Shown in pieces: positions 1-40,907 of a stretch of DNA of 40,907 nucleotides. The stretch lies in contig PWNW01000380.1 of NCBI GenBank assembly GCA_003557605.1, positions 1-40,907 of the forward strand, given 5' to 3'. The notes under the pieces are model-generated. The model was not told where the DNA came from. It ran no database searches and worked only from the letters and a program-made list of their open reading frames with translations. The position numbers and the translations under genes were made by a program. The stretch comes from Spirochaetaceae bacterium. Lineage in GTDB: Bacteria; Spirochaetota; Spirochaetia; PWKH01. Numbering within the stretch: position 1 is the first letter of the stretch; every line of letters begins with the position of its first letter.

Positions 1-357
1 GACATCAGCAGCCTGCGCGGAACTGTGATAACAAAGATCATCATTCCCGATATTGATCTTCCGGTCCTGCAGAAACGGTTTTCCCGTTCTTCGCAAGGAA
101 AGGCTGCTCTCACTGCTGCGGTGTCACTGGGACATGAGCTGAAGGTGTTTGCATCTGCATACCGTACCGGACTGGTGCGGCTGCACAAGGTCGAAGAGGC
201 CGCAGCAGATCATGGGAATGAACAGCAGATTATACGGGCTGTTCAAGCGTGTTTTTTCCCCGAGGACGACATTTCCGGGACCTCATCCTACAAGCAGTAC
301 CTTGCAGGAACAGCAGTTTCGATGTTTCTTCAGGAACTGAGGCGAAATGGAGGATAA
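1..357 (+). CDS. FAD-binding subunit of a xanthine-dehydrogenase-family enzyme (YgfM-like), C-terminal fragment; 5' end lies outside the window
   Basis: Frame 1 is open from base 1; the tracker starts the ORF at an internal GTG at 25. The C-terminal stretch EDDISGTSSYKQYLAGTAVSMFLQEL resembles the C-terminal domain of CO-dehydrogenase/XDH flavoprotein subunits. The TAA stop at 355-357 sits in the RBS region of the following Mo-hydroxylase gene. Confidence 0.6.
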   Translation, partial: DISSLRGTVITKIIIPDIDLPVLQKRFSRSSQGKAALTAAVSLGHELKVFASAYRTGLVRLHKVEEAAADHGNEQQIIRAVQACFFPEDDISGTSSYKQYLAGTAVSMFLQELRRNGG

Positions 358-361
358 GCAC

Positions 362-1321
362 ATGTCAGTACATCTTACGATAAACGGAATACCAAAAACT
401 GTTCACGGTGATCTGCATGAAAACCTGCAGAAGGTGCTGAAGCGTGAAGGGTACAGGACCGTGCGCAGCAGCGATGACGGTGACGGGTTTGCGGGCAGCG
501 ACACAGTTTTAGTTGACGGAACCCCGGCATTTGCTTCACTGATGGTGCTCGGGCAGGCTGCAGGACGGGAGATCACTACGGCGGAGTCCCTCATGAAGGG
601 GCGAAGACTTTCTGTCATACAGCAGGCCCTGGTTGATTCCGGGGTGGTGCAGTCGGGATATAATATACCCGCCGCCGCGCTGGTGCTGGAGGAGCTCTTC
701 TCCCGTACCCAGTCCCCGACCCGTGAAGAGGCTGCTGATGCCCTTTCCGGGATATTTATTCGTGATGCGGGATATGTGCAGTTTTTTCATGCGGTGGAGC
801 TTGCTGCACAGCGGCTGAAGGACCCCTCCTATGTGACAGAAACAGCCCCGGAATTCCGGGATGATCTTCGCCATGTGGGGAAAGTTCGGGAAAAAGTTGA
901 TGCCCGGAAGCTTGCGGCGGGAATGAAGGCCTACGTGGAGGATTTTGTTGATCCCGATGCCTGCTTCATGCGGATGCTCAGAAGCCCCCATGCCCATGCA
1001 TATATTGCCTCCATTGACGTCTCCCAGGCTGAAGCAATGCCTGGAGTTCTTGCGGTGATTACCCATGAGAACTGTCCTGACGTGTATTACGGCCAGGCTG
1101 GGCAGGGATTTCCTGAACCTTCCCCCTATGACCGGAGAATGTTCAACCGAAAGGTGCGTCATGCGGGTGACCGGGTTGCTGCAGTGGTTGCTGAAACTGA
1201 TGAGATTGCCCTGGAGGCACTGAAGAAGATTTCTGTGAAGTATGACGTGCTTAAACCGGTGATGACCATTGAAGCTGCCAAGGCGCCGGATGCCCCGATC
1301 ATTCACAACAGCGTGGTGTAA
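362..1321 (+). CDS. xdhD: XdhD-type molybdenum hydroxylase, N-terminal segment (cysteine-less 2Fe-2S-like domains plus a/b-hammerhead); ends at an in-frame TAA
   Basis: ATG 362 lies 7 nt after GGAGGA (350-355). MSVHLTINGIP...SSDDGDGFAGSDTVLVDG...VVQSGYNIPAAAL...LSGIFIRDAGY follows the layout of XDH/aldehyde-oxidoreductase Fe-S domains. MLRSPHAHAYIASIDVSQAEAMPGVLAVITHEN is the typical hammerhead domain. TAA 1319-1321 is in frame with ORF 1388..3235. Confidence 0.75.
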   Translation: MSVHLTINGIPKTVHGDLHENLQKVLKREGYRTVRSSDDGDGFAGSDTVLVDGTPAFASLMVLGQAAGREITTAESLMKGRRLSVIQQALVDSGVVQSGYNIPAAALVLEELFSRTQSPTREEAADALSGIFIRDAGYVQFFHAVELAAQRLKDPSYVTETAPEFRDDLRHVGKVREKVDARKLAAGMKAYVEDFVDPDACFMRMLRSPHAHAYIASIDVSQAEAMPGVLAVITHENCPDVYYGQAGQGFPEPSPYDRRMFNRKVRHAGDRVAAVVAETDEIALEALKKISVKYDVLKPVMTIEAAKAPDAPIIHNSVV

Positions 1322-1387
1322 TATGCTGCCGGTGCTCCTGAAGACCTTGATGCCTATAACAAAACTGCTGATCCCCGGGACGGAAAA

Positions 1388-3235
1388 GTGGTGTACCAGT
1401 TTCCCATCGGTGCTGATCCCCATGCGAATATTGCTGCTTCGGTGAGCGGCGGCATCGGAGATATTGAACTTGGCTTTTCCCAGGCTGACAAGGTGATTGA
1501 ACGTACCTACCGATCGAGCCAGGTGCAGTGCACTCCTCTTGAGACCCATGTGGCATATACAAAGATGGAGGGAGACCGTCTGGTTATTCACGCATCAACC
1601 CAGGTGCCGTGGCACCTGAGGAGGATCCTTGCAGCGGTGCTGGGGATCAATGAAAACAAGGTGCGTGTAATTAAGGAGCGTGTCGGAGGCGGGTACGGGT
1701 CCAAGCAGGATATTCTGCTTGAGGATGTGTGCGCCTACGGAACCTGGATCACCGGTCGTCCGGTTTATTTCCGCTACACCAGGGAGGAGGAGTTCATTGC
1801 CAACAGCACCCGTCATGTGATGGACATCACGGTGAAGCTCGGAGCGGATGCAGAGGGAAAGATTACGGCCATGTACATGAACGTAGAGGCCAGCACCGGT
1901 CCCTACGGCAATCACTGCCTCACCGTACCGATGAACGCTTGTTCTAAATCACTTCCCCTGATCATCTGCGATCATGTGAAGTTTGACGTAACCACCTATT
2001 ACGGGAATATCCCGCCAACTGGCGCATACCAGGGGTACGGCGCTCCCAAGGGTTCCTTCGCCTTGATGACCGCCATGGCGGAACTGGCTGAAGAGCTTGG
2101 CATCGACTATCTGGAGCTGATTGAAAAGAACCGGGTGAGGGAGGGCACCATGCTGGAGATACTTAAGTGTCTCGGAGAGGGACGCGAGGGATCTGCGGCA
2201 CCTGTTGAAAGCTGCGGCCTTGATGAAGCATTGCGTCGGGGCCTTGAACTGATGAACTGGGACGAGAAGCCCGTAAGCGACGATGAAGACATCCGCATTG
2301 GGCGGGGTTTTGCCATTATCCAGCAGGGGTCAGGGCTGCCGGGGCTGGACCATTCCTGCGCATATATTCGGATGCTTGCCGACGGGACCTTTATGCTCCA
2401 TTCCGGCGGGGCGGACCTGGGAACAGGGCTTGATACCGTATCGGTGAAGTTTGCCGCAGAACAGCTGTGCGTCGACATGGACCGGATATCGATTATTTCA
2501 GGTGATACCGACACCACACCTTTTGATACCGGTGCATATGCATCAAGCGGCACCTATTTTTCCGGCAGCGCCTCCATGGAGGCCGCCAGGGACTTAAAAA
2601 CAAAGATCCTGCAGACTGCGGCTAAGATCCTCAAGGAGGATACTGGCGGCCTTCAGGTTCAGTACCCTGGGGTGGTCCGGGGTGAGGGCGGAGAGGTCTC
2701 CTTTCTTGATATCGCCAGGGCTGCCCAGTCGGGGGAGGGTGACGGTGAGCTGATGGGGTATGCATCATTTACTACCGAGAACTTTTCGTTCCCCTACGGG
2801 GCCCATTTCTGTCAGGTTGCTGTTCATATGAAGACCGGAGAGATTGAAGTTCAGAAGTATTATGCGCTTCAGGACTGCGGCACTCCGGTGAATCCCGATC
2901 TGGCCCTTGGTCAGATATACGGAGGTGTGCTGAAGACCATCGGCCACAGCCTCTATGAGCAGATGCAGTTTGATTCCCGCGGAGTGTGCGTAAATCCTGT
3001 CCTCAAGGATTACGGAGTTCCGATGATCGGTGACCTGCCGAAGGATTTTCAGGCCCATCTGATATACACCGAAGATCCCTACGGCCCCTACGGCGCCAAG
3101 TCAATTTCTGAAGTCAGCTGCAACGGTGCTTCACCGGCCCTGGCTTCAGCGATTCATGATGCTGCGGGAGTCTGGATCAGAGAGTGGCCCTTTACTCCGG
3201 AGAAGATTCTGCGGGGTTTGGGAAAGATTACCTGA
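1388..3235 (+). CDS. xdhD: XdhD-type molybdenum hydroxylase, molybdopterin-binding segment; same frame as 362..1321, so the pair may be one gene with an internal stop (possible pseudogene)
   Basis: Motifs present: ERVGGGYGSKQD, YQGYGAPKGSFA, SGDTDTTPFDTGAYASSGTYFSG, DCGTPVNPDLALGQIYGGVLKTIGHSLYE, and GAKSISE (catalytic Glu region). The 22 codons 1322-1387 upstream are open in the same frame. Confidence 0.75.
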   Translation: MVYQFPIGADPHANIAASVSGGIGDIELGFSQADKVIERTYRSSQVQCTPLETHVAYTKMEGDRLVIHASTQVPWHLRRILAAVLGINENKVRVIKERVGGGYGSKQDILLEDVCAYGTWITGRPVYFRYTREEEFIANSTRHVMDITVKLGADAEGKITAMYMNVEASTGPYGNHCLTVPMNACSKSLPLIICDHVKFDVTTYYGNIPPTGAYQGYGAPKGSFALMTAMAELAEELGIDYLELIEKNRVREGTMLEILKCLGEGREGSAAPVESCGLDEALRRGLELMNWDEKPVSDDEDIRIGRGFAIIQQGSGLPGLDHSCAYIRMLADGTFMLHSGGADLGTGLDTVSVKFAAEQLCVDMDRISIISGDTDTTPFDTGAYASSGTYFSGSASMEAARDLKTKILQTAAKILKEDTGGLQVQYPGVVRGEGGEVSFLDIARAAQSGEGDGELMGYASFTTENFSFPYGAHFCQVAVHMKTGEIEVQKYYALQDCGTPVNPDLALGQIYGGVLKTIGHSLYEQMQFDSRGVCVNPVLKDYGVPMIGDLPKDFQAHLIYTEDPYGPYGAKSISEVSCNGASPALASAIHDAAGVWIREWPFTPEKILRGLGKIT

Positions 3236-3279
3236 GTTCGCGGTAAGCGGACCAATGACATAAGGAGAACAGGAGTACC

Positions 3280-4476
3280 ATGAATACAAAACAGGTTACA
3301 GACATGATAAGTCTGCTGGAATCGCTTGATACCGGGCAGATGTACCTCGGCGATTTTTTCCATACGTGGAAAAAACTTGATGATGAAATTACTGCGGTCT
3401 TTCAGACTGCAGAAATCCTTCGGGCGCTGCGGGAGATGAATATTTCCACCAGACTCTTTGACAGCGGACTGGGAATTTCCATTTTTCGTGACAACTCTAC
3501 ACGGACCCGGTTCAGTTATGCCAGTGCATGCAATATGCTAGGCCTGGAAGTTCAGGACCTTGATGAAAAGACCAGTCAAATTGCCCATGGCGAGACCGTC
3601 AGGGAAACGGCCAATATGATATCTTTCATGGCCGACGTAATCGGCATCAGGGATGATATGTATATCGGGAAGGGACATCGGTACATGCAGGAAGTTGCTG
3701 ATTCTGTGCAGGAAGGATTCGATGACGGCGTCCTGGAACAGAGGCCGTCGGTGGTAAACCTGCAGTGCGATGTTGACCATCCTACCCAGTCCATGGCAGA
3801 TATGCTTCATGTGATCAACTACTTCGGGGGAATTGAGAACCTGAAGGGAAAAAAAATTGCCATGACCTGGGCGTATTCACCGTCCTACGGAAAGCCGCTG
3901 TCGGTGCCTCAGGGAATCATAGGGCTGTTTACCCGATTTGGTATGGACGTGGTGCTCGCCCATCCTGAAGGATACAATGTGATGCAGGATGTTGAACAGA
4001 CAGCGTTGAAGCAGGCAGAGGCAAGCGGCGGCAGGTATCAGCGGGTTTCTTCCATGGAGGAGGCCTTTACGAATGCTGATATCGTGTATCCAAAAAGCTG
4101 GGCTCCCTTTGCAGTTATGGAAGAGCGCACATCCCTTGTTGAAGAGGGTAAATGGGATGACTTGAAAGCTTTGGAGCAGCGTTGTCTTACCGAAAATGCG
4201 AAATACAAACACTGGGAATGCACTGAAGACCTGATGAAGCAGACCAAGGATGGAAAAGCGCTGTATATGCACTGCCTTCCCGCAGATATCTCAGGGGTCA
4301 GCTGCACTGAGGGCGAGGTTGCTGCTTCAGTGTTTGAGCGGTACCGGGTCCCCTTGTACAAGGAGGCAAGCTACAAGCCCTACATTATTGCTTCCATGAT
4401 TCTGCTCAGCAGGTTCGAAAACCCCGCAGAAAAGCTGTCAATGCTTCTTGAGAATGCACAGCTAAGGGTACGGTAA
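3280..4476 (+). CDS. ygeW: YgeW-type (knotted) carbamoyltransferase
   Basis: AAGGAG RBS precedes the ATG. The product is 398 aa. Motifs FRDNSTRTRFSYASA, IAHGETVRETANMISF, NLQCDVDHPTQSMADM, KIAMTWAYSPSYGKPLSVPQGIIGL and YMHCLPADISGVSC closely track E. coli YgeW as I recall it. Confidence 0.9.
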   Translation: MNTKQVTDMISLLESLDTGQMYLGDFFHTWKKLDDEITAVFQTAEILRALREMNISTRLFDSGLGISIFRDNSTRTRFSYASACNMLGLEVQDLDEKTSQIAHGETVRETANMISFMADVIGIRDDMYIGKGHRYMQEVADSVQEGFDDGVLEQRPSVVNLQCDVDHPTQSMADMLHVINYFGGIENLKGKKIAMTWAYSPSYGKPLSVPQGIIGLFTRFGMDVVLAHPEGYNVMQDVEQTALKQAEASGGRYQRVSSMEEAFTNADIVYPKSWAPFAVMEERTSLVEEGKWDDLKALEQRCLTENAKYKHWECTEDLMKQTKDGKALYMHCLPADISGVSCTEGEVAASVFERYRVPLYKEASYKPYIIASMILLSRFENPAEKLSMLLENAQLRVR

Positions 4477-4485
4477 CACAGAGTC

Positions 4486-4520
4486 GGCCCGGTCTACAAT
4501 ATGCACCGGGCCTGCTTTTT
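4486..4520 (+). terminator. Rho-independent terminator after ygeW
   Basis: GGCCCGGT (4486-4493) pairs with ACCGGGCC (4505-4512) across an 11-nt loop and is followed by TGCTTTTT. It overlaps the 3' end of the convergent gene 4494..4988. Confidence 0.6.
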
Positions 4521-4988
4521 ATAAGAGGGGTAATCACTGAAGAGTTTCGGAAACAACACCGCATCCTCAATGAGAATAACTGTCAAGTTCAGGAGAATGC
4601 ACCAGAGCATTAAGAGAAGCACCTCCTGGGAGAAGTACATGACGGCAATGAGCAGGTGAACTGCAGTGTACCATATCCAGCCGGGATGCCGGACATATCG
4701 GTAGGTGCCCTTCCGGTAGGCTGTACCGTCCTTCGGGGCAAACAGCATGAGTTCTATGAACACCGAATATATCATCAGGGCAGAAAAGATGATCACCCCG
4801 GTCCAGAGAACAGCAGAGATCACAGAGCCTGCAGAGGAATCATGGATGACTGCCGCTGAAACAGGAGGAAGGGCTGTAAGGGGAAATCCGAGAAAAGATG
4901 CGGCACGCACCAGTTTTGGTAATTTATATATCTGAGTGATATCATATAAAATAACGAGAAAATATGCAGCAGCAGCTGCTGTGTACAA
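4494..4988 (-). CDS. Small polytopic membrane protein, isoprenylcysteine carboxyl methyltransferase (ICMT)/phospholipid methyltransferase-like family
   Basis: The 164-aa product has about 4-5 hydrophobic helices. The motif GTYRYVRHPGWIWY matches the G-x-Y-x-x-V-R-H-P-x-Y signature of this family. Confidence 0.6.
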   Translation of the reverse strand: MYTAAAAAYFLVILYDITQIYKLPKLVRAASFLGFPLTALPPVSAAVIHDSSAGSVISAVLWTGVIIFSALMIYSVFIELMLFAPKDGTAYRKGTYRYVRHPGWIWYTAVHLLIAVMYFSQEVLLLMLWCILLNLTVILIEDAVLFPKLFSDYPSYKKQARCIL

Positions 4989-4996
4989 AATTACAT

Positions 4997-5025
4997 TGCT
5001 AATATGCCGGTTTCCTTATACTATG
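4997..5025 (+). promoter_or_regulatory. Candidate sigma70-type promoter for the histidine kinase gene
   Basis: TTGCTA (4997-5002), a 17-nt spacer, then TACTAT (5020-5025). This is pattern recognition only. Confidence 0.3.
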
Positions 5026-5064
5026 TACATAATCCTTAAACTCTTGTAGGAATACTATAAAGTG

Positions 5065-8000
5065 ATGTATTTTGGTTTGTCAACAATCAGCCAGCTTATT
5101 CCAGCTTCAGCCAGTATATTATATATCTGTTTTGCGGTGTTCGGGTTTTTTCAGTATAACAAGAAAGACTATTTCTGGTCCTTTCAGCTCTATGTAGTGC
5201 TTCTTGCGGTATGGAGCTTCTGTTCCTTTATGATGCGTTCGGGAATTGACATCATGACCCCGCTGTTCTGGAACCGCATCATGCTCATCGGCATGCTCAG
5301 CACCCCCTTTGCTCTGGTGCATTCCATCGTGGACACCATAGGAATTCGCAGCTTACTTATTCGGAGAATTGCACGGACTTCGTATGTACTGATTATTCCG
5401 CTGATGTACTTAAACTTTACCGGCAGGGTGGTCCTCAGTGCTGTCTTTGAAGATGGAATGTTCATCTACCAGCTTGGAAGCGGTTCTTTTTCAGCCTATC
5501 TCACAAGCTATCTCTATCTGCTTCTTATGATTGTACTTATGTTTAAAGAGCTGAGACGTCGTGAATACACCAGGAGAACTAAGGCTCTGTTTCGGATGTA
5601 TATGCTCGGACTTGGAATCATGCTGGGAGGTATACTTCTCAATCTTGATGAGGAGATAGGAAAATACCCCTTTGATATCCTGGCATCGATGATAAACGCT
5701 ATGATCCTGTTCTACGGTGTGTACCGGTATCGGTTAGTTTCCTATACGAAAATAGGTTTTAAAATTCTCTCCATAGCTCTGCTGCTGGTAGTTACATCCC
5801 TGGTCTTTTTTATTGTGTTGCTGCTGGCAAGTCCGATGGTTCCATTTGTGACAAATGAAAACAAGATTATCCTCTCCCTTTTAATGGGGTCTGTTACGGT
5901 GTTAATTGTCTATCCCATACGATATGCAGCAGCCATGCTGATAGATCTGGTCATTATTCCCAGACGTCACCCCTACCAGCAGAAAATCAGGGAATTCAGC
6001 CAGAAGCTTAATACTATCATTGACCTTGATACCCTAGGCAGCCAGGTGATACAAAGCCTTACATCGGGCATACATGTTGACTGGGTTGTCTGTTTGGTCA
6101 GGCCCTATCGTGGCAGCGCATCTGATAACCAGTTCATACTGTTGAGCACCTACGGGTATGACGGTCCGGTGAAGGTAAATGATACCGTTGAAATCACCGT
6201 AGGTGAGCAAACAACTGTCCAGATCGAAGGGATGAAAAAATATTCGACCTCAAGACTGCTTGTGTCCCGTGATACCTACGGCGGATATCTCTTCCACAGG
6301 GATTTTCCTGAAGCAAACATACTTATCCCCCTAATATTCAAAGGGGAAGTAAACGGATATATTGCCATTGGGGCTCCATGGGAAAGCAAAATCTATTCCC
6401 AGTATGAACAGGAGGCGCTTGAAATCCTTGCGGGTCAGTGCTCCCTTTCGGTGAACAATGCAATCTCTTTTGAACGAATTAAAGCACAGGGGAATGAACT
6501 GATTATCAGCAATACGAAACTTGAATCAATCTTCAACGGCATTGGAACACCCCTTGCTCTTACAGATATTGATTTTTCCATTATTGAAGTGAATAATGCC
6601 GCAGTAACCTTCATCGGGAGAAGAAGAGAAGACATTATCGGTGAGAAATGCTATAAGCTGTTTTTCAGCTGCTCCAAGGCCTGCGGGTTCTGCCGGGCAC
6701 CTGAGTCTCTGCGGATTGGACATAGAGCTGAAGGAGAAGCTGTTGTTGAAGGCAGGACCTATTCTCTTCAGTTTCATCCGGTGAAAATACTTCATAATTC
6801 AAGGCAGGTGTTTCTGGAAATCATCCAGGATGTTTCTGAAGAAAAGAAAATGCAGGAAGAGCTGATGGTTTCTGCTAAGATGGCGGAGATAGGTTCTCTT
6901 GCTGCTGGAATAACCCATGACCTCAACAATCCGTTATATGGAATAACCGGGACTGCTGAACTGATGATGACGAAGCTGGAAAAGGACTCTCCTCACCTGG
7001 AATATCTGCAGGACATTCTCCAGTATTCACAAAGTGCAGTTGATGTAGTCCGGGAAATTTCCCTGTATGCACGGGATGAGCAGCGGGATGCTGACAGAGA
7101 TTTGATCGAGGTGATTGATGCGCTTGAATTCTCACTGAAGCTTGCAGCCAGGGGAATGGATTTTTCTGAAATAGAGATTGTCCGGAATTATATCGACTCT
7201 CCGTCAGTAAGGATCAACTCAGGGGAACTTCAGCAGGTATACCTGAACATTATTATGAACGCTCTTCAGGCGATGGGGGGAAAAGGTGTGCTCGCCCTTA
7301 CGGTCCAGGAATCCTACGGAGTTGTATACATCACCATCAATGATACTGGTCCAGGAATACCCAAGGAACACCTGAATCAGGTGTTTACGCCCTTTTTTAC
7401 CACAAAGAACCCGGGAGAGGGTACTGGGCTCGGACTTTCAAACTGCTTCAGAATCGTCAATAAGCATTTTGGACGGATCAGTGTAGAAAGCGAGGAGGGG
7501 AAGGGTGCATCATTTACCATTTTCTTTCCCTCCCAGGAGACAAGCAGCGAACAAATCCGCTTTGTGCTTGCAGAAAAGCAGCACCATATCAACGATGTGT
7601 TCTTTATCCAGCGGAAAGTGCTTATTGGGGAAAAGGGATATATTGAGGAGACTATTCACAGACATGTGGATGATAAAGCTGTGCATCTGCTTGCCTACAA
7701 GGGAGTCGAACCGGTTGGAACTGTTTCCCTGGTCATGACGAAGGATGTCTCGCCCCTGCCGGTACAGACCTATTTTGATGCCGAGAAATATTTTGAGGAC
7801 AAGGAGCATGCAGGTGAGATCATTCGTCTGGCGGTGGTGCCGGAAATGCGAAATACCCTGGTTTCTCTGGGACTGGTCTCCCTGATATTTCTCTATGGAC
7901 GCTCCCAGGGAATGCGGGAAGTGGTAATCGACTGCTTTTCCAATGATGTGAAAAATATAGAAATGTATAAAAAATTCGGATTTGAGATCATTGGTGAATA

Positions 8001-8211
8001 TACCTCCCCGTCATCAGTCACGGTGATGATCCAGCGTTACGGCACACCCCATGAGCGGGATGCAGAAAAGCGGTCACGGTTTCTGGCTCCTATGTTTAGA
8101 AGGCTCTACACCATGTTTGACTTCGGGGAAAAACACCAGTCGGTGATTGAAGAAATGAGAAAAATCATTCCGGAAATCGGTAGAGAATCAGAGAACGGGA
8201 AAGCTGAATAG
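5065..8211 (+). CDS. Multi-TM sensor histidine kinase (7TM-like N-terminus, GAF-like, Cys-rich PAS, HisKA, HATPase_c) fused to a C-terminal GNAT-superfamily acyltransferase-like domain
   Basis: The first ~290 aa are strongly hydrophobic. The PAS-like segment carries CYKLFFSCSKACGFC. Kinase motifs: H-box EIGSLAAGITHDLNNPL, N-box LNIIMNALQAM, G1 NDTGPGIP, F-box FTPFFTTK, G2 GTGLGLS. A further ~165 aa follows (VFFIQRKVLIGEKGY...VHLLAY...GTVSLV...GEIIRLAVVPEMRN...MYKKFGFEIIGEY). The start is ambiguous between GTG 5062 and ATG 5065. Confidence 0.85.
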   Translation: MYFGLSTISQLIPASASILYICFAVFGFFQYNKKDYFWSFQLYVVLLAVWSFCSFMMRSGIDIMTPLFWNRIMLIGMLSTPFALVHSIVDTIGIRSLLIRRIARTSYVLIIPLMYLNFTGRVVLSAVFEDGMFIYQLGSGSFSAYLTSYLYLLLMIVLMFKELRRREYTRRTKALFRMYMLGLGIMLGGILLNLDEEIGKYPFDILASMINAMILFYGVYRYRLVSYTKIGFKILSIALLLVVTSLVFFIVLLLASPMVPFVTNENKIILSLLMGSVTVLIVYPIRYAAAMLIDLVIIPRRHPYQQKIREFSQKLNTIIDLDTLGSQVIQSLTSGIHVDWVVCLVRPYRGSASDNQFILLSTYGYDGPVKVNDTVEITVGEQTTVQIEGMKKYSTSRLLVSRDTYGGYLFHRDFPEANILIPLIFKGEVNGYIAIGAPWESKIYSQYEQEALEILAGQCSLSVNNAISFERIKAQGNELIISNTKLESIFNGIGTPLALTDIDFSIIEVNNAAVTFIGRRREDIIGEKCYKLFFSCSKACGFCRAPESLRIGHRAEGEAVVEGRTYSLQFHPVKILHNSRQVFLEIIQDVSEEKKMQEELMVSAKMAEIGSLAAGITHDLNNPLYGITGTAELMMTKLEKDSPHLEYLQDILQYSQSAVDVVREISLYARDEQRDADRDLIEVIDALEFSLKLAARGMDFSEIEIVRNYIDSPSVRINSGELQQVYLNIIMNALQAMGGKGVLALTVQESYGVVYITINDTGPGIPKEHLNQVFTPFFTTKNPGEGTGLGLSNCFRIVNKHFGRISVESEEGKGASFTIFFPSQETSSEQIRFVLAEKQHHINDVFFIQRKVLIGEKGYIEETIHRHVDDKAVHLLAYKGVEPVGTVSLVMTKDVSPLPVQTYFDAEKYFEDKEHAGEIIRLAVVPEMRNTLVSLGLVSLIFLYGRSQGMREVVIDCFSNDVKNIEMYKKFGFEIIGEYTSPSSVTVMIQRYGTPHERDAEKRSRFLAPMFRRLYTMFDFGEKHQSVIEEMRKIIPEIGRESENGKAE

Positions 8212-8242
8212 CAGCCCGGGAAAAATCCCCGGACTGCTGTTT
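8210..8242. terminator. Hairpin between the convergent kinase and permease genes (probably a bidirectional terminator)
   Basis: AGCAGCCCGGG (8210-8220) pairs with CCCCGGACTGCT (8227-8238) with one bulge, followed by GTTT. Confidence 0.45.
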
Positions 8243-8254
8243 CATATACGTCTG

Positions 8255-9538
8255 TCAGCCGATAATCAGTTTCAGCAGAAAAAGAATACCGACGATAATT
8301 GTCATCAGGTTGATTTCCTTGGACCTGAGTGTCAGAAGTTTCAGGAAAATCCATGAAAGCATACCGATCATGATGCCGTCAGCAATGCTGTAGGCAAGGG
8401 GCATAATGATCAGGGTCAGAAATGCCGGGATAGCTTCGGTGTAGTCGTTGTAGTTTATGTCCACTACCGGTGTCATCATAAACAGTCCCACAAGAATCAG
8501 AGCTGGTGCGGTAGCCGCTCCAGGGATGGTCAGAAACAGCGGTGAGAGAAACAGCGCAATGAGAAACAGCACAGCGGTGGTAAAACTGGTGAGACCGGTT
8601 CTTCCGCCCTCAGCAACACCTGCGGAACTTTCCACATAGGTGGTCACCGTACTGGTTCCAAGCATGGCTCCGACGGTTGTTCCGATTGCATCGGACATCA
8701 GTGCCATCTTGCAGTGTGGAATTTCGCCCTTTTCGTTCAGGATTCCAGCTTTCGTGGAAACGCCGATGAGGGTGCCTACGGTGTCAAACATGTCGACAAA
8801 CAGCAGGGTGAACAGCACTATTACCATATCGAAGGTAAAGACCTGTGAAAAGTCAAACTGAAAGAAGATTGGAGCAAGAGACGGGGGTGCCCAGCTGCCT
8901 CCTGCCCAGGAGGTGATACCGAAGGGTACTCCAATAATGGTGGTGAGGATGATGCCGATGAGCAGTGCTCCACGGACCTTGAAGGCAAGGAGGATTCCGG
9001 TAATGATCAGACCGATCATGGCAAGCAGGGGTGCTCCTGAAGTGAGGTCGCCAAGTTCAACCAGGGTCGGACCTCCCACAATCACTCCGGCATTCTGGAA
9101 TCCAATAAACGCAATAAAAAGACCGATACCGACTGAAATAGCTTTTTTTACATCAGAGGGTATGCTGTTAACAATCGCTTCCCGGATGTTGAATAAAGTC
9201 AGGAGAATAAAAATTATTCCTTCCAGGAATACGGCGGTCAGTGCAAACTGACAGGGATATCCCATGCCGATGACTACGGTATACGCAAAAAATGCGTTGA
9301 GTCCCATGCCCGGTGCAAGCGCAAAGGGCAGATTTGTAGTAAATGCCATTACCAGGGTGGCAATTGCAGAAGCAAGCGCCGTCGCGGTAAAGAGAGCCCC
9401 GAAATCCATTCCTGTGTCGCTGAGAATCAGCGGGTTTACAATAAGGATGTAAGCCATGGTCAGGAATGTGGTAAGCCCTGCAAGAACCTCAATTTTTACG
9501 GTTGTTTTGTGCTCCTGCAGTTTAAACAACTTTTCCAT
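8255..9538 (-). CDS. NCS2/AzgA-family purine (adenine/guanine/hypoxanthine) permease
   Basis: The 427-aa polytopic product starts MEKLFKLQEHKTTVKIEVLAGLTTFLTMAYILIVNPLILS, the typical N-terminus of PbuG/GhxP/AdeP-type permeases. It is divergent from adenine deaminase. Confidence 0.88.
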   Translation of the reverse strand: MEKLFKLQEHKTTVKIEVLAGLTTFLTMAYILIVNPLILSDTGMDFGALFTATALASAIATLVMAFTTNLPFALAPGMGLNAFFAYTVVIGMGYPCQFALTAVFLEGIIFILLTLFNIREAIVNSIPSDVKKAISVGIGLFIAFIGFQNAGVIVGGPTLVELGDLTSGAPLLAMIGLIITGILLAFKVRGALLIGIILTTIIGVPFGITSWAGGSWAPPSLAPIFFQFDFSQVFTFDMVIVLFTLLFVDMFDTVGTLIGVSTKAGILNEKGEIPHCKMALMSDAIGTTVGAMLGTSTVTTYVESSAGVAEGGRTGLTSFTTAVLFLIALFLSPLFLTIPGAATAPALILVGLFMMTPVVDINYNDYTEAIPAFLTLIIMPLAYSIADGIMIGMLSWIFLKLLTLRSKEINLMTIIVGILFLLKLIIG

Positions 9539-9629
9539 CTGAACACTCCTCTGTATATGTTTTCATGAGTGGTTCATTGTAGTACTTTCCAAAGAATTTG
9601 TACAGAAAATTAAACTATGTTGCATCATG

Positions 9630-9658
9630 TTGCGAGTCAGATCCCTCCGTGATATGAT
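9630..9658 (+). promoter_or_regulatory. Candidate sigma70-type promoter for ade
   Basis: TTGCGA (9630-9635), a 17-nt spacer, then TATGAT (9653-9658). RBS AGAGGAG at 9665-9671 and ATG at 9678. Confidence 0.35.
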
Positions 9659-9677
9659 CTGATAAGAGGAGACAGCC

Positions 9678-11402
9678 ATGGACAGAGAAACCCTCCGCAG
9701 AATCATCGCGACAGCATCAGGAAACGAGGAGCCGGATCTGGTGCTGAAAAATTGCCGCATCGCCGATGTATTTACCAAAGAGATTATCTCCGGAGACATT
9801 GCAGTCTCCTGCGGATACATCGCAGGAATCGGGTCCTATGAAGCTTCCTGCGAGCATGATTTGAACAGCAGATATGTACTTCCGGGGTTTATTGATGCCC
9901 ATGTGCATATTGAATCTTCCCTGGCATCTCCAGCTCAGTTTGCTGCAGCGGTTATACCCAGGGGAACGGTATCGGTCATTGCAGATCCCCATGAAATCTG
10001 CAATGTTGCCGGAACCGAAGGCCTCTTCTATATGATCAGGGCTGCGTCTAGAACACCCCTGCGAACTCATTTCATGCTTCCCTCCTGTGTGCCCGCAACG
10101 GAGTTTGAAACCTCCGGTGCCGTGATGGGGGTTCAGGAACTTACTTCCCTGATTACCAACCAGAATATTCTCGGACTTGGCGAGATGATGGCATTTCCCC
10201 AGGCAGTCGCCGGTGACCCTGAGGTGCTCGACAAACTGCTGCTTGCATATCATGCACATAAGCCTGTGGACGGCCATGCTCCAGGGCTGAAAGGAAAAGA
10301 ACTCAGCAGCTATGCTGCAGCTGGAATCATGACCGATCATGAGTGTACAACTCCGGAAGAGCTGAAAGAGCGGATTTCACGGGGAATGTACGTGATGCTG
10401 AGGGAGGGATCTGCATCCAAGGACCTCCGACACCTTCTTAAGGGGGTCAATGATCCGATATCCCGGTGGTGCATGTTCTGCACCGATGACCGTCAGCTTG
10501 ATGACATATTCAGCGAAGGCCATATAGACAATCACCTGAAGATTGCCCGCAGCTGCGGTATCGACCCGCTTACTGCTGTTCAGATGGCCTCAGTCAATGC
10601 TGCGGTGTGCTACCAGCTGAGGCATCAGGGAGCCGCTGCACCGGGGTATTATGCAGACCTCACTGCGGTTGACGATCTGGACAGCTTTACTGTCAGGAAG
10701 GTATACATCGGAGGCAGGCTGCGGGCCAGTGACGGTGTATTGACTGAAGAGATACCTGCTTCATCGAGCACCGGTGTTTCAGACACCATGCATGTTGATG
10801 TGATTAATGAAGAACAGCTGGCCCTGCATATTTCCGGGACGGATGCCCATGTCATACAGATGACGCCCCGTTCCCTGCTCACTAAACTTGTGAATCGCCG
10901 GCTTCCCCGTGACAGCAGGGGCAGGTTTCTGTTTCACCCTGGATCTGGAGTATGCAAGATCATTGCCCTGGAACGCCATACCAGAAGCGGTCAGATGGGA
11001 ATCGGGCTCCTTGAAAACTACGGAATAACCGGAGGGGCAGCAGCACTGTCTATTTCCCACGATTCCCATAACATCATTGCCGCAGGAGATTCCGACAGGG
11101 ATATCGTCACTGCCGTAAATGCTCTGATCAGGCAGGGCGGCGGGATAGTTCTTGCTTCCCAGTCAGAGGTTATTGAGAGGCTTCCTCTTCCCATTGGAGG
11201 ATTGATGTCTGACCTTGGGGCTTCTGAAATACGCAGCAGGGTAAAGCGCATTGAGGATACCGCCCGTAAACGACTGAAGATTCATCCTGATATTGATCCG
11301 GTCATGAGCTTGAGCTTTCTAGCCCTGCCGGTGATACCCGAGGTGAGAATCACGGACAAGGGACTGTTTGACGTTTCCAGATTTACCCATATCCCCGTAT
11401 GA
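9678..11402 (+). CDS. ade: Adenine deaminase
   Basis: The 574-aa product has the amidohydrolase metal motif PGFIDAHVHIESS, then IADPHEI and HECTTPEE, with the length and layout typical of Ade. Confidence 0.9.
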   Translation: MDRETLRRIIATASGNEEPDLVLKNCRIADVFTKEIISGDIAVSCGYIAGIGSYEASCEHDLNSRYVLPGFIDAHVHIESSLASPAQFAAAVIPRGTVSVIADPHEICNVAGTEGLFYMIRAASRTPLRTHFMLPSCVPATEFETSGAVMGVQELTSLITNQNILGLGEMMAFPQAVAGDPEVLDKLLLAYHAHKPVDGHAPGLKGKELSSYAAAGIMTDHECTTPEELKERISRGMYVMLREGSASKDLRHLLKGVNDPISRWCMFCTDDRQLDDIFSEGHIDNHLKIARSCGIDPLTAVQMASVNAAVCYQLRHQGAAAPGYYADLTAVDDLDSFTVRKVYIGGRLRASDGVLTEEIPASSSTGVSDTMHVDVINEEQLALHISGTDAHVIQMTPRSLLTKLVNRRLPRDSRGRFLFHPGSGVCKIIALERHTRSGQMGIGLLENYGITGGAAALSISHDSHNIIAAGDSDRDIVTAVNALIRQGGGIVLASQSEVIERLPLPIGGLMSDLGASEIRSRVKRIEDTARKRLKIHPDIDPVMSLSFLALPVIPEVRITDKGLFDVSRFTHIPV

Positions 11403-12162
11403 TGATGCGCCTGGGCCCTGCATGGTGCACCGACATAGGGGTGCTGTAGAGCCTGCTGAGCAGGTCTGATGTCAGTGCCTGTTCAGGGGGACCGAAGAAC
11501 AGAAGTTTTCCGCTGCGTATCAGGGCGGTATGGGTGGCAATATCTGAGGCAATCATGGGATCATGGGTGGTGAACACCTGTGTAATGCCGAGGCGTTTCT
11601 GCTGTTCCATAATCTCCATGATCCTGACGGTGTTTCCGGGATCAAGGTCGCTGGTAGGTTCGTCAAGCAGAAGAATTTCCGTCTGCTGTGCTATGGAACG
11701 GGCGATTTTCACCAGCTGCAGTTCTCCTCCGCTGAGCTTTGTGACCTCCCTGTCTGCAAGATGAAGGATGTTCACCGTTCTGAGGGCTTCCATGGCTGTC
11801 TCACGGTCCTGCCGGGAGGGGGGGCGAAGCTGATGCAGGTGAGGTGCTCTGCCGAAGAGCACATAGTCAACCACAGGAAATGAAAAGGTGATGGATTCAG
11901 ACTGCGCTGCAAGGCTCATCAGTTTACCGGCTTCGCTTCGTCGAAGCTGTGAAGGATTTTGAGATTTTACCATCATCCTTCCGGATTCAGGTGACCTCCA
12001 CCCAAGGATCAGGTCCAGCAATGTGGTTTTTCCCGCTCCGTTTGGACCAAGCAGTGCTAGAGCGGACCCTGCAGGTACAGAAAGGGTAATCTCATCAAGT
12101 ACCGGAGGGGCTTTGGGAGTGTAGCGGTACCGCAGTTGTGATGCTTCAATAATCCCGTTCAT
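11383..12162 (-). CDS. ABC transporter ATP-binding protein (FecE/FepC/BtuD type)
   Basis: The start is reset to ATG 12162 (MNGIIEASQLRYRY...), which overlaps the TGA of the upstream permease as ATGA. Motifs: Walker A GPNGAGKTT, signature LSGGELQ, Walker B ILLLDEPTSDLD. Confidence 0.9.
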   Translation of the reverse strand: MNGIIEASQLRYRYTPKAPPVLDEITLSVPAGSALALLGPNGAGKTTLLDLILGWRSPESGRMMVKSQNPSQLRRSEAGKLMSLAAQSESITFSFPVVDYVLFGRAPHLHQLRPPSRQDRETAMEALRTVNILHLADREVTKLSGGELQLVKIARSIAQQTEILLLDEPTSDLDPGNTVRIMEIMEQQKRLGITQVFTTHDPMIASDIATHTALIRSGKLLFFGPPEQALTSDLLSRLYSTPMSVHHAGPRRIIIRGYG

Positions 12163-13103
12163 AGATGTTCCCCCGATCCTTTTCTGCTGAGGATTATAAT
12201 AAACAGTGCTGCACCAGCGGCGCTGGTGATGATTCCAAGAGGAAGCTCTCCGGTCAGCAAGGTACGGGCGGCAGTATCGCTGACAAGGAAATAGATGCTG
12301 CCGATGAGCATGGACCCGGGAAGGGCGTTGCGTGCATCGGAACCGAGGGTCCTTCTGGCAATATGGGGTACGATAAGACCGACCCAGCCCACAAGTCCGG
12401 TGACGGAGATTACTGCTGCGGCTGCTGCGGTGGCGCAGAAGAGCAGCAGCAGTTTTTCCAGATGCGGGCGGGCCCCGAGGGAAAAGGATGAGCGGTCCTG
12501 AAGGGAGAGAATATTCAGCCTCCACCGAAACATCATCAATATGGTTAGACTTATGAGTGTGATCGGAGCAATCGATATGAGCCTGCTCCATGATGCGCCT
12601 GTCAGGCTTCCCAGCAGCCAGAAGGTTATATCGGGAAGCTGGCTCACTGGATCAGCTGCATATTTGAGAAACCCCACACCTGATGCAAAGAGGGCGGAAA
12701 CCGCAATGCCTGCCAGCACCAGGCGCAGAATCCAGCCGCCGAAGTGAAATTTCCGAGCAAGCCAGTAGGAGAGAAACAGGCCGGTCATAGCAAATACAGC
12801 AGAAACCGCCTGCACCGGCAGGGCTGCTGAAGATATGAAGAGGATGGAGAGGGCCGCACCGAAGGCTGCTCCCTGGGAGACGCCGAGAAATCCCGGTTCA
12901 ACCAGGGGGTTCGAGAATATCATCTGGAATACGCATCCTGCAGCTCCAAGGACCGCGCCGGCGATTACAGCGGTAAGGACTCTGGGCATTCTCAGTTGGA
13001 GAAATACCTGAAGGAACACCGAATCATCCCTCAGCAGTGCCGGGGAAGATAGCCCCGGCGTCGGATATCTGCCGATAAACAGTGACACCGCTGTAAGCAC
13101 CAT
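12159..13103 (-). CDS. FecCD/BtuC-family ABC transporter permease
   Basis: The 314-aa polytopic product shows typical FecCD features (GAALSILF..., LGARPH, C-terminal GELPLGIITSAAGAALFIIIL). The start codon is uncertain; see findings. Confidence 0.85.
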   Translation of the reverse strand: MVLTAVSLFIGRYPTPGLSSPALLRDDSVFLQVFLQLRMPRVLTAVIAGAVLGAAGCVFQMIFSNPLVEPGFLGVSQGAAFGAALSILFISSAALPVQAVSAVFAMTGLFLSYWLARKFHFGGWILRLVLAGIAVSALFASGVGFLKYAADPVSQLPDITFWLLGSLTGASWSRLISIAPITLISLTILMMFRWRLNILSLQDRSSFSLGARPHLEKLLLLFCATAAAAAVISVTGLVGWVGLIVPHIARRTLGSDARNALPGSMLIGSIYFLVSDTAARTLLTGELPLGIITSAAGAALFIIILSRKGSGEHL

Positions 13104-13140
13104 GAGAAGTGCCAGGAGCAGCAGATGTCTGCGCAGCTGG

Positions 13141-14226
13141 CTATCTGGAAATTCCAGAGAGTTCCTCCTTAAGTCTCGGCATGAACAACCTCTGTACTGT
13201 TTCTTCAGGTATGCCGTAGAGATCCCGGTAGAATGAAACAGTCAGCTCATGCATGTCGGTATCTGGAAAGAGATCAGGATGCAGCTGCTTTGCAAGCCAC
13301 TGAATACCGAGAAACCATCTGATGTCAGACTGTGCCCAGCTGTGGAAATCCCCCGGGAAGGGAAGCACATGTCCGTTCTGGAATGCACGAAGATTTCTCC
13401 AAAGTAAAGAATCCTCTACGACCTTCTTTACCACTGATGAAGGAACTGCATAACTGATGAGAAAGACCATGTCCGGATCCCATTGGGCTATCTGCTCAAA
13501 ATTTACCACCTGCCAGCCTGAACCGGTATGGCGATCCGTCCAGACGGCTCTTCCTCCTGCAGTTTCTGTCATAAAGGTCTGTATCCAGTCAGGCGGAGGA
13601 ATATGAAAGGCTGCGGCACCTTCGCGCTGCACATAATAGAGCATCAGCACTGACGGCTTCTCTGAGGCCTGTGCAGCGATTTGAGCAGTATGTTCGATGA
13701 TGTCGGTAAAATAACTGGTAATCTGCCCGGCTCGATCGGGATCTTCGAACACCTCTCCCAACAGGCTTATATCCCGTATGTATTCCTCATAGGATTCCAG
13801 GCCTAACGTCAGGACGGGAATAGAAAGGGCCTCCAGCTGATCTCCCAGGCGGGGATACATGGAATCCTTCAGAATTACCAAGTCGGGTCTGAGGGCAGCA
13901 ATCTCTTCAGCTCCTGCCTGGTTGGAAAGGCGGGTTTTCTTTTCATGGGAGCTGTCGAGATAGACAAACGAATCACCCAAGCCCTGGTCAGTCTGGGCAA
14001 GGGCCTTCACCCGGCTGGAGGCATCTTCAAAGAGATACACTGCATTGGTGAGAAAGAGGTTTGCCCTTCCCGCAAGTACAATTCGTTGAGGATTTCGGGA
14101 AAACTGGACTTCCCGGGAAAGTCCGTCGGTCACCGTGACGGTATCAGTTTGTTCTTCGGTCATTCCTGCAGAAAAGAGCAGGGCGGGTGCAAGCACCAGT
14201 AGAAATATGCACATTGTTCGTTTCAT
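13141..14226 (-). CDS. Periplasmic substrate-binding protein of an iron-siderophore/cobalamin-type ABC importer (Peripla_BP_2-like)
   Basis: The start is set at ATG 14226, preceded by GGAG with a 6-nt spacer. It gives the signal peptide MKRTMCIFLLVLAPALLFSAG. The gene is first in the SBP-permease-ATPase order. Confidence 0.82.
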   Translation of the reverse strand: MKRTMCIFLLVLAPALLFSAGMTEEQTDTVTVTDGLSREVQFSRNPQRIVLAGRANLFLTNAVYLFEDASSRVKALAQTDQGLGDSFVYLDSSHEKKTRLSNQAGAEEIAALRPDLVILKDSMYPRLGDQLEALSIPVLTLGLESYEEYIRDISLLGEVFEDPDRAGQITSYFTDIIEHTAQIAAQASEKPSVLMLYYVQREGAAAFHIPPPDWIQTFMTETAGGRAVWTDRHTGSGWQVVNFEQIAQWDPDMVFLISYAVPSSVVKKVVEDSLLWRNLRAFQNGHVLPFPGDFHSWAQSDIRWFLGIQWLAKQLHPDLFPDTDMHELTVSFYRDLYGIPEETVQRLFMPRLKEELSGISR

Positions 14227-14235
14227 AGGAAACTC

Positions 14236-14271
14236 CATATCCATTATGTTTCACTAAATATAATGGATATG
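14236..14271. promoter_or_regulatory. Perfect 12-bp inverted repeat (candidate operator or RBS-proximal hairpin) between the ABC importer and proA
   Basis: CATATCCATTAT (14236-14247) and ATAATGGATATG (14260-14271) are exact reverse complements separated by 12 nt. The inner arm abuts the GGAG RBS of the binding-protein gene. Confidence 0.45.
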
Positions 14272-14356
14272 CTGTATCTGTTCAATACAGCGAAGACGGC
14301 TTTGTCTTGTTGCATCAGAAAAAAAACGGTATAGTTGAGGTGAACTGGAGGAAAAG

Positions 14357-15634
14357 ATGCTGAGAGATCAGGTGAAGCAGGTGGCGGAGGGGCAGAGGAA
14401 ACTTGCCGCCCTTTCCCATGAAGAGAAAAACCGCATACTGCGCAGCATGATTGCCGTGCTGCAGCGGGAGCGTCAGTCTGTCGCGGAAGCCCAGAGACTG
14501 GATATCGAAGCTGCACAGCAGCAGGGTATTTCATCTCCACTGCTGAAACGGCTGGTGCTGGACCAGGAAAAGCTTGACGGGCTGTGCAGGGGAATTGAGG
14601 ACCTGGTAAACCTGAAAGACCCGGTGGGCCGCATCCTGACGTCCCGTGAACTTGATACGGGGCTTGAACTGTACCAGGTAAGCTGTCCCATCGGCGTAAT
14701 CGGCATGGTCTTTGAATCCCGGCCTGATGCCCTTGTTCAGATTGCATCCCTCTGCCTGAAAAGCGGGAACGGCATCGTCCTGAAAGGAGGCAGTGAGGCC
14801 CTTCATACAAATCGGGAGCTCTTTCGCCTGATTCGGATGGCTGCCGAGGAAAGCGGTGCAGGGAGTGACTGGATATTCCTGCTGGAGAGTCGTGATGATG
14901 TGACCGCCATGCTTGCCCTTGATGATCTGATAGACCTTCTGATTCCCAGGGGATCCAACAGTTTTGTGAAGTACATGATGGACAACACAGCCATTCCCGT
15001 GCTTGGCCATGCTGACGGAATCTGCCACCTTTATATAGACGATGAAGCAGACATCATTGAAGCGGTGAGCATCTGCATAGATGCCAAATGCCAGTATCCT
15101 GCTGTCTGCAACGCCCTTGAGACGCTTCTGGTCCATTCAGGCATTGCATCGGCAGTGCTTCCTCCTCTCTCTTCTGCTCTGCGTGAACAGGGAGTTGAGA
15201 TCAGGGGAGATCAGCGGGTTCAGGATGCAGTCGCCTGCGCTCCTGCTGATGAAGAGGACTGGAGCACTGAATATCTTGATCTGATTCTTTCGATCAAGGT
15301 AGTTGATTCCATGCAGGAGGCGATAGATCATATCCACCGGTACGGTTCTGGACATACCGACGGGATCATTACAAAAAACCGCAGCCGTGCTGAACAGTTC
15401 ATGGAAACCGTAGATTCTGCCGGGGTGTTCTGGAACTGCAGTACCCGGTTTGCCGACGGATACCGCTACGGACTGGGAGCGGAAGTAGGCATCAGCACCC
15501 GGAAGGTCCATGCCCGGGGCCCTGTGGGCCTTGAGGGGCTGGTAACCTACAAATGGAAGCTCTACGGCAGCGGCCACATTGCTGCTGATTATTCCGGTGA
15601 TAACCCGAAGCAGTTTACTCATAGGGAGCTCTGA
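14357..15634 (+). CDS. proA: Gamma-glutamyl phosphate reductase
   Basis: The 425-aa aldehyde-dehydrogenase-like product has VIGMVFESRPDA, LKGGSEA, CNALETLLVH and GHTDGIITKN, typical of ProA. Confidence 0.92.
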   Translation: MLRDQVKQVAEGQRKLAALSHEEKNRILRSMIAVLQRERQSVAEAQRLDIEAAQQQGISSPLLKRLVLDQEKLDGLCRGIEDLVNLKDPVGRILTSRELDTGLELYQVSCPIGVIGMVFESRPDALVQIASLCLKSGNGIVLKGGSEALHTNRELFRLIRMAAEESGAGSDWIFLLESRDDVTAMLALDDLIDLLIPRGSNSFVKYMMDNTAIPVLGHADGICHLYIDDEADIIEAVSICIDAKCQYPAVCNALETLLVHSGIASAVLPPLSSALREQGVEIRGDQRVQDAVACAPADEEDWSTEYLDLILSIKVVDSMQEAIDHIHRYGSGHTDGIITKNRSRAEQFMETVDSAGVFWNCSTRFADGYRYGLGAEVGISTRKVHARGPVGLEGLVTYKWKLYGSGHIAADYSGDNPKQFTHREL

Positions 15635-15639
15635 CGCAC

Positions 15640-16791
15640 ATGTCTGAGCGCGATTTCTCAGAGGTGAGACGAATTGTAGTCAAGGTGGGCACTAACCTGC
15701 TCAGCAGTGATGAAGGCGTCAGTCTTTCATTTCTTGCATCGCTGTGCGAACAGATTGCTCATATCAGGATGATGGGTTACCAGGTTGTGCTTGTCACTTC
15801 AGGCGCCATCGGCATCGGGGCCAGGATGCTGAATATCAGGGAGCGGGTTACATCCGTAAAGCTCCGTCAGGCATGTGCCTCCATTGGTCAGCCCTATCTG
15901 ATGCATCACTACAGCACCTTTTTGTCCTCATACCATATCATAACTAGTCAGATTCTGCTTACTACGGAACTGTTCAGAAACCGCAGGACCTACCTGAACA
16001 CCAGAAATACCCTTGAAACCCTGCTTTCCCTGGGAGTTCTGCCCATATGCAATGAAAATGATACGGTTTCAACCGCCGAGATTGGAAGCGCCTTCGGTGA
16101 TAACGACAGGCTCAGTGCATATATTGCCAGCAAAATTGATGCGGACCTGCTGATTATTCTCTCGGATGTGCAGGGACTGTTTTCTTCAGATCCATCTTCT
16201 GACCCTTCTGCACAGCTGATATCAGAAGTTCCGGTCATTGATGACCGGATTGTAACTGCGGCAGGAGGTTCGGGAAGCACCTTTGCAACCGGAGGTATGA
16301 AGACCAAGATTAAGGCCGTTGAGATTGCCTCCCGTGCGGGCTGCAAGTGTGTCATTGCTTCAGGCCGGGAAAAGATGATCCTTGAACAGATTGCCGCAGG
16401 CAGAGAAGTGGGAACCTATTTTTATCCTGGAAAGAAAATTTCTCAGCGACAGCGCTGGATCCGCAATGCCCAGACTTCCGTCAGGATTATTATTGATCAG
16501 GGCGCAGTTAATGCGATCAGGAAGCGCAAAAGCCTGCTTCCCTCCGGAGTGACAGCTGTGGAGGGTTCATTCAGTGCAGGATCAGTGGTGATGATTAATT
16601 CCATTGCCAAAGCAGTGCCCTCCTTCGACAGTACGGAACTGCAGCAGCTTATCGGCCGGCACAGCAGGGATATAAGAAAGATTACCGGCAGTCATCGCCG
16701 TGATGTGATAGCCAGGCCGGAGGACATCGTATTTATTGACGAGCAGAAGGTATATGTTCAGGATAACAAAAAGCAGCGGGACCTATTATGA
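15640..16791 (+). CDS. proB: Glutamate 5-kinase (with C-terminal PUA domain)
   Basis: RIVVKVGTNLL and VVLVTSGAIG mark the amino-acid kinase fold, and GTGGMKTKIKAAEIA-like GGMKTKIKAVEIA is present. The PUA-like C-terminus contains LLPSGV. Confidence 0.92.
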   Translation: MSERDFSEVRRIVVKVGTNLLSSDEGVSLSFLASLCEQIAHIRMMGYQVVLVTSGAIGIGARMLNIRERVTSVKLRQACASIGQPYLMHHYSTFLSSYHIITSQILLTTELFRNRRTYLNTRNTLETLLSLGVLPICNENDTVSTAEIGSAFGDNDRLSAYIASKIDADLLIILSDVQGLFSSDPSSDPSAQLISEVPVIDDRIVTAAGGSGSTFATGGMKTKIKAVEIASRAGCKCVIASGREKMILEQIAAGREVGTYFYPGKKISQRQRWIRNAQTSVRIIIDQGAVNAIRKRKSLLPSGVTAVEGSFSAGSVVMINSIAKAVPSFDSTELQQLIGRHSRDIRKITGSHRRDVIARPEDIVFIDEQKVYVQDNKKQRDLL

Positions 16792-17608
16792 AGATCATCC
16801 GGTTTCCATCGGCATTCTCGTGCGTGGGGACCTGGCAGAATCCTGGGATCTTGTAGAGGGCATGAAGACAGCATGCCCCGACATGCCGGTGCTGCTGTGC
16901 TGCATTACCGGGGCCGGAGATGCTTCAAGGAGCGAACTCCACCGGTTTCGTTCAGCTGCTCTGATTGAATCCCATACTCCAATTTCTCCCGGTGAGGGAG
17001 TAAATGAGATTATGTCACGAAGTACATCTGAAAAGACGGTGATCATCTGGTCCGACATGACTGATGTTTCTGATTCTCTATGTAACGATCCCCCCCATGA
17101 AGATGCTCTTTGCGTTACTCCTCTTTTGAAGGACTCATCTGAAAAATATCTTCCCCGGGTGATGGTTCCCTATTATGCAGGCACCTATCTTCGTTTTGCC
17201 GCACTGGAGGAGGGGAGGCATTCGGTGATGCCCTATGACTACGTCGGGTGCTACGATACACCGATGTTCAATGCACTTCAGGGATACTGTTCATCATTCA
17301 CCAATCCTTTCTGGCAGATCCTTGACTTCGGATGCAGGGCCTTTCTCTGGGGTCACAGCATTGTGCAGGATGATCTGCTGCAGATATCATACCGGAGGAA
17401 GGCCCCGGTATATGATCAGAGCAAGGATGAGGACTACATTCGGTGGTACCGAAGAAACTGCACGGTGGTGCGCAAAAGGGGAGTGCTTATGAGAAAACGG
17501 GTATTCCTTCATCAGCGGGCTGCTGAAGAACAGGTATGGCTGAAACAGAACATGCACCGGTTTATGAGAAGTATGGAGGAGGTAATCAACGGATGGGAGC
17601 GTGGATAA
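16754..17608 (+). CDS. Hypothetical protein with weak glycosyltransferase family 2 (GT-A)-like features
   Basis: The ORF is open from TTG 16736; ATG 16754 was chosen. VSIGILV...GEGVNEIMSRSTSEKTVIIWSDM and FNALQGYCSSF...ILDFGCRAFLWGHSIV resemble GT2 core segments. It overlaps the proB 3' end and the amidase 5' end. Confidence 0.45.
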   Translation: MFRITKSSGTYYEDHPVSIGILVRGDLAESWDLVEGMKTACPDMPVLLCCITGAGDASRSELHRFRSAALIESHTPISPGEGVNEIMSRSTSEKTVIIWSDMTDVSDSLCNDPPHEDALCVTPLLKDSSEKYLPRVMVPYYAGTYLRFAALEEGRHSVMPYDYVGCYDTPMFNALQGYCSSFTNPFWQILDFGCRAFLWGHSIVQDDLLQISYRRKAPVYDQSKDEDYIRWYRRNCTVVRKRGVLMRKRVFLHQRAAEEQVWLKQNMHRFMRSMEEVINGWERG

Positions 17609-18375
17609 AGGGTATTCTTCTGATGCTTGGAATCAGCTTTCAGCTGATCTATGGTTCTCCGACGCTGTCAAAACCTGCCGGTCCCTATACATTTCTGCTT
17701 CCTCCAGGTGCGGTCATTATTGATCCCGGACATGGAGGCAGGGATCCGGGTGCAGTTGTCAGTCACCAAGGCTCTGAGGTATTTGAAAAAGATATAGTCC
17801 TTGCCGCATCCTTGATGCTGAGGGAATATCTGCAGCAGCAGATGCCTCATATCGAGGTGCATATGACCAGGGATAATGACAACTATTTCACCCTGCAGCA
17901 GCGGACGCAGCAGGCAAATTCGGTGATACCCCCAGAGGGTACATCCCGGGTATTCATTTCCATACATGCAAATGCGGCGCCCGCAGGCTCTGCGGCGGGT
18001 TTTGAAGTATGGAGATATCCGGGAAGAAAAGTACAGAGATTTCTCACTTCCGAGGTAAAGGACCCCTATTTTGAGGGTCTCACTGATTCTTTTAACCTGC
18101 TGCTGCAGCAGGAACTGGAGCATGCAGATTCACTGCTTGCAGAATCAATGCATGCTGAACTGGCACGGAGTCTTGAAGGAATAACCCCTGATCGTGGCAT
18201 CCGGGAAGAGAATTTTTATGTGCTTCGGTTTGCTCGAATGCCCGCGGTGCTCATTGAGATGGGATTTATGACGAATCCGGAGGAACTTGAGATGCTCCTG
18301 GATGAGCAGCATCTGGAAGCGATTGTACGGGCTGTAGGGGATGCGCTTCAAAGGTTTTCGGAGTCTCTCCCATAG
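17593..18375 (+). CDS. N-acetylmuramoyl-L-alanine amidase (Amidase_3 family)
   Basis: The start is set at ATG 17593, after GGAGGAGG, giving the signal-like MGAWIKGILLMLGISFQLIYG. Motifs IIDPGHGGRDPGAV, FISIHANA and PAVLIEMGFMTNPEE are present. Confidence 0.85.
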   Translation: MGAWIKGILLMLGISFQLIYGSPTLSKPAGPYTFLLPPGAVIIDPGHGGRDPGAVVSHQGSEVFEKDIVLAASLMLREYLQQQMPHIEVHMTRDNDNYFTLQQRTQQANSVIPPEGTSRVFISIHANAAPAGSAAGFEVWRYPGRKVQRFLTSEVKDPYFEGLTDSFNLLLQQELEHADSLLAESMHAELARSLEGITPDRGIREENFYVLRFARMPAVLIEMGFMTNPEELEMLLDEQHLEAIVRAVGDALQRFSESLP

Positions 18376-19814
18376 GAGTTCATAGTTTTTCTGAATTCTG
18401 AAACCATATGGGTCTTCAGCTGCATCAGCTCATCTGATATGGATACTTTATATATATGGGGATTGATGATTCTCCGGTATGAGGGATCAAGGGTATCCAG
18501 CTGCTCTTCAGCATACTTTCTGATATCCTGAAGGTTCTCAGGTGATGCTGAAGGTTCTCCCTGCACCATAACAGGTTCAAGCAGCGCTTTCATATGAGTA
18601 AAGTTTCCCTGACGAAGATGAAAAAAATCCTGGTCCACCGTCGGGTGGTTGAACCGGAAAACAGACCCTGGGTCCATCTGCTCATGATCTAGGACAGTCA
18701 AGTCTGCCAGCGCCTCATTCCCGCGGTAAAACCGGTACACCTGCTTGATGCCGGGATTAGTGGATTTTTCCAGGTTGTTTGAAATTTTCATGGTAGGCAT
18801 ATAGGAGCCGTTGGTATATCTGGCGCAGAGTTTGTAGACTCCGTTCATAGCAGCTTGGTTTCCTCCTGTGACCAGGGCCGTGCCGACGCCCCAGGAATTC
18901 ACAGGAGCGTCATCGGATACCAGCTGATGGATAATCTCTTCGTTCAAGTCATTGGAAACCGTAATTAACGCATCTTCAAGTCCAGCTTCATCTAGGGCCT
19001 TGCGGACACGCTTGCTCAGGTAGCTTAAATCTCCGCTGTCGATACGCACACCTATTCGTTTCCCCGCATTTTTCAAGGCAAGCCCAACTTCAATTGCGTT
19101 GGGAAGCCCGGAATGGAGGGTGTCGTACGTGTCAATCAGGAGAATGCAGGTATCAGGATACATGCGTGCAAAGGCTTTGAAGGAATCCAGTTCGGAACTG
19201 AAGGACATGACCCATGAATGGGCCATGGTTCCCATTACCGGTATCCCGTACACCTTGCCGGCCATGGTGTTGGAGGTTCCTGCTGCTCCTCCGATGTATG
19301 AGGCCCTTGATGCTGAAAGAGCACCATTAAGTCCTTGGGCCCTCCTGAGACCGAATTCAAGAATGCTTCCCCTTCGGGATGCGCAGTAGACCCGGGAGGT
19401 TTTGGTAGCAATCAGAGTCTGGAAGTTAATGATGTTAAGAAGAAAGCTTTCAATCAGCTGGGCTTCAATCAGTGAGCCGTGCACCCTGATCAAGGGCTCT
19501 CCGGGAAAGACCGGAGTGCCCTCCCGGACTGCAAAGATGTCGCCGGTGAACCGAAATGACTTCAGGAATTGAAGAAATTCATCCCGAAATAGCCCCAGGC
19601 TTTTAAGATATGAAATATCTTCTTCACTGAATCTGAAGGAGGAGAGATGTTCTGTCAGTGTTCCCATACCTGCAAAAAGGGCATACCCGCTTTGAAAGGG
19701 CTGGGAACGGTAGAACATGTCGAATACCACCTGGGGATTGTTCTGCTCAAGAAAGTACCCCTGGATCATTGTCAGTTCATAGAAGTCTGCAGCAAGGCCC
19801 CAGGTCTGCTTCAC
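18348..19814 (-). CDS. pncB: Nicotinate phosphoribosyltransferase
   Basis: The 488-aa product has ADFYELTMIQGYF, EFGLRRAQG, GTSN and GTMAHSWV, typical of the long PncB form. Its start overlaps the serS stop as ATGA. Confidence 0.9.
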   Translation of the reverse strand: MKQTWGLAADFYELTMIQGYFLEQNNPQVVFDMFYRSQPFQSGYALFAGMGTLTEHLSSFRFSEEDISYLKSLGLFRDEFLQFLKSFRFTGDIFAVREGTPVFPGEPLIRVHGSLIEAQLIESFLLNIINFQTLIATKTSRVYCASRRGSILEFGLRRAQGLNGALSASRASYIGGAAGTSNTMAGKVYGIPVMGTMAHSWVMSFSSELDSFKAFARMYPDTCILLIDTYDTLHSGLPNAIEVGLALKNAGKRIGVRIDSGDLSYLSKRVRKALDEAGLEDALITVSNDLNEEIIHQLVSDDAPVNSWGVGTALVTGGNQAAMNGVYKLCARYTNGSYMPTMKISNNLEKSTNPGIKQVYRFYRGNEALADLTVLDHEQMDPGSVFRFNHPTVDQDFFHLRQGNFTHMKALLEPVMVQGEPSASPENLQDIRKYAEEQLDTLDPSYRRIINPHIYKVSISDELMQLKTHMVSEFRKTMNSYGRDSENL

Positions 19815-21088
19815 ATTCTGCTCCTGATCTCCGAAAACCCCGTATAGGGGACCAATGCTTCGGGGATGCGAATGCTGCCGTCTGCTCTCTGGTGGTTTTC
19901 CAGGATGGAGATGAATGCCCGTGAGACAGCTACAGCTGTTCCATTGAGGATATGTACATGCTCTGTAGATTCACCGGTTTTATACCGAATCTTCAAGTTC
20001 CTGGCCTGGTAGTCTGTACAGTTGGAGGCACTGGTGATTTCACCCCAGTCGCCATGCTCTCCTCGACCAGGCATCCATGCTTCCAGATCATACTTTCGGT
20101 AGGCTGGAGCGCCAAGGTCCCCGGTGCAGGTGTCAACCACGCGGTAGGGTATCTCCAGGGCCTGAAATATCTCCTCTTCAATGCCCAGCATCTGAAGATG
20201 CATCTCTTCGGACTGATACGGTTCGGTGAGGACCAGCATCTCCACCTTTGAGAACTGATGAACCCGGTAGAGTCCCTTTGAATACTGGCCCGCTGCTCCT
20301 GCCTCTTTTCTGAAGCAGTGGGAAATCCCCGCATATTTCAGCGGAAGTTTTTCACGGTCGATGATCTCCTGCGCATGATACCCCCCGAGGGTTATTTCTG
20401 CGGTTCCCACAAGACAGAGGTCCGTATGCTCTATGGTATAAATATTGCTCTCTTCTCCCCGGGGCTGAAATCCAATTCCTGCAGCGATGGACTGTTTTGC
20501 CATGTCAGGGGTCATCATCAGGGTGAACCCGTGGTTTCTCAGGATGTCAAGGGCAAAACGCTGCAGAGCAAGTTCAAGAATTACCGCTTCATGTTTAAAG
20601 TAGTAGAATTTCGTACCCGTCACCTTTACGGCGGATTCAAAATCGAGAAGATCAAGTTCCTTTGCCAGTTCCATATGGTCCTTTGGGGTAAAATCAAAGG
20701 CACGGGGTTTGCCGAACCGTTTTATTTCCAGGTTGTCCTTTTCCTCCCTGCCTACCGGTGCATCTGGATGGGCATAATTCGGTATCCTTGATGCCAGGGC
20801 ATAGAATTTCTGCTGGATATCTTCAAGGGCCTCTTCTGATTCAGATATCTTCTGCTTCAGGGACTTACCCTCTTCAATCAGCTCCTGCCGTGCTTCTGAA
20901 GAGAGTTTCTGCTTCATCTTGCGGCTGTTTTCATTGCGCCTGCTTCGTAATTCTTCCGTATGCTGTATCAGCTCGCTGCGTTTTTTCTGGAATTCCAGAA
21001 CTGCATCAATGTCAACATTCATGAAACGGTTTGCAATATTCCGGGATATTTCATCATAGCGCTGGTCAAGTTCCCTCAAGTCAATCAT
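19811..21088 (-). CDS. serS: Seryl-tRNA synthetase
   Basis: A coiled-coil N-terminal arm is followed by class II motifs: FRKEAGAAG, RVHQFSKVEM and GTAVAVSRAFISILEN. Confidence 0.95.
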   Translation of the reverse strand: MIDLRELDQRYDEISRNIANRFMNVDIDAVLEFQKKRSELIQHTEELRSRRNENSRKMKQKLSSEARQELIEEGKSLKQKISESEEALEDIQQKFYALASRIPNYAHPDAPVGREEKDNLEIKRFGKPRAFDFTPKDHMELAKELDLLDFESAVKVTGTKFYYFKHEAVILELALQRFALDILRNHGFTLMMTPDMAKQSIAAGIGFQPRGEESNIYTIEHTDLCLVGTAEITLGGYHAQEIIDREKLPLKYAGISHCFRKEAGAAGQYSKGLYRVHQFSKVEMLVLTEPYQSEEMHLQMLGIEEEIFQALEIPYRVVDTCTGDLGAPAYRKYDLEAWMPGRGEHGDWGEITSASNCTDYQARNLKIRYKTGESTEHVHILNGTAVAVSRAFISILENHQRADGSIRIPEALVPYTGFSEIRSRM

Positions 21089-21096
21089 TTTTTACC

Positions 21097-21870
21097 TCAT
21101 GACAGCATTGTGTTTGATGTATCTGCTGCGGCAGACACCGCATTCATTACCGCTGCGGTGAATCCGCCTGATTCCAGGGCATGGATCCCTTCAATTGTTG
21201 TACCTCCCGGGGAGGTAACCATAGTGAGGGCCTCGGAAGGGAGCTTGCCGGTCTGCTCAAGGACTGCAAGCGCACCGTGCATTGTCTGCTGTGCCAGCAC
21301 AAGGGACTGGGCATAGGTGAGCCCCTTTCTTGTTCCTCCCAATGCCAGGGCATGGATAAACTGGAAGATGAAGGCTATCCCGGACCCCGATACTCCGATA
21401 AAGGGAGAAATCTGGTGTTCGGGAATCTTCACGGCGAATCCTGCGGCATCCGCAATTTCCACTGCGTCATCGCAGAAGGAGGGAGGGGCATCCTCATCCC
21501 AGGATACCGCAGTAGGGGAGGCGCAGGCCAGCGCTGCAATTGTGGGCATGAACCGTACCACTTCACTGGTCTGAAGTATCTCTTTCAGCCTGCTGAGGGT
21601 AACCCCGGCAGCAAGGGAAATGTACTTGCCCTTGGGCAGTGATGCTGCAACATTCTCCATGAGCTGGGGTTTCACCGCAAGGATGGTGATATCGCTTTTT
21701 TCGGCAGCTTCAGCCGGAGAGCTGCAGATCTGCACTTCCAGTCCCTTGGTCTTTTCTGCATCGGGTTCATAGACATACACTGAAACATCAGGGAATCTGT
21801 TCTGCAGTGCCTTGAGAAAGGCTCCTCCCATATTGCCGCATCCGATAATGCCGATAGATCTGCATGTCAT
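21097..21870 (-). CDS. proC: Pyrroline-5-carboxylate reductase
   Basis: IGIIGCGNMGGA marks the Rossmann fold, and the C-terminal VTSPGGTTIEGIHALE motif is present. Confidence 0.9.
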   Translation of the reverse strand: MTCRSIGIIGCGNMGGAFLKALQNRFPDVSVYVYEPDAEKTKGLEVQICSSPAEAAEKSDITILAVKPQLMENVAASLPKGKYISLAAGVTLSRLKEILQTSEVVRFMPTIAALACASPTAVSWDEDAPPSFCDDAVEIADAAGFAVKIPEHQISPFIGVSGSGIAFIFQFIHALALGGTRKGLTYAQSLVLAQQTMHGALAVLEQTGKLPSEALTMVTSPGGTTIEGIHALESGGFTAAVMNAVSAAADTSNTMLS

Positions 21871-22370
21871 TGCATCACCTCCTGTTTCAATGATCCCTTC
21901 ATAGTAAGATTCGGAAAACCAAGTCTTCGCAGCAGATCATAGAGTACCACCGCCGCAGAATTTGCCAGGTTCAAAGAGCGGGCTCCCGGGGCCATAGGTA
22001 TTCGTGCTGCAAAGTCCATTTTTTGAAAAATAAGGCTTTCCGGCAGTCCCTTTGTCTCCTTTCCAAAGAGAAGAAACACGTCACTTCCCTCAGGAAGGGG
22101 TATATCGCTGTACACCTGTGATGCTTTTGTGGAAAAAAGGCGAAGGTCCTTATCTCCATGGATATCTAAAAACGCATCTAAGGACTTATGTACATGAAGT
22201 ATCACATCATCCCAGTAGTCAAGTCCGGCACGACGGACCTCCCTGCTGCTGACGGAAAACCCAAGGGGTTCAACCAGGTGCAGCTGCGCTCCGACAGCTG
22301 CGCAGGTACGGGCAATATTACCGGTATTCTGGGGAATTTCAGGTTCCACGAGGACCACATGTATCCGCAT
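21867..22370 (-). CDS. trmL: SpoU/TrmL-type tRNA 2'-O-ribose methyltransferase
   Basis: The 167-aa product has VVLVEPEIPQNTGNIARTCAA, LLFGKETKGLP and SLNLANSAAVVLYD. Confidence 0.82.
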   Translation of the reverse strand: MRIHVVLVEPEIPQNTGNIARTCAAVGAQLHLVEPLGFSVSSREVRRAGLDYWDDVILHVHKSLDAFLDIHGDKDLRLFSTKASQVYSDIPLPEGSDVFLLFGKETKGLPESLIFQKMDFAARIPMAPGARSLNLANSAAVVLYDLLRRLGFPNLTMKGSLKQEVMQ

Positions 22371-22383
22371 AGTGCATCATAGC

Positions 22384-23574
22384 CTATTTCGAAGGTTTTT
22401 CAAACCCTCTGATAAGATCAGATGCCTTGCCGACTCCTTTTCCATGCTTTCTCAGTTTGTACACAGCCTGTTCAACCGACTGCTTTTTCAGGTCAAGCTC
22501 CTGGTCTTCAAAGAGGGACTTCTGGAATGCATCCTGTGAAGGAGCAAGGGAACCGATGCCGGCTCCAAGCAGCCGTACTGCGGCATGACCGTCCCACCGC
22601 TTTATCAGCAGGTCCCGTGCATGGCTGTACAGCTGTTCTGCATGGAGAATCGGACGGTCCAGGGTCATCTGGGCGGTGGTGGACTGAAATGTGGAATACT
22701 TGATCTTGATGAATACCCGATATCCTGTTACCCCTTCATCCATGGCACGGAACATCACCTGATGACACAGCCGAAGAAGATGCCGGCACAGCAGTTCCCC
22801 CTCTGTGATATCCTCCAGAAAGGTCTGTTCATTGCTGATTGATCCAGCTGACTGGCGTTCTTCCAGAATGCCTGGATCAATGCCCCTGACTGCGTTATAG
22901 AGGTATGCCCCGAGGCTCTCGCCGGCAATTCGCTGCAGGGAAGGCTGAGACATTTCCCGAATGCGTTTCGGGCTGTGGAGCCCAAGGGAGCGGAGCATTT
23001 CACGGGTCTTTTTTCCCACCCCCCAGAGTTTATCTAATCCAAGGCAGTCAATAAACAGTATCTCTGATCCAGGATGCACCTGATAGAGACCGTCGGGTTT
23101 TTTAAAGTCTGAAGCCATTTTTGCTATGAACTTCGACGGGCCGATTCCCACTGAGATGGTAAGCCCCAGCTGACTGCGAATGATCTTTTTCAGAGCAGCT
23201 CCTGCATCCATCGGATCACCGTAGAGACGCTGGGTTCCGGTCATATGGAGAAATGCTTCATCAATGGAAATCTGGTGCACCTTGGGAGCAAACTCCGCTA
23301 GAATCTCCATTACACATCGGCTTATTTCTTCATACCGCTTCATCCTGCCGGAAAGAAACACCCCCTCCGGGCAGAGCCTGAGGGCCTGAAACATCGGCAT
23401 AGCAGAATGCACTCCGAATTTCCGTGCCTCATATGAACAGGCTGACACAACTCCCCGTTCACCAACTTGACCTCCCACAATGACAGGTTTTCCCTTCAGC
23501 TCAGGGTTGTCAAGCTGCTCTACAGAGGCATAGAAGGCGTCCATATCGACATGGAATATTAGATCAGGATTCAT
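22384..23574 (-). CDS. dinB: DNA polymerase IV (Y-family)
   Basis: The start is reset to ATG 23574, after GGAGAAGG, giving MNPDLIFHVDMDAFYASVEQ. SIDEAFL and a GVGKKT helix-hairpin-helix region are present. It overlaps the ddl 3' end by 11 nt. Confidence 0.9.
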   Translation of the reverse strand: MNPDLIFHVDMDAFYASVEQLDNPELKGKPVIVGGQVGERGVVSACSYEARKFGVHSAMPMFQALRLCPEGVFLSGRMKRYEEISRCVMEILAEFAPKVHQISIDEAFLHMTGTQRLYGDPMDAGAALKKIIRSQLGLTISVGIGPSKFIAKMASDFKKPDGLYQVHPGSEILFIDCLGLDKLWGVGKKTREMLRSLGLHSPKRIREMSQPSLQRIAGESLGAYLYNAVRGIDPGILEERQSAGSISNEQTFLEDITEGELLCRHLLRLCHQVMFRAMDEGVTGYRVFIKIKYSTFQSTTAQMTLDRPILHAEQLYSHARDLLIKRWDGHAAVRLLGAGIGSLAPSQDAFQKSLFEDQELDLKKQSVEQAVYKLRKHGKGVGKASDLIRGFEKPSK

Positions 23575-24604
23575 GTCCTTCTCCGGGATCGAAAAACCGG
23601 CAGATTGATCGGTGCTTCTCATACTTGTACAGCGATGCCTGGATAAGATCGTCAAGGAGAGCTTTGTATTCTTTTCCTGTATGCTTCCACAGCTTCGGGT
23701 ACATGCTTCCTGCGGTCATTCCTGGGGAGGTGTTGACTTCATTAAATACTGCAGTATCCTCAGCAGGGTTATAGAGAAAGTCAATTCTGCCGTAGAGGGG
23801 AAAGGAGAGCGCTTCCAGCAGCTTTCCAATATATGAGTAGATGTTCCGTTGAAGGGCTTCTCCGGCAGAGGAGGGGATCACATAGCGGGTGTTCTGTGAT
23901 TCAATATATTTGATCCTGTAGCTGTGCACCAGTCCGGGAGAGTGAATTTCACCGAGGCAGGATAATGAAAGCCCATCTTTTTCTGACATCCATGCGCATT
24001 GGATTTCATATCCAGGTATAGTCTGTTCCACCAGTATTCTCTCATCATAGAGAAATGCGTTTTCCAGTGCCCCGGGTAGGTCTTCCGGTCCGTCAGCACG
24101 AGAAACGCCGATGGAGGACCCGCACCTGTCCGGCTTGATAAACAGCGGATAGCCGAAGGAATTCTCCTGGGTCAGGGATTCTCCCTTCCTCAGCATCAGT
24201 GATGGTGCGGTTGGAATGTCCAGGGACCGGCACAGCTGTTTTGCCAGGTACTTGGACATTCCAAGGGCACTGGATTCAATTGAGCAGGTCACAGCGGGAA
24301 GAGGAAGGGATGCCAGCAGTCCCTGCATGCCGCCGTCCTCACCGAAGGACCCGTGAATCACCGGCAATACCACATCACAGGGAACAGGGTCAGTTCCGCA
24401 GAAAAAACCCTTTCCCGGTATAACAGAAACTTCACGGCTGGTGTCGATGCAGTCACCAACTGTGTCCTGCAGATACCAGCACCCGTTCTCTGAAACCCCG
24501 ATGAGTATGACATTCCCAGTAAGGTGTTCTGCCGTATGTCTTGCAGACCCTGCAGAAACTTGGTGTTCCGGAGTTTCTCCGCCGTATATAAGTGCAATGT
24601 TCAT
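23564..24604 (-). CDS. ddl: D-alanine--D-alanine ligase
   Basis: The start is set at ATG 24604, giving MNIALIYGGETPEHQVS. HGSFGEDGGMQGLL and an ATP-grasp C-terminus (EVNTSPGMT) are present. Confidence 0.9.
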   Translation of the reverse strand: MNIALIYGGETPEHQVSAGSARHTAEHLTGNVILIGVSENGCWYLQDTVGDCIDTSREVSVIPGKGFFCGTDPVPCDVVLPVIHGSFGEDGGMQGLLASLPLPAVTCSIESSALGMSKYLAKQLCRSLDIPTAPSLMLRKGESLTQENSFGYPLFIKPDRCGSSIGVSRADGPEDLPGALENAFLYDERILVEQTIPGYEIQCAWMSEKDGLSLSCLGEIHSPGLVHSYRIKYIESQNTRYVIPSSAGEALQRNIYSYIGKLLEALSFPLYGRIDFLYNPAEDTAVFNEVNTSPGMTAGSMYPKLWKHTGKEYKALLDDLIQASLYKYEKHRSICRFFDPGEGHES

Positions 24605-24615
24605 GATTCGGTATC

Positions 24616-26091
24616 CTACACCCATTTCATGTGATCTGCAATACGCAGTACCGTCAGGCGGTCGCTGCAGTGACGAATGCCGTCACGGCTGCGAAGCACT
24701 GCTTCATGGCCCTTTCCGAGCATCAGGAGGGTGTCTCCTGGATTCATTCGGGACATGGCGAAGGCTGCCGCTGTTTCACGTCGGGAAAAAACAAACAAGG
24801 TCTTTCCGGGTATTTTTCCGGTAATGCCGAACAGCAGGTCTAAAAAAATCTTACGAGGATCTTCACCAAAGGGGTCCTCTTCTGTAATGATGATCACATC
24901 AGCATGGGAATCAGCAATAGATGCCATCAACGGCCGCTTCCCTGTGTCACGGGACCCTGCGGCTCCGAACAAAGCGATCACCTTGCCCGACGGACGACTG
25001 AAGGATGAAAAGGCCGTTTGAAATCCCAGGGGATTATGGGCATAGTCAATGACCACACGCCTGCTGCCGGGAAAATCAAGCACCTCGCCGCGTCCAGGTA
25101 CGGAGCATTCAAATGTGCTCAAGTCAATGGAACGTTGATCTTCAGGAATCAGGTCCCATATGCATGCTAGGGCAAGCAGCAGGTTATTTTGAAGAAAACT
25201 CTGCACATCAGGCAGTTGCACTGACAGGGTTCTGTCGGGCTCTGAAAGGAGCCATTCATTCATGGATATGGGTTCTGCATTGATGAAACCGGGCTGTTTG
25301 TTTCCTTCACGGAATGAGAGCGTACGAAGACGGCGGTTTGCCAGGTGTTCAGCATATGTACTGCTGTTTATACAGGTGATAGGTGCATCCCTGACTGCTA
25401 GGTCGCTCATATGAAGCTTTGTGAGCAGATAACTTTGCTGATCACCGTGAAAATCAAGATGATCACGTCCAAAGGGAGTGAAGAGGCATCTGGAAAGCAC
25501 AAGGTCCTCAACTCTGCATGTCCTTTGTGATAACGCATGGGAGGTAATTTCTATGACTGCATGGGTGCATCCTGCGTCAGAAAATTCCTTGAGCATCCTG
25601 TGCAGAACTGAGGCTTCCGGGGTTGATAGACCGCTGCCGGAAAGTGTCAATTCAGATTCTGTACCGTTCCAGTACCCGCTGATAATTCCGCAGCGGTATC
25701 CCAGCATATTCAGAAGCTGAAAGATCATCCAGCATGAGGTTGTTTTTCCGTTGGTGCCTGTTACCCCGATGCAGTGCAGTGATGCTGAAGGATTATCGTA
25801 AAAACGGGAGCATGCCTTGGAATACATGGTCCTGGTGTTCTCACAGCGGATGTATGCAGCATGCGGGGAAGGAAGGGGTGGCGGGGAGGAGTGCACTACA
25901 GCCCGTGCCCCCCTCTGCACTGCCTGGTCAATCCAGAGATGCCCGTCGGTGTTCTGCCCTTGAAGGGCGAAGAACATCTCTCCCCCGGTTATGTTCCGTG
26001 AGTCTGAGCACACACCTGAAACCTTGATATGTGCGGATTCAGATGGTAAAGTATTGATGAGCTCAGGAAGCAGTTCTCCAATCGTTTTCAC
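24616..26091 (-). CDS. murE: UDP-N-acetylmuramoyl-tripeptide synthetase (MurE-type Mur ligase)
   Basis: GTG start. Motifs CSDSRNITGGEMFFALQG, GVTGTNGKTT and VIDYAHNP (MurE-like rather than the DAYNANP of MurF). TEEDPFGEDP occupies the position of the DNPR motif. Confidence 0.78.
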   Translation of the reverse strand: MKTIGELLPELINTLPSESAHIKVSGVCSDSRNITGGEMFFALQGQNTDGHLWIDQAVQRGARAVVHSSPPPLPSPHAAYIRCENTRTMYSKACSRFYDNPSASLHCIGVTGTNGKTTSCWMIFQLLNMLGYRCGIISGYWNGTESELTLSGSGLSTPEASVLHRMLKEFSDAGCTHAVIEITSHALSQRTCRVEDLVLSRCLFTPFGRDHLDFHGDQQSYLLTKLHMSDLAVRDAPITCINSSTYAEHLANRRLRTLSFREGNKQPGFINAEPISMNEWLLSEPDRTLSVQLPDVQSFLQNNLLLALACIWDLIPEDQRSIDLSTFECSVPGRGEVLDFPGSRRVVIDYAHNPLGFQTAFSSFSRPSGKVIALFGAAGSRDTGKRPLMASIADSHADVIIITEEDPFGEDPRKIFLDLLFGITGKIPGKTLFVFSRRETAAAFAMSRMNPGDTLLMLGKGHEAVLRSRDGIRHCSDRLTVLRIADHMKWV

Positions 26092-26103
26092 AGTCGAAGT
26101 ATA

Positions 26104-26141
26104 CCATAAAACAAACGCTCCGTGTCATCCACGGAGCGTTT
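26104..26141 (-). terminator. Rho-independent terminator-like hairpin after hflC
   Basis: The minus strand reads AAACGCTCCGTG-gatga-CACGGAGCGTTT followed by GTTTTAT. The 12-bp stem is perfect (26113-26141). Confidence 0.6.
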
Positions 26142-26160
26142 GATCCACCAGCTTAAGGGG

Positions 26161-27162
26161 TTATTCCCCGTACATATTGTACAGGTACTTAAAGTAGTCC
26201 ATATCGGTGGTGAGAGTCTTCTGGAAATTCGGCAGAGTCCGTCGATATGATTCAATGGTTCTCCAGAATTCAAAGAACTCCCGGTCCTGTTCATATGCTT
26301 CGGCATAAATATTTACTGCACGAGCATCGGCACGACCGCGAATTTCCTCAGCGGTGGCATAGGCTTCCGAAAGGATTCGCCGCTGGTCATTGTCAAGGCG
26401 TCCGAGCCATTCAGATTTCAGTCCCTGCCCAAATGAGCGGTAGGCTTCAGCAATTTGGATCCGTTCTGCGATCATCCTCTGATACACGCTTTCGGTTAGA
26501 TCCTCAGAATACCGAATCTGCCTGATGATAATATCGATCAGCTCTATTCCATATGTTGCAATGACTTCTTTTGCCGAATTATACATTTCAACAGAAAGAT
26601 TTTCTCTTCCTTTGTCAACGCGGTCATAGGTCTGGTCAACTCGGGTGAGCTGACGGAGCTGCTCAGTGCTGATGGATACATCCTCCTGCACCGCTTCAGC
26701 CTCTTCTAGTCCCACAACATCACGTTCTATTTCCATAATCCGGTTGGAGTTCCTCACTGCTTCACGGAGAAAGTTCTCCGAAACAATGGTCCGTACCGAA
26801 GAATCCACCACATCATCCAGCCTGGAGTATCCCTGTTCAATCGAGGTTACTGAAGCATAGAACAGAGCAGGATCGTTGATCCTCCACCGTGCAGTGGTAT
26901 CAACCCAGATGAACTGGTTTTCCCTGGTAGGTATTCTCTGGGCATCTCCGTCCCAGGAGAGTATCTTCGTCGGATACTTGACCACGTTGTCCACCACGGG
27001 CATCTTGAAATGAAGTCCCGTTGCTGTGTTGGTGTTTACGATGGCTCCGAACCGGGTGACCACCGCCTGCTCGCCCTCGCTTACAATATAGAAAGGTCCG
27101 AGCAGCACTATGATGATGATCAGCACAACGATTATTACTGCAGTTGTTATAAGTTTTTTCAT
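26161..27162 (-). CDS. hflC: FtsH protease modulator HflC (SPFH/band-7 family)
   Basis: An N-terminal TM segment is followed by IVSEGEQAVVTRFGAI...GLHFKMPVVDNVVKY. It is the second gene of the pair, and its ATG overlaps the hflK TAA as TAATG. Confidence 0.85.
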   Translation of the reverse strand: MKKLITTAVIIVVLIIIIVLLGPFYIVSEGEQAVVTRFGAIVNTNTATGLHFKMPVVDNVVKYPTKILSWDGDAQRIPTRENQFIWVDTTARWRINDPALFYASVTSIEQGYSRLDDVVDSSVRTIVSENFLREAVRNSNRIMEIERDVVGLEEAEAVQEDVSISTEQLRQLTRVDQTYDRVDKGRENLSVEMYNSAKEVIATYGIELIDIIIRQIRYSEDLTESVYQRMIAERIQIAEAYRSFGQGLKSEWLGRLDNDQRRILSEAYATAEEIRGRADARAVNIYAEAYEQDREFFEFWRTIESYRRTLPNFQKTLTTDMDYFKYLYNMYGE

Positions 27163-28148
27163 TACTGACCACCTCCTTCTGAACGCTGCTGAATTGACTG
27201 GAGGGGCAGGAAGTTATCAAGTTTTTTGTCAATGATGATGGTGCTGTCAATGTTGCTGAACACTTCTTCCATGGTCTCAATATACAGCCGGGTTCTTGTT
27301 ACATCCTCGCTGGTCTTGTAGGCTTCAAGTATGGAGACAAATCTGGCTACATCTCCCCGTGCAGTATTGATCCGCTGAGAAGAGTATCCTTCAGCCTGCT
27401 GAATGAGCTGAGCTGCTTCACCCTGGGCCCTGGGAATAGCACGGTTATACTGCTCCTTTCCTTCATTCACCAGACGGTTCATGTCCTGGATTGCCTTGTT
27501 TACATCCTCAAAGGCATCCTGCACTTCACCCTTGGGCGGTACAATATTTCGCAGTCTCACAGTGGTTATGGTGATCCCCAGTCCGTACTGGTTGAAGGAC
27601 TGCTGCATATCACGCTGGGCCATGAATTCAATATTGGTCCTCTCTGGGCCGATGACGTCAAGGATGGCAAGGTCACCCACCAGCTTGTTCAACACTGACT
27701 GGCTGATGTCCCTGATGGTGGTCTCTTTTTCCCGGACATTGAAGAGCCAGGCCCTTGGATCGCTGATGCGGTACTGGATGATCCATTCCACATCAATGAT
27801 GTTCAGGTCTCCAGTAAGCATAATAGATTCTTCAGGGAAATCCCCAACAGCAAAGGTGCTGGATACTCCGGGACGGTCAGCCCTGAATCCGAAGGTCATG
27901 TTCAGAATCCTCTGTGTGGGAACATTAAAGTTCTGTTCTATCCCCAGGGGAAGCTTGAACTGCAGGCCGGGGCCTACGGTACGATTAAATCTCCCAAGTC
28001 GAAGAACGACTGACTGTTCGGTCTGGTCAACTACAAATAGGCTGGTTCCGGCAATGATTATTATCAGCACGATTGCTGCTGCCAGCCACAAGAGTTTCGG
28101 TGAAATGTTCAGCCGCTGTCCCTTCGGAGAGACATTGCGATCAAGCAT
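27162..28148 (-). CDS. hflK: FtsH protease modulator HflK (SPFH/band-7 family)
   Basis: GAGGAGGAG RBS. An N-terminal TM segment is followed by VVDQTEQSVVLRLGRFNRTVGPGLQFKLPLGIE. It is the first gene of the hflKC pair. Confidence 0.85.
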   Translation of the reverse strand: MLDRNVSPKGQRLNISPKLLWLAAAIVLIIIIAGTSLFVVDQTEQSVVLRLGRFNRTVGPGLQFKLPLGIEQNFNVPTQRILNMTFGFRADRPGVSSTFAVGDFPEESIMLTGDLNIIDVEWIIQYRISDPRAWLFNVREKETTIRDISQSVLNKLVGDLAILDVIGPERTNIEFMAQRDMQQSFNQYGLGITITTVRLRNIVPPKGEVQDAFEDVNKAIQDMNRLVNEGKEQYNRAIPRAQGEAAQLIQQAEGYSSQRINTARGDVARFVSILEAYKTSEDVTRTRLYIETMEEVFSNIDSTIIIDKKLDNFLPLQSIQQRSEGGGQ

Positions 28149-28226
28149 ATCTCCTCCTCATATTTCTATTAGATATCACTTCATACTAATCATTGCAGAG
28201 GTAAGAGTCAAGGAATAAACCGAGTA

Positions 28227-28255
28227 TTGCAAATCACAGGGGATCTCAGTATAGT
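28227..28255 (+). promoter_or_regulatory. Candidate sigma70-type promoter placed so that metG would be leaderless
   Basis: TTGCAA (28227-28232), a 17-nt spacer, then TATAGT (28250-28255). The ATG at 28263 lies only 7 nt downstream, with no Shine-Dalgarno in between. Confidence 0.35.
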
Positions 28256-28262
28256 AAATTTC

Positions 28263-30422
28263 ATGGAAAAGAGACGATTAATCACCTCGGCGCTTCCCTA
28301 TGTCAACAATATACCCCATTTAGGAAACCTGATTCAGGTTCTTTCTGCAGATGTGTTTGCCCGGTTCTGCCGGTCCATGGGATATGAAACCCTGTATGTG
28401 TGCGGTACTGATGAGTACGGTACTGCTACAGAGACCAAAGCTCTTCAGGAAGGAATTTCCCCAAAAGAACTGTGCGATAGGTATTATGAGATTCATCATG
28501 ACATCTACCAATGGTTTGAGATTCAGTTTGATCATTTCGGACGCACATCCCGTCCTGAGCAGACCGAGATTGTTCAGCATATTTTCAAGCAGGTTGATGA
28601 AAACGGATACATCAGTGAAGCGGAAATTGAACAGCCTCACTGCGGCAGCTGCCAGCGTTTCCTTGCCGACCGGTTTGTTCACGGGACCTGCCCTCACTGC
28701 GGCTATCCCGATGCCCGGGGAGATCAGTGTGAAAGCTGCGGAAAGCTGCTTGATCCCATAGAACTTGTCGATTCACGATGCGGAGTATGCGGAAGCGCTC
28801 CGGAGATTCAGAAGACCAGGCACCTGTATTTGAACCTTCCCGCCATTCTTCCCAAACTGGAGGCCTGGATGGGGGAGGCGAGTGTACAGGGATTCTGGGC
28901 CAGAAATGCCCTGCAGATGACGAAAAGCTGGATCCGTGACGGACTGAAACAGCGGTGCATCACCCGTGACCTGAAATGGGGCATCCCAGTACCGAAACCT
29001 GGATTCGAGGGAAAGGTGTTCTATGTATGGTTTGATGCACCCATCGGGTACATCTCAATTACTGCAGATTATACAAAGGAATGGAAGCGGTGGTGGCAAA
29101 GCAATGATGATGTTGAGCTGTTCCAGTTCATCGGAAAGGACAATATCCCCTTTCATACGGTAATTTTTCCTGCCAGCCTGTTAGCCACCGGTGAACCGTG
29201 GACCATGCTTCACCATATGAGTTCCACTGAGTATCTGAACTACGAGGCAGGAAAGTTCTCCAAAAGCAAGGGCATCGGCGTATTTGGGACTGATGTCAGG
29301 GACACCGGCATCCCTGCTGATGTTTGGAGGTTCTACATCTTCTACAATCGCCCCGAGAAGGCTGACTATACCTTTACCTGGAAAGATTTCCAGGAGAAAG
29401 TAAATGGAGAGCTCATCGGAAATATTGCAAACCTGGTGAACCGCACCCTTTCATTCATTACCAGGTTCTATGATGGAAAGATCCCTGAATCTGCTGTTCC
29501 GGATGATGTGGTTGAAACAGTTAGATCCTATGAGCAGTCTGTCACAGCTATGCTTGACCGCGCAGAACTTCGGGATGCCCTGCGAAAGATCTGTGAACTC
29601 AGCAGTTACGGAAACCGTATGTTTCAGGCCGGGGAACCCTGGAAAAAGCGGACTGAAGCGCCCGAAGAGGCCGAAACGCTGCTTGCTTCCCTCTCCCTCA
29701 TTGTCCGAGATCTGGGTATCCTTCTTTCTCCGTATTTGCCGGATGCATCAAGGAGAATCCTTTCGTTTTTCGGCATATCATCGGCTGACTGGAGCACCCT
29801 GGGGGCCTTGCATGATGCAGGAGAGATCAGTGATGTGAACATCCTGTTTTCCAAACTTGACGATGAGCTGATAGAATCTTTAAGAAGCCGGTTTTCCGGA
29901 ACCCAGGAGCAGCGTACCATGACTGAGACAGAACAGAAATTCCACGAAACCGTGGACCTGAGGGCCGCGGTGATCACTTCGGTATCCCGTCATCCCGAGG
30001 CTGACAAGCTCTATGTGGAAGAAATTGATGCTGGTGATGAGAAACGGGTTATTGTATCCGGATTAGTCCCCCATTACCGTGAGGAAGAGCTGCTTGGAAA
30101 GACAATTATTCTTGTGCACAACCTGAAGCCTGCAAAACTTCGTGGAGTGAAAAGTCAGGGAATGCTGCTTGCTGCATCAGCCGGAGAGGGAGATCAGGAG
30201 ATTGTTGATGTCCTCTTTGTTGACGGTGCCGAGCCGGGAACTCGTCTGAACCTGGAAGGAACTGAACCGTACACCGGCGATAAGAAAAAGCTGAAAATTG
30301 ATGAATTTTTCTCCTTGCCCATGACCGTGAAGGACGGCTATGTGATGGTTGACTCACGGAGGTTGATGATTAACGGAGCACCGGTACAGGCCGGCAAGGT
30401 AACTGAGGGCACCGTCGGCTGA
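28263..30422 (+). CDS. metG: Methionyl-tRNA synthetase with C-terminal EMAPII/Trbp111-like tRNA-binding domain
   Basis: MEKRRLITSALPYVNNIPHLGN carries the HIGH-type motif. Zinc knuckles CGSC...CPHCG and CESCG are present, as is KFSKSKG (KMSKS). The C-terminal VDLRAAVITSVSRHPEADKLYVEEID marks the tRNA-binding domain. Confidence 0.92.
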   Translation: MEKRRLITSALPYVNNIPHLGNLIQVLSADVFARFCRSMGYETLYVCGTDEYGTATETKALQEGISPKELCDRYYEIHHDIYQWFEIQFDHFGRTSRPEQTEIVQHIFKQVDENGYISEAEIEQPHCGSCQRFLADRFVHGTCPHCGYPDARGDQCESCGKLLDPIELVDSRCGVCGSAPEIQKTRHLYLNLPAILPKLEAWMGEASVQGFWARNALQMTKSWIRDGLKQRCITRDLKWGIPVPKPGFEGKVFYVWFDAPIGYISITADYTKEWKRWWQSNDDVELFQFIGKDNIPFHTVIFPASLLATGEPWTMLHHMSSTEYLNYEAGKFSKSKGIGVFGTDVRDTGIPADVWRFYIFYNRPEKADYTFTWKDFQEKVNGELIGNIANLVNRTLSFITRFYDGKIPESAVPDDVVETVRSYEQSVTAMLDRAELRDALRKICELSSYGNRMFQAGEPWKKRTEAPEEAETLLASLSLIVRDLGILLSPYLPDASRRILSFFGISSADWSTLGALHDAGEISDVNILFSKLDDELIESLRSRFSGTQEQRTMTETEQKFHETVDLRAAVITSVSRHPEADKLYVEEIDAGDEKRVIVSGLVPHYREEELLGKTIILVHNLKPAKLRGVKSQGMLLAASAGEGDQEIVDVLFVDGAEPGTRLNLEGTEPYTGDKKKLKIDEFFSLPMTVKDGYVMVDSRRLMINGAPVQAGKVTEGTVG

Positions 30423-30425
30423 TAT

Positions 30426-31760
30426 CTAGCAGTGTCCTCTGCCTAGATGCTGTACGGCCTTGAGAAACTGAGTTCCCCGATCAAATTCATGGCGAAAGTG
30501 CTCAAATGAACTTGCACCGGGTGACAGCAGTACCGTACCGCCCAGTTTTCGTGCGGATTCAAATGCGCTTTCCACCGCCTCCTCCATGGTATAAAACGGC
30601 CCGTAATAGGGCAATGCAGCCATGTCCGTAATTTTACGGGTAAAGCTTCCCGCCAGCAGATGTACAGAAGATGCCTTGGGAAATATTTCACCGTACAGTA
30701 CTGCGGAGAGTCCCTTATCTGTTCCGCCGGTGATAAGATGTACCGGCGGGGGTACATGGGATACAGCCCTCAGGACCGACTGGGGCACGGTTGAAGCTGA
30801 GTCATTGATCCATCGAATACCCAAAAACGACCCTGCTTCCTCCATCCTGTGGGGAATCGGAGGAAAGGAAGCAAGTCCTTTTTCAATATGCTTCATGTCG
30901 GCGCCTGAAAGAAATGCGCACAGTACTGCTCCCATTGCGGTGTCTTCATACACCCCGAAAGGAAGGTCCGGTGAATTGAACGAGCATAGCATCTCACCCC
31001 TGCGGTCATATATGCTCCATCTTCCTTCGGATGAACTGATGCCTGAGGCAGCTGCCGAGGGGCCGAAATACCAGGTGTTTTCACTGCGGGTAATCCAGGA
31101 AGGATGAATCCCTGAGGCAGGAAGGATGGAGCTCCCGGTGATGCTTGAAAACAGATATGCCTTGTCCTGGATGTAGCCCTCCATGGAAGCATAGCTGTTC
31201 AGATGATCGGGAAACAGAGATGTCAGCAGCGCTGTGCGGGGCAGCACCGTTCGGCCGAGCATCCTCAGGTCCCTGAGCTGCCAGGAAGAAATTTCCAGTA
31301 CCGCTGGATCAGGAGAATCCTCATCCGCGATGTCAAAAAGTGAAATTCCCATATTTCCTGCAATTGAGGCATTGGGAAACGAGGGAAGCAGCAGATGATG
31401 TACAATAGCTGCTGAGGTAGTTTTCCCCTTTGTGCCGGTAACTGCAGTAATCGGCCGTTTGGTGCGTTCCAGGAACCAGGAAAGGTCTGTCTCAATTTGG
31501 GAACAGTACTGAAGCATAGGATTGTCCCAGGCAACAGCGGTATTCTTAATTACCAGGTCAGCATGCTGAAAGTCCTCCAGGCGATGTGTGCCCAGAACTG
31601 AGGTAATATTTGAAAATTCAGACAGTTTAGAGAGAGATTCCTGCAGAACAGATGCATCTCGCAGATCAGTGACCGTAACTGCATGGCCGCGGGAAGCGAA
31701 ATATCGTGCGGCTGAAACACCTCCGCCGTGGAGTCCCAGGCCGAATATAGTAACATTCAT
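30426..31760 (-). CDS. murD: UDP-N-acetylmuramoylalanine--D-glutamate ligase
   Basis: MNVTIFGLGLHGGGVSAARYF marks the Rossmann-like N-domain and VTGTKGKTT the P-loop. The Mur ligase C-domain is present. ATG 31760 was preferred over the adjacent TTG 31763. Confidence 0.83.
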   Translation of the reverse strand: MNVTIFGLGLHGGGVSAARYFASRGHAVTVTDLRDASVLQESLSKLSEFSNITSVLGTHRLEDFQHADLVIKNTAVAWDNPMLQYCSQIETDLSWFLERTKRPITAVTGTKGKTTSAAIVHHLLLPSFPNASIAGNMGISLFDIADEDSPDPAVLEISSWQLRDLRMLGRTVLPRTALLTSLFPDHLNSYASMEGYIQDKAYLFSSITGSSILPASGIHPSWITRSENTWYFGPSAAASGISSSEGRWSIYDRRGEMLCSFNSPDLPFGVYEDTAMGAVLCAFLSGADMKHIEKGLASFPPIPHRMEEAGSFLGIRWINDSASTVPQSVLRAVSHVPPPVHLITGGTDKGLSAVLYGEIFPKASSVHLLAGSFTRKITDMAALPYYGPFYTMEEAVESAFESARKLGGTVLLSPGASSFEHFRHEFDRGTQFLKAVQHLGRGHC

Positions 31761-31814
31761 CAACCAAGAGTCTATCTCCGGCGGGAAAAAATAGCAAGAA
31801 CGTCGGGCAGTTAC

Positions 31815-31843
31815 TTGACCACATCAGCGTATCACGGCATAAT
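31815..31843 (+). promoter_or_regulatory. Candidate sigma70-type promoter for the 30-codon microgene
   Basis: TTGACC (31815-31820), a 17-nt spacer, then CATAAT (31838-31843). Confidence 0.4.
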
Positions 31844-31874
31844 ACAGCAACAAATCATGGTAAGGAGCAGCCCA

Positions 31875-31967
31875 GTGCCTTGTGGAAGAAAGAGAAAACG
31901 ACATAAAATTGCAACCCATAAACGGAAAAAGAAACTGAGAAAGAACCGGCACAAGAAGAAAAAATAG
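31875..31967 (+). CDS. 30-aa highly basic peptide, bS22-like (AURKAIP1/COX24/mS38-like) putative small ribosomal protein
   Basis: AAGGAG (31862-31867) lies 7 nt before GTG 31875. The product is MPCGRKRKRHKIATHKRKKKLRKNRHKKKK. It has its own promoter-like element upstream and a strong terminator hairpin downstream. Confidence 0.6.
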   Translation: MPCGRKRKRHKIATHKRKKKLRKNRHKKKK

Positions 31968-31998
31968 TCCGATTCGCTTACTATCCCGTTTCTCATAG

Positions 31999-32037
31999 AA
32001 AAGACTGTCCTGCTTAAAGCAGACGACAGTCTTTTTC
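31999..32037. terminator. Bidirectional Rho-independent terminator between the microgene and the convergent UDPGP-family gene
   Basis: AAAAGACTGTC (31999-32009) pairs perfectly with GACAGTCTTTT (32025-32035). There is an inner CTGC/GCAG mini-stem, and T-runs are available on both strands. Confidence 0.7.
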
Positions 32038-32041
32038 GGGT

Positions 32042-33580
32042 TCATATCTCCATTGCTTCCGAAGGAAGCGGGGTCCATTGATCTCCTGACAAATTAAACT
32101 GGTATCTGCTTTTCAATGCCTGGTTCAAAGCTCCATGAAGGTGATGAAAAGACCTGAGGTTCTCATCGTTCCCGGGATGCTCTATCAGAGCAGGGGCCAG
32201 GGAGGTAAGGATTTGTTCAATCAGCAGCTTGGCGGCCATAAACCGCTCATTTTTATTTACCCCGATCACCAAGGGGTTGTCCATAATGCCGATAACCTCC
32301 CAGGTAATCTGCTCAATTTGTGAATACCTTCCTGCATCCTTTTCCTGGTTGCTGATTCTCAGCGGAAGGTTTTCAACGATATCATCAAGGCTGCTGCTGA
32401 GATATGAGAGATTGAACAGACCGGTTGCACAGTTAAACAAAATCTGATGGCCTGAATCTATATGGGACTGCACATTCTTCATGTCGATGCCCGGCCCGAT
32501 ATCCATGCAGTCAAGCTTGCCCTCGCTGTTTTTCACCAGGACCCCGCCTTTAACGTCCACAGGGGTCTTGAAGGAAAACTCAAATGAAGCATCAGAACTT
32601 CTGAGGGCCGTCAGGGCCAGGTGGACAGGATGAAGGGTGTTTCCGAGATTGTCGATATTTCCAAGATAGGCAAACTGTTTCCCTTCCCGGTGAAGTTCCC
32701 GGTAGATATCCTTAAGGACGGAAAAATTTTGGCCGTGTCCAGCCGGGAGGGGCAGGGGGGTATGAGATGTTCCCCAGGCCTGGAGAAACAGGTCAACCGG
32801 TTTTCCCGGTTCATAGTATGTGCATGCTGCAGCAAGGGGCTGCACTGCTGAGCGTACGGAAATATCATCGCACCTGAGTGCTTTGAGCAGGTCCTGGTGA
32901 TGGGGATCTTTTCTCACCGATTCTATTTCTTCATTGAGCAGGTCATGGGTGAATGTACTGGTCATCTGAAACAGCGGAATAATACCGAATTCATGAATGG
33001 TTTTTTTGGGAAACCGCTGCTTCATGAGATTCCTGTATCTGAGGGATTCAATCATCAGTGAGCGAATTTTCAGATACATAAATGAAGGACCTGCAGTTCC
33101 CTTAGGATTGATAAACCCTGGAGAAGAACCCTTTGGTTTATTGGAACATAAGGGTACAATGTTCCTGAAAACCTGCTCTGCCTTGGAAAAAAGCGAATCT
33201 CCGTATGCCCGGTTCTTTTTCGAATCAATGTAGCTGGTTGCTGAACCGCCGTTGAGGATTCCATAGGCAGTAACCGGATAGAGGAGAATCCCCAGCATCC
33301 TCAGGTGTTCAGCATCTATGCAGATTCTTCCTTTGTACTCAGGACATGAAAAATCCCTGCGGGTAAACCCGGGAAGGTATGATTCCAGAAAGGAGTCAAA
33401 ATCCTGTTCTCCCACAGTTACAGCATCCAGGTCTGCAGCAGAAATTACCTGTTCTCCGTCAACCGAAGGGAACTTGGCAAATGTGCTGGTCCGCTGTTTT
33501 CGGGTGTTAAATCCCCTGATCAGCCGCATGGTTTCATCTGGATCAATTCCGTGCTGTTTCAGTAATGTTTCTGTATTCAT
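32042..33580 (-). CDS. UDPGP-family (eukaryotic-type UTP-sugar-1-phosphate uridylyltransferase fold) nucleotidyltransferase, divergent
   Basis: In the 512-aa product, GILNGGSATSY corresponds to LNGGLGTSMG, PLFQMTSTFTHD to LMNSFNT, LPAGHGQNF to PPGHGD, YLGNIDNLG to NxDNLG, and VDVKGGVLV to ADVKGGTLI. Confidence 0.7.
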   Translation of the reverse strand: MNTETLLKQHGIDPDETMRLIRGFNTRKQRTSTFAKFPSVDGEQVISAADLDAVTVGEQDFDSFLESYLPGFTRRDFSCPEYKGRICIDAEHLRMLGILLYPVTAYGILNGGSATSYIDSKKNRAYGDSLFSKAEQVFRNIVPLCSNKPKGSSPGFINPKGTAGPSFMYLKIRSLMIESLRYRNLMKQRFPKKTIHEFGIIPLFQMTSTFTHDLLNEEIESVRKDPHHQDLLKALRCDDISVRSAVQPLAAACTYYEPGKPVDLFLQAWGTSHTPLPLPAGHGQNFSVLKDIYRELHREGKQFAYLGNIDNLGNTLHPVHLALTALRSSDASFEFSFKTPVDVKGGVLVKNSEGKLDCMDIGPGIDMKNVQSHIDSGHQILFNCATGLFNLSYLSSSLDDIVENLPLRISNQEKDAGRYSQIEQITWEVIGIMDNPLVIGVNKNERFMAAKLLIEQILTSLAPALIEHPGNDENLRSFHHLHGALNQALKSRYQFNLSGDQWTPLPSEAMEI

Positions 33581-33629
33581 TGGATTATTTTATTCCATTT
33601 TCCGCCAGGTTGCAATCCTGAGTAAGCAC

Positions 33630-33659
33630 TTGACACATCTGCTGATGACATGGTAGGTT
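33630..33659 (+). promoter_or_regulatory. Candidate sigma70-type promoter of the rpsF operon
   Basis: TTGACA (33630-33635), an 18-nt spacer ending in TG, then TAGGTT (33654-33659). Confidence 0.4.
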
Positions 33660-33715
33660 ACGTTGACCTCTTTATCCGCCGTTGTGCGGATCTTAAAGAC
33701 CGTAAGGAGGCTCTG

Positions 33716-34225
33716 ATGAGAACCTACGAAATGACTGTGATCCTTCGTATTGCCGAAGAGGATTTTACGAAGGGAAAGCAGCAGCTCAATGAGCTGCTGG
33801 AACGCAACGGGGTAACCGTTGAAAAACTTGAGGACCAGGGAAATCGGGTCCTTGCCTACCAGATTAACAAAGAGGAAAAGGGACATTATCTCTATTTTGA
33901 GGTGCGCAGTGATCCGTCTGTGATTATTCAGCTTGAACGTGCACTGAAGCTGATGCAGCCTGTACTGAAGTTCCTTATTGTACGCAAGGATGAGCACCAG
34001 CAGAAAGCTCCAAAGAAATCTGTGAAACCTGCTGCGGAAACGGTGCCTGAACCAGAGGCGCCTGCGGCTGAAGCCGCTGAAGAACCTGCAGCTGAACCTG
34101 AGGAAGGAACTGCAGAAGTCCAGGAAGAGGCACCAGCAGAACCAGTTGAAGAGGCTTCCGTTGAGACTGACGAGTCAGCACCTGAGCAGGATCAGCCGGA
34201 AGAAGAAACGAAGACTGAAGCATAG
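33716..34225 (+). CDS. rpsF: 30S ribosomal protein S6 with long acidic Ala/Pro/Glu-rich C-terminal tail
   Basis: AAGGAGG (33704-33710) precedes ATG 33716. MRTYEMTVILR...NRVLAYQI...GHYLYFEV is the S6 core. It is followed by ~70 aa of PEPEAPAAEAAEEPAAEPEEG... Confidence 0.92.
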   Translation: MRTYEMTVILRIAEEDFTKGKQQLNELLERNGVTVEKLEDQGNRVLAYQINKEEKGHYLYFEVRSDPSVIIQLERALKLMQPVLKFLIVRKDEHQQKAPKKSVKPAAETVPEPEAPAAEAAEEPAAEPEEGTAEVQEEAPAEPVEEASVETDESAPEQDQPEEETKTEA

Positions 34226-34242
34226 CAGAAAGGAGACAGGGT

Positions 34243-34716
34243 ATGGCTGTAAGTGATATGAATAATGTCTTCCTGATCGGCCGTCTGACACGAGATGCTG
34301 AGCTCCGATACACCAATTCAGATGTTCCGGTCTGCAAGTTTTCCATTGCCGTCAATAGAAGAAAGAGGTCAGGCGACAGGTGGGAGACGGAGGCGAATTT
34401 TTTTGATGTGGTGCTGTGGGGCAAACTAGGAACAGCCCTTGAACCGTATCTGGAAAAGGGAAAACAGGTCTGTATTACCGGTGAGCTTCGGCAGAACCGC
34501 TGGGAGCAGAACGGTCAAACCAGAAGCAAAGTGGAGATTGTCGCAACCGATCTGCAGCTTCTTGGAGGGAATCCCCCGGGAGGGAGTCCGCCGGGAGAAC
34601 GGAAAAGCAGTTATTCTCGGCAAGGGAATGCACAGAACACAGAAGATACCTTTGACAGTTCCAATGATACCGACTTCGGAGGACCCGGCGGGTTTGAGGA
34701 TGATATACCATTTTAA
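34243..34716 (+). CDS. ssb: Single-stranded DNA-binding protein
   Basis: [18 protein letters not shown] marks the OB fold and [11 protein letters not shown] is present. A Gly/Pro-rich linker leads to the C-terminal acidic tip EDDIPF. Confidence 0.93.
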
Positions 34717-34736
34717 CAGGGAGATTATACGTAACT

Positions 34737-35108
34737 ATGAGTGAAGAAATAAAAGATCAACGACCACAGGAGAGAAAGCCCAGGTCCGACAGACCTGCAC
34801 CGTACCGCGGAGGCGGCGGTTATGACAGCCGGGATCGTGATGACGACCGCGGAGACGGACGGGGACGAAGAGGATTTGGCGGCGGCGGCGGCAGAAAACC
34901 GATGTTCAGGAAGAAGGTATGCAGGTTCTGCACCCAGAACCTGAAGGTTGACTACAAGGATGCCGACAGTCTGAGACGGTTTGTTACTGAACGGGGAAAA
35001 ATCCTCCCGAGGCGGATTACCGGCACCTGTGCTAAACATCAGAGGGTTGTTTCACGAGAGATTAAGCGTGCACGAGTATTGGCATATTTGCCCTATGAGA
35101 AAAAATAA
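34737..35108 (+). CDS. rpsR: 30S ribosomal protein S18 with Arg/Gly/Asp-rich N-terminal extension
   Basis: The core is [62 protein letters not shown]. About 55 upstream in-frame codons are open. An alternative internal ATG ([10 protein letters not shown]) cannot be excluded. Confidence 0.88.
34878..34892 (+). repeat. (GGC)5 trinucleotide repeat inside rpsR, encoding GGGGG
   Basis: The sequence reads ggcggcggcggcggc. Confidence 0.9.
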
Positions 35109-35136
35109 CCGGCATTGATGCGCAAGGAGCGTCGTA

Positions 35137-36078
35137 TTGATAATCGAATACACCATGGAGGATGTAAAACTGGCGGGAAGGACTGCCTTGGTATCCTTCA
35201 TACTGTATCTAGTTGATCCCTTCAGCATGCTGTTCACTATTCCGATGCACTATCAGGGGATTCAAGGAAAAAACTATACGGCACTGCTGTTTTCGACTGT
35301 ATGCATCACTGCGGCTATAGCTGTACGTGAACTGCTCCGTTTTCGGGGAATTGAACTGAAGGGAGAAGTTCTGGTATTCTTCCTGGTAGGTTTCGGCATT
35401 CCGGCAATGCTGGCGGTTATTACCGGAGCATTCCATCTGCTGAAACCGATGAATCATCTGCGGCGCCTTGGGATTGTGCTTGGTTCTGTGTTTCTCCTTG
35501 GGTTTCTGCTGATACTGCTCTTTGAGCAGAGCAGCACCCTTTCTGAGAGGACCGTTGAACGGCTTGCAGATACTCTGGCGATGCTTTTTCCTGCAGGGGA
35601 GGCCGGGGTGTTTTCCCATCAGCAGTTTGCCTATGCTGCAGTCTACACTTTTCAGCGGACATTTCTGCTGATGCTGTCCATGCAGTTTGGGATCGGGTAT
35701 TCCGCTGCCTGGAAGATATGGAAGAAGAGGGCAGGAAAGACAGAGAGCCTTCTTGACCGGGTGCATCTTCCCGAGAAGTTTATCTGGGTGCTGCTGATAT
35801 CCTGGACGGTGATTCTTCTTGACATCATCGCAGGGCTTGGTACCGCAGCAGTCATCGGGTGGAACATCGGTCTTACCGCAGCCATGCTGTATGTGCTGCA
35901 GGGACTTGCGGTTTTTCGTGTGATATTGAACAGACGACGGAGAAACCCGGTTTCGGGATTCCAGCTCTGTATGCTTCTTGAGGTTCTGATGTTTATTCCG
36001 GGAATAAACATGATGGCACTGACTGCCCTGGGAATTCTCGGGGTTACTGAAATTTGGATTGCCTACCGGAGAGGGTAG
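35137..36078 (+). CDS. Polytopic membrane protein, DUF2232/YybS-like
   Basis: TTG 35137 lies 7 nt after AAGGAG (35124-35129). The product has about 8 hydrophobic helices. It sits between rpsR and rplI, as yybS-type genes do in other bacteria. Confidence 0.65.
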   Translation: MIIEYTMEDVKLAGRTALVSFILYLVDPFSMLFTIPMHYQGIQGKNYTALLFSTVCITAAIAVRELLRFRGIELKGEVLVFFLVGFGIPAMLAVITGAFHLLKPMNHLRRLGIVLGSVFLLGFLLILLFEQSSTLSERTVERLADTLAMLFPAGEAGVFSHQQFAYAAVYTFQRTFLLMLSMQFGIGYSAAWKIWKKRAGKTESLLDRVHLPEKFIWVLLISWTVILLDIIAGLGTAAVIGWNIGLTAAMLYVLQGLAVFRVILNRRRRNPVSGFQLCMLLEVLMFIPGINMMALTALGILGVTEIWIAYRRG

Positions 36079-36093
36079 CAGAAGGAGACGATA

Positions 36094-36666
36094 ATGAAAG
36101 TCATTCTGAATCAGGATGTGTATAATCTCGGAGAAGAAGGGGATGTCTGCGACGTCGCCCGGGGATATGCAAGAAATTACCTGCTTCCGAAAAAGCTTGC
36201 TGTGGCGTTTAACAATGCCAACAAGGCAGTTTTTGAGAGCAGAAAAGCAATTATTGACAAGAAAAAAGATGATAAAAGAAAAGCAGCAATGTCCTTGAAG
36301 GAGAAAATTGAGGACTTGACCCTGACCATACCGATGTCCGCCGGAGACTCCGGCAAGCTCTTTGGAGCGGTAACTTCATCTACCGTTGCTGAAGCCCTTG
36401 CGAAGGAGGGGGTGGAAATAGAACGGAAGAAAATTGAAGTTCCATCAAACCACATTAAAATGGTCGGGAACTACGCCATCAGGATTAAGCTGTATGAAAA
36501 TGAAACTGCTGATCTGAAGCTTCTTATTGAAAGCGACAGAAAGAGCACCAAAGAGAAACCGGAAGCAGTTCCTGCACCTGAGAAGAAAAAAGTCTCTGCA
36601 GAAGAGGAAAAAGCTGAAGTTCAGGAAACTCCTGCTGAAGAAGCACCTGCTGAATCAGAGGACTAG
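36094..36666 (+). CDS. rplI: 50S ribosomal protein L9 with Lys/Glu-rich C-terminal extension
   Basis: MKVILNQDVYNLGEEGDVCDVARGYARNYLLPKKLA is the canonical L9 N-domain. About 40 extra residues follow at the C-terminus (KSTKEKPEAVPAPEKKKVSAEEEKAEVQETPAEEAPAESED). Confidence 0.92.
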   Translation: MKVILNQDVYNLGEEGDVCDVARGYARNYLLPKKLAVAFNNANKAVFESRKAIIDKKKDDKRKAAMSLKEKIEDLTLTIPMSAGDSGKLFGAVTSSTVAEALAKEGVEIERKKIEVPSNHIKMVGNYAIRIKLYENETADLKLLIESDRKSTKEKPEAVPAPEKKKVSAEEEKAEVQETPAEEAPAESED

Positions 36667-36674
36667 GAGCTGTC

Positions 36675-38024
36675 ATGGAACGTATGGCAAGCACCGGAAG
36701 AGTGCCTCCTCATAATGCAGATGCGGAGAAAGCTGTTCTCGGTGCGGTCATGCTTGACCCTGAAGCGCTTGAAACGGTAATTGATTACCTGAGGCCGGAA
36801 GACTTCTATCGAAAGTCCCATCAGAAAATATTCACAACTATTCTCAATCTGGACGCACAGCATGATCCCCTCGATATTATCACCGTAACTGACCGACTTA
36901 AAAAAGATAACGTCCTTGAAATGTGCGGCGGCGCATCGTATATCTCTGATTTGACCTCCAGCGTGCCCTCAAGCGCAAATGTGAAGTATTATGCTCAAAT
37001 GGTGCAGAGCACCAGTGTGAAGCGTAAGCTTATCAGGGCGTCGACGGAGATTATTGATCTTGCCTACAACGAGCAGGAGGACCATAAGGAAATCCTTGCT
37101 GAGGCGCAGAAACAGATTTTCACCATTCTTGAGGGCGATCAGATCCGCGGCGGATACAGGACCAGCGATGATGTGGTGAATGAGACCATCAATATTATTG
37201 AAAAGCTTTATAAAGCAGGTGGAGACTACACTGGGGTTCCCTCCGGGTTTCCTGAGCTTGACAAAATGACCAGCGGTTTTCAGCCCTCTGATTTTGTCGT
37301 TATTGGGGCACGTCCATCGGTAGGGAAGACCGCCTTTGCACTCACTATTGTTCAGCATATGGCGGTAAAAAAGAAGGTTCCTGTCGGGTTTTTTACCCTT
37401 GAAATGTCAGGCCGGTTATTAATGCAGCGTCTTATGGCCAATGAAGCACGGATTGATCTCCAGAAAATTCGAAGCGGCATGCTGAAGCATTCTGATTTAG
37501 CGAAACTCATGGAAGCTGCAGCGCGTCTGTATGAAGCGCCTTTGTTTATTGAGGATACCCCCAATGCAAAGCTGCTTGACCTGCGGGCACAGGCAAGAAG
37601 GATGAAGAAAAATGAGAACATCCAGGCTTTGTTTGTAGATTATATCGGGCTGGTAGAACCTGAAAACAGGGGAAATGTACCAAGGCATGAGCAGGTTTCT
37701 GAAATTTCACGTTCCATGAAGGCCCTTGCAAGAGAACTTGATATCCCCGTGATCTGTCTGTCCCAGGTAGGACGGCAGTCGGAGGGAAAGGAGCCAACTC
37801 TTGCAGACATCAGGGAGTCCGGGTCCATTGAACAGGATGCTGACGTGGTGCTGTTTATTCACAAGGAACGTGAGACGGAGAATCGGGACCAGGCAGCAGA
37901 ACAGATGATCATGGAGACTGACATCATCGTAGCAAAACAGAGAAACGGTCCGGTAGGTCATTTCAAACTGGGATTCAATAAACGGTTTGTAAAATTTGAG
38001 TCCCTTTCACGGGATCGAGGGTAA
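36675..38024 (+). CDS. dnaB: Replicative DNA helicase
   Basis: PPHNADAEKAVLGAVMLDP marks the N-domain. Walker A GARPSVGKTAF, Walker B FVDYIGL and SGSIEQDADVV are present. Confidence 0.95.
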   Translation: MERMASTGRVPPHNADAEKAVLGAVMLDPEALETVIDYLRPEDFYRKSHQKIFTTILNLDAQHDPLDIITVTDRLKKDNVLEMCGGASYISDLTSSVPSSANVKYYAQMVQSTSVKRKLIRASTEIIDLAYNEQEDHKEILAEAQKQIFTILEGDQIRGGYRTSDDVVNETINIIEKLYKAGGDYTGVPSGFPELDKMTSGFQPSDFVVIGARPSVGKTAFALTIVQHMAVKKKVPVGFFTLEMSGRLLMQRLMANEARIDLQKIRSGMLKHSDLAKLMEAAARLYEAPLFIEDTPNAKLLDLRAQARRMKKNENIQALFVDYIGLVEPENRGNVPRHEQVSEISRSMKALARELDIPVICLSQVGRQSEGKEPTLADIRESGSIEQDADVVLFIHKERETENRDQAAEQMIMETDIIVAKQRNGPVGHFKLGFNKRFVKFESLSRDRG

Positions 38025-38903
38025 CTCCTTCAGGTAAGCTGTAATATCTGAGCGCATCTGAGGAGTCTCCTCATGACCGCAGTCGTAGATGTTCAGCTTC
38101 CACGACTCAGGCGTACCAGCTTCTGTATATGCCTGTTTCACCGACTTATGTATTTTTTCTACTCCTTTCATGGGAGTTAAGGGATCACGTGATCCGACGA
38201 GGGAAAAATGCCTTCTCGGTGCCGCCATTGCTATGATTGATGAAGCTGAGAACTCCTTAAGCAGTCCTGGAACGTAGTAGTACAGTCCATGAAGATCAAT
38301 GCCTCCGCTGCGTATCAGTTCATCAAAGTCAGTGAGGCAGCACAGATCAATACAGAAGGCAATGCGCTGATCAAGGGAAGCGCACCACCAGGCCATGGTG
38401 CTTCCCATGGACATCCCCATGATGCCAATGCAGTGTCTGTTTATATCATCACGAAGGTGAAGGTACTCCACCAGGCGAAGGGTGTCATACACCATCATGC
38501 CCCACAAGGTGCTTCCCTTCCAGAGAAACTCCTTAAACAGTTCTGACTCGCTTCTCAGATGCCGTTCTCCAAAACCCCAGGAATCAATGCAGATCACCCC
38601 AAACCCAAGGGATGTCAGGACTTCAGCATAAGGAGGGTCCTGCATATAGGGGATGCCTTCATAGAGTTCCCGTTTTCCTATGCTGTATGCCCCTCCATGG
38701 GCATGGGCATAGATAATCACAGGATGGGGACCTTGACGCCGGGGAAGAAAGCAGACTGCCGGCACCGGTTCAATACCGTTCAGGTCAAGCAGCAGGTCCT
38801 CCCGGTACGCCCAGGACTCCTGAGTTACTGTCTTTCTCATTACCCTCGGGGGACCTTCAATGTTCGGCAAGTCTCCCAGATACCTCAGCAGTGCTTTTGA
38901 CAT
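38007..38903 (-). CDS. Alpha/beta-fold hydrolase (acetyl-esterase/dienelactone-hydrolase-like)
   Basis: The start is set at ATG 38903, 7 nt after AGGAG. The nucleophile elbow GMSMGS is present, with HAHGG upstream and a C-terminal CGHEE (His) region. The 3' end overlaps dnaB by 18 nt. Confidence 0.75.
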   Translation of the reverse strand: MSKALLRYLGDLPNIEGPPRVMRKTVTQESWAYREDLLLDLNGIEPVPAVCFLPRRQGPHPVIIYAHAHGGAYSIGKRELYEGIPYMQDPPYAEVLTSLGFGVICIDSWGFGERHLRSESELFKEFLWKGSTLWGMMVYDTLRLVEYLHLRDDINRHCIGIMGMSMGSTMAWWCASLDQRIAFCIDLCCLTDFDELIRSGGIDLHGLYYYVPGLLKEFSASSIIAMAAPRRHFSLVGSRDPLTPMKGVEKIHKSVKQAYTEAGTPESWKLNIYDCGHEETPQMRSDITAYLKELPSIP

Positions 38904-38981
38904 AACGTTACTCCTGAAGATATCATACATGAGAACGCAGGTATTGGCAAATACAGCTCAGATGAAGATGCAGTATCATGG

Positions 38982-39012
38982 AAAAGGGGACAGTGTCAAA
39001 CTGTCCCCTTTT
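38982..39012 (-). terminator. Rho-independent terminator after the hybrid ORF (usable in both directions)
   Basis: AAAAGGGGACAGT (38982-38994) pairs perfectly with ACTGTCCCCTTTT (39000-39012) across a 5-nt loop. Confidence 0.7.
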
Positions 39013-39028
39013 AAACGGTGCTGCTGTG

Positions 39029-39922
39029 CTATTTTCCAGCCAGTGAAATGACCTTTTCGTAGCCGAAGAGTTCATCACGCTTCATGGTTCCCTTTTCAGC
39101 AGTGATTCCGTAGGTCTCATGGAGCTGTGAAAGAAATGCATCGATGAATTCATGGTTTTCAGGCCGTTTTCCCGTCTCTTCAAGTACGGAGGTTGAAGGT
39201 TCCAGTACTTTGTCCTTGATTTCCGGTGAAACCCAAACAACTTTGAACAGCTCCTTGGTCTCAAGGGGAGCAAGAAACAGCACTACATTTACTGTTATCA
39301 GGTTTTCAATTTCTGAAACAAGAATATTCGCAATCTTTTTTCCGCCAACTCTTACTCCGCCGCGATGACGGTACCAGGCATCAACCCCAAACCGCTTCAG
39401 GGTATCCACAAGCAGATTTCCTACATCACGGAATGCATCCTCAGGAGATGAGAAGGAACTGCGGTCAGTTACCATCTGAATGTTGATGGTGGAATCCGGG
39501 GACACAAACACCAGAGTTCTCTGCCCGGTAAGCACCACATGCTCCAAAGTGGGAACATCATCCCTGATCTCATTGATCAGATTGGCAAAATTGCTCAAGG
39601 TAATAAGCACCTTGGCCTGGCAGTCATTGAGAATATAGGTAATCTCCCTTCCCTTATACATAGAGTTGAAGGGGACTGCGACAGCTCCGATTTTCTGAAT
39701 GCCGAAAAAGCAGTACACAAATTCCGGAATGTTGGGCAGCATCATGGCAACCCGGTCACCCTGTTTTACTCCAAGGGAAACAAGGGCATTGGCAGATTTG
39801 TTCGCATGTTCATTCAGTTCACGGTATGAGATTTTTTTTCCCTCAAAGTAGAGGGCATCCTTTCTTTTATATGCCTTGGTGATCGTCTCCAGCATGTGGG
39901 CTAAATGTTTGATTTCACTCAT
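39029..39922 (-). CDS. Hybrid ORF: N-terminal ~130 aa of an AMP-dependent acyl-CoA synthetase joined to the C-terminal half of a lipoate/biotin protein ligase (BPL_LplA_LipB)-like domain
   Basis: The N-terminus reads ALYFEGKKISYRELNEHANKSANALVSLGVKQGDRVAMMLPNIPEFVYCFFGIQKIGAVAVPFNSMYKGREITYILNDCQAKVLIT, which is an ACS N-domain. The C-terminus reads LKRFGVDAWYRHRGGVRVGGKKIANIL...VVLFLAP...STSVLEETG...FIDAFLSQLHETYG, which is LplA/LplJ-like. A strong GGAGGAGGAAG RBS is present, and the start overlaps the upstream stop by 8 nt. Confidence 0.65.
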   Translation of the reverse strand: MSEIKHLAHMLETITKAYKRKDALYFEGKKISYRELNEHANKSANALVSLGVKQGDRVAMMLPNIPEFVYCFFGIQKIGAVAVPFNSMYKGREITYILNDCQAKVLITLSNFANLINEIRDDVPTLEHVVLTGQRTLVFVSPDSTINIQMVTDRSSFSSPEDAFRDVGNLLVDTLKRFGVDAWYRHRGGVRVGGKKIANILVSEIENLITVNVVLFLAPLETKELFKVVWVSPEIKDKVLEPSTSVLEETGKRPENHEFIDAFLSQLHETYGITAEKGTMKRDELFGYEKVISLAGK

Positions 39923-40907
39923 CTGAAGCTTCCTCCTCCTGGAGAATCAGCCGTTTGTCAACTGTGTCTGCGTTTCTCAGTTCCTTGCGGAGCACTTTTC
40001 CTGTAGCACTTTTCGGCAGACTCTCACTGAATTCTACAATCTTCGGGATTTTATACTCCGCAAGATGTTCGCGGCAGAACTGAAGGATTTCCTGTGAGGT
40101 GCTCTCCATTCCATCCTTGAGCACAACGAAGGCCTTCACGGTTTCCCGTTCTCGTTTGTCTTTTACCGCAACCACAGCTGCTTCCTCCACCGGAGGAAAA
40201 CTCATGATGACTTCCTCAACCTCACGGGGAGAAATATTGAATCCACCTCGAACTATCAGGTCCTTTTTTCTGTCGGTAATGAAGAAAAACCCGTCTGCAT
40301 CACGATACCCTAAATCCCCAGTAGCAAACCAGAGGTCCTTAATCACTTCATCGGTAGCTTCCTGGTTGTTCCAGTATCCGGTTGTCACTACTTCACCCTT
40401 GATGATAATCTCACCTTCGGTTCCGTCGGGAACATCGTTTCCGTCAAAGTCAACTACCTTCATATCAACCCCGGGAGAAGCTGGACCGATAGACCCCGGC
40501 TTGAACTGTTCCCCGGTCTTGTTCAGAGAAACCGCTGAAGTTGTCTCGGTAAGTCCGTATCCCTCGGCAATCTGAGTCTGGAAAAGCTCCATAAACTCCT
40601 CAAGGGTCTTCATCGGCAGCGGTGCTCCTCCTGAAACGCAGAGCCTTAGGCTCTTTGGTATTTCAGTTTTTCTGGCACGGGCAATCTGCAGAAGGTGCAT
40701 ATACATGCTTGGTACTGCAATCAGCAGAGTTGCTGTCGTAGAGGTAATAGTATCCAGAAGCTTTGCAGGGCTGTACTGCGGTATAAGCGACATAGCACAG
40801 CCGTTACGAGTCCCGCATACAAGACCATTGGAAAGCCCGTACACATGGAAGAGGGGACGCACCAGCACCACCGTGTCCTTGTGGGACATGGGCATAATAT
40901 TCTCAAC
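39915..40907 (-). CDS. AMP-dependent acyl-CoA synthetase/ligase, C-terminal two-thirds; N-terminus lies beyond the window end
   Basis: The frame is open to base 40907 (VENIMPMSHKD...). Motifs: YGLTETTS, TGDLGYRDADGFFFITDRKKDLI, GGFNISPREVEE and LPKSATGKVLRKEL. Confidence 0.85.
   Translation of the reverse strand, partial: VENIMPMSHKDTVVLVRPLFHVYGLSNGLVCGTRNGCAMSLIPQYSPAKLLDTITSTTATLLIAVPSMYMHLLQIARARKTEIPKSLRLCVSGGAPLPMKTLEEFMELFQTQIAEGYGLTETTSAVSLNKTGEQFKPGSIGPASPGVDMKVVDFDGNDVPDGTEGEIIIKGEVVTTGYWNNQEATDEVIKDLWFATGDLGYRDADGFFFITDRKKDLIVRGGFNISPREVEEVIMSFPPVEEAAVVAVKDKRERETVKAFVVLKDGMESTSQEILQFCREHLAEYKIPKIVEFSESLPKSATGKVLRKELRNADTVDKRLILQEEEASDE

Follow-up and report, generated by a model that had tools for sequence, protein, structure and literature searches.

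A private in-frame TAA in an otherwise intact xdhD-type gene of a draft Spirochaetaceae genome, probably a consensus error or a minority allele

Results and discussion

The xdhD locus and its interruption

The window, that is, the whole stretch of DNA analyzed here, consists of the 40,907 nucleotides of contig PWNW01000380.1 of a Spirochaetaceae bacterium (assembly GCA_003557605.1). An xdhD-type molybdenum hydroxylase gene lies near its start, between a truncated ygfM-like gene and ygeW, and genes for a xanthine/uracil permease and an adenine deaminase follow further downstream (Table 1).

Table 1. Features of the xdhD region of the window
Feature	Position	Strand	Remarks
ygfM-like FAD-binding subunit gene, 3' part, cut by the contig start	1..357	+	TIGR03312 model positions 142-250
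xdhD-type Mo hydroxylase gene	362..3235	+	957 sense codons plus terminator, one break; TIGR03313, four Pfam domains
N-terminal piece, 319 aa	362..1318	+	Ferredoxin-like domain without Cys ligands, plus a/b hammerhead domain (Fer2_2, Ald_Xan_dh_C)
In-frame TAA, residue 320	1319..1321	+	GAA (Glu) in the sister strain
22 in-frame sense codons without a start codon	1322..1387	+	Variable linker ahead of a conserved YQFP motif
C-terminal ORF, 615 aa from GTG1388	1388..3235	+	Carries both MoCo-binding domains
ygeW, knotted carbamoyltransferase, intact	3280..4476	+	TIGR03316, 736 bits (cut-off 500)
Xanthine/uracil permease gene	8255-9538		Profile matches
Adenine deaminase gene (ade)	9678-11402		Profile matches

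Translation of the gene revealed a frame of 958 codons with the TAA as its sole interruption (AAC AGC GTG GTG TAA TAT GCT, positions 1307-1327), as a preliminary description of this DNA had claimed. The 22 in-frame residues after residue 320 (YAAGAPEDLDAYNKTADPRDGK) are followed by VVYQFPIG, and the two ORFs delimited by the stop, 347..1321 and 1388..3235, share a reading frame, both starting at a coordinate of 2 mod 3, also in agreement with that description. The continuity of the frame across the TAA is far beyond chance.

The product, translated with the stop as X, scored 1376.5 bits against the NCBIfam model TIGR03313 for the XdhD-type Mo/Fe-S-binding subunit, whose cut-off is 1101.9 bits. 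The alignment was one stretch, running from residue 6 to residue 955 and covering positions 2-951 of the 951 in the model. This end-to-end match confirmed the identification of the gene as an XdhD-type molybdenum hydroxylase. Four Pfam domains were found in the order Fer2_2 (residues 73-146), Ald_Xan_dh_C (187-297), MoCoBD_1 (356-590) and MoCoBD_2 (628-893), placing the stop past the hammerhead domain, in the linker that leads to MoCoBD_1. In the deposited record a four-domain polypeptide is thus broken after its second domain, and the protein collection lists the 319-aa piece as a protein of its own.

The reductive urate pathway of E. coli begins with XdhD-YgfM, which uses NADH to convert urate into 2,8-dioxopurine; the gene cluster is reported from Spirochaetota as well, and only the enzyme from E. 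coli is known to reduce urate (PMC12507026). The pathway genes flanking the interrupted xdhD are intact according to profile matches and to the gene order of the sister strain described below. In the sister-strain loci a complete gene encoding a 265-aa FAD_binding_5 protein occupies the ygfM-like position, and genes for an SsnA-like amidohydrolase and an M20 peptidase lie upstream. The gene would encode an ordinary single-polypeptide XdhD, the predicted MoCo subunit of an XdhD-YgfM urate reductase.

Orthologues are single polypeptides

Fourteen orthologues with 57-76% identity were found in 40 related Spirochaetia genomes, and none of the 14 has a stop inside the match. Aligning residue 320 across them, a check proposed in the preliminary description, placed Glu at this position in seven of the 14 and Thr, Arg, Ile or Ala in the others, and characterized the segment 1322-1387 as a variable linker. 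One orthologue carries two insertions totalling about 31 aa in the variable stretch just after the stop position. In a wider search 4422 proteins matched with E below 1e-100; among the 120 best, 119 were single polypeptides of 929-1024 aa, the lone exception being the 615-aa piece of the window itself. The named homologues were from Spirochaetia. The 957 aa encoded here fall in the size class previously proposed, that of a single-polypeptide XdhD; the orthologues have about 929-1024 aa.

With the 319-aa piece as query, no close relative restricted to the N-terminal part was detected; the short hits, with at most 64% identity, were partial proteins at contig ends or had tails that look out of frame. 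A conserved split of the gene was rejected on this basis. Exact look-ups of YgeW of the window and of the 615-aa piece yielded no further contigs, and degenerate DNA patterns around the stop had no match in the collections of genome contigs and metagenome contigs.

The nearest strain has a glutamate codon at the site of the stop

In an exact look-up, both pieces of the window protein, of 319 aa and 615 aa, fell into one cluster with an intact 957-aa protein (P0243) of a sister strain. This protein is encoded on six contigs from six independent sequencing runs, which are mutually identical across the gene and share the gene order of the window (ygfM-like gene, xdhD, ygeW, a small ORF, a histidine kinase gene and the permease gene). 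P0243 and the product of the window are 98% identical in amino acids, with Glu at position 320 of P0243, and the amino-acid differences are mostly conservative. The two genes align without gaps at 95.3% nucleotide identity, GAA standing in the six-run assembly where the window has TAA, and the TAA is private to the present record. Since P0243 has GAA, the lesion is a G>T substitution at position 1319 and not an altered Tyr codon (TAT or TAC), the origin that had been suggested for it.

The codons of the two genes differ by 104 synonymous and 23 non-synonymous changes, the stop being counted among the latter. The dN/dS ratio (Nei-Gojobori) was 0.06 upstream of the stop (codons 1-319) and 0.066 downstream of it (codons 321-957); dS was 0.16-0.19. 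About 25 kb aligned with the sister strain contained no indels in coding DNA. Ratios of about 0.06 both before and after the stop indicate that xdhD has not decayed. Of the divergence from the sister strain, at most a few percent would reflect neutral evolution since the stop arose, a period so short that the stop should be either very young or absent from the organism.

Re-initiation at GTG1388

A functional two-piece enzyme, formed by non-covalent association of the 319-aa piece with a second piece re-initiated at GTG1388, as in nicotinate dehydrogenase, is one alternative. The stop lies in the variable linker from the hammerhead domain to MoCoBD_1, a region in which one orthologue tolerates the additional residues mentioned above; dN/dS is equally low on the two halves; and a naturally split Mo subunit is known (chains A and B of 3hrd). 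On the other hand, the equal selection on the halves dates from before the change, no orthologue is split at residue 320, and the natural split that is known falls at residues of about 635-647. Nicotinate dehydrogenase 3hrd was the sole case of a split Mo subunit among solved structures.

The translation signals also argue against re-initiation. GTG1388 is the first in-frame start past the stop, 22 codons downstream. Pairing of the 18 nt upstream of it with the anti-SD sequence was estimated at -6.5 kcal/mol, the 12th percentile of the internal NTG codons of the gene, compared with -9.1 to -9.3 kcal/mol (about -9.2) at the authentic start codons of xdhD, ygeW and ade. Residues 336-342, which are encoded just before GTG1388, are the same in P0243, and there is thus no sign of a newly evolved start signal or ribosome-binding site. 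The idea that orthologues might routinely be split at this point was not supported, since none is split and GTG1388 lacks a convincing ribosome-binding site. Taken together, these results make a two-piece enzyme very improbable.

Readthrough and recoding

Translational readthrough or recoding of the UAA would yield full-length XdhD, and the frame does run on undisturbed past the stop. Of 1290 ORFs with 300 codons or more, 371 end in TAA, 350 in TAG and 569 in TGA, and ARAGORN did not find a tRNA with the UAA-reading anticodon TTA in the whole of the 82%-complete assembly. These results agree with the earlier exclusion of a code reassignment, since all three stop codons end long ORFs, and a reassignment of TAA was rejected. 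Selenocysteine was likewise excluded, as had been proposed: the stop is a TAA and not a TGA, and the aligned residue in relatives is Glu or varies, rather than being Cys or Sec. A tRNA-Sec is present in the genome.

The context of the stop does not favor readthrough either. The TAA at 1319-1321 is followed by T, and UAAU terminates translation strongly in E. coli. The site is occupied by Glu or is variable in relatives, which is not the pattern of a conserved recoding site, and the other in-frame stops of the genome (see below) include TAG and TGA and have no context in common. We therefore regard readthrough as extremely unlikely. It is also highly improbable that a real TAA has become fixed and that the enzyme remains active by either route, low-level readthrough or association of a 35-kDa piece with the piece re-initiated at GTG1388; if this were true, the gene would encode a newborn split Mo hydroxylase, divided at a linker for which no split is known.

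Other in-frame stops in the same genome

The assembly is a draft metagenome-assembled genome (MAG) of 384 contigs with an N50 of 8.7 kb, 82% completeness and 4.6% contamination. Adjacent same-frame ORFs were scanned on all 384 contigs of this one MAG, and junctions were retained when both sides had high codon-usage scores, when the frame was the best of six and when no start lay within eight codons after the stop. The scan flagged 18 junctions, eight of which, including that of xdhD, are stops inside conserved motifs. The other ten were dropped because they were normal starts of genes or lay in non-coding frames; of these ten, one was discarded after translation showed a non-coding or antisense frame.

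The genome thus contains at least seven further single-base in-frame stops, and each of the affected products, with the stop as X, is spanned by one family-model alignment (Table 2). Contigs being numbered within the assembly, these stops are at C147:28818, C161:903, C268:15389, C48:6673, C215:1210, C232:5222 and C279:1126 in plus-strand coordinates. Relatives have a sense residue at all seven sites and, where the DNA was read, a sense codon one base away from the stop. At two of these sites the sense codon was found in very close relatives, one 99.3% identical over 4.3 kb and the other 99% identical over a stretch of 303 nt. TAA, TAG and TGA are all represented among the eight stops, and the flanking bases have no common motif. 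A scan of the MAG for switches of frame gave five candidates, none of which was convincing as a frameshift.

Table 2. Further in-frame stops in conserved genes of the MAG
Gene or product	Family model, score	Relatives	This record
pgi	NF010695, 711 bits	CAG	TAG
Pyruvate:ferredoxin oxidoreductase (PFOR)	TIGR02176, 928 bits	Tyr TAC or Phe TTC	TAA
Topoisomerase III (topB)	NF005829, 732 bits	Gln CAG	TAG
purH	NF002049, 595 bits	TCA	TGA
argC	TIGR01850, 369 bits	Cys TGC	TGA
N-acylglucosamine 2-epimerase	NF052547, 295 bits	GAG (contig 99.3% identical over 4.3 kb)	TAG
GH3-like protein	NF052613, 106 bits	Glu (protein level only)	TAA

As a count, eight internal stops would not be extreme in a bacterial genome; what carries the argument is the identity of the genes they interrupt. 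With at least seven more stops in conserved genes, the lesion characterizes the record rather than xdhD itself.

The eight stops comprise five G:C>T:A, two C>T and one C>G substitution, the proportions expected under uniform random substitution being 42%, 19% and 9%. Over 7 kb compared with a contig of 99.3-99.7% identity, where most differences are synonymous strain variation, seven G:C>T:A changes and seven of the reverse class were counted. A signature of guanine oxidation (8-oxoG type) was therefore not supported, either by five of eight G:C>T:A changes against 42% by chance or by the seven versus seven changes in the 7 kb, and since the classes fit uniform random substitution no specific artefact signature was demonstrated. 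The distances of the stops from contig ends, inspected by eye, revealed no clear enrichment. Mixing of strains in the assembly was apparent from five mismatches in the 121 nt shared by the end of contig C71 and the start of the contig studied here (C1); at 26 contig ends there is an exact overlap of 121 nt with another contig.

With the codon usage of this genome, a random substitution in coding DNA creates a stop in 3.7% of cases. Eight or more stops would therefore imply some 200 or more unselected substitutions in the MAG, or about one per 10 kb.

A real null allele or an error of the record

A very recent nonsense mutation could also have produced the deposited sequence, in which the TAA is present. 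The sequenced population would then carry a null allele of xdhD: a 35-kDa fragment ending at residue 319 and devoid of the MoCo-binding domains is predicted, and urate reduction by this enzyme would be lost. Truncated and apparently frameshifted XdhD fragments occur in other public genomes too, and the purifying selection on both halves fits a lesion younger than the few percent of sister-strain divergence estimated above. However, this explanation requires that pgi, purH, argC, PFOR and topB acquired nonsense changes just as recently, which is implausible in a viable free-living cell. Moreover, indel-type lesions were not found, though natural gene decay usually yields them, and the remaining genes of the pathway are intact. 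A real null allele is therefore possible but unlikely.

The pattern of private stops, all of them substitutions and scattered over intact genes under selection, instead favors an error or a rare allele, and the TAA in xdhD is probably a consensus error or a minority allele that is absent from the dominant organism. The G>T change at 1319 would have converted the Glu codon of the nearest strain into TAA in this one record, either by an error of consensus or base calling or through the uptake of a rare allele by the short-read metagenome assembler, and the organism would make a normal 957-aa enzyme. A technical cause thus appears more plausible than a biological one. Among the four explanations offered in the preliminary description, sequencing or assembly error now comes first and very recent loss by nonsense mutation second, and the other two, a natural two-piece enzyme and readthrough, are disfavored.

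As an ordinary private substitution the TAA in xdhD carries little biological weight. In annotation, the two ORFs should be merged into a single xdhD gene that contains a doubtful base; the labels pseudogene, split enzyme and recoding site should be avoided. Other single-base oddities of this MAG call for like caution, since the estimated number of unselected substitutions in it may reach 200 or more.

Comparison with known systems

The interrupted gene resembles that of E. coli XdhD-YgfM (TIGR03313) in its length class, in the order of its four domains and in its surroundings, with a ygfM-like FAD subunit gene adjoining it, ygeW downstream and, in the sister strain, the amidohydrolase and M20 peptidase genes upstream. 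It differs by the one TAA at residue 320, and is known here from its sequence. Nicotinate dehydrogenase of Eubacterium barkeri (3hrd, NdhL and NdhM) likewise has the MoCo-binding polypeptide of a Mo hydroxylase in two pieces. Its split, however, lies between MoCoBD_1 and MoCoBD_2 and is a fixed arrangement in which the second piece has its own start, whereas the break in xdhD occurs much earlier, is private and lacks a proper start. A further likeness is to the apparent pseudogenes that consensus or base-call errors create in draft MAGs, with which the xdhD lesion shares a private one-base substitution in an intact, selected gene and the company of several stops in essential genes of one assembly without frameshifts; it differs from them in that the substitutions bear no artefact-specific mutational signature.

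Additional in-frame stops and assembly structure of the MAG

Seven more single-base in-frame stops were found in contigs of the Spirochaetaceae MAG (G000) beyond the window, all in genes that are conserved and otherwise intact. At each of these stops one family-model alignment runs across the interruption, and relatives carry a sense residue at all seven sites, with a sense codon wherever the DNA was read.

Coordinates of the in-frame stops and other features in the MAG (plus-strand coordinates for stops)
Feature	Stop	Contig	Position	Strand
pgi	TAG	C147	28818	
PFOR	TAA	C161	903	
topB	TAG	C268	15389	
GH3-like	TAA	C48	6673	
N-acylglucosamine 2-epimerase	TAG	C215	1210	
argC	TGA	C232	5222	
purH	TGA	C279	1126	
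Sensor histidine kinase gene		C1 (window)	5062-8211	+
XdhD '2Fe-2S' region (residues 1-156)		C1 (window)	362-830	
tRNA-Sec			1869-1959	

The start of the window contig (C1, window 1-121) and the end of contig C71 share a 121-nt overlap that contains 5 mismatches. Exact 121-nt overlaps with other contigs are present at 26 contig ends in the MAG. These overlaps suggest that the assembly graph used k=121 and was interrupted where strains vary, and therefore that the MAG is a mosaic of co-occurring strains.

A tRNA-Sec (anticodon TCA) was identified by ARAGORN on one contig of the MAG, indicating that the organism uses selenocysteine. Its presence agrees with the selenium-linked context of the XdhD enzyme family; it has nothing to do with the TAA in xdhD.

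Sensor histidine kinase gene

A sensor histidine kinase gene, also kept in the sister strain, has the urate-pathway genes on one side and the purine permease gene on the other. The predicted product carries a 7TM region at the N-terminus and a GNAT/FeeM-like acyltransferase domain at the C-terminus, along with PAS and HisKA/HATPase domains.

XdhD in other genomes

The xdhD orthologue L018 of a related genome (G017, contig C67) carries two Gly/Ala/Ser-rich insertions, together about 31 residues, lying a few residues past the site that corresponds to the window xdhD stop, and its N-terminal third is the more divergent part (50% versus 66% identity). Several public proteins (P0010, P0019, P0027, P0041, P0050, P0053, P0093 and P0114) are truncated XdhD fragments whose tails look out of frame, suggesting that xdhD may be repeatedly broken, or mis-assembled, in other bacteria. 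These fragments sit on long contigs or chromosomes; Edwardsiella tarda is the named source of one, and one, on a 3.9-Mb contig, belongs to a cluster of 12 members.

The usual ligand positions in the N-terminal '2Fe-2S' region of the window XdhD are without cysteine, the corresponding segments being SSDDGDGFAGSD, VQSGYNIPAA and IFIRDAGY. The enterobacterial homologues P0010, P0019 and P0114 give the same Cys-free reading, so this domain probably lacks an Fe-S cluster in some members of the family; CxxC-type motifs are retained in the homologues P0014, P0038 and P0053.

Follow-up and report, generated by a model that had tools for sequence, protein, structure and literature searches.

A histidine kinase–GNAT fusion conserved in Spirochaetota and its association with a putative methyltransferase and an HD-GYP response regulator

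Histidine kinases normally work by phosphotransfer alone, and an enzyme welded onto the catalytic domain of a kinase is unusual. FeeM is a free-standing enzyme whose biosynthetic cluster also encodes a dedicated ACP, and the characterised members of the TIGR03694-type family synthesise N-acyl amides with long chains. In the Rpf/DSF system of Xanthomonas, the sensor RpfC represses the signal synthase RpfF by binding to it and passes its own signal to the RR-HD-GYP protein RpfG, which hydrolyses c-di-GMP (PMC5391125). In Myxococcus xanthus, motility is regulated by PixB (PilZ-PilZ-GNAT) by way of an acetyltransferase domain, the substrate of which is unknown (PMC8316039). In line with the preliminary description of the locus studied here, we found no characterised kinase–GNAT fusion in the published literature, nor any description there of a module combining an acyltransferase, a methyltransferase and a HisKA_7TM kinase.

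The window (the whole stretch of DNA analysed, 40.9 kb) carries on the + strand a gene, hereafter HK-GNAT (5062..8211; 1049 aa), that forms one unbroken ORF and has full-length homologs (P0001–P0064) with 94–37% identity. The true start is probably the ATG at 5065, because the 94%-identical P0001 opens with MYFGL. The whole protein was scanned with Pfam, and the tail was also scanned alone. A HisKA_7TM membrane sensor region (residues 18–227, 5113..5742; PF16927, 34.7 bits, cut-off 28.6) is followed by a weak GAF-like region (residues 321–463, 6022..6450), in which GAF and GAF_2 were below cut-off in the window protein and for which GAF matches above threshold were recorded in several orthologs. 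Next comes a PAS domain (residues 486–595, 6517..6846; PAS_9, 34.4 bits at 498–593), with Cys530 and Cys544 present in all 64 family sequences and Cys541 in 63 of them. The HisKA dimerisation and phospho-acceptor domain (residues 612–674, 6895..7083; 37.7 bits) contains an invariant His619 (6916–6918; n = 64), and the N, G1, F and G2 boxes of the catalytic ATP-binding domain HATPase_c (residues 722–825, 7225..7536; 88.6 bits) are almost invariant in the same 64 sequences. The protein thus has the H-box histidine and the four boxes of a HisKA-type sensor histidine kinase. Pfam yielded no Response_reg match, as expected of a hybrid-kinase receiver, anywhere in HK-GNAT, and the C-terminal position is occupied by a FeeM-like GNAT core (residues 831–993, 7552..8040), supported by Pfam, AF2 and Foldseek. 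A two-helix extension (residues 994–1035, 8041..8166), recognised from AF2 helices and conserved residues, completes the tail, and a terminator-like hairpin (8216..8232, + strand), found by pattern matching as CCGGGAAAAATCCCCGG followed by a T-rich tail, lies 3′ of the stop codon.

The preliminary description placed a complete kinase core and a GNAT-superfamily domain in one polypeptide, and the single ORF and the Pfam matches bear this out. The segment 7552–8040 that it assigned to an acyltransferase corresponds to the GNAT core of the AF2 model, and every sequence motif that it cited was found in the protein. It also raised the possibility that an assembly join or a frameshift near 7530–7560 had merged two genes, as a sequencing error there might do too. 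The reading frame is unbroken there. The same architecture was found in 63 full-length homologs from independent assemblies (94–37% identity), and the fusion is carried by at least 64 protein clusters and 143 species genomes, nearly all from Spirochaetota and including isolate genomes; cultured hosts are Sphaerochaeta halotolerans 4-11, Sphaerochaeta sp. PS and S2, and Pleomorphochaeta sp. The kinase–GNAT junction is free of indels across the family, and in 56 of the 57 sequences 57 residues separate the G2 box from the 'QRK' motif of the GNAT domain. Isolated disruptions do occur elsewhere, as within the GNAT domain of P0049/L074, which is frameshifted, but nothing else favours an artefact, and the comparative data refute that explanation. 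Mean column identity in the family alignment was 0.72 for the GNAT domain versus 0.74–0.76 for the kinase core, so the GNAT domain is conserved on a par with the kinase. The fusion is therefore real and conserved.

A resemblance of the tail to N-acyl amino acid synthases, AHL synthases and OlsB-type acyltransferases had been proposed, and it stood only in part. FeeM (PF21926) was the top Pfam match within the clan (residues 858–985; 45.1 bits for the whole protein and 48.7 bits for the tail alone, cut-off 27, E = 9e-13), and Acetyltransf_1 also passed its cut-off of 20.7 (residues 864–974; 30–33.5 bits, the lowest value being 30.3), so that the tail has a significant GNAT match. However, Autoind_synth (PF00765, LuxI) gave no match at E ≤ 1, Acetyltransf_5 (PF13444, OlsB/hm-NAS) remained under its cut-off of 22.4 (14.0–17.4 bits), and the TIGR03694 model of exosortase-associated acyltransferases scored 18.1 bits against a cut-off of 111.95. 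The nearest solved sequences retrieved with the family profile were the small acetyltransferases SACOL1063 (E = 2.5e-11) and YjcF, and FeeM itself (2G0B) was not retrieved from the PDB sequences at E ≤ 10. SACOL1063, used as an acetyl-CoA GNAT control, had no match at all to the FeeM Pfam model.

The AF2 model of the tail (mean pLDDT 89.9, pTM 0.87) has its first strand at tail residues 6–10 and its last core strand at 160–166, and the GNAT alpha/beta fold was confirmed by Foldseek, with 721 GNAT-type PDB matches at E ≤ 1e-3 (best 1.4e-10). The best E-values were obtained with SACOL1063 and YjcF (5JPH and 1Q2Y; TM 0.87–0.88 on the target), the highest query coverage with the AHL synthases BjaI and RpaI (TMq 0.61–0.64 over 213–224 columns), and FeeM 2G0B matched at E = 3e-9 (TMq 0.57–0.59); with hundreds of GNATs at E < 1e-3, this comparison has no power to tell acyl- from acetyltransferases. 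The CoA pyrophosphate loop (R/Q-x-x-G-x-G/A) that follows strand beta4 is replaced by RNTLVS in the window protein and by RGSIVP in the deep clade, which align to RGQGMG, RSAGVG, RTGVG and RKGVA of solved GNATs, and the glycines of this loop are likewise missing from the non-fused relatives of the tail. The candidate catalytic residues Glu919 (7816–7818) and Tyr969 (7966–7968) are invariant in the 64 family members and in the non-fused relatives, and about 40 further positions of the GNAT domain are invariant over the 37–94% identity range and in the free-standing relatives. The helices of the C-terminal extension (tail residues 175–190 and 196–209; pLDDT 86–94), with the near-invariant residues E998, F1007, P1010 and L1015, are also common to the non-fused relatives. 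The tail is a genuine, probably active acyltransferase; it represents a separate FeeM-like GNAT subfamily, with a core, a two-helix extension and a degenerate CoA loop.

The statement that no response regulator lies nearby holds for the window but not for the family. No Response_reg match was found among the 30 other ORFs scanned in the window, and tblastn of the window with RR-HD-GYP queries gave a best match of only E = 0.33. By contrast, 58 of 60 HK-GNAT loci carry an RR-HD-GYP gene two genes away, and this gene and a small membrane protein gene, which lie divergently upstream of HK-GNAT, are the sole neighbours kept across both deep clades. The HD, HHE and GYP motifs are intact in all 60 regulators, and the receiver Asp motif in 59. 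In L102, the locus of a 52% ortholog, synteny is otherwise identical, but a 356-aa Response_reg+HD_5/HD gene occupies the place where the window has none (4477..4493; 18 bp from the carbamoyltransferase stop to the end of the small ORF). Judging from this synteny, the absence of the regulator is a lineage-specific deletion and not a property of the architecture. Since the kinase, the GNAT domain and the methyltransferase-like gene are intact, the partner regulator is presumably encoded elsewhere. RR-HD-GYP is the likely cognate regulator of HK-GNAT.

The small multi-pass membrane protein is encoded in the window at 4494..4988 (− strand), as a conserved divergent neighbour of HK-GNAT. This methyltransferase-like gene, immediately upstream of HK-GNAT, was overlooked in the preliminary description. 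The intergenic region (4989..5061) is short, with about 57–60 bp from start to start in most loci, and a consensus match to a promoter-like TTGACA-18-TATAGT (11/12; 5083..5054, − strand) lies upstream of the small ORF. Homologs of the small protein were found in 57 of 60 HK-GNAT loci (36 of 40 by clustering). Pfam ICMT was matched by 14 of 15 members and PEMT by nine of 15, all just under cut-off; the window protein scored 23.4 for PEMT (cut-off 25) and 22.7 for ICMT (cut-off 24). The sole match of the family profile in the PDB was the ICMT structure 4A2N (E = 0.0097), in an alignment that matches the RHP and E[ED]..F..Y..Y motifs in register. The invariant residues are D16, E79, G94, Y96, R100-H-P-G103, D142, F146, P147, F150 and Y153, and the cofactor-site motifs G.Y...RHP.. 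and E[ED]..L/F...F..Y..Y are present; the predicted structure had a pLDDT of only 55, too low for it to be used. We therefore regard this protein as a putative ICMT/PEMT-like methyltransferase. As judged from the conserved neighbourhoods, HK-GNAT, this membrane methyltransferase-like protein and the receiver-HD-GYP c-di-GMP phosphodiesterase constitute a three-gene module of Spirochaetota.

The nearest non-fused relatives of the tail are standalone proteins of about 190–200 aa or are fused to REC or PilZ domains; the REC-GNAT and PilZ-GNAT proteins show that the domain serves as a regulated output. A class-I SAM methyltransferase adjoins, or is fused to, these relatives in eight of nine contexts and a HisKA_7TM protein adjoins them in seven of eight, contexts that represent perhaps four or five lineages rather than nine independent ones. 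The adjacent methyltransferases are mutually orthologous, with identities tracking those of the GNATs, and in P0188 a different class I methyltransferase is fused to the GNAT domain. The best solved relatives of the class-I partner are phosphoethanolamine and PE N-methyltransferases (5WP5, 2.5e-14; 8YS9), and the closest ones also include carboxyl O-methyltransferases. Three non-homologous methyltransferases (the membrane ICMT-like protein, the adjacent class I enzyme and the class I enzyme fused in P0188) point to a shared methylation step. Individual clusters contain as many as four or five 7TM receptor kinases in tandem, and two of the clusters enclose a FadL/TodX channel for hydrophobic compounds, an FadL-type importer. 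By these associations, the GNAT subfamily is wired more widely to SAM methyltransferases and HisKA_7TM kinases.

The fold, the conserved architecture and the gene associations are established, and the reading of them that we favour, with a probability of about one half, is that the GNAT domain and the methyltransferase make an N-acylated, methylated amphiphile, its synthesis being coupled to a 7TM kinase controlling c-di-GMP. We infer that an active GNAT domain would take an acyl group, its chain probably medium or long, from a donor (acyl-ACP or acyl-CoA) and attach it to an acceptor amine, an amino acid for example; the acylated product would then be methylated by the methyltransferase to yield a neutral amphiphile, akin to a methylated aminolipid or to the methyl ester of an N-acyl amino acid. 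The GNAT domain is attached by a very short linker of fixed length to the ATP-binding domain, at the end of a complete 7TM-GAF-PAS kinase, and because the synthase would be tethered to the kinase catalytic domain at the membrane, synthesis may be coupled to the kinase's signalling state. The product may itself be sensed by the 7TM domain, and phosphorylated RR-HD-GYP would lower c-di-GMP. However, the closest solved sequences are small acetyl-CoA-dependent GNATs and not FeeM, the LuxI, OlsB-type and TIGR03694 models fell below their cut-offs, and Foldseek does not discriminate between acyl and acetyl transfer. In addition, the methyltransferase assignment of the small protein comes from sub-threshold matches, and the relatives of the class-I partner mix N- and carboxyl O-methyltransferases. 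A more specific version, in which the FeeM-like GNAT and the methyltransferase would produce a neutral autoinducer of the N-acyl amino acid methyl ester type and HisKA_7TM kinases would be its receptors, as a novel class of chemical communication, is offered tentatively as a possibility that we would not bet on. The Spirochaetota synthase would then be fused to its own receptor kinase and act through the HD-GYP phosphodiesterase on c-di-GMP.

The same genes might instead modify proteins, with the GNAT domain acetylating or acylating the kinase itself, some other signalling protein or RR-HD-GYP, while a protein carboxylate or amine would be methylated by the methyltransferase; this would give covalent adaptation or feedback comparable to that of cAMP-regulated protein acetyltransferases or of CheR/CheB. 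ICMT enzymes act on the C-termini of proteins, which they methylate, and this would fit, as would the small acetyltransferases among the nearest solved sequences, the protein acetyltransferases HP0935 and Rv0998 among the Foldseek fold matches, the likeness of the REC- and PilZ-fused relatives to regulated protein acetyltransferases, and the regulation of motility by the PixB acetyltransferase domain (PMC8316039). We nevertheless consider protein modification unlikely: the canonical acetyl-CoA pyrophosphate loop is not kept, the best family is FeeM and not a protein-acetyltransferase model, FadL/TodX outer-membrane channels are embedded in two clusters, and the swap from a soluble to an integral-membrane methyltransferase fits a lipidic substrate better. 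Moreover, the C-terminus of the kinase is variable and is therefore an unlikely ICMT-type target.

A further alternative is structural lipid remodelling, in which the two enzymes would make a methylated membrane aminolipid, much as in a route where the head group is methylated after OlsB-type N-acylation, and the kinase would simply regulate, or be regulated by, membrane composition. The small protein matches PEMT as well as ICMT, the phosphoethanolamine/PE N-methyltransferases are nearest to the class-I partner, the enzyme is membrane-tethered, and an OlsB resemblance had been raised earlier; but Acetyltransf_5, the OlsB family, was under its cut-off, no OlsA-like O-acyltransferase partner is conserved, the response regulator and the small protein alone being kept, and tandem 7TM receptor kinases with an FadL-type importer look more like signal perception than lipid housekeeping. 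This explanation seems to us somewhat less probable again. Decidedly improbable is a GNAT fold that binds acetyl-CoA, acyl-CoA or acyl-ACP as a metabolic cue and tunes the kinase allosterically without turnover. The degenerate CoA loop could mean that canonical catalysis has been lost, and allostery would be well served by a rigid tether of fixed length to the ATP-binding domain, but the invariance of Glu919, Tyr969 and some 40 other positions extends to standalone relatives that have nothing to regulate in cis, and the obligate pairing with a methyltransferase, including a GNAT–methyltransferase fusion, implies a pathway.

The comparative data turn a one-gene curiosity into a testable module of GNAT, methyltransferase and HisKA_7TM kinase, with an HD-GYP regulator in its spirochaete variant and FadL-type channels elsewhere. 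If the GNAT domain and the methyltransferase do make a signal, the autoinducer chemistry would be new and outside Proteobacteria, the genes would be the first candidates for the biosynthesis of methyl esters of N-acyl amino acids, and the orphan, uncharacterised HisKA_7TM sensor domain would gain its first ligand class. Under the alternative readings, too, the module would be a new means of tying lipid synthesis or covalent modification to signalling by two-component systems and c-di-GMP.

Among the known systems, FeeM (2G0B; PF21926) resembles the tail as its top Pfam family and as a fold match, and both lack the canonical CoA glycine loop and have a conserved Glu opening strand beta4 (E-I-x-R-L-A-V). 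However, the similarity to 2G0B is structural and not detectable by sequence, and the HK-GNAT domain is fused to a kinase, ends in two additional C-terminal helices and has a methyltransferase as its partner. LuxI-type AHL synthases, including the CoA-dependent BjaI and RpaI, show the top structural coverage, a similar N-terminal motif pattern and a beta4 strand containing Glu and Arg, but differ in the lack of an Autoind_synth match at E ≤ 1 and in the separate methyltransferase conserved in HK-GNAT loci, where no sign of SAM-derived lactone chemistry was seen. The exosortase-associated TIGR03694 family is likewise one of FeeM-like GNATs that have a genomic link to a sorting or signalling system, but its members are not kinase-fused and HK-GNAT has no exosortase context. 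SACOL1063 and YjcF have the N-terminal motif F..R..V.V.E.G...E..D..D....H in common with the tail, whereas they retain a canonical CoA loop (RGQGMG and RSAGVG), lack the C-terminal extension and have no FeeM Pfam match.

PixB and the cAMP-regulated Rv0998 also combine a signalling domain with a GNAT output, and PilZ-GNAT and REC-GNAT proteins are among the relatives of the tail; these two are, however, soluble second-messenger effectors with presumed protein substrates, and neither lies within a histidine kinase. In the Rpf system, RpfF has a crotonase fold and is bound non-covalently via a receiver, whereas the GNAT domain is joined covalently after the ATP-binding domain in HK-GNAT, which has a HisKA_7TM-GAF-PAS sensor, no receiver or HPt and an additional methyltransferase-like gene. 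The candidate synthase is thus a GNAT and not a crotonase-type RpfF, no REC or HPt of a hybrid RpfC was found with Pfam, and it is the logic alone that the two systems have in common: a membrane sensor kinase physically coupled to a fatty-signal enzyme, putative in HK-GNAT, with an HD-GYP regulator as output.

HK-GNAT, the sensor histidine kinase with a C-terminal GNAT domain, is encoded by an unbroken ORF of 1049 aa (window 5062–8211, forward strand), and its true start is probably the ATG at 5065, because P0001, a homolog with 94% identity, begins MYFGL. A Pfam analysis of the entire protein identified HisKA_7TM (residues 18–227), a weak GAF (321–463), PAS_9 (498–593), HisKA (612–674) and HATPase_c (722–825) domains, followed by FeeM (PF21926, residues 858–985; 45.1 bits for the whole protein and 48.7 bits, E=9e-13, for the tail alone, cut-off 27) and Acetyltransf_1 (864–974; 30–33.5 bits, cut-off 20.7). 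The AlphaFold2 model of the tail, obtained with an alignment of 23 family tails (pTM 0.87, mean pLDDT 89.9), has a GNAT core with its first strand at tail residues 6–10 and two confident helices C-terminal to the core. The single ORF, the Pfam matches and this model bear out the preliminary description of a kinase core followed, in one polypeptide, by a GNAT at window 7552–8040 (residues 831–993). The linker between the ATP-binding domain and the GNAT is fixed, at ~6 residues.

The PAS domain carries a cysteine triad, C530-x10-C541-x2-C544 (window 6649–6693), whose residues are invariant in 64/64, 63/64 and 64/64 of the family, respectively, and which may serve to bind a metal or Fe-S cluster or to sense redox state; Cys537 occurs in the lineage of the window alone. 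A near-consensus sigma-70-like promoter match (TTGACA-18-TATAGT, 11/12) lies within the first kinase codons on the reverse strand (window 5054–5083), facing a small ORF, and a terminator-like hairpin lies 3' of the HK-GNAT stop codon (8216–8232, forward strand). These are matches to a pattern only, and promoter-like matches overall did not exceed those of shuffled controls.

A search of 5.8 billion proteins yielded 63 full-length homologs (94% to 37% identity, ~98–100% coverage), all with FeeM, HATPase_c and HisKA and nearly all with HisKA_7TM, after which the score fell from 767 to 165 bits and ordinary kinases followed. When one genome per species was scanned, 143 genomes proved to encode a tail relative, and 80 loci were kept; these bear the names Sphaerochaeta, Sphaerochaetaceae, Pleomorphochaeta, Spirochaetia, Treponemataceae, Rectinema and Sediminispirochaetaceae, and include the isolates S. 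halotolerans 4-11, Sphaerochaeta sp. PS and Sphaerochaeta sp. S2. One 'Cloacimonadota' MAG with the locus is probably mis-binned, since its partner genes are 84–87% identical to those of Sphaerochaeta. Wherever the contig permits, the ORF holding the tail has 1020–1070 aa, and the GNAT domain equals the kinase core in conservation (mean column identity 0.72 for the GNAT and 0.74–0.76 for the core). His619 and the N, G1, F and G2 boxes are invariant in 64 sequences, as are ~40 positions of the tail in the family alignment. In 56 of 57 sequences, 57 residues separate the G2 box from the QRK motif, which indicates a junction without indels. The probability that the fusion is an artefact of a frameshift or assembly join is thus close to nil: the sequence and frame are continuous across window 7530–7560, the site at which such a join had been envisaged, and the same fusion is kept in all 63 homologs. 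In P0049, from a Sphaerochaeta MAG (locus L074), a frameshift within the GNAT domain gives an 883-aa product and a separate 182-aa ORF, and reflects a pseudogene or an assembly error. Judging from these sequences, the fusion is real, conserved and lineage-restricted. NCBI labels its members 'GNAT family N-acetyltransferase' or 'PAS domain S-box protein', and our literature search turned up no description of a kinase-GNAT fusion, in agreement with the earlier remark that its author knew of no characterised example of this architecture.

The orthologs at 47% and 40% identity have a 168–180-aa membrane protein gene divergently upstream of the fusion, followed by a Response_reg+HD_5/HD gene, that is, a response regulator (RR) with an HD-GYP c-di-GMP phosphodiesterase domain. 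Among the retrieved loci whose sequence reaches 4.3 kb or more upstream of the tail (n=60, including the window), RR-HD-GYP was found in 58, the small protein in 57 and both in 55; the divergent genes are ~57–60 bp apart, start to start. All-against-all clustering of flanking ORFs from 40 loci showed these two (RR 39/40, small protein 36/40) to be the sole neighbours kept across both deep clades. The full-length RRs contain HDxGK, HHE and GxGYP in 60/60 and the receiver Asp motif in 59/60, and the nearest NCBIfam model is 'response regulator c-di-GMP phosphodiesterase'. Of the 60 loci, just two are without the RR, the window and L007, its closest relative; the short contig of a 57% relative (L103) has none either. 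L102, the locus of a 52% identical ortholog, has the synteny of the window (xanthine dehydrogenase, carbamoyltransferase, RR-HD-GYP, small protein, HK-GNAT, permease, adenine deaminase, ABC transporter), and since it keeps the RR in this identical order, the gene was cleanly deleted in the window and L007 lineage. In the window, 18 bp separate the stop of the carbamoyltransferase gene (4476) from the small ORF (4494–4988, reverse strand), with the deletion scar at 4477–4493. Transfer of the RR to another site within the window was ruled out, as no receiver domain occurs anywhere in its 40.9 kb. The partner regulator is presumably encoded elsewhere in the genome, given that the kinase motifs are still invariant in the RR-less clade. 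The preliminary observation that no RR is adjacent therefore holds for the window but describes a local deletion, and at the family level the kinase is no orphan.

Some other features of the window were recorded. The xanthine-dehydrogenase-like gene (347–3235, forward strand) is split by one in-frame TAA (1319–1321). At this codon the orthologs L102 and L005 carry GAA (Glu), and the ~960-aa protein can be aligned on either side of it; the break denotes a nonsense mutation, a pseudogene or an error in sequencing. Two tandem Band_7/SPFH genes are located at 26161–28148 (reverse strand), and at L003 a set of two Band_7 genes and NfeD lies directly downstream of the HK-GNAT gene; the resemblance may be a remnant of an older linkage or a coincidence. 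Near the window edge (39029–40895, reverse strand), two abutting ORFs in an odd arrangement each contain part of the AMP-binding profile, the upstream one positions 202–384 with AMP-binding_C and the downstream one positions 5–123 with a lipoate-ligase-like catalytic domain.

In the small protein, a membrane protein of several helices, the invariant residues are D16, E79, G94, Y96, R100-H-P-G103, D142, F146, P147, F150 and Y153. Its 15 members matched ICMT (14/15), PEMT (9/15) and DUF1295 (3/15), all slightly under the cut-offs (for the window protein, PEMT 23.4, cut-off 25; ICMT 22.7, cut-off 24). The only PDB match of the family profile was 4A2N, an integral-membrane isoprenylcysteine carboxyl methyltransferase; it is weak (E=0.0097) and in register at the cofactor-site motifs. 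A homolog search with the window protein returned one near-identical fragment, and a single-sequence structure model (pLDDT 55) was discarded. It is probably a methyltransferase of the ICMT/PEMT superfamily.

A word-index search with the tail alone returned 3 fragments only, and an exhaustive profile search of 1.84 billion representatives was used instead. This gave 649 matches at E<=1e-3, 11 of which, below 1e-30, were the fusion family and its fragments. Next came free-standing proteins of ~190–200 aa, proteins with an unassigned ~110-aa N-terminus, P0188 (a GNAT-like N-terminus and a class-I methyltransferase in one chain), P0136 (Response_reg+FeeM; L087, 3150–4100) and P0144 (PilZ+FeeM). 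The last two are close relatives of the tail, PilZ being a c-di-GMP-binding domain, and suggest that the subfamily is a recurrent signalling output domain.

A metagenome scan with an alignment of four relatives gave 7 loci, 2 of them informative. The gene orders around the non-fused relatives as a whole were: in L089, a HATPase_c-only protein, the GNAT P0134, Methyltransf_11 (its start overlapping the GNAT stop) and a HisKA_7TM-GAF-kinase; in L087/L088, REC-GNAT, methyltransferase and a HisKA_7TM protein; in L092, a GNAT-methyltransferase fusion and HisKA_7TM; in L097, 7TM-GAF-kinase, 7TM-kinase, REC, GNAT, Methyltransf_11 and 7TM-kinase; in L104, methyltransferase, GNAT and a sub-threshold, truncated HisKA_7TM; in L105, GNAT, methyltransferase and the contig end; and in L093, a nucleotide cyclase and GNAT, without a methyltransferase. 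L091 (1045–6666) has four tandem HisKA_7TM kinases, Toluene_X/FadL, GNAT, methyltransferase and HisKA_7TM, and L096 (31–10563) has 7TM-GAF-kinase, REC, 7TM-kinase, Toluene_X, 7TM-kinase, GNAT, Methyltransf_11, 7TM-kinase and a REC protein, so that the GNAT-methyltransferase pair stands amid four to five paralogous HisKA_7TM kinases and an outer-membrane channel of the FadL/TodX type. A methyltransferase was thus next to or fused with the non-fused GNAT in 8/9 contexts, and a HisKA_7TM protein adjoined in 7/8 with sufficient flank, although these contexts represent perhaps 4–5 lineages rather than nine independent samples. Specific orthology between these kinases and the fused one was considered and rejected: with cores 27–37% identical, they stand no nearer to it than generic kinases do, and the link is therefore one of domain architecture (HisKA_7TM). 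The free-standing 170-aa HATPase_c-only protein, directly upstream of P0134 (L089, 7283–7795; L090, 676–1188), is 38% identical to residues 712–823 of the window kinase and corresponds, in unfused form, to the CA-GNAT junction.

The adjoining methyltransferases are mutually orthologous (27–56% identity, following the GNAT identities) and unrelated to the methyltransferase half of P0188. The GNAT subfamily is consequently found with methyltransferases of three non-homologous kinds (membrane ICMT-like, class-I type A and class-I type B), which argues for a common methylation step in one pathway. The methylation chemistry of the nearest solved or curated relatives was uninformative, with N- and O-methyltransferases mixed and all under family cut-offs.

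Architecture, conservation, fold and gene associations are demonstrated; from these we infer a mechanism. The REC- and PilZ-fused relatives imply that the GNAT is an enzymatic output, which would N-acylate an amine, probably with a fatty acyl group, and a role as a non-catalytic acyl-CoA sensor seems very improbable. The methyltransferase would then methylate the acylated product, giving a neutral amphiphile. We give this two-enzyme small-molecule or lipid reading a probability of about 0.5. Modification or adaptation of a protein by the same module has a precedent in PixB (PMC8316039) and is an unlikely alternative, as the integral-membrane enzyme in place of a soluble one and the FadL/TodX channels in two clusters are easier to reconcile with a small, lipid-like molecule than with a protein as substrate. 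For the methylation, transfer to the nitrogen of an aminolipid head group is an equally good candidate; synthesis of a structural aminolipid is rather improbable.

As to signalling by the small-molecule product, synthesis would be coupled to the kinase's signalling state through the tether that joins the synthase to the mobile ATP-binding domain, and the HisKA_7TM kinases, which recur with as many as five in a cluster, would be candidate receptors; our literature search found no known ligand for HisKA_7TM. This extension to a full synthase-receptor system is tentative and somewhat doubtful. HK-GNAT belongs to a two-component system that has an acyltransferase fused to it and a methyltransferase of its own, with a credible chance of new signalling chemistry, and, because it belongs to a conserved, undescribed module, it is more interesting than first noted.

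The earlier suggestion of a FeeM/LuxI/OlsB-like enzyme stands in part: FeeM, the top Pfam family, was above its cut-off, whereas Autoind_synth did not match the tail and Acetyltransf_5 and TIGR03694 scored under their cut-offs. The subfamily combines the GNAT core with a C-terminal helical extension bearing Y/H-E-[KR] and [KR]-L motifs, and its invariants are a His, the Gly of VGT, the Pro of LP, Glu919, the Ala of LAV and Tyr969. We consider the tail, on profile evidence, a distinct subfamily of the Pfam FeeM family, and leave its function at this membership, a role as N-acyl amino acid synthase not being claimed as demonstrated. The closest solved sequences are SACOL1063 (E=2.5e-11) and YjcF, over the N-terminal half only. 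SACOL1063, an acetyl-CoA enzyme used as a control, scored 62.8 bits with Acetyltransf_1 and had no Pfam FeeM match. At the CoA pyrophosphate loop, solved GNATs have glycines (RGQGMG, RSAGVG, RTGVG, RKGVA) that are absent from the HK-GNAT family (RNTLVS or RGSIVP) and from the free-standing relatives. The loop, the control and the best Pfam family speak for a FeeM-like enzyme of non-acetyl type; the closest solved sequences and the profiles under their cut-offs speak against assigning it with confidence. So does the fold search, in which Foldseek matched hundreds of GNATs to the tail model. The AHL synthases BjaI and RpaI (TMq 0.61–0.64) cover most of it, despite the missing Autoind_synth match. 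FeeM itself was not recovered at E<=10 by the profile against PDB sequences, but it likewise covers most of the model (E=3e-9, TMq 0.57–0.59), and the tail resembles it in both best Pfam family and fold.

Follow-up and report, generated by a model that had tools for sequence, protein, structure and literature searches.

A small, strongly basic ribosomal protein, bS22, has been described from a spirochaete, from Bacteroidota and from mycobacteria, and the accounts of these proteins provide the frame for the gene reported here. In the spirochaete Borreliella burgdorferi, Sharma et al. (2023) found bS22 to be the product of an unannotated gene initiated with GUG (PMC10618245). The protein, 61% of which is K or R, occupies a pocket formed by the 16S rRNA helices h2, h27, h44 and h45 and touches helix H68 of the 23S rRNA (PMC10618245). 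Tryptic proteomics failed for Borrelia bS22, and the respective gene, bb0822, received no transposon insertions (PMC10618245), the latter being weak evidence of essentiality because the target measures only 93 bp. The survey of Sharma et al. covered Borrelia only, and the authors predicted that bS22 would be found elsewhere (PMC10618245). In the ribosome of P. gingivalis the protein lies between h44 and h45 and contacts H70, making an extra inter-subunit bridge beside the aminoglycoside site (PMC12123416). Deletion of bS22 is tolerated by M. smegmatis, where it raises sensitivity to aminoglycosides via a shift of h44, and K16 has been singled out as a key contact of the mycobacterial protein (PMC10081302). 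According to the literature, actinobacterial bS22, mitochondrial mS38 and eukaryotic eL41 share the same rRNA pocket and the shape of a bent helix (PMC10618245, PMC10081302, PMC12123416). Within the body of literature we searched, no paper joins bS22 with Treponema.

Here we analyse a stretch of 40,907 nucleotides (hereafter the window) and report that its open reading frame (ORF) 31875-31967 is very probably the gene for the small-subunit protein bS22, forming a monocistronic unit in the genome of an uncultured bacterium of the class Spirochaetia. The gene is real and ordinary, overlooked by annotation rather than a new kind of thing. The analysis makes two modest additions to what was known, namely how the gene is distributed in the phylum, where some lineages appear to have lost it, and the blindness of the curated bS22 models to this type of sequence. 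The features of the locus referred to below are as follows.

30426-31763, minus strand: murD, divergent from and located 5' of the bS22 gene, separated from it by a gap of 111 bp (31764-31874)
31815-31820, plus strand: -35-like hexamer TTGACC, putative promoter (consensus scan)
31838-31843, plus strand: -10-like hexamer CATAAT, 17-nt spacer from TTGACC, putative promoter
31862-31867, plus strand: Shine-Dalgarno sequence AAGGAG, followed by 7 nt and then GTG 31875
31875-31967, plus strand: bS22 coding sequence (identity very probable), GTG start, 30 codons, TAG stop at 31965-31967, peptide MPCGRKRKRHKIATHKRKKKLRKNRHKKKK
31998-32036, both strands: hairpin between an A-tract and a U-tract (folding), probable bidirectional intrinsic terminator
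32042-33580, minus strand: UDPGP-family gene (PF01704), 512 aa, convergent to the bS22 gene, stop at 32042
33650-34716: rpsF-ssb, beyond the UDPGP-family gene as seen from the bS22 gene

Similarity of the peptide to ribosomal bS22 chains

The peptide encoded by the ORF consists of 30 amino acids, 18 of them K or R (60%) and 21 when H is counted as well (70%); it thus has the size (~28-31 residues) and the Lys+Arg content (~60%) of the bS22 type of Bacteroidota and Spirochaetota. A phmmer search against all PDB chains matched three sequences and no others. Each is the bS22 chain of a 70S structure, and the alignments span the full length with E values from 5.5e-9 to 2.2e-8. They are 7JIL chain 5, from F. 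johnsoniae and labelled '30S ribosomal protein S22'; 9I5V chain 10, from the P. gingivalis ribosome and labelled 'AURKAIP1/COX24 domain-containing protein'; and 8FMW_V, labelled 'Chain V, 30S ribosomal protein bS22 [Borreliella burgdorferi B31]'. A profile built from 25 spirochaete variants retrieved the same three chains with E values of 3e-14 (8FMW_V), 1.2e-13 (7JIL_5) and 6.8e-12 (9I5V_10), and matched nothing else in the PDB, neither mycobacterial bS22 nor mS38. Because polybasic peptides can match through composition alone, we ran 20,000 composition-preserving shuffles of the window peptide. Not one of them reached the in-register identities observed, which amount to 24/28 positions with 8FMW_V, 24/30 with 7JIL_5 and 25/30 with 9I5V_10 (80-86%), the shuffle maximum being 15-17. 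The similarity to structure-placed bS22 chains is therefore full-length, in register and above composition.

The preliminary description of the locus had looked to PF08213 and bS22 profiles for recognition of the peptide, and here it was disappointed. A scan against Pfam and NCBIfam gave no match to PF08213 (COX24_C/DUF1713) or NF047430 (ribo_bS22) at E <= 10, and PF08213 likewise found no match in the six frames of the window genome. As a control, M. smegmatis bS22 (a sequence exact against 5O5J and other entries) scored 46.2 bits with PF08213 and 62.6 bits with NF047430. The structure-proven chains 8FMW_V (Borrelia) and 7JIL_5 (F. johnsoniae) matched neither model, and 9I5V_10 (P. gingivalis) scored 11.8 bits, the cut-off being 23. 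PF08213 and NF047430 describe only the actinobacterial type and are blind to the type represented here, and their silence cannot decide whether a protein is bS22, because members proven by structure are missed too. As the peptide scores below the curated cut-offs it is not filed in either family, and the name bS22 is taken from the structure-based family.

The relationship to the actinobacterial protein is a separate matter. The preliminary description had likened the peptide to bS22 of Bacteroidota and of mycobacteria alike; the first likeness stands (80-83% identity), but for the second we find no similarity above composition, the 9/30 positions (30%) identical between the window peptide and M. 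smegmatis bS22 being reached by 9,947 of the 20,000 shuffles. An hhalign comparison set the two in the same register (6-25/6-25), weakly so (probability 14%, P 0.0019), and superposed I12/M12, A13/S13, K16/K16, L21/L21, R22/R22 and R25/R25. The link to mS38/COX24 rests on published structural superpositions, because the sequence similarity is not above composition.

As our comparisons find no similarity above composition between the two bS22 types, one might conceive of the Bacteroidota/Spirochaetota bS22 (MPxGxKRK..THKRKK..NRHKK) as a polybasic helix that evolved independently to fill the same h44/h45 pocket and shares no ancestry with actinobacterial bS22, mS38 or eL41. The authors of the P. 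gingivalis study have themselves raised convergence with mS38 and eL41 (PMC12123416), and if the origin were indeed independent, ribosomes would have recruited a peptide to the h44/h45 pocket more than once. We nevertheless regard this as the unlikely alternative, as the equal length and the coinciding non-basic positions 12, 13 and 21 argue for common descent.

Conservation and selection

The bS22 gene is present in a single copy in its own genome (a fragmented metagenome-assembled genome of 384 contigs, 82% complete). Sixty-one related genomes, representing the same class and about 40 families, were searched in six frames, and 60 of them yielded the peptide, with 83-100% identity and one strong match in each; Sediminispirochaeta smaragdinae and Spirochaeta thermophila carry the same gene, the version in the genome of the latter (G009) being VPCGRKRKRKKIAKHKRKKKLRKNRHKKKKR. 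For closer comparison we used 40 bS22 loci extracted from related genomes. Conservation among them starts exactly at the initiation codon, which is GTG in 32 loci and ATG in eight, and extends to ...NRHKK, with unrelated sequence on the 5' side. All 27 of the 27 third codon positions vary, against eight of the 27 second positions, and pairwise pS amounts to 0.93 (near saturation), pN to 0.064 (pN/pS 0.07). It follows from these values and from the codon-position pattern that the amino-acid sequence is what selection preserves. Across the 25 distinct variants, 16 residues never change, and Cys3 is found in 37 of the 40 Spirochaetia loci.

The window gene thus has the attributes of a housekeeping gene, being single-copy, lineage-wide and under purifying selection at the protein level. 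The idea of the preliminary description that a self-contained microgene here encodes a bS22-type protein is borne out by the three full-length matches to bS22 chains together with this very strong purifying selection, and the conservation in relatives that it had anticipated is evident from the 60 positive genomes of the class and from the gulf between pN and pS.

A conserved polybasic peptide may also serve outside the ribosome, as a micro-protein that binds to the nucleoid or to RNA, as a small toxin or as a cationic antimicrobial peptide, and look like bS22 only by composition; a K/R/H content of 70% is common to many nucleic-acid binders, and the curated bS22 HMMs are silent. We consider such a role for the window peptide very improbable. 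Its identity to three structure-placed chains is in register, at a level that none of the shuffles attained, and one of the chains (8FMW, Borrelia) comes from the same class. Toxins and antimicrobial peptides are patchily distributed and evolve fast, in contrast to the low pN seen here, and the gene in question is a single-copy housekeeping gene throughout the phylum and is not accompanied by an antitoxin or immunity partner.

Distribution in Spirochaetota

A profile survey of the phylum Spirochaetota gave a match in 232 of 301 genomes, or in 204 of the 246 of high quality, counts that describe the sample only because related genomes are non-independent samples. Several large families possess bS22 throughout (f50, 45/45; f55, 38/38; f34, 28/28), and a few show no match (f57, 0/4; f59, 0/3; f63, 0/7). 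When five no-match genomes, including a single-contig one that is 100% complete, were searched at E <= 10, only unrelated K-rich frames emerged, and these weak matches were rejected as candidates for divergent bS22. The genomes lacking a match include G075, G078, G083, G063 and G069, and the families f57, f59, f63, f45 and f51. The pattern suggests lineage-specific loss in the no-match families, unless a very different peptide has taken the place of bS22 there. Outside the phylum, one Marinimicrobia genome gave no match to the bS22 profile, a single genome that says little alone.

The preliminary description held that a spirochaete host would extend the known distribution of bS22. The host is indeed a spirochaete, and lineages other than Borrelia have been added; since bS22 of B. 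burgdorferi was already demonstrated in 2023 (PMC10618245), the gain is limited to spirochaete lineages outside Borrelia. The Borrelia finding is thereby extended to most of Spirochaetota, and the understanding of bS22 itself is unchanged.

Extent of the coding sequence and expression signals

In the program-made ORF list the peptide figures solely as the C-terminal part of an ORF of 79 aa (31728..31967), as the preliminary description had noted. One may therefore ask whether the true gene is this ORF, starting from GTG 31728, or a 36-aa ORF starting from ATG 31858, an in-frame codon 17 nt 5' of the GTG, with the 30 codons being a mere truncation. This is almost certainly not the case. On the 5' side of the M/V-P-C-G start the sequences of the 40 relatives are unrelated, vary in length and frequently run into a stop after a few codons, which rules out both longer readings; in many genomes the open frame is just 29-36 aa long. 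Moreover, AAGGAG is positioned for GTG 31875 and would fall inside the longer ORFs, the start codon of the 79-aa ORF would fall within the oppositely oriented murD and precede the conserved promoter, and the homologues with solved structures comprise 28-30 residues and begin at MP. The antisense ORFs 31824..32078 and 31832..31996 were likewise rejected, as the codon-position pattern fits only the 30-codon frame of the plus strand.

The signals around the 30-codon frame proved to be where the preliminary description had placed them: the promoter-like TTGACC-17-CATAAT at 31815-31843, the AAGGAG followed by 7 nt and GTG 31875, and the perfect 11-bp stem 3' of the ORF. The promoter-like site agrees with the consensus at 10/12 positions and is the sole plus-strand site of this quality near the bS22 gene. 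Sites of this kind are no commoner in the region than expected by chance (two found vs 2.1 expected in the consensus scan). The motif cTTGACCa...cgGCATAAT is kept in four loci at the genus or family level, the flanks of which have diverged (cTTGACCa occurs in L009, L018 and L020), and TTGACN-17-[C/G]ATAAT stands upstream of the bS22 gene in about 25 of the 40 loci of the class. We infer that TTGACC-17-CATAAT is the gene's own promoter; transcription would start near 31850 and give a leader of ~25 nt.

AAGGAG or GGAG occurs at an equal distance from the start codon in 38 of the 40 related loci, and the initiation region in the window is predicted by folding to be unstructured (-5.2 kcal/mol, z = +1.2). 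The bS22 genes without a Shine-Dalgarno sequence are those of L027 (G050:C1) and L028 (G014:C1), both from family f11 and both at 2498-2587 on the minus strand; in these loci TTGACA-17/18-TATGAT/TATGGT stops 5 nt short of the ATG, so that, judged by sequence, the bS22 mRNA looks leaderless.

The hairpin at 31998-32036 combines the perfect 11-bp outer stem AAAAGACUGUC/GACAGUCUUUU with a 5-bp inner stem. Its predicted folding energy is -20.7 kcal/mol on the plus strand (z = -4.8; 0/200 shuffles fold as well) and -19.4 kcal/mol on the minus strand (z = -4.3). Lying between the bS22 stop codon and the stop of the convergent gene at 32042, it has the look of a bidirectional terminator, and probably serves as one for the bS22 gene and the UDPGP-family gene in common. 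The same-genus locus L018 has an equivalent hairpin, AAGACTGTCC...GGACAGTCTT, and in about half of the 40 loci hairpins with a T-run occur 3' of the bS22 gene. A promoter motif of its own, a Shine-Dalgarno sequence and downstream hairpins together make up the layout of a small, singly transcribed gene. The window gene would accordingly be expressed as a monocistronic unit of ~185 nt, with a sigma-70-type promoter, a leader of ~25 nt, a strong Shine-Dalgarno sequence, GTG, 30 codons and the shared hairpin terminator.

That the ORF is a chance occurrence or a non-coding or regulatory element (a leader peptide or a small RNA) of the region upstream of murD, as the shortness of the intergenic region and a single promoter match within chance expectation might suggest, is for practical purposes refuted by the comparison of relatives, given that the codon-position pattern and a pN/pS of 0.07 attest to selection on amino acids, that the bS22 gene is found with or without murD nearby, and that an Rfam scan of the locus yielded no match.

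Genomic neighbourhood and host lineage

Of the 111-bp gap that the preliminary description had located after murD, the length was right and the position was not, as the gap lies upstream of the murD start and the two genes are divergent. The gene murD is on the same side of the bS22 gene in about 22 of the 40 loci and is absent from the examined flanks of about 18. In L036 (G016:C34) the order is murD-bS22-rpsF-ssb, with the bS22 gene directly adjoining rpsF-ssb, and the UDPGP-family gene of the window may be an insertion into this older murD-bS22-rpsF arrangement. A UDPGP-family gene convergent to bS22 is also seen in the genus- or family-level relatives L018 and L020.

The nearest named relatives of MetG encoded on the same contig, with 64-68% identity, are from Sediminispirochaeta smaragdinae, Marispirochaeta aestuarii, Spirochaeta thermophila and Spirochaetia metagenome-assembled genomes. 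Taken together with the Borrelia-like genomes of the same class, which have linear chromosomes of ~0.91 Mb, these relatives point to an uncultured lineage of Spirochaetia that is neither Borrelia nor Treponema. The MurD protein is 48-49% identical to its counterparts in the same-genus loci L009 (G001) and L018 (G002), the best relatives of MetG being 74-81% and those of bS22 93% identical; either murD is unusually fast-evolving or the genus is very broad.

Possible role in the ribosome

By analogy with the ribosomes of B. burgdorferi, F. johnsoniae and P. gingivalis, the peptide, with its 60% Lys/Arg, would form a bent helix, which may be buried in the 16S pocket of h2, h27, h44 and h45 next to the decoding centre. 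The C-terminus of the helix would then reach H68/H70 of the 23S rRNA, which would provide a further bridge between the subunits and stabilise h44. The K16 that is invariant among the spirochaete proteins aligns with K16 of M. smegmatis in the best hhalign register, the alignment itself being weak. Incorporation into the ribosome and a structural role there are thus what we would expect of bS22 in the window organism on the strength of these analogies.

An overlooked type in protein databases

A collection of 15 billion proteins contains neither the exact window peptide nor its longer ORF forms, and the versions of bS22 from S. thermophila and of the Treponema type are missing from it as well. 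The absence of the window peptide agrees with the remark of the preliminary description that ORFs of this type escape gene callers. The common 29-aa spirochaete variant is present in the collection, unnamed; its 90%-identity cluster includes some members from Bacteroidota named 'AURKAIP1/COX24 domain-containing protein' or 'hypothetical protein'. Since the curated models see the actinobacterial type only, annotation pipelines cannot name the type in question. A ribosomal protein of about three-quarters of the sampled Spirochaetota genomes goes uncalled, and the value of the present observation is mostly practical: a dedicated profile, for instance one built from alignment A1, would close the gap for Spirochaetota and probably for Bacteroidota.

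Comparison with known bS22 systems

Among the described systems, that of M. smegmatis (MSMEG_0945; 5O5J/5O61 and others) has a bS22 of 33 aa, similar to the window peptide in size and charge. The Bacteroidota proteins of F. johnsoniae (7JIL chain 5) and P. gingivalis (9I5V chain 10, AAQ66340.1) belong to another phylum and have Ser or Asn at position 3, where Spirochaetia have Cys; they consist of 30 aa, exactly like the window protein, and are 80-83% identical to it in register. The 29-aa spirochaete variant even clusters with proteins of Chitinophagaceae at 90% identity.

The bS22 of Borreliella burgdorferi (bb0822, 8FMW_V) comes from the same class as the window gene and shares with it the start MPCGRKRK and the core THKRKKK...RKNRHKK. 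Residues R9, H10, A13 and L21 of the window protein are replaced by L9, K10, S13 and R21 in Borrelia, and the window protein has 30 aa, compared with 31 encoded (28 modelled) in Borrelia. In a Borrelia-like genome (G057, with a 0.91-Mb chromosome) we located the gene at 867494-867580, the published coordinates of bb0822, 867605-867697, being nearby. The surroundings differ, as a span of 2.5 kb around the gene showed no murD in the Borrelia-like loci, and murD adjoins the bS22 gene in the window. In other respects the two genes are closely alike: both start with GUG, the predominant choice in Spirochaetia, both encode a protein with ~60% Lys/Arg, and both had been left unannotated.

Follow-up and report, generated by a model that had tools for sequence, protein, structure and literature searches.

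Adjacent spirochaete genes with reciprocal halves of an acyl-CoA synthetase and an LplA-like fold: a probable interlaced adenylate-forming enzyme

Split and interrupted adenylate-forming enzymes

Enzymes split between genes and domains inserted into other domains are each known already. In the interrupted adenylation domains of NRPSs, a foreign domain is embedded between motifs a2-a3, a6-a7 or a8-a9 (PMC8341866). The gene pair described here, ORF1 and ORF2, comes from a 40,907-nt stretch of DNA of a Spirochaetaceae bacterium (contig PWNW01000380.1, assembly GCA_003557605.1), which is a whole contig and is referred to below as the window. The pair resembles the interrupted domains in that its ANL N-domain is interrupted at a2-a3, here between QKIGAVAVPFN (ORF2) and YTSGTTGNPKG (ORF1). 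The NRPS enzymes carry a whole methyltransferase inserted in one polypeptide (PMC8341866), whereas the pair comprises two chains and the LplA-type fold is itself split, each chain holding half of each fold. No NRPS domains lie near the pair.

In the corallorazine synthetase an A domain is encoded on two genes, Crz1 and Crz2, and shows activity only once the two proteins are combined; its authors call this the first experimental report of its kind (PMC11342130). The pair, known here from its sequence, likewise encodes one ANL adenylation domain in two genes. The Crz1/Crz2 split, however, falls at a8-a9, at the natural hinge of the N- and C-subdomains and behind an inserted methyltransferase (PMC11342130), while the split between ORF1 and ORF2 falls inside the N-domain (a2-a3) and is matched by the reciprocal split of a second fold.

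The LplA family can also be spread over two genes, as in LplA-LplB of Thermoplasma acidophilum (3r07). This system and single-chain LplA (6jom, 5iby) are matched by unsplit relatives of the LplA-like halves, and the invariant Lys of the family is kept in the pair. LplA and LplB are divided between the catalytic and accessory domains (3r07), whereas the division in the pair lies within the catalytic domain; the pair further differs from these proteins (3r07, 6jom, 5iby) in having neither an accessory domain nor the canonical His-Asp. Among full-length proteins, the LplA-like halves are most closely related to unsplit Asgard proteins of the 'biotin/lipoate A/B protein ligase family' (Lokiarchaeia, Freyarchaeota; P0160, P0177 and P0185-P0187 in our collection). 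In contrast to the pair, proteins of the P0160 type are single chains of 361-370 aa with an LplB-like C-terminal domain, encoded by stand-alone genes with no ACS partner, and the gene context of these unsplit relatives was uninformative. On the synthetase side, the pair most resembles the PRK06187 family of medium/long-chain ACS and M. tuberculosis FadD13 (3r44): the re-joined sequence scores above the cut-off of the former and aligns with the latter from end to end, but the ACS of the pair is never one chain and carries an interlaced LplA-fold module. Literature searches for a split or heteromeric ACS-LplA enzyme returned none, and in the literature searched we found no described precedent for two unrelated folds each cut once, with each polypeptide holding one half of each.

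Reciprocal pieces of two folds in adjacent genes

The features of the locus, in the direction of transcription, are as follows.

39915-40907, minus strand: 3' part only of ORF1, 330 codons, ACS from just past the P-loop to the end (motifs a4-a10) with the AMP-binding_C lid (Pfam, PRK06187)
40545-40562, minus strand: GYGLTE, ORF1
40308-40322, minus strand: TGDLG, ORF1
40260-40277, minus strand: TDRKKD, ORF1
39996-40016, minus strand: PKSATGK (A10 Lys), ORF1
39929-39939, minus strand: Shine-Dalgarno-like GGAGGAGGAAG for ORF2, within the end of ORF1, 6 nt 5' of the ATG (read directly from the sequence)
39915-39922, minus strand: 8-nt overlap, ATGAGTGA, of the ORF2 ATG (39922) with the ORF1 stop (TGA, 39917-39915; read directly from the sequence)
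39518-39922, minus strand: ORF2 residues 1-135, ACS N-terminal piece (motifs a1-a2; QKIGAVAVPFN at 39665-39697), from PF00501, PRK06187 and Foldseek matches to ACS N-terminal domains
39029-39517, minus strand: ORF2 residues 136-297 and stop codon, C-terminal half of an LplA/LipB-type catalytic domain, from PF21948, BLASTP to P0160 and the invariant columns of alignment A1
39329-39346, minus strand: GGKKIA with the invariant Lys196, ORF2, LplA-like half
39209-39226, minus strand: PEIKDK, ORF2, LplA-like half
39053-39082, minus strand: KRDELFGYEK helix, ORF2, LplA-like half
38982-39012, minus strand: hairpin with a 13-bp stem and A-/U-tract flanks, 17 nt 3' of the ORF2 stop (fold -22.9 kcal/mol), a likely intrinsic terminator

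ORF2 (39029-39922, minus strand) encodes 297 aa. Its residues 15-130 match Pfam AMP-binding (PF00501) over profile positions 5-123 of 384 (E 7e-33), and PRK06187 is matched over positions 8-145 with 126 bits against a cut-off of 476. The ACS piece ends before the P-loop, which is absent from ORF2. The original prediction, made from the letters of the window, had already placed this frame and its start at 39922, read the first ~130 aa as an ACS N-domain that never reaches the P-loop, and pointed to a strong ribosome-binding site embedded in the upstream gene; all of this agrees with our searches and with the GGAGGAGGAAG at 39929-39939. It had also proposed a separate profile search of the C-terminal half for a BPL/LplA-type domain. 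Such a match exists, although to LplA-B_cat (PF21948) and not to the expected PF03099: ORF2 residues 145-267 align with profile positions 74-199 of 200 and score 32.4 bits, the cut-off being 27. A phmmer search of PDB sequences with this half gave no match.

ORF1 had been taken for a gene with a complete ACS, and the ACS piece of ORF2 for a second copy of its N-terminus. Neither view holds. The end of the contig cuts off the 5' part of ORF1, which comprises an LplA-like N-half and the P-loop YTSGTTGNPKG and was located on another contig (C375, positions 2765-3720) that overlaps window positions 40393-40907 at 96.3% nucleotide identity. ORF1 is complete in a sister-strain locus (L087), whose contig spans the whole operon. 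The full protein of ~477 aa is LplA-like from residue 1 to ~88, and its remainder is ACS, beginning at the a2/a3 loop and reaching the C-terminus; it matches PF00501 at profile positions 151-384 only, and PRK06187 at positions 146-522 (389 bits, cut-off 476). As ORF1 lacks the ACS a1-a2 region in the profile searches, the piece in ORF2 is the only copy. The catalytic motifs YTSGTTGxPKG, EGYGLTE, TGDLG, TDRKKD and LPKSATGK all belong to ORF1 and show no variation in alignment A2. On their own, the ~100 N-terminal residues of ORF1 had no Pfam or NCBIfam match, and their LplA homology was reached through the unsplit relatives retrieved with the ORF2 half.

The two genes are thus reciprocal in layout: ORF1 joins the N-terminal piece of LplA to the rest of the ACS, and ORF2 joins the N-terminal piece of the ACS to the C-terminal piece of LplA. 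On PRK06187 the ACS pieces abut to the residue (ORF2 8-145, ORF1 146-522). On P0160, ORF1 residues 8-85 align with residues 5-79 (BLASTP, E 2e-5; 27% identity over 82 residues) and ORF2 residues 137-290 with residues 81-240 (BLASTP, E 1e-23; 34% identity over 160 residues). Each chain starts at the native N-terminus and ends at the native C-terminus of a parent protein, with one crossover at an internal loop per fold, and neither chain alone holds a complete ANL N-domain or a complete LplA catalytic domain.

Re-joining the ACS pieces in silico gave a match to PF00501 in one stretch (positions 5-384 of 384, 333.6 bits). On PRK06187 the re-joined sequence scored 520.9 bits and passed the cut-off of 476, which neither single chain reaches. 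The re-joined ACS is colinear with FadD13 (3r44) from end to end across the joint (E 3e-82), and all ten motifs are present. The re-joined LplA-like domain matches PF21948 at positions 49-199 (48.8 bits), continuously across the joint. The first ~48 profile positions are unmatched by the ORF1 N-terminus at the level of the single sequence; its putative homology there rests on the BLASTP alignment with P0160 and on an AlphaFold2 model.

The LplA-like module keeps some hallmarks of its family and has lost others. Lys196 of ORF2 presumably corresponds to K133 of E. coli LplA, in the motif G(R/K)K(I/V)SG. It lies in GGKKIA, which aligns with DRKITG of P0160 and GKKVSG of 6jom. The RRxxGGGxV(Y/F)HD loop is partly kept, as PRSGRGG in ORF1 followed by TLVFVSP in ORF2, without the His-Asp; the divergence at this position in ORF2 had been noticed in the original prediction. 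The Gly loop is also the LplA crossover point, the catalytic domain being cut right behind the RRxxGGG-type loop; the ORF2 half runs from the next strand to the end of that domain. Given the missing His-Asp and this crossover, the LplA-like site may be catalytically dead. No counterpart of the accessory C-terminal domain (Lip_prot_lig_C/LplB) is found in either ORF: ORF2 stops at about P0160 residue 245, and P0160 residues ~270-360 are unmatched. LplA-type ligases need this accessory domain for adenylate formation.

Conservation and genomic context

At least 120 full-length homologues of ORF2 were retrieved, at 57-95% identity, and the pair was found in 103 species genomes of Spirochaetota, Desulfobacterota and WOR-3. 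The same architecture, which the original prediction had suggested looking for in related genomes, is conserved there. ORF1 immediately precedes ORF2 in 66 of the 67 loci with enough upstream DNA, the sole exception being an assembly gap, and two genomes hold the whole pair in two copies. Purifying selection acts on all four pieces: dN/dS is 0.016 for Acs1 and 0.037 for L2 (both ORF2), and 0.026 for L1 and 0.027-0.036 for Acs2 (both ORF1). The LplA-fold module matches the ACS core in strength of conservation and therefore does something; acyl-adenylate or substrate binding, regulation and acyl-group transfer are the roles that we consider.

The 8-nt overlap at 39915-39922 is a translational-coupling junction. 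At the other end of ORF2, the hairpin at 38982-39012 (z -5.4; none of 200 shuffles equally stable) likely closes the operon as an intrinsic terminator, and a scan for terminator consensus did not list it.

Across phyla, 53 of the 80 loci have an SSF (sodium:solute) symporter gene directly upstream of the pair, in many cases together with a small membrane protein. The best ACS matches are generic, at ~30% identity (FadD13 and feruloyl-, anthranilate-, oxalyl- and malonyl-CoA ligases), and no equivalog cut-off is reached by the symporter; neither it nor the closest ACS structures pointed to a specific substrate. The genome also encodes a canonical LplA, a LipB/LipM-like protein and GcvH, so the pair is not needed for ordinary lipoylation, and a role as housekeeping lipoate salvage ligase was set aside on these grounds. 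No gene for a lipoyl-domain acceptor occurs in the conserved neighbourhood of the pair.

Interpretation of the pair

We propose, with a probability of roughly 0.8, that ORF1 and ORF2 are subunits of one obligate, interlaced heterodimeric adenylate-forming (acyl-activating) enzyme. The overlapping stop and start and the strong Shine-Dalgarno sequence would allow both chains to be made together by translational coupling, and the chains would then co-fold, both folds being complete only in the pair. The rebuilt ANL core would carry every catalytic motif (the a3 P-loop, a5, a7, a8 and the A10 Lys) and could activate a carboxylate imported by the symporter encoded upstream. The enzyme is predicted to form acyl-AMP and from it, most likely, acyl-CoA, and we infer CoA-ligase chemistry for the pair. 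The earlier idea of a new combination of domains that has stayed in frame under coupled expression is upheld by these results, except that the unit is not a stand-alone hybrid ORF2 but the reciprocal pair.

Rather unlikely as a whole, and put forward tentatively, is an extension in which the pair is a hybrid ligase whose two folds, unrelated but both handling adenylates, have an intermediate in common. The acyl-adenylate would come from the ANL half, which would so replace the absent LplB-type accessory domain, and the LplA-fold half, with Lys196, would pass the acyl group to an acceptor-protein lysine or another nucleophile, instead of or besides CoA. In such a scheme the symporter might import an acid resembling lipoate, octanoate or biotin, which would fit its family, one that includes pantothenate and multivitamin carriers.

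We think it distinctly improbable that the two proteins are co-expressed without being interlaced, ORF1 being an N-terminally remodelled ACS and ORF2 a separate regulator or adaptor made of two degenerate half-domains. ORF1 does hold all of the catalytic motifs from a3 to a10, and the complex of ORF1 and ORF2 is itself a prediction. The breakpoints, however, are residue-exact in both folds, and of the four pieces it is the a1-a2 part in ORF2 that shows the lowest dN/dS. We know of no stable ANL N-domain that lacks the first ~145 residues (the a1-a2 sheet and helices). The structure models also argue for co-folding. With AlphaFold2, ORF2 alone gave a pLDDT of 75 and a pTM of 0.47, with disorder at the junction and at residues 224-240 and 279-297, whereas in an artificial joined chain (pLDDT 87.4, pTM 0.82) the segments disordered in ORF2 alone became ordered, at 67-97. 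The joined chain is a read-through construct from loci in which both genes share a frame, its alignment was mostly unpaired, and the Gly placed at the single stop is a modelling device that implies no read-through. In this model the block means of the ORF1 N-terminal piece are 67-96, for the most part above 80, and its secondary structure follows the order of the LplA N-half. The co-folding that we infer thus draws on confidence scores and on the order of secondary structure; the top 50 Foldseek matches of both models were ACS only, so the LplA fold is not separately shown by Foldseek.

A single polypeptide produced by programmed frameshifting or stop read-through at the junction seems very unlikely. 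Twelve loci do have ORF1 and ORF2 in one frame with a single stop codon between them, but across loci the junction occurs in all three frames, with gaps that range from -50 to +172 nt and are mostly -8, -4, -1, 0 or +3 nt (-8, -4 and -1 above all). Every ORF2 has its own start codon, preceded in this window by a strong Shine-Dalgarno sequence, and the genes are fused in none of the loci examined, which included no natural fusion or unsplit ACS-LplA chain. With the LplA-like half as query, HMMER likewise found no fused form among 1.84 billion representative proteins: its 26 matches were ORF2-type proteins or fragments of up to 318 aa and unsplit LplA-like proteins of 361-369 aa.

The original prediction had offered, as its other option, that ORF2 is the decaying remnant of a deletion or recombination, with the 5' end of a duplicated ACS gene accidentally joined to an lplA-like 3' half. 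Taken alone, ORF2 is indeed two incomplete domains, with a poorly packed model (pTM 0.47). This option is refuted by the absence of any duplicated ACS N-terminus (ORF1 is without that region, and ORF2 holds the sole copy), by full-length conservation across three phyla and more than 100 species and by dN/dS values of 0.016-0.037 (~0.03); intact separate fadD-like and lplA-like genes, which were to be looked for as a sign of such a scar, are absent from all 80 loci examined, and we give the option almost no credence. An assembly artefact, in the form of either a wrong contig end or a chimera joined near 39500-39530, is very improbable. The MAG that includes the window is fragmented, with 384 contigs at 82% completeness and 4.6% contamination, and the overlap of the contig end with C375 is only 96.3% identical. 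Identical junction residues nevertheless recur in independent assemblies from NCBI, JGI, ENA and Logan, among them those of the isolates Alkalispirochaeta alkalica DSM 8900, A. americana and Spirochaeta africana and a closed 5-Mb chromosome, and the sister-strain contig covers the whole operon.

The pair looks like both products of a reciprocal exchange between two genes. As an interlaced heterodimer, it would be an example from nature of obligate fold complementation, and this at two sites simultaneously, with a bearing on the origin of multi-domain enzymes by recombination and on the engineering of split or interlocked proteins. If the fold is rebuilt as predicted, the ANL a2-a3 loop would tolerate a chain break, beyond insertion alone. 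The operon of symporter and ligase is conserved in soda-lake spirochaetes and marine sulfate reducers, and its substrate poses a metabolic question. Both genes are currently annotated as 'long-chain acyl-CoA synthetase' or 'AMP-binding protein', names that mask the LplA-fold module and the predicted dependence of each gene on the other.

Reciprocal division of two domains between adjacent genes

The two genes under study lie next to each other at one end of the window, which is an entire contig:

39915-40907, minus strand: ORF1, open at the contig end
39029-39922, minus strand: ORF2, 297 aa, directly after ORF1

Profile searches with ORF2 confirmed the original prediction that it joins the N-terminal part of an acyl-CoA synthetase (ACS) to an LplA-type C-terminal part. 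Residues 15-130 match positions 5-123 of the 384 in the Pfam AMP-binding profile (E 7e-33), and residues 145-267 match positions 74-199 of the 200 in LplA-B_cat (PF21948; 32.4 bits, cut-off 27). The ACS portion of ORF2 ends before the P-loop. The upstream gene had been taken for a complete ACS and the ACS part of ORF2 for a second, duplicated N-domain; neither view holds. The portion of ORF1 within the window begins at AMP-binding profile position 201, and complete ORF1, which is 463-504 aa long in the homologues found, is matched only from position 151. On NCBIfam PRK06187 (531 positions), ORF2 covers 8-145 and complete ORF1 covers 146-522. The ACS is thus broken at 145|146, between adenylation motifs a2 and a3, with its first piece in ORF2 and the remainder in ORF1.

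The first ~90 residues of ORF1 gave no match of their own in a Pfam search and are highly conserved (consensus WRLIxNPxGDAADxLAYPSALVEGRIAGKYMLSxEKLPDTVVVQGxxxKGILAGADVxIDKExAKxxDIxVAxxPRSGRGG). When 1.84 billion representative proteins were searched by HMMER using the C-terminal half of ORF2, only 26 matched. A few of these were unsplit proteins from Asgard archaea, 361-369 aa long; the others were short fragments or proteins of the ORF2 type. In the unsplit group a complete LplA-B_cat domain precedes a weak LplB-like C-terminal domain, and these proteins match solved lipoate-protein ligases. In one of them, P0160, residues 5-79 align with ORF1 residues 8-85 (E 2e-5) and residues 81-240 with ORF2 residues 137-290 (E 1e-23). 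These alignments place the cut in the LplA-like domain between G80 and V81, just past the RRxxGGG-type loop, with the first piece in ORF1 and the second in ORF2. The module retains the family lysine (K196, invariant), and EGRxAGKYxLS, PE(I/V)KDKxxEP and KRDELFxYEK are invariant motifs particular to it; neither the accessory domain nor the His-Asp that follows the Gly loop is present.

Both domains were re-joined in silico. The ACS construct from a relative's locus, L002 (ORF2 1-135 + ORF1 89-475), gave a single unbroken AMP-binding match (5-384 of 384, 333.6 bits) and reached 520.9 bits on PRK06187, where the curated cut-off is 476 and neither ORF passes it alone. FadD13 aligned with it end to end, across the joint (E 3e-82). 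Likewise, joining ORF1(1-88) to ORF2(136-297) brought the PF21948 score up to 48.8 bits, with an alignment that crosses the joint.

Conservation of the pair

Full-length homologues of ORF2 number at least 120, with 57-95% identity; most have both Pfam matches, and their length is ~297-300 aa in nearly every case. Taking one genome per species in GTDB, 103 stretches encode a relative, and the 80 loci retained come from Spirochaetota (Alkalispirochaeta, Spirochaeta and many soda-lake MAGs), Desulfobacterota and, in one case, a WOR-3 MAG. A few MAGs among the loci carry labels outside these groups. The copies at L005, L009, L031 and L040, in MAGs labelled Latescibacterota, Clostridiales and Desulfobacteraceae, are spirochaete-like (61-67% identity to the window's ORF2), and three of the four share a soda-lake sediment series with the spirochaete MAGs; contamination during binning seems a better explanation than a genuine presence in these groups.

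The architecture was scored with custom HMMs of the four pieces at the 67 loci with enough upstream DNA. At 66 of them ORF1 (LplA N-part + remainder of the ACS) lies directly 5′ of ORF2 (ACS N-part + LplA C-part); the sole exception is L072, where a run of N occupies that place and the 3′ end of ORF1 is still retained. Relative to the sister-strain locus L087, dN/dS is 0.016 for the ACS N-part, 0.037 for the LplA C-part, 0.026 for the LplA N-part and 0.027-0.036 for the rest of the ACS, and selection on the LplA-fold module is as strong as on the ANL core. This conservation and the low dN/dS exclude a pseudogene, an assembly artefact and the deletion scar that had been one proposed origin of ORF2. 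The other proposal, a novel and functional combination of domains, holds in part: the actual unit consists of the two reciprocal genes together rather than ORF2 alone.

The ORF1/ORF2 junction is mostly -8, -4, -1, 0 or +3 nt, using all three frames, and no fusion of the two was found at the related loci examined. Twelve loci (L004, L005, L034, L037, L038, L041, L048, L049, L057, L060, L061 and L070) have both ORFs in the same frame with a single stop (TAA, TAG or TGA) between them, in some cases with the ORF2 start codon immediately after it; they are one mutation from the fused gene, which was not found. Two genomes carry the whole pair in duplicate (L019 and L061 in OZ271854.1; L062 and L064 in CAZPXH01), with an SSF (sodium:solute) symporter preceding only one copy in each.

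Predicted structure and comparison with known enzymes

Modeled alone from 35 sequences, ORF2 reached pLDDT 75 and pTM 0.47, with low confidence at the domain junction, residues 224-240 and 279-297; the Foldseek matches listed were to ACS N-domains only. Artificial joined chains were built from the 12 same-frame loci with the stop codon read as Gly. The L004 chain (774 aa; alignment of 9 joined, 21 ORF1 and 35 ORF2 rows) gave a mean pLDDT of 87.4 and pTM of 0.82; it was clearly low only at the artificial linker, with three shorter stretches of 3-4 residues also below pLDDT 50. The ORF2 segments that are disordered alone reach 67-97 in this model. In the N-terminal piece of ORF1 the block means span 67-96 and mostly exceed 80; its elements run strand-helix-strand-strand-helix-strand, the order expected of an LplA N-half. 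Among the Foldseek matches listed for the whole joined model, all were ACS structures.

The pair is akin to split or interrupted ANL enzymes. Interrupted adenylation domains hold a foreign domain at the same a2-a3 position, but in one chain rather than two (PMC8341866). The Crz1/Crz2 A domain is likewise encoded by two genes, although its split lies at a8-a9 (PMC11342130). LplA/LplB (PDB 3r07) is split between domains, whereas the LplA-like domain here is split inside. None of these systems combines two reciprocal intradomain splits, and no account of such a pair turned up in the literature we searched.

We propose that translational coupling would yield both chains together, and that these would co-fold into an interlaced heterodimer in which both chains supply pieces to reconstitute the ANL core as well as the LplA-fold module. 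The former would adenylate an imported carboxylate, most likely giving a CoA thioester; the latter may serve in adenylate or substrate binding, regulation or acyl transfer. Each chain begins and ends at a native terminus of a parent protein, the outcome expected had an lplA-like gene and an ACS gene undergone a reciprocal exchange.

Locus, neighbors and lipoylation background

At ATGAGTGA the ORF1 stop is overlapped by the ORF2 ATG, and GGAGGAGGAAG sits 6 nt 5′ of that ATG. A hairpin with a 13-bp stem and A- and U-tracts on either side, 17 nt past the ORF2 stop (-22.9 kcal/mol, z -5.4), looks like the operon terminator. The gene beyond it (38007-38930, minus strand) encodes a 307-aa alpha/beta-hydrolase-like protein with weak Pfam matches (DLH, Abhydrolase_1; E about 1e-3), and its 3′ end shares 18 nt with convergent dnaB. 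Its homologue lies 3′ of ORF2 in L087 and is absent at that place in L002.

The assembly is fragmented (384 contigs, 2.67 Mb, 51% G+C, 82% complete, 4.6% contamination). Window positions 40393-40907 overlap 3206-3720 of another contig, C375, over 515 nt at only 96.3% identity (19 mismatches, 2 amino-acid changes), which suggests strain heterogeneity; co-assembled strains, not a repeat, probably caused the contig break within ORF1. The 5′ part of ORF1 is found on C375, directly downstream of an SSF symporter gene, and ORF1 is complete in the relatives L001 and L002 and on the sister-strain contig L087. L087 and the window share the order small ORF, SSF, ORF1, ORF2, hydrolase-like gene, dnaB, rplI.

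Across phyla, the symporter lies directly 5′ of the pair in 53 of the 80 loci; it is PutP/PanF/MctP-like and scores below all equivalog cut-offs. It is often preceded by a hydrophobic protein of 72-98 aa with no Pfam match, and the related loci showed no further conserved neighbors. The 72-aa form (L087 309-527, L002 2802-3020, with an equivalent 5′ of the SSF gene on C375) is very hydrophobic, has no Pfam or NCBIfam match and occurs in at least 20 loci; it probably has two transmembrane helices and may be a small transporter subunit. At about 30% identity, the re-joined ACS resembles FadD13 and feruloyl-, anthranilate-, oxalyl- and malonyl-CoA ligases, and no substrate can be named on that basis. 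The genome also encodes a canonical LplA (C251:414-989; 216 bits, PF21948), a shorter LipB/LipM-like protein (C289:922-1485; 128 bits) and GcvH (C296:4501-4857). With these, ordinary protein lipoylation does not depend on the ORF1-ORF2 pair, which is not the housekeeping lipoate ligase.
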